Part shown: one piece after another, positions 1-24,000 of the stretch
How positions within the stretch are numbered: position 1 is the first letter of the stretch
How the letters are laid out: each line of letters begins with the position of its first letter
Position numbers and translations under genes: made by a program
The notes under the pieces: generated by a model
The model's input: only the letters and a program-made list of their open reading frames with translations
The model's database searches: none
Told to the model about the DNA's origin: nothing
NCBI GenBank assembly: GCA_031287735.1
Contig: JAITSO010000002.1
Location: 55,572-79,571, forward strand
Origin: Elusimicrobiota bacterium
Lineage (GTDB): Bacteria; Elusimicrobiota; Endomicrobiia; Endomicrobiales; Endomicrobiaceae
Direction of reading: 5' to 3'
DNA: 24,000 nucleotides

Positions 1-1558
1 TTTGAACGCCTTGTATCTTCAAAAGTTCTTTGAGAATTTCGTTTGAAACCACGTTGTCTACTTCAATGATAGTTAGTGCCGATTTGCCAGAATCTTTTCT
101 CCCAACATTCATTCCGGCTATATTTACATTACTATCACCCAAAACCGCTCCAATTTTGCCAATAACACCCGGTCTGTCGTCATTTATTATCACCACTTTT
201 CCGCCAATAGGGCTAACATCCACATTCAAATCATTTATATTCACAATCCTTGGATTTTTGTCATTAAATAGTGTAGCTGATATTGAAATTTCACTCTTAT
301 CAGTTTTAACTTTAGCTGTGAAAAGATTTAAATAGTCACCGGAATCTTTTATAATGGATTCTTTGATTTTTATTCCTCTTTCTTTTGCAAGCGTAAAAGC
401 ATTTACAGAATTTACTTTTATATCAAGCAATGGAGAAAGCAGACCTTGCAGATAAGAAACTGTTAAGACGCTTGTATTGAAATCAGAAAAATGTCCGCAA
501 TACTCTAATTCAACGCTTTCTATGCCACCCTCTGAAATTTGCCCTTGAAAAGAACCGCTTTTTAAAACTAAATCCATATAAGGCATCATTTTCTTGTAAA
601 CTTCCCATGTGACAGCCGGAACATTTACTGCATTTCTTACAAGACCTTTTGTGAAAAAATCTATTATAACTTCGCTCATTTCTAAAGCAATTTTTACCTG
701 TGCTTCCTCAGTGGAAGCTGCAAGATGAGGTGTTATTACCGTGTTGTTGGTTTCTATTAAGCTCCAATCTTCAGGCGGCTCTTTTGCAAATACATCTACT
801 GCCGCTCCTTTAACTTTTCCAGATTTTATAGCTTCTGACAAATCGTGTTCATTTACTATGGGACCTCTAGCGCAATTTATAATGCGTACGCTGTCTTTCA
901 TTTTTTTTATAGCTTCTGAATTTATCAGCCCTTTTGTGCTGTCATTTAATGGAGAATGTATTGAAATATAATCAGAATGTTGATAAATTTCTTCTAATGA
1001 TTTTACTTCTATCCCATTGTTTTTCGCGAGTTCTACATTTACAAAAGGATCATAGGCAATAACTTTCATTCCAAAACTCAAACATCTTTTTGCCACTTCA
1101 AAACCGATTTTTCCAAGACCAATAAGACCTAATGTTTTTCCAAAAAGCTCAGTTCCGACGAAATTTTTACGATCCCACTTTTTTGATTTTAATGACACGT
1201 GAGCTTCTGGTATGTTTCTTGCGAGGGCAAGCATAAGACCGATGGTGTGCTCGGCTGCAGAAATAGTATTTCCACCGGGAACATTTGCAACCACAATTCC
1301 TTTCTGTGTTGCAGCTGTTTTGTCCACATTATCAACGCCGGTTCCGGCTCTACCTATAAATTTAAGTTTGCCTGCTGCTGAAATTATGTCTGATGTAACT
1401 TTCACTTCTGAACGTATTAAAAGTCCATCATAATCTTTTATAAGCTCTTTAAATTGTTCAGGGGAAGGCTTATTGTGAATTTCAATTTTAAAATTTTTGT
1501 TTGCTATCAAAGCGTCCAACCCTTCCATATTATCATAAGTCATTAAAATTCTATACAT
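1..1558 (-). CDS. serA: D-3-phosphoglycerate dehydrogenase, long form with C-terminal ACT domain; the 3' end runs off the left edge of the window
   Basis: My own translation of the minus strand from ATG at 1558-1556 gives MYRILMTYDNMEGLDALIANKNFKIEIHNKP...GRAGTGVDNVD...GKTLGLIGLGKIGFEVAKR (GxGxxG NAD fold)...ITPHLAAST. A C-terminal ACT-like segment follows (DRPGVIGKIGAVLGDSNVNIAGMNVGR). The frame stays open to position 2. This ORF is absent from the supplied track because it is truncated by the window edge. Confidence 0.9.
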   Translation of the reverse strand, partial: MYRILMTYDNMEGLDALIANKNFKIEIHNKPSPEQFKELIKDYDGLLIRSEVKVTSDIISAAGKLKFIGRAGTGVDNVDKTAATQKGIVVANVPGGNTISAAEHTIGLMLALARNIPEAHVSLKSKKWDRKNFVGTELFGKTLGLIGLGKIGFEVAKRCLSFGMKVIAYDPFVNVELAKNNGIEVKSLEEIYQHSDYISIHSPLNDSTKGLINSEAIKKMKDSVRIINCARGPIVNEHDLSEAIKSGKVKGAAVDVFAKEPPEDWSLIETNNTVITPHLAASTEEAQVKIALEMSEVIIDFFTKGLVRNAVNVPAVTWEVYKKMMPYMDLVLKSGSFQGQISEGGIESVELEYCGHFSDFNTSVLTVSYLQGLLSPLLDIKVNSVNAFTLAKERGIKIKESIIKDSGDYLNLFTAKVKTDKSEISISATLFNDKNPRIVNINDLNVDVSPIGGKVVIINDDRPGVIGKIGAVLGDSNVNIAGMNVGRKDSGKSALTIIEVDNVVSNEILKELLKIQGVQ

Positions 1559-1588
1559 TTCAAAAAAATTTCCTTTTGTAACTAAAAT

Positions 1589-2722
1589 TTAGCTGTCTAA
1601 CAAGGCTGCTTCGGCCGCCGCCACAGCTTTTCCTTTTTCAACGTTAAACCCAAGTTCTGCCAAAGTCATTTCAAGACAAGCAAAACCTACTAATAAGTCT
1701 GCTTTGCCGATATATCCCATGTGTGCGAACCTTATGATTTTGCCTTTCAAATTTCCCTGACCGCCGGCGATAGAAACGCCGTATTTTTCTCTTAAAGTTT
1801 TTACTATTTTGCCGCCTATTTCCGTGGGAACACAAGCACTTGTTACAACTTCGCAAGGAACTTCACCGAAAAGCTCTAATCCTAAAGCTTTCATCGCAGA
1901 TCTTGCAGCTTTTGCAAGAAGTTTGTAATCATTCCACATATTTTCTATGCCGCGTTCTTTTATAAGCCTTATAGACTCTTGAAGTGCTACTATTAACGTA
2001 ACTGGAGGAGTAAACGGAGTTTCATTTGTAGCATAAGATTTTTTGTATTTTTTTATATCAAAATAAAATTTAGGAAGTTTTGAAGCTTCTGTGAGTTTCC
2101 ATGCTTTTTCGCTAAAACTTATAAAAGCAAGTCCCGGTGCAAGCATGAAACCTTTTTGAGAACCGGAAACTACCACATCAATTTTCCAATCGTCAGTTCT
2201 AAATTCTTGACCGGCAAGACCTGAAATAGCATCTACAACTAAAACAGCATTAGTTTTAGCAACTACTTCTCCGATTTTCTTTATATCATTTACTACTCCT
2301 GTGGAAGTTTCTGTAAAAGTGGTGTAAACAGCTTTAACATTGGGATTTTCTTTTAGAGCTTTTTCTATTTCAGCTGGGTTTACAACTTTACCCCATTCTA
2401 CTGACGTTGAAATAACGTTTACTCCATAAGATTGTGCTATTTTTATCCATCTATCGCCAAAATTTCCACAACTCGCAACTATAATTTCATCATCTGGGCT
2501 CAAAAGATTCGCAATTGCCATTTCCATCGACCCAGTTCCTGAAGCGGCAAGTAGATAAACTTCATTTTTTGTCTGAAAAACATATTTTAAACCTTCGACC
2601 ACATCTTTGTAGATCGTTCCAAACTCATTTGTTCTGTGGTGAAGTATTGGTAGTGCTTCTTTAAGAGCTACTTCCGGCGGAATCGGGGTAGGACCGGGAG
2701 TTAAAAGATAATGTTTTTGCAT
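1589..2722 (-). CDS. Class V (AGXT/SPT family) PLP aminotransferase, probably acting as phosphoserine aminotransferase given its linkage to serA
   Basis: This is track ORF 1589-2764. I prefer the internal ATG at 2722 (MQKHYLLTPGPTPIPPEV) because GGAGG lies 8 nt upstream. The LLTPGP N-terminus and the SGSQKGFMLAPGL PLP-lysine motif are typical of the serine-pyruvate/alanine-glyoxylate aminotransferase family. The gap to serA is 30 nt on the same strand. Confidence 0.85.
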   Translation of the reverse strand: MQKHYLLTPGPTPIPPEVALKEALPILHHRTNEFGTIYKDVVEGLKYVFQTKNEVYLLAASGTGSMEMAIANLLSPDDEIIVASCGNFGDRWIKIAQSYGVNVISTSVEWGKVVNPAEIEKALKENPNVKAVYTTFTETSTGVVNDIKKIGEVVAKTNAVLVVDAISGLAGQEFRTDDWKIDVVVSGSQKGFMLAPGLAFISFSEKAWKLTEASKLPKFYFDIKKYKKSYATNETPFTPPVTLIVALQESIRLIKERGIENMWNDYKLLAKAARSAMKALGLELFGEVPCEVVTSACVPTEIGGKIVKTLREKYGVSIAGGQGNLKGKIIRFAHMGYIGKADLLVGFACLEMTLAELGFNVEKGKAVAAAEAALLDS

Positions 2723-2813
2723 TTTGTGCTGCCTCCGTTTTACGAAAGATGAGCAAAGTGACATTCTAAATTTGAAACAATTGCTTTGCAGTTTGCAATC
2801 ACCAGCTCGCAGA

Positions 2814-2842
2814 ATTATACTTCATATATTCCATCCCGTCAA
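2814..2842 (-). promoter_or_regulatory. Sigma70-like promoter candidate for the serC-like/serA operon
   Basis: The minus strand reads TTGACG (2842-2837), a 17-nt spacer, then TATAAT (2819-2814). This sits about 90 nt upstream of the ATG at 2722. The call is by eye and has not been scored. Confidence 0.45.
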
Positions 2843-3207
2843 ATTTCTCAGTATTTTGTAAGCAGACTACAAATAACCGATGCAACTTGCTGGGCAAAAC
2901 ATGTTGTTTTTAACTACTGTTATGCGTGCTGCTAAGTATTGTCGCTACTTTGCTTGCAAAAAATAATATCAAAGCCCAGATAATGCAAGGACTATTATAT
3001 GCATAATTTCAGCGTCACGAAATACTATAAAATTTTGCTTGAGCGAAGAAAAAGGTATTACAATGGAAATGATGTGGCAAAATTTATATATTTAGTCTGT
3101 AGTGAAAAGAAATTGTAAAGTTACACATAAGTGTCTTGAATCATGTTTTGTGGGTGTTGTTAAAATTCTAAAGTTGTTCAGCGTGTATAGACTTATATTT
3201 GAGCGTT

Positions 3208-3236
3208 TTGTCAGTTATTTTAATATTGTTTAATAT
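3208..3236 (+). promoter_or_regulatory. Sigma70-like promoter candidate for purH
   Basis: TTGTCA (3208-3213), a 17-nt spacer, then TAATAT (3231-3236). The predicted transcription start falls about 3243, roughly 28 nt upstream of the purH ATG. Confidence 0.4.
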
Positions 3237-3243
3237 CAGAAAA

Positions 3244-3258
3244 TGCAAAAATTTTGCA
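3244..3258. promoter_or_regulatory. 7-1-7 palindrome TGCAAAA-A-TTTTGCA at the predicted purH +1, between the -10 element and the SD; operator-like or a 5' UTR hairpin
   Basis: Perfect inverted repeat read directly from the sequence. GGAGG follows at 3263-3267. AT-rich 7-mer palindromes are expected by chance at about this frequency, so confidence is low. Confidence 0.2.
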
Positions 3259-3271
3259 AAATGGAGGAAAA

Positions 3272-4828
3272 ATGCCAACAGCACTCATCAGTGTATCTAG
3301 CAAAAGCGGCGTAGTTGAATTTGCAAAAAATTTAACTGATTTAGGTTGGGATATAATCTCAAGCGGCGGAACTGCGAAAACATTAAAAGAAAACGAAATC
3401 GACTGTAAAGAAATTTCTGAAATAACAGAATTTCCTGAAATTCTTGATGGACGTGTAAAAACTTTAAACCCTAAAATTCACGGTGCTATTTTAGCCGTAA
3501 GAGGAAACGATGTCCATACCCGCCAATTAAAAAAACATAAAATAAGCACCATAGACATAGTAGCCGTAAATCTCTATCCTTTTGAAGAAACTATAAATAA
3601 AATACCAAAACCTAACGACAAAAAAATAGCTCAAGAAATTATTGAAAATATAGATATCGGTGGTGTGGCACTGATTAGAGCGGCAGCAAAAAATTACAAA
3701 GATGTTTTGGTAATTTGCGATAATTCCGACTATAATTTGATAATAGATTGGTTAAAAAACAAGGATATAGATGAAGAAAAAAGATTAAATTTAGCTGCAA
3801 AGGCTTTTCGCCATACTGCCTACTACGATTCTTTGATTTCAAACTATTTGACTTATGAAAAATTTCCAAGCCAAGTTTCAATCCCTCTGAAAAAACTTTC
3901 CAATTTAAGATACGGGGAAAATCCGCATCAAGCCGCAAGTCTTTATGGAAATGGAACAGAGCAAAATTTTCCATCGGTAATTTCTGCCAAACAACTTCAC
4001 GGCAAAGAACTTTCATACAACAATTATTTAGATTTAGAAGCAGCTTGGCGGCTTGTTCATGAATTTGAAAATCCTGCTTGCGCAATTATAAAACATAATA
4101 ACCCTTGCGGCTGTGCAGAAGGAGAAGATTTAAAAGACGCTTATCTTAAAGCTTTATCTTGCGATACCGTCAGTGCTTTTGGTTCAATTATAGCTTTCAA
4201 TGATAGGGTAGAGAAAAATGAAGCTGAAGAAATAAGCAAACTTTTTGCAGAATGCATTATTGCTTGCGATTTTTCGCCAAAAGCCCTTGAGATTTTAACA
4301 CAGAAAAAGAACATTAGACTTCTAAAGCAAAACATCGTCTACAAATTGTCTAAAAACGAAATAGAATACAGAATGCTTACAAGCGGAATGTTAGTGCAAG
4401 ATAGAGATAATCTGCTTTTATCTGAAACCAAAAATATGACTAAACGAATTCCGTCAAAAAATGAAAAAGAATCTTTAGATTTTGCTTGGAAAGTTTGCAA
4501 GCATGTAAAGTCTAACGCCATAATACTAGTGCGCGGCAAACAAACAGTAGGAATAGGAGCAGGCCAAATGAGCAGAATAGATTCATTAAATATAGCTGTA
4601 AAAAAAATGTCAGAGGCAAAACATAATCTTGACGAAAAAAATTTTCCTCTTGTTTTGGCATCCGACGCATTTTTCCCATTTTCAGATGTGGTAGAGGAAG
4701 CTGCAAAAACCGACGTTAGTGCAATTTGCCAGCCCGGCGGGTCAATAAGAGATGGGGATTCCATTAAAGCAGCAGATGAAAAAAATATTGCTATGATATT
4801 TACAAGTATGAGGCATTTTAAGCACTAA
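3272..4828 (+). CDS. purH: Bifunctional AICAR formyltransferase / IMP cyclohydrolase
   Basis: This is track ORF 3254-4828, which opens with TTG. I prefer ATG at 3272, which has GGAGG 5 nt upstream. The product MPTALISVSSKSGVVEFAKNL...GGTAKTL...LDGRVKTLNPKIHGAIL...KHNNPCG...SDAFFPF...QPGGSIRD...MIFTSMRHFKH is collinear with PurH over its full length. Confidence 0.95.
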   Translation: MPTALISVSSKSGVVEFAKNLTDLGWDIISSGGTAKTLKENEIDCKEISEITEFPEILDGRVKTLNPKIHGAILAVRGNDVHTRQLKKHKISTIDIVAVNLYPFEETINKIPKPNDKKIAQEIIENIDIGGVALIRAAAKNYKDVLVICDNSDYNLIIDWLKNKDIDEEKRLNLAAKAFRHTAYYDSLISNYLTYEKFPSQVSIPLKKLSNLRYGENPHQAASLYGNGTEQNFPSVISAKQLHGKELSYNNYLDLEAAWRLVHEFENPACAIIKHNNPCGCAEGEDLKDAYLKALSCDTVSAFGSIIAFNDRVEKNEAEEISKLFAECIIACDFSPKALEILTQKKNIRLLKQNIVYKLSKNEIEYRMLTSGMLVQDRDNLLLSETKNMTKRIPSKNEKESLDFAWKVCKHVKSNAIILVRGKQTVGIGAGQMSRIDSLNIAVKKMSEAKHNLDEKNFPLVLASDAFFPFSDVVEEAAKTDVSAICQPGGSIRDGDSIKAADEKNIAMIFTSMRHFKH

Positions 4829-4853
4829 TGTATTATAATGAGTGCTATGAAAA

Positions 4854-4937
4854 GCTGAGATGGCGAAACGGCAGACGCGCAGGTCTCAGAAGCCTGTCCC
4901 CGAAAGGGCGGTGCGGGTTCAAATCCCGCTCTCAGCA
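4854..4937 (+). tRNA. tRNA-Leu, anticodon CAG, type II with a long variable arm; CCA not encoded
   Basis: Acceptor stem GCTGAGA/TCTCAGC with discriminator A. Anticodon stem CAGGT/GCCTG with loop CTCAGAA, giving U33 followed by CAG. The variable arm is CCCCGAAAGGGCGG-like. The T arm is GCGGG-TTCAAAT-CCCGC. Folded by hand. Confidence 0.9.
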
Positions 4938-4986
4938 TTTTTAGAGTAAAACTTTTTGACGCCGATGTTTTTTTAAGAATTATTAT

Positions 4987-5001
4987 TTTCCCAACGGGAA
5001 A
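4987..5001 (+). terminator. Small hairpin TTTCCC-AAC-GGGAAA followed by a T-rich tract; possible terminator of the purH/tRNA transcript
   Basis: 6-bp stem with a 3-nt loop, then TTATATTT. The stem is short, so the call is weak. Confidence 0.25.
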
Positions 5002-5187
5002 TTATATTTGTGCTAGCGAAAATAGGACGGTTTAAAGATAAGCTAAATGAATATCGCGGAAGCAAACTTAACTGCAAAATACTTTAAATTTACCGGAATG
5101 TATAAACTATGCAAATAAAACCGCTAAAGAAAGTCATGTTTTGGATTAAAGATTGGCTTGATTTTGGAGGGATAAAAAGGAGGTTTT

Positions 5188-6507
5188 GTGAACGTTAAGT
5201 GTTTTTGTGGAAGTGCAGAAGCTTTCAATGTACCGGTTCCGTCTCAGTGTAGTTCAGGCTGGGTTGGTGTGCAATGTGATATTTGTGGTTATTACAAGTT
5301 TGATAGCAGCTTATATGGAGAAAATTTAGAACAATGGTTTTCAAATGATATGTCACGTGAGTATTCAAAATGGGTGTATTCAGATGAAAAAGAGAATATA
5401 AAGAGAAGAGTAGCTTTATTAAAGCATGAAGTACGGAAACGTGCTTTAGCCTTCGCAGAAAATAATAGAAAACTTTTTAAAAAACATGGAGATGCTGCTA
5501 TAGGAATGGTTGTTGATAAAAATTGTTTCGTAGTAACAAAATCACTTATAGAAGAAATTAAAACCAAACCTTTTCCGACTCCAATGGAACAAATCGATTT
5601 GCTTATAATGTTTTTGGGTGACGAACTGAAAACCCCGGGGACAACCATAAGTTATAACGATAAAAAAATTGAAATATCCACTGCAAGTATTGACGACAAT
5701 AATAAAGTTTGGATTTTAGCGACATCAAAAGAAAAGGATTTAACAATGAACCGGCAACCCAATGTTGTTGAACTTACAATAAGTGGTTGGCAAAAATATG
5801 AAGAGTTAAAAAAAGTTAAAAACAATTCAAAAACTGCATTTATGGCAATGCAATTCAATAATGAAAAATTACAAACTTTTTATGAAAATCATATAAAAAA
5901 AGCAGTGCGCGAAGAAGGTTTTTTTATAGAAAAAGTAGATGAAAACTTTGAAAAAGATGATAATATAAATGTAGACATAATGCTAAAAATACGTAATAGC
6001 AGATTTATGATTTGCGATTTGTCTGATGGAAACTGTGGAGCTTACTGGGAAGCTGGATATGCCAAAGGACTTGGCAAGAAAGTGATTTATATTTACAACG
6101 AATCGCAATGGAAAAAATTAGAACAAGCAAGTGCAGAAGATAAAAAATTAGAACAAGCAAGTGCAGAAGATAAAAAATTAGAACAAGCAAGTGTAGAAGA
6201 TAAAAAATTAGAACAAGCAAGTGCAGAAAATAAAAAATTAGAACAAGCAAGTGTAGAAGATAAAAAATTAGAACAAGCAAGTGCAGAAGATAAAAAATTA
6301 GAACAAGCAAGTGCAGAAAATAAAAAATTAGAACAAGCAAGTGCAGAAGATAAAAAATTAGAACAAGCAAGTGCAGAAGATGAAAAAAACCAAATTCACA
6401 AGCCGCACTTCGATGTTGATAGATTTCGGTTTTTATTTTGGAATGAAAAGAACCCCGAACAGTTTGAAAAACAATTAAAAGACAAAATACAACTTTTGAC
6501 AACATAG
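5188..6507 (+). CDS. Hypothetical multidomain protein: Cys-rich zinc-ribbon-like N-terminus, winged-helix-like middle region, and a nucleoside 2-deoxyribosyltransferase-like (NDT/TIR/SLOG superfamily) C-terminal domain interrupted by a 9 x 10-aa repeat
   Basis: GTG start at 5188 with AGGAGG 5 nt upstream; 439 aa. Cysteines C5, C7, C21, C30 and C33 form a CxC...C...CxxC pattern. Residues 215-303 read TAFMAMQF...NVDIMLKIRNSRFMICDLSDGNCGAYWEAGYAKGLGKKVIYIY. Residues 407-418 read HFDVDRFRFLFW. Together these match the strand/Glu/GK pattern of NDT-family folds. Coding status is confident; the functional call rests on motifs only. Confidence 0.8.
   Translation: MNVKCFCGSAEAFNVPVPSQCSSGWVGVQCDICGYYKFDSSLYGENLEQWFSNDMSREYSKWVYSDEKENIKRRVALLKHEVRKRALAFAENNRKLFKKHGDAAIGMVVDKNCFVVTKSLIEEIKTKPFPTPMEQIDLLIMFLGDELKTPGTTISYNDKKIEISTASIDDNNKVWILATSKEKDLTMNRQPNVVELTISGWQKYEELKKVKNNSKTAFMAMQFNNEKLQTFYENHIKKAVREEGFFIEKVDENFEKDDNINVDIMLKIRNSRFMICDLSDGNCGAYWEAGYAKGLGKKVIYIYNESQWKKLEQASAEDKKLEQASAEDKKLEQASVEDKKLEQASAENKKLEQASVEDKKLEQASAEDKKLEQASAENKKLEQASAEDKKLEQASAEDEKNQIHKPHFDVDRFRFLFWNEKNPEQFEKQLKDKIQLLTT
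6112..6381 (+). repeat. Nine head-to-tail copies of a 30-bp unit AAAAAATTAGAACAAGCAAGTGCAGAAGAT, in frame, encoding (KKLEQASAED)x9
   Basis: Exact 30-nt periodicity is visible in the printed sequence from 6112 to 6381. Copies differ only at two positions: GCA/GTA in copies 3 and 5, and GAT/AAT in copies 4 and 7. A degenerate remnant GAAAAAAAC follows. Confidence 0.98.
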
Positions 6508-6533
6508 GTTGCTTCTGGTTATCACAAAGCAAC
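6508..6533. terminator. Hairpin GTTGCTT-(12 nt)-AAGCAAC in the convergent gap between the 5188-6507 gene and the TPR gene
   Basis: 7-bp perfect stem immediately after the TAG at 6505-6507. There is no strong T-run on either strand, so it is only a weak bidirectional terminator candidate. Confidence 0.25.
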
Positions 6534-6574
6534 TCAAGAAATTTCTAACCAAGTGCTGAAAGTGTTGCAGCGTT

Positions 6575-7591
6575 TTAATAAGGTATGAATTTCATTTTGT
6601 TTTCAAGCATCTCTTCTGCTGCTTCATTGCTTCCTAAAAAAGCAGCTTTTTGAATGTATTCTTTGTACAAACTTTCTTTGCCTATGTGTTTATAAGACAT
6701 TGCTAATATAAAGTTTGCCTTTTCACTCAAAGAGCTGACTTCAACTGCTTTTGCCGCCCAATCTTTTGATTGCACAAAATCTTTTTTGTCATAGTAGAAA
6801 GTTGCTATATTAAGATAAGCTGGGAGGTAAGTTTTATCTACTGCAATAGCTTTTTTGTAATTGGCTAATGCCTCTTCTTCGTTTTCTAATTTTAAATAGA
6901 CTTCTCCGATACTTAAATAATTTCCGGCGAAAGTTTCGCCGTTTTCCTGGGCTTTTTCATAATTATGTAAAGCACTTCTGTATCTTTCTTCTTCCATAAA
7001 AGTGTTGCCTATTAAATGATAGAATCCCGACATATTGAATTTTCCTGTAAAAATAGCTCTTCGGTATATATTTCTAGCATTTTCCAAATCCCCGGCTTTT
7101 CTAAAACACGAGCCGATGAGTAAATAATAATTTTCATCATTAGGGTTTAATTGGATAGCTTTTTGGAGGTGATTGACAGCTTCTAAAAATAAGCTTTTTT
7201 TGCCTGAAGTGTCGCCTTCCTCGTACAAAGATATGGCGATGTAATAGTAATTTTTATCGTCGCTATCATCCATTTCAGCTGCTAAAGAATAATATTTTTG
7301 AGCAGCAGAAAAATTTTCAACTTTCAGCAATGAGTGAGCGTAGTTTTTGACAATTCCAATATCCAAATCTTTCTCATCAAAGTTAACTAACCTGTCAAAA
7401 TATCTAATAGCGTCGTTGTAGTTGCCAAGATCATAGTTTTTGTAGGCTTTTTTAATAAATTTTTCATAAGTCATATTTGAATTATTAACGTGGTATGCTG
7501 CAGCTGCTAAAATAATGTATATGGCTGTAATCGCAATGCTGACTTTTAAATTCTTGCAAGAAAATTCAAAAATATCCTTATTTTTCTTCAT
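6575..7591 (-). CDS. Membrane-anchored tetratricopeptide-repeat (TPR) protein
   Basis: 338-aa ORF with an N-terminal hydrophobic segment VSIAITAIYIILAAAAY. Multiple 34-aa TPR-like units follow, for example YYLLIGSCFRKAGDLENARNIYRRAI and NYLSIGEVYLKLENEEEALANYKKAIAVD. Its ATG overlaps the upstream stop as ATGA at 7588-7591. Confidence 0.85.
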   Translation of the reverse strand: MKKNKDIFEFSCKNLKVSIAITAIYIILAAAAYHVNNSNMTYEKFIKKAYKNYDLGNYNDAIRYFDRLVNFDEKDLDIGIVKNYAHSLLKVENFSAAQKYYSLAAEMDDSDDKNYYYIAISLYEEGDTSGKKSLFLEAVNHLQKAIQLNPNDENYYLLIGSCFRKAGDLENARNIYRRAIFTGKFNMSGFYHLIGNTFMEEERYRSALHNYEKAQENGETFAGNYLSIGEVYLKLENEEEALANYKKAIAVDKTYLPAYLNIATFYYDKKDFVQSKDWAAKAVEVSSLSEKANFILAMSYKHIGKESLYKEYIQKAAFLGSNEAAEEMLENKMKFIPY

Positions 7592-9126
7592 TTCATTATA
7601 ATCCCTGTTTTTGCAGTTGAAGTTTTCTTGAAACCTTTTGATTTTAGCTTTTCAGTCACAAAAGTGGCACTTTGTACGGTAGAATGAATTATGAAAATTT
7701 TGGAATTTTCATCTTGTTTTGAAAGCCATTTTTCAAGAGACGCAAAATCCGCATGGTCTGAAAAAACATCATATTTTTTGATTTTTGCTAAAGAATAGAA
7801 ATTTTTGAATGGCTGCTTGTTTTCCAAAAGAAGACCTGCAGGACTTTCAGGAGCTACATAATTTACAATCATCACAAAGACGTTTTGCAGTGACAATATT
7901 TCAGTTGCAAGTTGTGCTGATTTTCCAAGGCTCATATCTCCATTTGAAGAAATTAAAATCAGAGGAGCTTTTAAAGCTTTCTTTTTTATATCTCTAAACT
8001 TTACGTTTTCAGGAATTATTGCTCCTTTTTCATAAACCTCTTTTAAAAACCATCCATCTTTTTTGTCTTTGATTTGGTTATCGTATATTTTTGTTATGAT
8101 ATTAGCACTTGGGGAAACAGAATATATTGGAATTTCTTTTGAAAGTGCACCTTCATCTTGCAGTAGCTTAAGTTCGTATAAAACTTTTTGAGTTCTATTA
8201 AAAGATAAAGCTGGGATCCAAACAATTTTATTTGCATCAACCGCATCAAGTAAGTCTTTCCTGAAAATATTATATTGCTCGAAGCTGATTTTTCCCCTTG
8301 CACCATAGGTCGCTTCCATAAAAATCAAATCAGCTTTTTGAGGAATTTCAAATTTTCCGGTAAGTCTTGAGTATCCGCTTGATAAGTCTCCTGAAAACAA
8401 AATTTTTTTACCGCTGCTTGTGAAAATAAAGCTTGTAGAACCTGGTATATGACCAGCATTTATTGCTTTAACTGAAAAATCGGCTGAAATTTTCGTTTCT
8501 TTATCATATTCTATAGTTTCAAAAAATTTTTCTATCTCTGCTGACGATTGCTTGCAGCATTTTTTGCACAGAATAAAATCAACTCTTTTTTTCTTTTTAA
8601 TGTCTTTTAAAAGACCGCTTGCGTATTCTATAGATTTTATTGTGTCCCTGCAGCTTTGTGTCCAATGAATCGCTACCGATTTCTTATTTGCAATACCGTT
8701 TTCTTTTCTCCTTTTTGACCAAAACCATTCTCTATCTATGAGGTCAAAGCCGTTTCTATTTTTAAAAAGGGATAAAGCTAAAATTTTTGTAGCGTCTGTG
8801 GAGTAAATTTTACCTTTGAAGCCTTTGTGTATTAAGAGAGGAATTTTGGCGCAATGATCTAAATGAGCGTGCGTCAAAAACAAAGCTTTTGCAGATAAAA
8901 GCTTTGTGTCAACTTGGTAATTCTTATCTTGTTCGCTTTCAGATCCAATAAACATACCACAATCTATTATAAAATTTTCGTAATCAGTTTTTAGCAAAAA
9001 GCAACTGCCCGAAACCACTTGAGCAGCTCCATAAGCTTCTACCGAAATTTCTGACAAAGCATAAGCTCTGACAAAAATTAAGCATGCAAAAAGACATAAA
9101 AATTTTTTTGTTCTATTTGCTTTCAT
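7588..9126 (-). CDS. Exported metallo-beta-lactamase fold protein of the beta-CASP type (nuclease-like), with an N-terminal signal peptide
   Basis: This is track ORF 7588-9141, which opens with TTG. I prefer ATG at 9126, which has GGAGG 8 nt upstream. The N-terminus MKANRTKKFLCLFACLIFVRAYALSE looks like a Sec signal. MBL motifs are IIDCGMF, THAHLDHC (HxHxDH), NAGHIPGS and LFSGDLS. Beta-CASP-like motifs are FMEATYG and a C-terminal SDHADFASL. Confidence 0.8.
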   Translation of the reverse strand: MKANRTKKFLCLFACLIFVRAYALSEISVEAYGAAQVVSGSCFLLKTDYENFIIDCGMFIGSESEQDKNYQVDTKLLSAKALFLTHAHLDHCAKIPLLIHKGFKGKIYSTDATKILALSLFKNRNGFDLIDREWFWSKRRKENGIANKKSVAIHWTQSCRDTIKSIEYASGLLKDIKKKKRVDFILCKKCCKQSSAEIEKFFETIEYDKETKISADFSVKAINAGHIPGSTSFIFTSSGKKILFSGDLSSGYSRLTGKFEIPQKADLIFMEATYGARGKISFEQYNIFRKDLLDAVDANKIVWIPALSFNRTQKVLYELKLLQDEGALSKEIPIYSVSPSANIITKIYDNQIKDKKDGWFLKEVYEKGAIIPENVKFRDIKKKALKAPLILISSNGDMSLGKSAQLATEILSLQNVFVMIVNYVAPESPAGLLLENKQPFKNFYSLAKIKKYDVFSDHADFASLEKWLSKQDENSKIFIIHSTVQSATFVTEKLKSKGFKKTSTAKTGIIMK

Positions 9127-9841
9127 CTTCCAGTCCTCCAAACCGGCGTTCTCTTTTTTTAAATTCTTCTATTGCAAATTTTAAGTCTTCCTCTGTAAAT
9201 TCCGGCCAAAACTTTGGTGTTATATGAATTTCAGCATACGCGATTTGCCATAAGAGAAAGTTTGACAAACGCAACTGGCCAGAAGTGCGGATAACTAAAT
9301 CTGGATCCGGCTGGTTTTTGGTGTACAAAAAAGATGAAACAACCGCTTCTGATGGGTTTTTTATTCCTTTCTGCTGCATTTGGGTAAAAGCTGAAATAAG
9401 CTCTTGCCTTGCACCGTAATTCAGGGCTATGTTTAGCTGCAATCCTTTGTTTTTAGATGTGGTTTTGCAGGCATTTGAAACTTCAGAAATTGTTTTTGGA
9501 GGAAATTTAGATAAGTCGCCTAGAATCCTTAATTTAATGCCTTTTTCGTTTAACTCTTTCAATTCTTTGCTTATGAATTTGCTCAATAAAGCAAGCAGTC
9601 CTTTTATTTCACTTTCGGGTCTTTTCCAATTCTCAGATGAAAAAGCATAAAGAGTCAAAACTTCAATTCCAAGCGAACCTGCTGCTTGTACAATTTTTTT
9701 GACAGTTTTGACTCCTTGTCTGTGCCCAAATATTCTTGGTAAATTTCGCATTTTTGCCCATCTGCCATTGCCGTCCATTATAATAGCGATGTGGCGTGGT
9801 AGCAAAATCACTATTTTTGAGAAATAGCACCTGTGGGACAA
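9113..9841 (-). CDS. uppS: Undecaprenyl-diphosphate synthase (cis-isoprenyl transferase)
   Basis: Contains HIAIIMDGNGRWA, FGHRQG, LTLYAFSSENWKRP, RTSGQLRLSNFLLWQIAYAE and other segments diagnostic of UppS. The longest ORF starts with TTG at 9841 and would overlap the ferredoxin gene by 31 nt. An alternative GTG at 9811 overlaps the ferredoxin stop (ATAGTG) and may be the true start. The stop at 9113 overlaps the next gene by 14 nt. Confidence 0.92.
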   Translation of the reverse strand: MSHRCYFSKIVILLPRHIAIIMDGNGRWAKMRNLPRIFGHRQGVKTVKKIVQAAGSLGIEVLTLYAFSSENWKRPESEIKGLLALLSKFISKELKELNEKGIKLRILGDLSKFPPKTISEVSNACKTTSKNKGLQLNIALNYGARQELISAFTQMQQKGIKNPSEAVVSSFLYTKNQPDPDLVIRTSGQLRLSNFLLWQIAYAEIHITPKFWPEFTEEDLKFAIEEFKKRERRFGGLEDESK

Positions 9842-9984
9842 GAACTTTCACATGCTCCACAACTCACACAAGTGTCTTCTTTAACTTCGTATTTGTCATC
9901 TTTTGGGTCAATAGCAGAAACTGGACAATTAGCAGCACAAGCGCCGCACCCCACGCAAACGTTTACATCAATTTGATAAGCCAT
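9811..9984 (-). CDS. Small 2x[4Fe-4S] clostridial-type ferredoxin, 57 aa; not in the supplied ORF track
   Basis: My own translation from ATG at 9984-9982 (AGGAGG 5 nt upstream) gives MAYQIDVNVCVGCGACAANCPVSAIDPKDDKYEVKEDTCVSCGACESSCPTGAISQK*. It carries two CxxCxxCxxxCP cluster motifs. The stop TAG is at 9813-9811. Confidence 0.85.
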   Translation of the reverse strand: MAYQIDVNVCVGCGACAANCPVSAIDPKDDKYEVKEDTCVSCGACESSCPTGAISQK

Positions 9985-10019
9985 AAAAACCTCCTAAAAA
10001 TTTATTTTACAACTGGCAA

Positions 10020-10048
10020 ATTGTAACAAAAACTTTACGTTACGTAAA
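10020..10048 (-). promoter_or_regulatory. Sigma70-like promoter candidate for the ferredoxin-uppS operon, with its -35 embedded in the palindrome TTTACGT-T-ACGTAAA (10035-10049)
   Basis: The minus strand reads TTTACG (10048-10043), a 17-nt spacer, then TACAAT (10025-10020), about 35 nt upstream of the ferredoxin ATG. The 7-1-7 palindrome overlaps the -35 element. Confidence 0.3.
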
Positions 10049-10361
10049 ACGCCCGATGCCAAAATGAATTGGACTTATAGCAAAACATTCCAAAATTTCT
10101 TAAAAATTTATGAAGCTGCTACTTAGCTTAATACCCTTTAAAGTTCTTGTTTTGTTGTGGGAAAAATCGAAAAACTACAGTCTTTTTATCTTAATAATAG
10201 CGTTTGTTCGTCATCAGATGAATTAGTCGTTTTACTTGTTCCACATATTTCAGATCAGCTCTTAATTAAAAACTAACATAATATTTATTTTATCCTAACT
10301 TGTTTTTTTTATACTTCAACCGCAGTGTTGCAAAACTGCAAAGACAATATAGGAGGGGAAA

Positions 10362-11630
10362 ATGCAAAAAGTTTTAATGTTAATTGCTGTGATGTTGTTG
10401 AGTGTTTTTTCAGTTTTTGCTGGAGAAGTTGACAAACTTACTTCTATTCTTGCCGATAAGGGCATTATTTCTTATGGAGAAGCTCAAAGAATTATTTCAG
10501 AAACTAAAGAAGACTCTCGTCAACAAACAGCAAGCGGAACCAATGAAGTTTTGCCAAAATGGATTCAAAACCTTACTTTTAAAGGTGATATAAGAATAAG
10601 ACACCAAGTTGATTGGGATAATTCCAAAGGTGCAACAGCCCATACAAGGCAGAGAGAAAGATTGAGGCTTCGTTTTGGTTTTGAGACGAGACCAATTGAA
10701 AACCTTAAAACGGCTTTTGGTCTTGCAAGCGGGGCTTTTGCCGGCAATGGAGACAAATCGTCCACTTCCACAAATCACACATTTCAAGCTTTTGATAAAG
10801 CACCTATATTTATAGATTACGCTTATATTCAATATGAATTTATGGATTATTTTAAATTGACCGGCGGTAAAATGAAAAGTGGGACTCAGGTTTGGAATCC
10901 CTCAGATTTAATTTGGGATACAGATATAAATCCCGACGGATTTGCTTTAAATTTTAACAGAACATTAAATTCAAAATTAAAAGTTTTTGCAAATGCAAGC
11001 TGGCTGATTTTAAACGAAGTAAATGATAACACTAGCGGCTCAATGCCTGATGTCTATTCCATTCAGCCAGGAATTTCATTTGAAACGGGAAATGTAAAAA
11101 TAAAAGCGGCTTTATCGTATCAGCAATTTAACATGAAAGGAAGAACAATATATTCAAATGAAGACAAGTACCTGATAACAACAAAAACTACAGGTACCGG
11201 CGACAGCAACTACCAAATATTAAATCCGAGTCTTGAAATTAAATTATCAAATGTCATAGAAAATTTATCAATATCGTTATTTAGCGACTATGTTCAAAAT
11301 CTTTATGACAAGGTTTATAAAAATAACCTTGGCGGCTATCTTTTTGGAATTGGTTTTGGAAATGAGAAACTTGAGAAATTTGGAGCTTGGCAAATTAAAT
11401 TTATGCACCGATATTTAGAAAGAAATGCGATACCGCTGGGACTTGGAGATTCAGATGCATACGGTGGTGCCGGAAATGCTCAAGGACAAGAAGTAATTTT
11501 TAATTTTGGTCTTGCGAAAAATCTTTATTTCGGCGTTGATTATTATTCAATGGAACAAATTGAAGCTGTAAATGGAAAGTCAAAAGTTCCAAAAAGCGTC
11601 GTTCAGTTGGATTTAAATTATAAGTTTTAA
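10362..11630 (+). CDS. Outer-membrane beta-barrel porin, probably phosphate-selective (OprO/P-like) given its linkage to pstSCAB
   Basis: GGAGG lies upstream of the ATG. The signal peptide is MQKVLMLIAVMLLSVFSVFAGE. An N-terminal LADKGIISYGEAQRII helix is followed by alternating amphipathic strands rich in Y/G/N. The C-terminus LDLNYKF ends in Phe, a typical OMP signature. The gene sits directly upstream of pstS. Confidence 0.7.
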   Translation: MQKVLMLIAVMLLSVFSVFAGEVDKLTSILADKGIISYGEAQRIISETKEDSRQQTASGTNEVLPKWIQNLTFKGDIRIRHQVDWDNSKGATAHTRQRERLRLRFGFETRPIENLKTAFGLASGAFAGNGDKSSTSTNHTFQAFDKAPIFIDYAYIQYEFMDYFKLTGGKMKSGTQVWNPSDLIWDTDINPDGFALNFNRTLNSKLKVFANASWLILNEVNDNTSGSMPDVYSIQPGISFETGNVKIKAALSYQQFNMKGRTIYSNEDKYLITTKTTGTGDSNYQILNPSLEIKLSNVIENLSISLFSDYVQNLYDKVYKNNLGGYLFGIGFGNEKLEKFGAWQIKFMHRYLERNAIPLGLGDSDAYGGAGNAQGQEVIFNFGLAKNLYFGVDYYSMEQIEAVNGKSKVPKSVVQLDLNYKF

Positions 11631-11698
11631 TGCTTTAATAAAGAGTAAAAACTGCACAAGGATTGCAAAAAATCAAAGAAAGAAAGGAGTGTTTAGTC

Positions 11699-12502
11699 AT
11701 GAAAAAATTATTTATGAGTTTGTTGTTTATTGGAATTTTTGTAAACAGCACATTTGCCGAGAAAATTATTATGGAAGGTTCTACTACAGTATTGCCGGCA
11801 GCACAAAGAGCAGCAGAAACTTATATGGACAAAAATTCGTCAGCTGATATAACTGTCAGAGGCGGCGGATCAGGCGTTGGAATAAATTCTCTCATAAGCG
11901 GTACCTGCGACATTGCAAATTCATCAAGACAAATAAAAGATTCTGAATTGCAACTGTCGGTCTCAAAAAACAAAAGTCCTAAAAGTTTTGTTATAGCAAT
12001 GGACGGCATAGCTGTAATTGTAAATAATTCTAACAATATATCCACTTTGTCAAAACAGCAAGTGGAAGATATTTATACAGGTAAAGTAACAAATTGGTCG
12101 CAGGTTGGGGGAAAAGATTTAAAAATAGTTGTTGTTTCAAGAGATTCGGCTAGCGGAACTTTTGAAAGTTTTGGCGAACTTGCATTGAATAAGAAAAAAG
12201 TTGTAAATGCCGCTTTAATGCAAGCTTCAAACCGTGCTGTTGTAACATTGATTTCTGAAACTCCGGGAGCTATAGGCTATGTTGGAATAGGCTATTTAAA
12301 TTCCCAAACTAAAGTTTTATCTATAGATGGAGTTAAACCAAGTAAAGAGAACGTTTTAAAAAATAAGTACCCTTATTCAAGACCGCTTTTTATGCTCACT
12401 AATGGCGACCCCAAAGGCGAAATAAAAAAGTTTATTGATTTTGTTTTAAGTACTGACGGGCAGGATTTAATAGAAGAAGAAGGCTTTGTTCCTCTAAAAT
12501 AA
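11699..12502 (+). CDS. pstS: Phosphate ABC transporter substrate-binding protein
   Basis: This is track ORF 11663-12502. I prefer ATG at 11699, which has AAGGAG 9 nt upstream. The signal peptide is MKKLFMSLLFIGIFVNSTFA. Family motifs GSTTVLP, VRGGGSGVGI, SRDSASGT, GAIGYVGIGY and YPYSRPLFM are typical of PstS/PBP-like proteins. Confidence 0.9.
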   Translation: MKKLFMSLLFIGIFVNSTFAEKIIMEGSTTVLPAAQRAAETYMDKNSSADITVRGGGSGVGINSLISGTCDIANSSRQIKDSELQLSVSKNKSPKSFVIAMDGIAVIVNNSNNISTLSKQQVEDIYTGKVTNWSQVGGKDLKIVVVSRDSASGTFESFGELALNKKKVVNAALMQASNRAVVTLISETPGAIGYVGIGYLNSQTKVLSIDGVKPSKENVLKNKYPYSRPLFMLTNGDPKGEIKKFIDFVLSTDGQDLIEEEGFVPLK

Positions 12503-12512
12503 AAGGGTTTTC

Positions 12513-13397
12513 ATGTATAGCTTTAAAGAAAAGTCAATAAAAATAATTTTTACTATTTTAGCTTTCGTTTCTTTGTTTTTTTTACTTGGAATAATTTTTG
12601 TTTTATTTAAAGAAAGTGTCCCTGTAATATCTGAAATAAACCTTATAAAATTTTTATTTGGGAAATATTGGTACCCTACTCACGAGCCGGCAGAATTTGG
12701 AATTTTACCTTTAATACTTGCGTCTTTTTGGGTAACTTTAGGCGCTTTAATTGTATGTGCGCCGCTTGGGATAAGCGTCGCTTTATACATAAATGAAATT
12801 GCCTCACCTAAACAAAAACAAATTTTAAAACCTCTCATAGAAATTCTTGCCGGCATTCCTTCAATAATCTTTGGATTTTTTGGAATGCTTGTCATCGCTC
12901 CTTTAATACAAAAAACTTTCAATATATCGACGGGTCTTTGCACCTTAACTGCAAGTTTAGTTTTAGGAATTATGGCAACGCCGACTGTTGCAAGTCTTTC
13001 TGAAGATGCGTTAAGTTTTGTTCCAAAAAGTTTTAAAGAAGCATCCTATGCTTTAGGTGCAAATAGATGGCAGACGCTTTTGAAAGTTGTTATCCCTGCC
13101 GCAGGTTCTGGGATTTCTACTTCGGTGATTTTAGGTATGAGCAGAATTGTTGGAGAAACTATGACAGTTTTAATGGTTTCTGGAGGTGCTGCCGTAATTC
13201 CTAAATCTTTTTTTGACCCAGTCCGCCCTATGACTTCAACGATTGCCGCTGAAATGGGTGAATCAGCTGTCGGAAGCATTCATTATCACAGTCTTTTTGC
13301 AATAGGTCTTATTTTATTTTTGACAACTTTAATTTTCAACGCCGCTGCTGAAATAATAAGCAAAAAGCATAGGCTTAAATTAGGAATTGACAGATGA
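12513..13397 (+). CDS. pstC: Phosphate ABC transporter permease
   Basis: 294-aa polytopic membrane protein with the EAA-loop region EASYALGANRWQTLLKVVIPAAGSGI, in conserved pstS-C-A-B order. Confidence 0.9.
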   Translation: MYSFKEKSIKIIFTILAFVSLFFLLGIIFVLFKESVPVISEINLIKFLFGKYWYPTHEPAEFGILPLILASFWVTLGALIVCAPLGISVALYINEIASPKQKQILKPLIEILAGIPSIIFGFFGMLVIAPLIQKTFNISTGLCTLTASLVLGIMATPTVASLSEDALSFVPKSFKEASYALGANRWQTLLKVVIPAAGSGISTSVILGMSRIVGETMTVLMVSGGAAVIPKSFFDPVRPMTSTIAAEMGESAVGSIHYHSLFAIGLILFLTTLIFNAAAEIISKKHRLKLGIDR

Positions 13398-14245
13398 AAA
13401 ATAAAATAATTGAAAAATTAGGATTTGCTTTTATAACTTTGGGAGTACTTATCTCGTTAATTTTCCTTTTTGCCATAATTTGTTTTATAGCGTCAAAAGG
13501 TTTAAAAGCAATATCATGGGAGTTTTTAACTTCGGTTCCCAAAAACGCTATGACAGCAGGTGGAATTGCACCTGCTATCGTGGGCACTTTTTATTTGACA
13601 ATAGCCGCTATAATTTTTGCTCTGCCTTTAGGTCTTGCAAGTGCAATATATTTAAACGAATATAGTCCTAAAAGTTTTGTCGTAAATGTCATAAGAATGA
13701 GTGTAAATAATCTTGCCGGCGTGCCATCTGTAATTTTTGGATTATTTGGACTTGCGGTTTTTGTTAAATTTTTAGGATTTGGCGTTTCTATTATTTCAGG
13801 CAGCTTAACTTTAGGAATTTTAATTTTGCCGGGCATAATTTCAGCTTCTCAAGAAGCACTTATGGCAGTGCCTAATTCCATAAGAGAAGCATCTTTGGCG
13901 CTTGGAGCCACAAAATGGCAAACTATAAAAAATACCGTCGTGCCTGCGGCGATTCCCGGCATAATGACAGGAGTTATTTTGAGCATTGGTCGTGCAGCCG
14001 GCGAAACCGCTCCTATTCTTTTTACCGCCGCAACTTTTTATAAAAGAGGTTATCCAGACTCTATTTTTTCAGAAGTTATGGCTTTACCATATCACATTTA
14101 CGCTTTAATGACTGAAGGAACAAAACCGGAAAAACAAATATTTATAGCTTACGGCTGCTCTTTGGTTCTTTTGGCTGCTGTTCTTTTGATATCGGCGGCA
14201 GCGATATTTTTAAGAAACAAATACAGGAGCGAATATGCCAATTGA
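13394..14245 (+). CDS. pstA: Phosphate ABC transporter permease
   Basis: ATGA overlap with pstC at 13394-13397. 283-aa membrane protein carrying [29 protein letters not shown] and [14 protein letters not shown], both typical of PstA. Confidence 0.9.
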
Positions 14246-15002
14246 AAATGATATAAGAATAAAAGCTGAGGATGTAAATTTTTATTATGGAAACACTAGA
14301 GCCATAAAAAATTTGAACATTGATTTTTACACCAATAAAGTTACTTCTTTTATAGGTCCTTCGGGTTGTGGAAAATCAACTTTTATAAGACTTTTAAATA
14401 AAATGAACGAGTTAGTTCCTAATACTAGAGTTGAGGGAAGTATTTATTTAGACGGAAAAGATATTTTGGCAAAAAAAGTTGATGTCGTTAAAATCAGGCG
14501 GAAAGTAGGCATGGTATTTCAAAAACCAAACCCATTTCCTAAAACTATTTATCAAAACATCGCTTACGGTCTTGAAATAAATGGCGAAAGAAATAAGAAA
14601 AAAATATCGGAAGATGTAGAGCAAGCTCTTATAAAAGCAGCTTTGTGGCATGAAGTTAAAGACAGACTGCACGATAACGCATTAAGACTTTCTGGTGGAC
14701 AGCAGCAAAGATTGTGCATAGCACGCTGCCTTGCTGTAAACCCAGAAGTTATACTTTTTGATGAGCCTTGTGCAAGCCTTGACCCAATTTCAACAAACAA
14801 AATTGAGGAACTAATTTTAGATTTAAAAAAGCAATACACAATAGTTATAGTAACGCACAACATGCAGCAAGCGGCCCGAGTTTCAGATTTTACCGCTTTT
14901 ATGTATCTTGGTGAACTCATAGAATTTGCACAAACAAGCAAAATTTTTACGGTTCCTAAAGAAAAACAAACTGAGAGCTACCTATCCGGCAAATTCGGAT
15001 GA
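14235..15002 (+). CDS. pstB: Phosphate ABC transporter ATP-binding protein
   Basis: AGGAG lies upstream and the gene overlaps the pstA end by 11 nt. Walker A is GPSGCGKST, the signature is [13 protein letters not shown], and Walker B is ILFDEPCSALDP-like ([12 protein letters not shown]). The PstB-typical C-terminus is [10 protein letters not shown]. Confidence 0.95.
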
Positions 15003-15033
15003 TTTTTAATTGTCCTCAATATTTATGCTACAC

Positions 15034-15066
15034 ACATGACACATACGCTTGTGAATGTTTTTTTTT
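15034..15066 (+). terminator. Rho-independent terminator candidate after pstB
   Basis: Interrupted stem ACAT-ga-CACA / TGTG-a-ATGT around the loop TACGCT, followed by nine T residues (15058-15066). Folded by eye. Confidence 0.4.
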
Positions 15067-15293
15067 GCAGGAATATCAAAAAAGTGGGATAAGTGACTAT
15101 GCCTTGCGACAATGGGTTTTTGCTTAATATTAGATTGCAGAAATGCTGATAACCCTGGTACAATGCGAAGGAGGATGTGAAATAAATCAACTAAACCGAG
15201 CTGGACTTTGTGGACTTTTACCTTAGGTATTTTAAAAATGGTTACAAAATACTACAATGACACGCAGTTTATTATACATACGGTAGGAAAATA

Positions 15294-15956
15294 ATGTACA
15301 GTTTGACGAAAGTGCTGGTTTTGAAAAGCCAATTTCATAAAGAACACGACAAGTTATCTACCGTCTATTCTTATGAATACGGAAAAATGCAGGTTATTGT
15401 TCCGGGTGCCAAAAAAATAGCAGCAAAGCTTGCTTCTGCCACTGAACCAATCACTGAAAGTGAATTTATTATCCACAGAAATCACCCTATTTTAAGACCC
15501 ACTGTCACAGGTGGCGTTATTTTAAAAAATTTCATAGAAATAAAAACAAATTTCAAAAAAAATTTATACGCTTTATATGTCGCTGAAATTGTAGATAGTT
15601 TGCTTCCATTTAACCTTGAAAATTCAGATAAATATAAGCTTATTTTAAGGATACTGGAAGTGATATCCACCTGTCAAAACGTTAAATTAGCACTCTGTGC
15701 TTTTACTCTGCGTTTTTTGAAGCTTTCAGGTTACAGCTTTTTTGACTACTTAAAAAGCGTAGACACTTTTATTAGCCAAAAAACTTTTCAGCATATAAGG
15801 GAACTTTCAAATTGTAAAGGTTCAGATATTGACTTATTCGAAGGAATAAATGCAAAGCAAGTATGGAACTATATTGAGAACTATCTAACAAACTACATGC
15901 GGAGGCCTTGTTTAAGTATTTTTTTGGCAAAAATGGAATACTTAGGATACAATTAA
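15294..15956 (+). CDS. recO: DNA repair/recombination mediator RecO
   Basis: 220 aa. The N-terminal OB-like segment is VLVLKSQFHKEHDKLSTVYSYEYGKMQVIVPGAKK...LASATEPITESEF. It is followed by LYALYVAEIVDSLLP and LCAFTLRFLKLSGY, matching the usual RecO layout. I did not see a CxxC zinc motif. Confidence 0.7.
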   Translation: MYSLTKVLVLKSQFHKEHDKLSTVYSYEYGKMQVIVPGAKKIAAKLASATEPITESEFIIHRNHPILRPTVTGGVILKNFIEIKTNFKKNLYALYVAEIVDSLLPFNLENSDKYKLILRILEVISTCQNVKLALCAFTLRFLKLSGYSFFDYLKSVDTFISQKTFQHIRELSNCKGSDIDLFEGINAKQVWNYIENYLTNYMRRPCLSIFLAKMEYLGYN

Positions 15957-16030
15957 ATTTTGTGGTTGGTAATAATTCTATATGCAAATTTAGGTAAGCC
16001 AATATTTACTAGAAACGGAGAAAAGCAAAA

Positions 16031-17062
16031 ATGAAAGCTTTTATTTTAGCAGCTGGTATTGGAACAAGATTAAAACCACTAACAAACACTATCCCAAAGC
16101 CGATGGCAACCATACTTGGCAAACCAGTATTGCACCATATTGTAAATTTTTTGAGACATAGTGGCTTTAAAACTGCAATGATAAATTTACACTATAGATC
16201 TGAAGTCATAACAAATTATTTTAAAAGCAATCCCACAGAGCTGGAACTTCTATTTTCCTTTGAAAAAAAGTTGCTGGGTACTGCAGGTGCTATAAAGAAA
16301 AATGCTGGTTTTTTTGAAAAAACTTTTGTAGTGATATCGGGCGACGCGTTAGTTGATATCGATTTAAAAAAGGCATTGGCGTTTCATAAAGAAAAAAAAG
16401 GCATTGCAACAATAATTTTGAAAGTACCAGATTTTAAGTTGGAATATGGTGTTGCCATAACCAATAATAATGGCGAAATAGAATCTTTTATGGAAAAACC
16501 TTTATGCAGCAATGTGTTCAATGATAAAGTCAATACTGGAATTTACATCTTTGAGCCGCAGATTTTTGATTTTATTCCTGAAAATAAATTTTTTGATTTC
16601 AGTAAAGACCTTTTCCCTACATTGATGAGAAAGAAAGTGAAAGTCTTTGGTTTTGAAACAAAAGATTACTGGAAAGATATAGGTGATTTGTCCGGATACA
16701 AAAATGGAAATTTTGATGCTATCGATGGGAAAATTAAACTTTATTATTATGGTCATTTGATAAAAAAATCTTATACACATATATGCCGCCCCTCTCATAT
16801 TCATAAAAGCGTTAAACTGTATGCTCCTTATTTTATAGGCAAAAACGTTGTAATAAATGAAAACTCTGTGATTAAGCCGTACTCGGTTATTTCAGATGAC
16901 ACCAAAATTGGAGTTGGAGTTCACATCGAAAAAACTGTTATTCTAAATAGTGTAAAAATTTCAAGCGGAGTAAAGCTTACCAACTCATTAGTTGGGAACT
17001 GCACTCAAATTCCGTCGGGTATGACATTGTTTAATTCTGTAATAATGCAGTCAGGGAAATAG
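16031..17062 (+). CDS. Sugar-phosphate nucleotidyltransferase (GlmU/RfbA/ManC-like N-terminal domain plus left-handed beta-helix C-terminus)
   Basis: The N-terminus MKAFILAAGIGTRLKPLTNTIPKPM is the classic G-x-G-T-R-L nucleotidyltransferase signature. The C-terminus has hexapeptide-like repeats (IGKNVVINENSVI, IGVGVHIEKTVI). Sugar specificity cannot be read from the sequence. Confidence 0.8.
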   Translation: MKAFILAAGIGTRLKPLTNTIPKPMATILGKPVLHHIVNFLRHSGFKTAMINLHYRSEVITNYFKSNPTELELLFSFEKKLLGTAGAIKKNAGFFEKTFVVISGDALVDIDLKKALAFHKEKKGIATIILKVPDFKLEYGVAITNNNGEIESFMEKPLCSNVFNDKVNTGIYIFEPQIFDFIPENKFFDFSKDLFPTLMRKKVKVFGFETKDYWKDIGDLSGYKNGNFDAIDGKIKLYYYGHLIKKSYTHICRPSHIHKSVKLYAPYFIGKNVVINENSVIKPYSVISDDTKIGVGVHIEKTVILNSVKISSGVKLTNSLVGNCTQIPSGMTLFNSVIMQSGK

Positions 17063-17135
17063 CAACTTTTGATTACTTTGCGATTAATGTTTACAGAGAA
17101 CTTTATAGTGAATTGGATAAAATGAAGAGGTATGT

Positions 17136-17858
17136 ATGGGTAAAATTGCTCTTGTAACAGGAGCTTCAAAAGGTATAGGTGCTCAAATTGCACGAACTCT
17201 TGCAAGAGACGGTTTTGATATTTGGCTTAATTATTGCTCTAGCGATACGGAGGCACAAATAGTCAAAAAAGAAATAGAAGCAGCAGGCAAATCTTGCGTG
17301 CTTTTAAAATTTGACGTTGCAAGTGCTTTAGAAGTTGGCAAAGTTTTAATGCCTTTGCTTGATAATCAAATACCCTTTGTGGTTGTAAATAATGCAGGGT
17401 TTAGGAAAGATACGCTTCTGGTATGGATGAAAGAAAAAGAATGGCAAGATGTTATAAATGTGACTTTAAATGGGTTTTTTAATATTTCAAAAAGCATTTT
17501 ACCGTTTATGCTTAAAAAAAGAGAAGGCAGAATAATTAATATAGCCTCTGCTTCAGCACATTTTGCAATTCCTGGACAAAGCAATTATTCCGCTGCCAAA
17601 GCCGGTTTATTAGGTGCAACACGTTCGCTTGCAATTGAGATAGCAAAAAAAAATGTGCTAGTAAATGCTATTTCGCCCGGATTTATAGATACTGGAATGC
17701 TTGAAGGATTACCCAAGGAGCAAATACTGGCCACAATTCCCCTTGGTAGATTTGGAAAACCTGAAGATGTTGCCGAATTGGTTTCTTTTTTGGCTTCAGA
17801 AAAATCGGGGTATATAACTGGACAGGTTTTTCAAGTCAACGGAGGAATTTGCACATAA
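17136..17858 (+). CDS. fabG: Short-chain dehydrogenase/reductase, 3-oxoacyl-ACP reductase-like
   Basis: Contains ALVTGASKGIGAQIA (TGxxxGIG), NNAG, the catalytic YSAAKAG and PGFIDTGM; 240 aa. No other fab genes are adjacent, so the FabG assignment is by family resemblance only. Confidence 0.7.
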   Translation: MGKIALVTGASKGIGAQIARTLARDGFDIWLNYCSSDTEAQIVKKEIEAAGKSCVLLKFDVASALEVGKVLMPLLDNQIPFVVVNNAGFRKDTLLVWMKEKEWQDVINVTLNGFFNISKSILPFMLKKREGRIINIASASAHFAIPGQSNYSAAKAGLLGATRSLAIEIAKKNVLVNAISPGFIDTGMLEGLPKEQILATIPLGRFGKPEDVAELVSFLASEKSGYITGQVFQVNGGICT

Positions 17859-18075
17859 GCTTAAATTAGACGGGTATTGTCAGCAAAATGCGTGCGACGT
17901 TATACTTTTTAAAGTTCTATATTCCAGTTGTTTGTTTGATGCTTCTAAAATTATTTTCTGTGCTTTTAATTTTTCATATCTTTGATTATCTTTCAGCAGT
18001 TGTTCCGACCCAGATTTCATACGTGTAATTCTTAAAATGTAGTTTTCCAGGGACAAACTATAGCTGTTGTAAAAC

Positions 18076-19938
18076 TTGTTTGTGCTACAAAAAATTAGTG
18101 CAAGTACAGCAGAGGTTTATATGGGGCAAACAGGCTTGATATTTGGAGAGTTTGTGAACACAAGAACGATTTTGAATAAAAGACCTGTCATTTCTATTTT
18201 TGTTTTTTACTCCGTTGTGTTGATTATACTGAATGCTTGCGGGTATTTCGCTTATGAGAAGATGAGCCGGCTTTATCATTTCACAAGTGCCCGCTCTCAG
18301 GTTTTGCTTGAAGGGAAAATTATATCTGAACCTCAAACAATCAAAAAAAATAAGAGGTTTGTTTTAAAGACATATTTGGGGAACGGCAACAAAATTGCTG
18401 AGAAAGTACTGGTTACTTGTTCTACTGCATATTCAATAAAATATGGAGATATAATTTGTGTTAGTGGGAAATTAAGAAAACCTTTTAGTCAGGCATTTCC
18501 GTTTGGTTTCGACTACCAGAAATATTTAGCTCGCAATGAAATTTACACATGTTTGAATGTTAAAGATTTTGAATTTATAAAGTCAGATCCAAGTAATATA
18601 AAAAAAGTCGCTATTTCTTTTAAGTGCAGTATCGTTGAAAAAATAGATGCTTACTTTAAAAAAGCTTATGGCGATGTTCTGAAATCTTTGCTTATAGGCG
18701 ATGCGAGTTTGATTGAGCCAGATATAAAAATGAGTTTTAGAAATTCCGGACTTATGCATATTCTAGTAGTAAGTGGTCTGCATATAGGATTTGTAAGTAT
18801 TTTTATAGTTTTTATATTGAAATTTTTGGGTTTGCCTTTTAAAAAATCAAAATACATAAGCATTCCTTTTATATTTTTCTATTGCATTGTTACAGGTGCC
18901 AACCCGCCTGCTTTACGTGCAGCGATTATGTTTTCTTGTATCATAATTTCTATGTCTTTAGATAGAGAAGCTCTTACTTTCAATTCCATTGCTCTTTCAG
19001 CTTTGATAATTTTGTTGTTTCAACCTCAGCAACTTTTCACAGCTTCTTTTCAGATGTCATACGTTGCTACTATTGCAATAGTGTGTTTTTATCCAAAAAT
19101 ATCTGACGTTTTTTCATTTATAAAAAATCCTGTAGCGGAATTTTTTTGCAAAGTGCTTGCAATCACAATTTCAGCTCAATTATTGTTGACACCTATTTGT
19201 GCTTATTATTTTGGAAATGTATTTTTGGTTTCAGTGCTTGCAAATATAGTTGTCACGCCTTTTGCAGCAATAATTCTTTATCTGGGTCTATCATTTTACT
19301 TAATTAGCTTCATTTTTCCGCAGGTGGCAGCACTTATCAGCATATTGCTGTCTGCAATTTTGAAATTTATTTTAGCTGCAACCGTTTTGTTTGGTAATTT
19401 GAAATTTGCTTCTGTGCTAGTGGCAAAGCCTCTTGAATACCAGGTAATAATCTTTTTCATTTTTTTGTTTTGTAGCTTTTATTTGAGTGGCCGAAGACGT
19501 ATTTTTATACTATGCACGCTTATTTTATTGTTTGCACTTTGGATTTTATGCTCTAAATTTTATGAAAGAAATAAAGTTTTTTTCAATTTTTATGATAGTG
19601 GGCAAAACCACACTTTACAAGTAAAAAGTTCTTCTAAAAACTACTTTATTCTTTTTAGTGATAATTTTGGAATTAATGATTTTTATTTAGCATCTTTTAG
19701 TGACTTTTTGAATTTTTCTGGTGTAAAAAATCCGCAAATTTTTACATCATTTTCTAATTCTAGTAGGCTTTTCAAAAGATTTAAAAACTCAAATGTTAAA
19801 ACATTTAATGATTTAGATGCGAAAATAAAACTTGAGTTACCTAAAATTTCCATAGTTATAGACATGAAGGGTAGAAAAATCTTGGTAAACGATAAGGAAT
19901 TTGGCTTCAAAAATAAAAAATTTTTTATTGCAGTTTGA
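18076..19938 (+). CDS. comEC: ComEC/Rec2-family DNA internalisation channel protein with a degenerate C-terminal MBL remnant
   Basis: The N-terminal OB/DUF4131-like region (KIISEPQTIKKNKRFVLK...VLVTC) is followed by the competence-domain hallmark FRNSGLMHILVVSGLHIGF and many TM helices. The ORF opens with TTG at 18076; ATG at 18121 (MGQTGLIF) is an alternative start. Confidence 0.85.
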   Translation: MFVLQKISASTAEVYMGQTGLIFGEFVNTRTILNKRPVISIFVFYSVVLIILNACGYFAYEKMSRLYHFTSARSQVLLEGKIISEPQTIKKNKRFVLKTYLGNGNKIAEKVLVTCSTAYSIKYGDIICVSGKLRKPFSQAFPFGFDYQKYLARNEIYTCLNVKDFEFIKSDPSNIKKVAISFKCSIVEKIDAYFKKAYGDVLKSLLIGDASLIEPDIKMSFRNSGLMHILVVSGLHIGFVSIFIVFILKFLGLPFKKSKYISIPFIFFYCIVTGANPPALRAAIMFSCIIISMSLDREALTFNSIALSALIILLFQPQQLFTASFQMSYVATIAIVCFYPKISDVFSFIKNPVAEFFCKVLAITISAQLLLTPICAYYFGNVFLVSVLANIVVTPFAAIILYLGLSFYLISFIFPQVAALISILLSAILKFILAATVLFGNLKFASVLVAKPLEYQVIIFFIFLFCSFYLSGRRRIFILCTLILLFALWILCSKFYERNKVFFNFYDSGQNHTLQVKSSSKNYFILFSDNFGINDFYLASFSDFLNFSGVKNPQIFTSFSNSSRLFKRFKNSNVKTFNDLDAKIKLELPKISIVIDMKGRKILVNDKEFGFKNKKFFIAV

Positions 19939-20187
19939 GAGGTTTGCCGTTGGTCTTTAAAAGTGACTGGTCAGAACAAAAACTTAAAATATGTTTATAA
20001 AATTGGAGTTGGCTGACTATATGGAATTTGAAAACTGCCACTCATTATGTCAGAATGCGGAAATACCTGACAGTGAAGTTGTTTTTTTGTATAGGGTAGT
20101 TCATTTCTGTAAAGTCAGGACCGATAATTTAGAATCAGACGCACGCAATTATAGTGGATATGCTGTCAATGTGTTAGAAGGGTTACT

Positions 20188-22512
20188 ATGGAAAATTCAT
20201 CGATTGAAAAATTAAACCCTGCCCAAGAGGCGGCTGTTGCTTTTACAGATGGACCGCTGATAATTTTTGCAGGTGCTGGAACTGGCAAAACAAGAGTTAT
20301 TACACATCGCATATCAAATTTACTTTCTTTAGGCGTTTCGCCTCATTCAATACTTGCTGTAACCTTTACGAATAAAGCAGCTGCTGAAATGAAAAAACGT
20401 GTTTTAGAATTATCGCCGCGTCTTGCCAGCGGCGTTTGGATTTCTACTTTCCATTCTTTTTGCGCCTATTTTTTGAGAGTGGAAGCTTTAAAGATAGGGT
20501 TAAATCAAGACTTTTTAATCTACGATTTTGCAGACCAAAAAAATGTTGTCAGAGATTGCCTCAAGGAATTGAGCGTAGATGAAAAAAAGTTCAAACCTAA
20601 TTCCATGGTTGATAGAATCAGTCGTGCAAAAGATGATTTGAAATTTCCGGCGGATTTAGCTCTAAATTTTGGCACTAATTTTGAAATCACTGTTGTAAAA
20701 ATTTATGAACTGTATCAGAAAAAGCTTAAAAGAGCTGATGCTTTAGATTTTGGCGATCTGATAATGAAAACGGTTTGTGCGTTGAAAGATAGTTCAAGTC
20801 TATTAGCGTTTTACCAAGAACGTTTTAAATACATTATGGTAGACGAATATCAAGATACAAATCACGCTCAATACGAGCTTATAAAATTGCTTGCCGAAAA
20901 GCATAAAAATATTTGTGTTGTTGGAGATGATGACCAGAGCGTTTATTCATGGCGTGGGGCAGATGTCAACAACATTCTACACTTCGAAAAAGATTACCCT
21001 AATGCTGCAAGCATAAAATTGGAACAAAACTACCGTTCCACGCCTAAAATTTTAGAAGCTGCTTACAATGTTGTTAGAAACAATTCGTCAAGAGTTGAAA
21101 AAAAATTATGGACACAAAATCCAGATGTAGGAAGTGTTAAGTTGGTAAAAAACATGAATGAAGGCGATGAGGCGGCAAGAGTTGTGAGTTTAATTTCAAA
21201 CATTGCTTCAGAGACTAATGACGATTTTTCAAAATTTGCAGTTTTTTATAGAACTAATGCACAGTCCCGTTCTTTTGAAGATGCTTTTAGACGAACAGGT
21301 CTTGCTTATAGTGTTGTTGGGACATTGCGTTTTTACGATCGGCAAGAAGTCAAAGATGTTATGTCTTATTTAAAATTGATACATAATCCAAATGACAATG
21401 TGAGTTTTAAGCGAGTTGTAAATGTGCCACATAGAGGAATTGGAAAAACTTCTGTTGAAACATTAGAAAATTTTGCATTGCAAAAGGATTTGTCAATTTG
21501 GCAAGCTATTCCATTTGCTCAAGAGTCTGGTATTACAAACAGAGCGGTTTTAGCTTTTCAAAATTTTAAAAGATTTATAGATGATATCGCAGTTCAAAAA
21601 GAAAAAATAAGCGTTAAATCAATTGCTCAACAGGTTATAACTTTGTCGGGATATTTAAAAGAACTTGAAACTGAAAACAGCGTAGAGTCCAAAACAAAAA
21701 TAGAAAATGTGCAGGAGTTAATTTCTGCAATAGACGACTTTGAAAAACGTTCAGCAGATAAAACTTTATCCGGATATTTAACACAAATAGCTCTAGTCAA
21801 TGATACCGATTCTTTGGATGTGTCAAAAGGAAAAGTCACCTTGATGACGTTACACTTGGCGAAGGGATTGGAGTTCGACAATGTTTTTTTATGTGGATTG
21901 GAAGAAGGGTTATTTCCTATTGGCGAAGCAGCTTACAATGAGCAAGAATTAGAGGAAGAAAGACGTTTGATGTATGTCGGGATGACGCGGGCTAGAAAAC
22001 ATCTCTTTTTATGTTGGGCAGTTGAAAGGACTGTTTATGGAAAAACCAAATGGAACTTGCCGTCAAGATTCATTTATGAAGCTGGTTTTAAAGATGATTT
22101 TGAAAAAGAAAAACAAATGCAAAGCCAAAATAATTCTTTTGGAAATAATTTTAACCGTAGCTTTAATAAAACAAGGTGGAGTTCTCCGTATTTGAAACAA
22201 TCAAAGTCTAACTTTGGTGTTTTTCAAAACGACGATTCAAAAGTCAAAACCGCTTTCATTGGTAGCAGCGATAGCTATGATTACATGGCTGCCGATGTTG
22301 AAATAACAAAAGACAGCTATTTGTCTAATGCTAGTAAAAAAGGTGGGAATAGTCCTTATCGCATTGGAGTTTATGTTTTACATCCAATTTTTGGAAAAGG
22401 AAAAATTATTGAAAAAAATGGTTCAGGCAGCGATATTAAAATTGTGGTTCTTTTTGAAGGCGGACAATGGAAAAAACTTCTTGTAAGAGCGGCTAATTTA
22501 AAGTTAGTTTAA
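20188..22512 (+). CDS. pcrA: UvrD/PcrA-type superfamily 1 ATP-dependent DNA helicase
   Basis: Contains LNPAQEAAV, Walker A AGAGTGKT, TFTNKAAAEM, VDEYQDTN, GDDDQSVYSWRGA, LEQNYRST, TLHLAKGLEF and YVGMTRAR. The C-terminus is Tudor-like (YRIGVYVLHPIFGKGKIIE...VLFEGG..KKLL). Confidence 0.93.
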   Translation: MENSSIEKLNPAQEAAVAFTDGPLIIFAGAGTGKTRVITHRISNLLSLGVSPHSILAVTFTNKAAAEMKKRVLELSPRLASGVWISTFHSFCAYFLRVEALKIGLNQDFLIYDFADQKNVVRDCLKELSVDEKKFKPNSMVDRISRAKDDLKFPADLALNFGTNFEITVVKIYELYQKKLKRADALDFGDLIMKTVCALKDSSSLLAFYQERFKYIMVDEYQDTNHAQYELIKLLAEKHKNICVVGDDDQSVYSWRGADVNNILHFEKDYPNAASIKLEQNYRSTPKILEAAYNVVRNNSSRVEKKLWTQNPDVGSVKLVKNMNEGDEAARVVSLISNIASETNDDFSKFAVFYRTNAQSRSFEDAFRRTGLAYSVVGTLRFYDRQEVKDVMSYLKLIHNPNDNVSFKRVVNVPHRGIGKTSVETLENFALQKDLSIWQAIPFAQESGITNRAVLAFQNFKRFIDDIAVQKEKISVKSIAQQVITLSGYLKELETENSVESKTKIENVQELISAIDDFEKRSADKTLSGYLTQIALVNDTDSLDVSKGKVTLMTLHLAKGLEFDNVFLCGLEEGLFPIGEAAYNEQELEEERRLMYVGMTRARKHLFLCWAVERTVYGKTKWNLPSRFIYEAGFKDDFEKEKQMQSQNNSFGNNFNRSFNKTRWSSPYLKQSKSNFGVFQNDDSKVKTAFIGSSDSYDYMAADVEITKDSYLSNASKKGGNSPYRIGVYVLHPIFGKGKIIEKNGSGSDIKIVVLFEGGQWKKLLVRAANLKLV

Positions 22513-22530
22513 ACTATTTTAAGAGGATAA

Positions 22531-23706
22531 ATGGAATACAACTTTGACAAAATTATAAACAGAATGAACACAAATTCTATTAAATATGATTTTGCACAAG
22601 AATACGGTTTTCCAAAAGATGTTATTCCACTTTGGGTTGCAGATATGGACTTTCAGACGACCTATGATGTTATAAAAAAACTTATTGCCGTTTCTAAACA
22701 TGGGATTTTTGGATATAGCGATGTTAAAGATGATTATTATTTTGTTGTTCAAAACTGGTTTCGCAAAAGATTCAAATTTAAACCTGCCAAACAAGACTTT
22801 ATATTATCGCCAGGCGTAGTTTTTGCAATCGCTTGTGCAGTTAGGGCTTTTACGAAAGAAAAAGAAAACGTTTTGATACAAACCCCTGTTTATCATCCTT
22901 TTCACGCAGTAGTAAAGTCAAACAATAGAACACTCGTTAAAAATTCTCTTGTCCTTTGCAAAGATAAATATGAAATAGATTTTAAAAATTTTGAAAAGCA
23001 AATAATAGAAAACAAAGTCAAACTTTTTATTCTTTGCAGTCCACATAATCCCGTTGGTCGTGTGTGGACAAAAGATGAGCTTATAAAAATTGGCAGCATT
23101 TGTTTTGAGCATAAAGTTGTAGTAATCTCAGATGAGATACACTGTGATTTTGTTTATAAAAGTTACAAGCATACGGTGTTTGCTTCGCTAGGGAAAAATT
23201 TTTTGAATAATTCTATTGTTTGTACAGCTCCTAGCAAATCTTTTAATCTTGCTGGTCTTCAAACATCTAATATTTTTGTCGCAAACCCTATTTTAAAAGC
23301 AGCTTTAAAGAAAGAATTTGTAAAAACCGGGTTTGAGCAATTAAACACCATGGGGCTTGCCGCTTGTCAAACAGCTTATGAGAAAGGTGAAGAATATATT
23401 AACCAATTAAATAGTTATCTTGAGAAAAATTTAGATTTTGTTAGACAATTTTTGAAAAAAAATATTCCTGAAATTAAGCTTATAGAACCACAAGGAACTT
23501 ACCTTTTATGGCTTGATTTTAATACATTAAAACTTTCGCCAAAAAAATTTAGAGAATTAACCGTAGATAAAGCAAAATTATGGCTATCACCCGGTCAAAC
23601 CTTTGGTTTAGAAGGTAAAGGTTTTTTTAGAATGAACATAGCTTGTCCTATTTCAACTATAAAAAAGGCACTAGCGTCTTTAAAAAAAGCTGTTTTTGAA
23701 AAATAA
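22531..23706 (+). CDS. PLP-dependent C-S lyase / aminotransferase class I-II (PatB/MalY cystathionine beta-lyase family)
   Basis: The N-terminus YNFDKIINRMNTNSIKYDF...VIPLWVADMDF is typical of MalY/PatB. Other matches are CSPHNPVGRVW, the PLP-lysine motif APSKSFNLAGL and the C-terminal FFRMNIACP. Confidence 0.8.
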   Translation: MEYNFDKIINRMNTNSIKYDFAQEYGFPKDVIPLWVADMDFQTTYDVIKKLIAVSKHGIFGYSDVKDDYYFVVQNWFRKRFKFKPAKQDFILSPGVVFAIACAVRAFTKEKENVLIQTPVYHPFHAVVKSNNRTLVKNSLVLCKDKYEIDFKNFEKQIIENKVKLFILCSPHNPVGRVWTKDELIKIGSICFEHKVVVISDEIHCDFVYKSYKHTVFASLGKNFLNNSIVCTAPSKSFNLAGLQTSNIFVANPILKAALKKEFVKTGFEQLNTMGLAACQTAYEKGEEYINQLNSYLEKNLDFVRQFLKKNIPEIKLIEPQGTYLLWLDFNTLKLSPKKFRELTVDKAKLWLSPGQTFGLEGKGFFRMNIACPISTIKKALASLKKAVFEK

Positions 23707-23780
23707 TGGATTAAAATTTTTGCTGGCACTTGTACCAATTTTAATTTTTAATTTACTGATTAGATAAAAGGAGAGTAAAA

Positions 23781-24000
23781 ATGGAAAATTATGAAAAAAT
23801 ATCTGCTGAAGGTGTTAATGAAAACGCCGCAAAATTGATTGGTCAAGGGTGGATGTTGATTACTGCCGGGAATGAGAAGCTGTTTAATTCTATGACGGCA
23901 AGTTGGGGAACGCTCGGCCATTTGTGGAATAAAAACATTGCTACAATTTTTATTCGTCCGCAAAGGTATACAAAAGAATTTGTAGATAAAGAAAGCGTAT
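23781..24000 (+). CDS. Flavin reductase-like (FMN-binding split-barrel) family protein; 5' part only, continues past the window end
   Basis: AAAGGAG lies upstream of ATG at 23781. My own translation gives MENYEKISAEGVNENAAKLIGQGWMLITAGNEKLFNSMTASWGTLGHLWNKNIATIFIRPQRYTKEFVDKESV. The W-M-L-I-T-A-G...N-x-M-T-A-S-W-G pattern resembles that family. Only 73 codons are visible. Confidence 0.5.
   Translation, partial: MENYEKISAEGVNENAAKLIGQGWMLITAGNEKLFNSMTASWGTLGHLWNKNIATIFIRPQRYTKEFVDKESV

Follow-up and report, generated by a model that had tools for sequence, protein, structure and literature searches.

In the immunity of bacteria, plants and animals alike, a central part is played by NDT/TIR-superfamily effectors destroying NAD+ or nucleotides. 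To our knowledge, the only defence systems in which the NDT branch has so far been met are retrons and Thoeris VIII, where its role is a subordinate one. In type II retrons (Eco1/Ec86, Sen2) an NDT-like and a winged-helix domain are paired in one polypeptide (PMC7736814), and these effectors, abortive-infection toxins with a reported depletion of NAD+ or adenine nucleotides, were found to deplete NAD+ (PMC13276650). The Thoeris VIII effector ThsI, in turn, combines a CMP-hydrolase-like domain with TPRs (bioRxiv 10.64898/2025.12.03.692087), its NDT-superfamily domain serving as a defence effector that presumably manipulates the nucleotide pool. In addition, NDT domains fused to Abi N-terminal domains have been predicted to be toxins (Anantharaman et al. 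2013, PMC3710099), and TIR-like NADases with a DUF4062 domain have been described (bioRxiv 10.64898/2026.05.01.722283).

The gene considered here stands alone in a window of 24,000 nucleotides, i.e., the whole stretch of DNA that was analysed, from an Elusimicrobiota (Endomicrobiia-like) MAG. Its product consists of a zinc ribbon, a long helix, a winged-helix (wHTH) domain and an NDT-like domain, and the features of the locus are as follows.

4854..4937, + strand: tRNA-Leu(CAG) gene (ARAGORN; Rfam tRNA, 57.6 bits), 250 bp upstream of the ORF
5178..5183, + strand: Shine-Dalgarno sequence AGGAGG, 4 nt 5' of the GTG, as read from the sequence
5188..6507, + strand: complete ORF of 439 aa with a GTG start
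5188..5322, + strand: predicted four-Cys zinc ribbon, aa 1-45 (C5, C7, C30, C33; two beta-hairpins)
5323..5538, + strand: linker with long helix (aa 64-100), aa 46-117 (AF2 secondary structure)
5539..5826, + strand: MarR-like wHTH, aa 118-213 (AF2 and Foldseek)
5827..6099, + strand: NDT/DNPH1-like Rossmannoid core, aa 214-304 (Foldseek, profile alignment to Rcl)
6049..6051, + strand: codon of E288, the predicted catalytic nucleophile (invariant, 106/106)
6112..6388, + strand: tandem repeat of 30 bp x 9.2 (TRF score 517, 96% matches; repeat family D1)
6397..6504, + strand: C-terminal part of the NDT-like domain, aa 404-439 (HFD motif, W418, final helix)
6406..6414, + strand: H407-F408-D409 motif (H407 and D409 invariant)
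6575..7591, - strand: TPR protein gene, downstream of and convergent with the ORF

An earlier note on this DNA had described the ORF with its coordinates, GTG start, length of 439 aa, AGGAGG, upstream tRNA-Leu and convergent neighbour, all of which are borne out by reading the sequence, and the motifs that it quoted, TAFMAMQF, ...CDLSDGNCGAYWEAGYAKGLGKKVIYIY and HFDVDRFRFLFW, are found exactly as given. The identical product is predicted by NCBI and JGI (MDR3111636.1, 'hypothetical protein', Elusimicrobiota MAG), and with homologues down to E = 7e-66 the ORF is no chance ORF. As had also been claimed, it is the sole non-housekeeping gene of the window, the other genes being a class-V aminotransferase gene, purH, a beta-CASP RNase gene, uppS, a porin gene, pstSCAB and recO as well as NTP-transferase, SDR, comEC, uvrD and aminotransferase genes. 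The ORF is an isolated accessory gene within this housekeeping stretch, and neither an integrase gene nor att-like repeats nor an adjoining defence gene were found at the window copy. The tRNA-Leu(CAG) gene, which lies outside the protein-coding ORF, was the only match in an Rfam scan of the window and may mark an integration hot-spot.

The structural model predicts that the C-terminal domain has an NDT/DNPH1-superfamily Rossmannoid fold (clan Nribosyltransf). When the PDB was searched by Foldseek, the top matches were 8pqt (NDT), 9i9q (DNPH1) and 4jen (the CMP N-glycosidase BcmB), all with probability 1.0, a TM-target of 0.49-0.59 and an rmsd of about 3 A over some 90-104 columns, at E-values of about 1e-2. 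TIRs from SPARTA, TcpB and SfSTING ranked below them, and a search of a viral structure library concurs, matching CMP hydrolase and NDT models. With a pLDDT of 85.6 for the full-length AF2 model, the comparison of model and PDB that had been suggested for the C-terminal domain thus yielded an NDT-fold match, in support of the assignment made in the earlier note. The core comprises the elements beta1 (AFMAM), beta3 (FMICDLS), the helix GAYWEAGYAKGLG and beta4 (VIYIY). Searched against the sequences of the PDB, a profile of the domain had Rcl/DNPH1 as its sole matches, the segment GaYWEAGyaeGlgkkViY aligning to GVGYELGRAVALGKPILC of Rcl/DNPH1 and E288 falling on the Glu of GVGYELGRA, which is the catalytic nucleophile in these enzymes. 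Invariant in 106 of 106 relatives and so aligned, E288 is the predicted nucleophile of the family, as had been proposed. The motif G-x-x-x-E-x-G-x-A...GK-x-V/I with Glu at the nucleophile position is common to DNPH1 and NDT and to the window protein, and by analogy a similar chemistry would be expected, namely N-glycosidic cleavage via a covalent ribosyl-Glu intermediate.

At the level of family profiles the likeness is weaker. PF05014 matches aa 256-308 only, with 20.2 bits (E = 7e-4) against a gathering score of 28.8 bits, and is similarly weak in 93 of the 106 relatives (best E-value 9.3e-7), while no match to Pfam TIR, TIR_2 or DUF4062 was obtained at E <= 1. The profile searches advocated in the earlier note therefore returned the NDT family below threshold and no Pfam TIR model. 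Against the PADLOC model PDLC00733 ('Effector TIR', CBASS) the window protein scores weakly (E = 5.8e-5), and 62 of the 106 relatives match it as well (best E 1.6e-8).

The active site, too, departs from that of the described enzymes. In NDT and DNPH1 a ribose-binding Asp acts as general acid (LlNDT D72, DNPH1 D80, Rcl D69), and a Tyr on beta1 positions the nucleophile (LlNDT Y7, DNPH1 Y24). The Asp is not conserved in the family, where its column in the HMM alignment corresponds to position 264 and is occupied by L, I or M; close by, at position 261, 59 sequences have D, 42 have H and 4 have N, as does the window protein, and position 277, always D or E in the relatives, is a different site. 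The place of the beta1 Tyr seems to be taken by F218, an invariant residue in the motif T-A-F218-M-A-M, as judged by reading the motifs and not by a tool alignment. In turn, the family has invariant residues of its own, in particular Y286-W287 and H407-F-D409, the latter being, by sequence comparison, a second invariant motif that is specific to the family. The invariant columns among the 106 relatives are G284, Y286, W287, E288, A289, G290, V299, H407 and D409, F408 and W418 are kept in at least 99% of the relatives, and GAYWEAG and HFD serve as the signature motifs of the family. Further differences from NDT and DNPH1 are the fused zinc ribbon and wHTH and a distribution that is patchy and linked to mobile elements instead of metabolic.

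Compared with the defence systems introduced above, the window protein shares with the type II retron effectors the combination of an NDT-like catalytic domain and a winged helix in one chain. However, the domain order is opposite, as in the retrons the NDT domain is N-terminal and followed by the wHTH, whereas here the wHTH (118-213) precedes the NDT-like domain (214-439), and the retron effectors lack a zinc ribbon. No reverse transcriptase gene or msr-msd ncRNA was found among the ORFs and Rfam matches of the window, no retron effector was matched in the PDB profile search, and no retron structure was among the top 50 Foldseek matches. TIR and TIR-like NADases (CBASS Cap12/Pycsar TIR, SPARTA TIR-APAZ, DUF4062 'Swarozyc') belong to the same Rossmannoid superfamily, are the second-tier structural matches and follow a common logic, in which a sensor is fused to a domain that cleaves glycosidic bonds and becomes active upon assembly; yet the Glu motif of the window protein is of the NDT type, and the gene has no cyclase, Argonaute or portal-sensing context. 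ThsI depends on a signal generated by a neighbouring TIR protein and has a TPR fused to it as its sensor, as opposed to the zinc ribbon and wHTH found here, and the window contains no TIR gene. The predicted design is shared by the AbiJ-NTD1-NDT fusions, Abi-like single proteins in which a variable domain for target recognition is followed by an NDT toxin domain at the C terminus and which, like the present family, are known as a prediction only; their N-terminal domain differs, no AbiJ_NTD Pfam model matching the window protein. As to PsyrTA, CBASS and Pycsar, neither a RecQ-like helicase (PsyrT) nor a nucleotide cyclase is encoded in the window or recurs in the neighbourhoods of the relatives.

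That the gene nevertheless belongs to a known multi-gene system, as a type II retron effector, ThsI, a CBASS/Pycsar TIR effector or PsyrA, might be suggested by the weak PADLOC match, by the retron-like pairing of NDT-like domain and wHTH, and by the TPR gene downstream, given that ThsI has a TPR domain. However, the window is devoid of reverse transcriptase, retron ncRNA, TIR, CD-NTase and RecQ genes, the domain order is that opposite to the retrons, and the TPR gene is separate, convergent, membrane-anchored in its product and not kept beside the relatives. In particular, there is no conserved partner gene: the 703 neighbours at 74 loci fall into 633 clusters, the largest of which is present in just 8 loci. 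Membership in such a system is contradicted by these neighbourhood data and is extremely unlikely, in agreement with the earlier statement that no named system could be recognised.

The N-terminal module is hypervariable. The first 45 residues are predicted, from sequence and model, to form a zinc ribbon with two Cys pairs on consecutive beta-hairpins; AF2 predicts strands at 25-30 and 34-39 (beta-hairpins at 25-39). Of the cysteines at positions 5, 7, 21, 30 and 33, all of which had been included in the proposed motif, C5, C7, C30 and C33 are kept in 79-85 of the 106 relatives, the remainder being nearly all gapped there, but C21 is not conserved. Of the 206 family proteins with a length of at least 300 aa, 181 have two Cx(1-4)C pairs near the N terminus, and a few relatives match the Pfam zinc ribbons Lar_restr_allev and Zn_ribbon_LysW weakly. 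The linker that follows ranges from 36 to 72 aa in the family, with an entropy of 2.85 bits, and its long helix could mediate dimerisation.

A winged helix at about residues 125-205 had likewise been proposed, and it is recovered with confidence in the AF2 model of aa 1-214 (pLDDT 88 overall, about 95-98 across the wHTH), with helices H1 (132-147), H2 (158-164) and H3 (170-182), a wing at 186-196 (strands 186-190 and 193-196) and thereafter the conserved helix GWQKYEELKK, in which G200 and W201 show no or hardly any variation among the 106 relatives. Foldseek matches it to the MarR-family proteins HpaR, NadR, MexR and MarR as well as to CRP and SSV1 F-93 (5aip, NadR, with probability 1.0 and an rmsd of 2.6 A over 80 columns; further matches 7el2, 1lnw and 3hsr), albeit with weak E-values of at least 0.15. 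The H2-H3 region is the most variable part of the protein, with a length of 26-88 aa and an entropy of 2.80 bits compared to just 1.45 bits in the NDT-like core; its median net charge is -2, that of wing and H4 +1, and there are no conserved basic residues. Since the wHTH lacks a basic character and conservation is lowest in its recognition-helix region, the view that it is a DNA sensor is unsupported in the form in which it had been put forward.

The same data bear on the possibility that the protein is a one-component regulator similar to Rex, in which a wHTH is combined with an alpha/beta domain that binds nucleotides. In such a regulator the NDT-like domain would bind a (di)nucleotide without cleaving it, while wHTH and zinc ribbon would bind DNA and control transcription. 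The MarR/CRP-type fold of the wHTH and the parallel in domain composition would fit, and ligand binding would be an equally good role for the invariant His and acidic residues. Moreover, Rex regulates etf/acyl-CoA dehydrogenase-type operons in clostridia, and the Planctomycetota members of the family lie within an operon of this kind. However, besides the poor conservation and the charge of about -2 to +1 of the recognition-helix and wing region, the best-conserved residues of the wHTH (PTPxEQ and GWxxYEEL) fall outside the DNA-reading helix, the invariant Glu sits exactly in the NDT nucleophile motif G-x-x-x-E-x-G-x-A, and in the relative P0101 the N-terminal module is replaced by a DUF559/MTES (Vsr-like) endonuclease, which fits an effector more readily than a sensor domain. 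We therefore regard a Rex-like regulator as improbable.

P0101 can also be read differently, as its combination of the domain with a Vsr-like DNA endonuclease would suit a toxin acting on nucleic acids, in which the NDT-like domain strips bases from DNA or RNA by ricin-like depurination or base exchange and zinc ribbon and wHTH, both commonly nucleic-acid binders, hold the polymer. Such an activity was proposed for the NDT-Abi fusions (Anantharaman et al. 2013, PMC3710099). Nonetheless, we see only a small chance for this explanation, since the surface of the wHTH is not basic and the characterised enzymes of the NDT superfamily (retron-Eco1, DNPH1, MilB, BcmB) act on small molecules, none of them on polymers.

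The NDT-like domain of the window copy is interrupted by the in-frame tandem repeat, which had gone unmentioned in the earlier note. With the unit KKLEQASAED it covers residues 309-401, within the loop that leads from beta4 to the HFD motif, and accounts for the gap that had been left between the segments '215-303' and '407-418'. AF2 predicts two helices (305-354 and 370-400) and, at 356-368, a tip of low confidence, i.e., a protruding helical hairpin, and accordingly the Glu and HFD are 119 aa apart, where the spacing is 19-47 aa in the remaining 354 proteins of the family. The catalytic domain of this copy has recently acquired, in a loop at its surface, a helical hairpin of 92 residues that is encoded by the repeat.

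Whether the window copy is an inactive relic, decaying or non-functional after the expansion of this repeat (277 bp) in the catalytic domain and the loss of the island, needs to be considered here, since the insertion is unique among 356 family proteins, it lies between beta4 and the invariant HFD motif, and no integrase or defence neighbour is left; in addition, the copy number of the repeat is uncertain in a short-read MAG assembly. On the other hand, the ORF is intact with the repeat in frame (multiples of 30 bp), 12 of 12 invariant family residues are kept, the ribosome-binding site is strong, the recipient loop is already 19-47 aa long across the family, and in the AF2 model the insert is an external hairpin that leaves the core undisturbed. 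Decay of the gene is therefore very unlikely.

The protein is a member of a large, unnamed and patchily spread single-gene family, which comprises 4,914 cluster representatives (50% identity, E <= 1e-3) and is present in 448 of 185,579 species genomes (0.24%) from many phyla. A number of members reside on mobile elements or beside defence genes. The family gene adjoins the integrase at a prophage end, lies near a serine recombinase at another locus, and is found in an island with integrase, VapE and ParB; in Endomicrobium its neighbours are a Gp49/HI1420 toxin-antitoxin pair and an AAA_21 protein, and in Elusimicrobiaceae the order tRNA-Glu, family gene, Fic, integrase is observed at one locus and HsdM and HsdS at another. 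In the family, type I R-M systems adjoin the gene at 3 loci. Among plasmid members, the neighbours are SEFIR and a large methyltransferase in the Leptospira phage-plasmid, NACHT, recombinase and integrase in Hymenobacter, TIR proteins in Aliarcobacter, ThiF/E1 and a helicase in Bradyrhizobium, an ATPase and HNH in Hydrogenimonas, and ArpU and an integrase in B. mycoides. The phage protein family phrog_16139 matches as well; in viral collections, the family is rare: IMG/VR has 5 loci, and no GenBank phage carries the gene. At the loci of five of six Elusimicrobiota relatives a tRNA gene is located within about 320 bp upstream, a different tRNA each time.

However, in the chromosomes of MAGs the immediate neighbours are mostly housekeeping genes, with R-M or integrase genes within two genes in about 5-10% of loci. 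In six Planctomycetota MAGs the family gene is co-directional between etfB and etfA in an etfB-etfA-acyl-CoA dehydrogenase cluster, and since its divergence follows that of EtfB, long-term vertical inheritance in a metabolic operon can be assumed for this lineage. The neighbourhood comparison proposed earlier is therefore divided: the plasmid, prophage and Elusimicrobiota relatives are in defence or mobile-element contexts, whereas most chromosomal relatives are not.

The protein might then be a housekeeping enzyme of the nucleotide pool, a DNPH1-like N-glycosidase for removing (deoxy)nucleotides that are non-canonical or in excess, or for supplying salvage pathways, with an N-terminal module that regulates or localises it and no role in conflict. 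In favour of this scenario are the housekeeping surroundings and the vertical inheritance just described, the identity of the nearest solved relatives by sequence profile (Rcl/DNPH1), the fact that the top structural matches NDT, DNPH1 and BcmB are metabolic enzymes, and the purine biosynthesis gene purH adjoining the window copy. Its adjacency to purH is, however, not kept among the loci of the relatives, and an occurrence in 0.24% of species genomes from scattered phyla, the recurrence on plasmids, prophages and tRNA islands beside SEFIR, NACHT, TIR, R-M, Fic and integrase genes, and the hypervariability of the sensor-like N-terminal module are unlike a core metabolic function. On balance we consider a housekeeping role unlikely, though it has to be taken seriously.

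The explanation that we prefer, with confidence falling somewhat short of even, is that the gene encodes a stand-alone sensor-effector N-glycosidase, probably a conflict module. The earlier designation as a nucleotide-targeting conflict module is in line with the defence and mobile-element contexts but is at odds with the housekeeping neighbours and the Planctomycetota operon; on this mixed evidence it is plausible. A search of the literature found no biochemical or phage-challenge data on any family member. In the proposed mechanism, the protein would be self-contained, and its variable N-terminal module of zinc ribbon, helix and wHTH would suppress the activity of the enzyme, or keep it a monomer, as long as the module has not bound a trigger, for which a phage or mobile-element protein or a nucleic acid are candidates. 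As the active sites of the NDT family are built across the dimer interface, dimerisation or oligomerisation driven by the trigger would activate the domain. E288 would then attack C1' of a ribose or deoxyribose and cleave the N-glycosidic bond, the likeliest substrates being either NAD+, as with the NDT-like effectors of retron-Eco1 and the TIR-like NADases, or a (deoxy)nucleoside phosphate, as with DNPH1, MilB and BcmB, and depletion of the metabolite would arrest the infected cell. The window copy itself is probably leftover cargo of an island, remaining alone 250 bp downstream of tRNA-Leu without an integrase.

More tentatively, the family as a whole may constitute an unrecognised single-gene immune system, in which a component of a phage or plasmid is recognised by the hypervariable N-terminal module of an auto-inhibited N-glycosidase, whose NDT-type active site then breaks down NAD+ or a nucleotide, or else removes purines from nucleic acid, so that the infection is aborted; this we hold to be possible, with the balance leaning against it. 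If true, it would add to bacterial immunity a widespread NDT-fold effector that is partner-free and has its own built-in sensor, an equivalent, with the NDT fold, of those NADase sensors that act alone (TIR, SIR2 and DUF4062). E288 would be a defined catalytic residue, and the role of the family-specific HFD motif could reveal the substrate. Cultivable members are available on megaplasmids of Bacillus mycoides, on the phage-plasmid of Leptospira interrogans and in Bradyrhizobium. Under the immune-system reading, the copies in the etf operon of Planctomycetota would represent a domestication for a metabolic or redox role, and this lineage, in which the gene is fixed between etfB and etfA, would offer a natural test of recruitment into core metabolism.

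An open reading frame (ORF) of 439 codons with a GTG start and a strong AGGAGG had been proposed as a gene in its own right, and it is confirmed as such. The same product is called by NCBI and JGI, being listed as the 'hypothetical protein' MDR3111636.1 on a 90-kb contig of an Elusimicrobiota MAG. Likewise, the placement of this gene between a tRNA-Leu gene and a convergent downstream gene, as described in an earlier note made from the sequence, is borne out by the features of the locus:

4854-4937, plus strand, the same as that of the window-protein gene: tRNA-Leu(CAG)
4987-5001: terminator-like hairpin 3' of tRNA-Leu(CAG)
5178-5183, plus strand: Shine-Dalgarno sequence AGGAGG upstream of the GTG at 5188
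5188-6507, plus strand: ORF of the window protein, 439 codons, start GTG at 5188
6575-7591, minus strand: convergent TPR gene (338 aa, N-terminal membrane anchor) downstream of the window-protein gene

Given the hairpin after tRNA-Leu and the convergent TPR gene, the window-protein gene is very likely transcribed on its own. Of note, TPRs also constitute the sensor domain of ThsI, the NDT-superfamily effector of Thoeris VIII, and here a TPR gene adjoins the window-protein gene; since this TPR gene is separate and not conserved beside homologues, the adjacency is probably coincidental. The remaining genes of the window code for a class-V aminotransferase, purH, a beta-CASP metallo-beta-lactamase RNase, uppS, a porin, pstS-C-A-B, recO, a nucleotidyl transferase, an SDR, comEC, uvrD/pcrA and an aminotransferase. 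By annotation all of these are housekeeping genes, which leaves the window-protein gene as the sole non-housekeeping gene, as had been supposed. With a G + C content of about 31% compared to about 34% for the window it is not set apart by composition, and around it neither an integrase nor an att-like repeat nor a defence neighbour was found within the window. In particular, a repeat search for att-like direct copies of the tRNA 3' end flanking the gene came back negative, detecting the tandem array within the gene or short pairs arising by chance, and an Rfam scan of the window for an RNA partner such as a retron msr-msd or a riboswitch returned the tRNA alone. An antisense ORF of 175 aa (6005-6532) was rejected as a side product of the KKLEQASAED repeat within the gene.

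With respect to the purH site, synteny to the closest PurH-bearing genomes is heavily broken around the window site, and PurH relatives from Endomicrobiia with 75-79% identity are followed by differing unknown genes, with no tRNA downstream of purH in any of them. As three relatives each carry different unannotated genes downstream of purH, the region looks variable across Endomicrobiia. In Endomicrobium CP009498.1 (locus L094, 2157-6329), a MazE/PIN toxin-antitoxin pair and two SUKH/SMI1 immunity-type proteins are encoded upstream of purH.

A full AlphaFold2 model built from 106 homologues (mean pLDDT 85.6), together with a separate model of residues 1-214 (pLDDT 88, pTM 0.84), resolves the window protein into the following elements:

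Residues 1-45: two beta-hairpins carrying C5, C7, C30 and C33
Residues 64-100: long helix
Residues 118-213: winged helix, with helices 132-147, 158-164 and 170-182 and a beta-hairpin wing at 186-196
After the wing of the winged helix: conserved helix GWQKYEEL
Residues 214-304 and 404-439: five-stranded alpha/beta domain
Residues 309-401 (6112-6388 in the window): in-frame tandem repeat KKLEQASAED, 30 bp x 9.2, 96% matches

Of the cysteines previously assigned to an N-terminal zinc ribbon, C5, C7, C30 and C33 are kept in 79-85 of the 106 relatives and fall into a gap in nearly all others, whereas C21 is not conserved. The winged-helix module predicted at about residues 125-205 shows the canonical order of elements in the model, and Foldseek matches it to the MarR-family proteins HpaR, NadR, MexR and SarZ, to CRP/FNR DNA-binding domains and to SSV1 F-93, with probabilities of up to 1.0 and an rmsd of about 2.6 A over 80 columns at weak E-values (0.15 or higher). 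Its H2-H3 segment is the most variable of the protein (2.80 bits entropy, length 26-88 aa) and is not basic. That the protein might be a Rex-like regulator sensing a nucleotide appears quite improbable. In one relative of 310 aa from a JGI metagenome (P0101), the zinc-ribbon/winged-helix module is replaced by a DUF559 (Vsr-like) and MTES_1575 endonuclease, while the protein keeps its GWxxxEELKK helix as well as the NDT-like domain.

For the C-terminal domain, the earlier note had proposed a nucleoside 2-deoxyribosyltransferase (NDT)-like fold, and this is what the structural comparison reveals. The best Foldseek matches of the alpha/beta domain in the PDB are the nucleoside 2'-deoxyribosyltransferase 8pqt, human DNPH1 and the CMP N-glycosidase BcmB, followed at lower rank by the TIR domains of SPARTA, TcpB, SfSTING and TLR1, and a search of a viral structure library placed CMP hydrolase and NDT models on top. 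At the level of profiles, the suggested match to the Pfam family PF05014 does exist, but it misses the gathering threshold (20.2 vs 28.8 bits); similarly weak matches occur in 93 of 106 relatives, and weak matches to the PADLOC profile 'Effector TIR' of CBASS in 62 of 106. A full-length profile searched against PDB sequences gave nothing above chance-level matches, and with a profile of the C-terminal domain matches in the whole PDB were limited to Rcl/DNPH1. In that alignment the family motif GaYWEAGyaeGlgkkViY lies on GVGYELGRAVALGKPILC and E288 on the Rcl catalytic Glu. This Rcl residue is the catalytic nucleophile. E288, earlier designated as the candidate catalytic residue, is also invariant in the family. 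The catalytic domain as a whole is strongly conserved (mean column entropy 1.45 bits), the invariant columns being G200, F218, A220, G284, Y286, W287, E288, A289, G290, V299, H407 and D409. At the column aligned with the general-acid Asp of NDT/DNPH1, this residue is not conserved. The proteins form a distinct family within the NDT/DNPH1 superfamily with an HFD motif (H407-F408-D409) of its own. Overall, the protein is probably an enzyme.

A feature of the catalytic domain that had gone unnamed is the tandem repeat, which occupies the loop between beta4 (VIYIY) and HFD. As a consequence, the catalytic Glu and HFD are separated by 119 residues in the window protein compared to 19-47 in 354 other family proteins, and among 356 family proteins the insert is unique to the window protein. 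The closest relatives (P0002, P0003 and P0004, 42-51% identity) carry a short CxxC loop (KKCVECGK or KKCEKCGK) at this site. In the model, helices 305-354 and 370-400 of the insert run antiparallel as a hairpin that projects off the core, its tip being modelled at low confidence. As the repeat units, whose copy number is approximate in this short-read MAG assembly, differ by a handful of single-base changes, the expansion is, to judge from the sequence, recent. The JGI name 'YjbI with pentapeptide repeats' and an NCBIfam match to DotG/IcmE were both rejected as artefacts of the repeat. That the window copy, and only this copy, is an inactivated relic is highly improbable in our estimation.

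A phmmer search of 1.84 billion representatives yielded 4,914 proteins at E<=1e-3, of which 1,529 also pass E<=1e-10. Family proteins have a median length of 315 aa. The distribution is patchy: in a scan of one genome per species, relatives were found in 448 of 185,579 genomes (0.24%) from Elusimicrobiota, Planctomycetota, Hydrogenedentota, Pseudomonadota, Nitrospirota, Bacteroidota, Verrucomicrobiota, Myxococcota and other phyla. In IMG/VR the family is rare (5 loci), and GenBank phages gave no match. In accordance with the initial impression that this is not a recognised named system, no source calls these proteins anything beyond 'hypothetical protein' or 'nucleoside 2-deoxyribosyltransferase'; the PHROGs entry phrog_16139 reads 'unknown function', and no paper characterising the family was found in the literature searched.

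To describe the genomic context, the 703 neighbours within six genes at 74 non-redundant loci were clustered, the counts being approximate as genes were taken from a simple longest-ORF script. The resulting 633 clusters, the commonest of which occurs in 8 loci, contain no partner protein conserved across the 74 loci, and the recurring ones comprise lineage-specific ETF/ACAD synteny, a few integrases and Type I R-M. The family gene is therefore a single-gene unit, and membership in a known multi-gene system, contradicted by these neighbourhood data, has a practically negligible probability.

The spread of this stand-alone gene is linked to mobile elements. One relative has phage tail genes on one side and an integrase on the other, another has a serine recombinase nearby, and one resides in an island carrying an integrase, VapE and a ParB-methyltransferase. 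An Endomicrobium relative adjoins a Gp49/HI1420 toxin-antitoxin pair and an AAA_21 ATPase; one Elusimicrobiaceae locus has the order tRNA-Glu, family gene, Fic/DOC, tyrosine integrase, and in another HsdM and HsdS adjoin the family gene. Over all loci, Type I R-M is directly adjacent in three. Plasmids of cultured bacteria also carry the gene: in Hymenobacter it is accompanied by a recombinase, a NACHT protein and an integrase, in Aliarcobacter by TIR proteins together with one that has a TRAF-binding domain, in Bradyrhizobium by large helicases and a ThiF/E1 enzyme, and on B. mycoides megaplasmids by ArpU and an integrase. On the Leptospira interrogans plasmid p4 (NZ_CP043897.1; L097, 4994-9806), a phage-plasmid with baseplate genes, a SEFIR-domain protein, the NDT-like homologue and a 772-aa SAM-dependent methyltransferase are encoded co-directionally, a trio that may form a small defence cluster, here in a pathogen that can be cultured. 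The Hydrogenimonas plasmid pISO32_1 (L100, 1200-4942) carries on one strand the homologue, an ATP-binding protein, a hypothetical protein and an HNH endonuclease, an arrangement resembling Septu.

A tRNA gene lies within about 320 bp upstream of the family gene in five of the six Elusimicrobiota loci, the window being one of them:

Window: 4854-4937
L003: 9597-9673 and 11693-11766
L007: 9489-9579
L039: 9250-9321
L031: 1607-1682

The tRNA is a different one in each locus (Leu, Arg with Pro on the far side, Ser, Arg and Glu), and by a rough estimate this proximity is far above what chance would give in small genomes of about 45 tRNAs. Among these five loci an integrase is retained only in L031, and their tRNA-gene spacers share no element beyond AT-richness and a ribosome-binding site.

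Such contexts support the suggestion of a conflict module, or a role in mobile elements, but in MAG chromosomes the first and second neighbours are mostly ordinary metabolic genes, which speaks against such a role, as do the rarity of the family in IMG/VR and its absence from GenBank phages. In six Planctomycetota MAGs (Phycisphaerae, Sedimentisphaerales, Pirellulales) the family gene even lies co-directionally between etfB and etfA (L009, 4475-7930; also L034, L064, L070, L081 and L082), with an acyl-CoA dehydrogenase and a HAD phosphatase downstream. The six proteins are mutual closest relatives (51-71% identity; EtfB 69-87%), and because their divergence tracks that of EtfB these copies appear to be vertically inherited within a metabolic operon. 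A 147-aa ORF beside the family gene in L009 was dismissed as spurious, the genome being GC-rich. A DNPH1-like housekeeping enzyme is an unlikely explanation for the window protein, and the full reading as a sensor-effector conflict protein, for which the odds seem somewhat short of even, is put forward tentatively.

According to this sensor-effector reading, the window protein would be an auto-inhibited N-glycosidase. In the NDT family the active site is completed at the interface of a dimer, and related immune effectors become active upon assembly, as in retron-Eco1 filaments, TIR assemblies and a DUF4062 protein with a phage portal. It is for these two reasons that the variable N-terminal module is proposed to bind a trigger and to control oligomerisation, whereupon E288 would cut the N-glycosidic bond of NAD+ or of a (deoxy)nucleotide, with F218, Y286, W287, H407 and D409 as candidates for base stacking and ribose binding. 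A toxin stripping bases from nucleic acids would be a very unlikely alternative.

In comparison with known systems, the family domain can be likened to DNPH1/NDT chemistry built into a single protein of the Abi type. By Pfam's own threshold the window protein is outside PF05014, and it does not have that family's Asp. It differs from the retron type II effector in the reversed domain order and the lack of an RT or ncRNA, and from ThsI of Thoeris VIII in having neither a TIR partner nor a fused TPR; identity with a CBASS/Pycsar effector or PsyrA was rejected. A sensor domain joined to an NDT toxin is a design that a 2013 study predicted for other N-terminal domains (PMC3710099), and retron NDT effectors have provided its validation in principle; the family is therefore not categorically new. 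It is, in turn, large and experimentally accessible, and offers a clear catalytic hypothesis as well as an intriguing domesticated lineage.

Follow-up and report, generated by a model that had tools for sequence, protein, structure and literature searches.

A nine-unit in-frame minisatellite, probably a recent and tolerated expansion, in the connector of an NDT/DNPH1-like domain of an uncultured Endomicrobiia lineage

One of the genes in the 24,000-nt window (the window being the whole stretch of DNA analysed here) encodes a 439-aa protein whose C-terminal NDT/DNPH1-like domain is lengthened, in the connector that follows strand β4, by nine tandem copies of a 30-bp unit. The explanation that we consider probable is that a unit native to this connector has been recently expanded by slippage or unequal recombination, and that the resulting insert is tolerated rather than designed. 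The array is of a known kind, a coding VNTR or in-frame minisatellite, found in an unusual place. The features on which the argument is built are as follows:

4854-4937, + strand: tRNA-Leu(CAG), upstream of the host gene (ARAGORN)
5188-6507, + strand: host gene, 439 aa, with an N-terminal Zn-ribbon, a helical/winged-helix-like middle region and a C-terminal NDT/DNPH1-like domain (ORF, homologues, AF2, Foldseek)
6049-6051, + strand: codon of Glu288, invariant in the family and aligned with the GYELG glutamate of Rcl/DNPH1 (invariant columns, HMM alignment to 2klh/4fyh)
6082-6102, + strand: predicted strand β4, KVIYIYN, residues 298-304, immediately 5′ of the insert (AF2 secondary structure)
6112-6381, + strand: tandem array of nine 30-bp units encoding (KKLEQASAED)9, residues 309-398 (TRF, per-unit table)
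6382-6388, + strand: GAAAAAA, a partial match to the unit start, i.e. A-tract microhomology at the 3′ border of the array (per-unit table, TRF end at 6388)
6406-6414, + strand: His407-Phe408-Asp409 (HFD), the first conserved element past the insert (alignments)

By far the strongest repeat called by TRF in the window was the array itself (6112-6388, period 30, 9.2 copies, 96% matches, 0 indels, score 517). A unit-by-unit table reproduced exactly the description given in the initial annotation, that is, 9 × 30 bp in frame with four variant bases: 266 of the 270 bases are identical across the nine units, and the consensus (AAAAAATTAGAACAAGCAAGTGCAGAAGAT) is found unchanged in units 1, 2, 6, 8 and 9. 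The variant bases are a C>T change in units 3 and 5 (GCA>GTA, Ala>Val) and a G>A change in units 4 and 7 (GAT>AAT, Asp>Asn), giving the order c c V N V c N c c along the array (c, consensus). The A6 tract that had been noted for the repeat opens every one of the units. A 'decayed tenth unit' had also been proposed immediately downstream, but the sequence at 6382-6411 mismatches the consensus at 20 of 30 positions, the common part being GAAAAAA alone, and is flank rather than a decayed copy. No second copy of the unit was found in the 1.36-Mb, 60-contig genome, in which the array is the only one of high identity with a unit of at least 6 bp and more than five copies. On the opposite strand, an ORF of 175 aa (6005-6532, − strand) reads the array as LLHLLVLIFY repeats; it was rejected as a gene, being a by-product of the repeat with no gene evidence.

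Bacterial coding VNTRs serve as markers in MLVA typing and are known from many surface and low-complexity proteins. The array resembles them in its head-to-tail, near-identical units, in a unit length divisible by three that keeps the frame, and in an expected polymorphism of length as opposed to on/off switching. Unlike them, it is found within a catalytic domain, that of a cytoplasmic enzyme-like protein, and not in a surface or linker region, and it is known from one assembly. The earlier proposal that changes in copy number would alter protein length without switching the gene off is consistent with the 30-bp unit, the open 439-aa frame and the conserved downstream motifs.

The genome also contains abundant palindromic elements (AATTCCCACTTT...AAAGTGGGAATT, with a variant AATTCCACCTTT...AAAGGTGGAATT), for which TRF reported tandem or nested arrays on many contigs, with periods of 36-55, 73, 192 and 355-428 bp. 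Such arrays, all outside the window, are located at:

contig C29, 6435-7289
contig C16, 13450-14467
contig C33, 13234-13709
contig C56, 8926-9280
contig C39, 13800-14622
contig C32, 7209-7370

A derivation of the 30-bp unit from these palindromic repeats was rejected, since no further copy of the unit exists in the genome and the palindromic motif is absent from the 24,000-nt window.

The host gene follows purH and tRNA-Leu(CAG), in that order (4828-5188), and begins with a GTG codon four bases 3′ of AGGAGG (5178-5183), a good Shine-Dalgarno sequence. The encoded protein keeps 13 of the 13 invariant residues of its family, on both sides of the insert. Within the HFD motif, all 98 homologues share the His and the Asp, and at least 90% the Phe. 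H407 and D409, as well as W418, are all conserved 3′ of the array. At the two ends of the protein, the first Zn-knuckle (window 5188-5300) reads CFC versus CPxC in the family, and the C-terminus (...IQLLTT) is without the conserved EAxxED tail of the family.

Homology searches returned 99 matches of about 310-380 aa, the best with 41% local and 47% global identity. A profile of 98 homologues recovered 4,101 representatives at E ≤ 1e-30 among 1.84 billion sequences; the best 150 of these 4,101 are all 296-375 aa long with a single matched stretch each, and neither a length above 375 aa nor a split match was seen among those 150. The layout common to the family consists of an N-terminal CPxC...CxxCG Zn-ribbon, a helical middle region ending in LTxxGWQKYEEL and a C-terminal domain with invariant AFMAM, GAYWEAG and HFD motifs. 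An NCBIfam match to DotG/IcmE (E 0.008, 14 bits versus a cut-off of 750) was discarded as noise due to the composition of the repeat.

Several lines of evidence bear on the fold of the host domain. The Pfam model PF05014 (Nuc_deoxyrib_tr) scored 20.2 bits on the host protein against a gathering cut-off of 28.8, and gave weak matches in 87 of the 98 homologues (best E 9.3e-7); because these scores are sub-threshold, membership of the family in PF05014 proper is not supported. AlphaFold models were obtained for the host protein, from the 98-sequence alignment, and for one of its two closest homologues, the repeat-free protein P0002, each with a pLDDT of 86. When the host model was searched with Foldseek, NDT, DNPH1 and BcmB structures came out on top (2a0k: E 2.3e-3, prob 1.0, about 96 columns), with TIR domains next, and the P0002 model matched DNPH1 and BcmB with TMt values of 0.6-0.70 over about 150 columns. 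With a domain-only profile, the segment GAYWEAGYA.GLGK.VIY (GAYWEAGYAKGLGKKV) aligned with Rcl GVGYELGRAVALGKPI, at a weak E of 0.2. In this alignment Glu288, which lies at the start of helix 3 in a G-x-x-x-E-x-G-x-A...GKP motif and is invariant in 98 sequences, is placed on the glutamate of the Rcl GYELG motif. This glutamate (E104 in the human protein) is the catalytic nucleophile. The catalytic triad of DNPH1 is formed by Y24, D80 and E104 (PMC10603095).

The Foldseek matches, together with the alignment of Glu288 on the GYELG glutamate, support membership of the host domain in the NDT/DNPH1 superfamily at the fold level; with the weak PF05014 matches, they also uphold the initial view that the array sits inside the predicted catalytic fold. 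Compared with DNPH1/Rcl and NDT enzymes (PF05014; PDB 2a0k, 8pqq, 9i9q, 4jen), the domain thus has the same predicted fold, an equivalent of the catalytic Glu, and an insert site corresponding to the post-β4 'helical extension' of DNPH1. It differs from them in its sub-gathering Pfam score and in the N-terminal Zn-ribbon, the helical domains and the invariant YWEAG and HFD motifs that are proper to its family, and none of the solved DNPH1/NDT enzymes has a long insert at the post-β4 position.

A defence-related role is probable for the host gene product, which we predict to be a nucleotide-cleaving enzyme. PADLOC gave one weak local match, to 'Effector TIR' (PDLC00733, E 5.8e-5), and 57 of the 98 homologues match as well (best 1.6e-8). 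The homologues are single genes in mixed contexts, i.e. among housekeeping neighbours, next to a toxin-antitoxin (TA) pair and AAA_21, or at a prophage end. In addition, the host gene is sporadic, being present in 4 of 41 related genomes, the window's own included, and this occurrence and the varied contexts fit, but do not prove, a mobile single-gene conflict module. The Retron-Eco1 (Ec86) effector is similar in that it associates a defence-type NDT-like domain with a winged helix, and its dimerisation is essential. In the host protein, however, the domain order is reversed, there is neither a nearby retron RT/ncRNA nor a PADLOC retron match, and the repeat insert has no counterpart in Ec86. 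Among individual loci, a Gp49/HI1420 toxin-antitoxin pair and an AAA_21 ATPase were observed in a homologue neighbourhood (L007, 7525-8186 and 9096-11570), and a homologue with an adjacent integrase was observed at a prophage end (L009, 8248-9435). These neighbourhoods hint that members of the family live in defence islands or as morons.

The connector that runs from the VIY tyrosine to the HFD histidine (Y301-H407) is 105 residues long in the host protein, versus 8-29 residues in 97 homologues, with a mode of 12 (51 sequences), in agreement with the statement of the initial annotation that a short loop is usual at this site. The longest connectors are those of the three nearest relatives (24, 25 and 29 residues), and a homologue encoded by a same-family genome has a connector of 14. 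With a single unit the host connector would amount to 25 residues, a length typical of the clade. Relative to the nearest relatives the connector has been lengthened about four-fold, and no other part of the domain varies as much in length within this clade; no insert like the nine-unit array was seen in approximately 250 inspected family members. The two nearest relatives, P0002 and P0003, have a CxxCG motif in the same connector (KKCVECGKEC and KKCEKCGK, respectively), which is possibly half of a zinc site at a dimer contact.

[quoted passage not shown] Likewise, NDT-like enzymes and the NDT-like effector of the Ec86 retron are active as dimers (bioRxiv 10.1101/2023.08.16.553469). Since the position of the insert matches that of the DNPH1 extension, and since NDT-like enzymes are dimeric, the inserted segment could, by analogy, matter for completion of the active site in trans. 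Given this trans-acting extension at the same site, the insert may not be functionally silent.

The AF2 model of the host protein shows a helix at residues 305-354, a turn at 355-368 with pLDDT below 50 and a second helix at 369-400, followed by HFD (407-409), β5 (416-418) and the last helix (423-438). The insert had been expected to be helical, and these long predicted helices are in keeping with that expectation, as is the helix-favouring composition of KKLEQASAED (K, E, A, L, Q). In the P0002 model a native short helix (271-279) starts directly past β4 and is followed by a loop and HFD, which suggests that the array prolongs the native post-β4 helix. The high confidence of the first insert helix (pLDDT about 93-95) could hint at a real structural element; long identical helices often receive over-confident predictions. 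The initial annotation had considered either a fully extended helix of about 13 nm or a hairpin of half that length. Topology rules out a straight rod, since the insert leaves and re-enters the fold at neighbouring points; the hairpin has its counterpart in the folded-back helix pair of the AlphaFold model. Compatible with the topology are an arm that folds back on itself over about 7 nm, as a helix-turn-helix, and a loop that is in part disordered.

The hydrophobic moment over the 90 residues is 0.058, 0.002 and 0.047 at 3.5, 3.6 and 3.67 residues per turn, respectively, and hydrophobic peaks occur at the 10/n harmonics alone (2.5, 10, 5 and 3.33). The insert contains 0 opposite-charge pairs at i→i+4, versus 84 in an equally long E4K4 reference, along with 17 at i→i+3 and 6 like-charge pairs at i→i+4; 48% of its residues are charged, with a net charge of −7. 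A canonical coiled coil was rejected, as there is no hydrophobic period of 3.5 or 3.67, and so was an ER/K single alpha-helix (SAH), given the charged fraction and the lack of i→i+4 Glu/Lys pairs. The insert is thus similar to ER/K SAHs and to antiparallel coiled-coil arms such as the Rad50 hook in being a Lys/Glu/Ala/Gln-rich, helix-prone segment whose long predicted helices fold back, but it differs from the former in charge pattern and from the latter in periodicity and in having no CxxC at the apex. No evidence supporting a role as spacer, oligomerisation arm or decoy, as had been proposed, was found in the periodicity or charge pairing of the insert.

No conspecific sequence was found in the databases. 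Exact scans of the metagenome and genome contig collections gave 0 matches, both for a degenerate version of the 30-bp unit and for a 35-bp stretch of the 5′ flank. The cluster of the host protein consists of a single 90-kb contig, deposited twice (JGI and NCBI), beyond which no contig record encoding the protein was found, and no true orthologue was identified, the closest homologue being only 47% identical globally (41% for the best local match). The nearest relative of the PurH protein is 79% identical, the named matches being from Endomicrobiia, and by this measure the species itself appears unique in the databases. In nine related genera this tRNA-Leu(CAG) is missing after purH and other genes lie further downstream; as gene order is not conserved, comparing the region for an empty site or synteny was uninformative. 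A match between the array and a 722-aa frame of a relative (genome G021, locus L005, contig C51; E 5e-4) was rejected as a homologue, since it corresponds to the K/E/Q-rich N-terminus of IF-2 and is compositional alone. This IF-2 N-terminus contains low-complexity repeats of the KLEQ(A/V)K type, and as far as sequence can tell, K/E/Q-rich, putatively helical repeats recur in this lineage.

The array is likely to be young. In old arrays under concerted evolution, the edge units usually diverge first. Here the near-identity of the units, the consensus sequence at both edges and the presence of each variant twice and in the interior only point to a young amplification with later internal duplications, and would fit a recent origin. 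Of the two possibilities raised initially, recent expansion is therefore retained, and long-term concerted evolution is less favoured. The two variants being both nonsynonymous could be taken as a sign of selection; this was rejected, as 18 of the 29 non-stop transitions possible in the unit are nonsynonymous, which gives p=0.39 under neutrality.

The sequence of events that would best account for the data starts from an ancestral state with a single KKLEQASAED unit, native to the connector past β4 of the NDT-like domain. This unit would have been duplicated, the first duplication probably being seeded by the A-tracts that border it (A6 at the start and GA7 after the array), and then amplified to nine by slipped-strand mispairing and/or unequal recombination. 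With a unit that is a multiple of three, the frame, the upstream Glu288 and the downstream HFD would be left intact, and the product would be the normal enzyme carrying 80 extra residues in a surface connector; these most likely protrude as an arm (helix-turn-helix, about 7 nm) or are partly disordered. Since length varies more in this connector than elsewhere in the domain across the clade, the insert is most likely tolerated, i.e. neutral or mildly deleterious, and not selected. Copy number would be expected to vary within the population.

Other explanations were weighed against this one. It is rather unlikely that the expansion cripples the enzyme, in which case the 80-residue surplus would inactivate or detoxify a costly effector whose gene is decaying in a small genome of 1.36 Mb. 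The insert does adjoin conserved catalytic elements, the first Zn-knuckle is degenerate, the EAxxED tail is missing and the gene is sporadic among the related genomes; however, the ORF is intact behind a good Shine-Dalgarno sequence, all invariant residues are retained, and the AF2 model of the domain around the insert is a confident one. That the helical arm is a functional module, tuning the oligomerisation or activation threshold of a nucleotide-cleaving immune effector, is unlikely. The hairpins of two protomers might pack, for example as a four-helix bundle, or the arm might set the reach of HFD into the active site of the partner, changes in copy number then acting as a rheostat. Such a role would agree with the location of the insert at the trans-acting extension of DNPH1, just 5′ of the invariant HFD, with the requirement of NDT-like defence effectors for dimerisation (Ec86 effector, bioRxiv 10.1101/2023.08.16.553469), with the CxxCG-bearing elaboration of the same connector in the closest relatives and with the long helices predicted by AF2. 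Against it, the insert has neither an amphipathic seam nor a salt-bridge network and is unique among the family members inspected, the near-identity of the units leaves too little time for shaping by selection, and the predicted turn falls, with pLDDT below 50, at an arbitrary point among identical units. In its strongest form, by analogy, the nine-unit arm would be a length-tunable regulator of a single-gene NDT-like immune effector, with slippage adjusting the activation threshold via dimerisation or trans-completion, a conjecture that we hold to be highly improbable.

A technical origin was also considered. The source genome is a 60-contig MAG, the array is carried by one assembly alone (the same contig in JGI and NCBI), and k-mers are repeated within 5901-6600 at k=31 (80) and k=55 (23), which would all be compatible with the array or its copy number being an artefact of short-read metagenome assembly. 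However, the four variant bases make every k-mer of at least 61 bases in this region unique, and perfect periodicity extends over at most 82 bp, less than the length of an ordinary read. Moreover, the order of the variant units is aperiodic, unlike that of a repeatedly traversed cycle, and the 90-kb contig is unbroken at the array, with the frame and the downstream conserved motifs intact. An artefact is therefore very unlikely and the assembly of the array plausible, nine being the assembled copy number.

If the expansion is merely tolerated, the array would be a natural example of extra sequence absorbed by the post-β4 connector of an NDT/DNPH1-like fold, which would be useful for engineering this fold. 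It could also be used, as a VNTR marker, to tell strains of an uncultured Endomicrobiia lineage apart, and it would gain a larger importance if copy number modulates the activity of the host protein. The more interesting object is the host family rather than the repeat: very large and uncharacterised, it looks like a single-gene, nucleotide-targeting conflict system.
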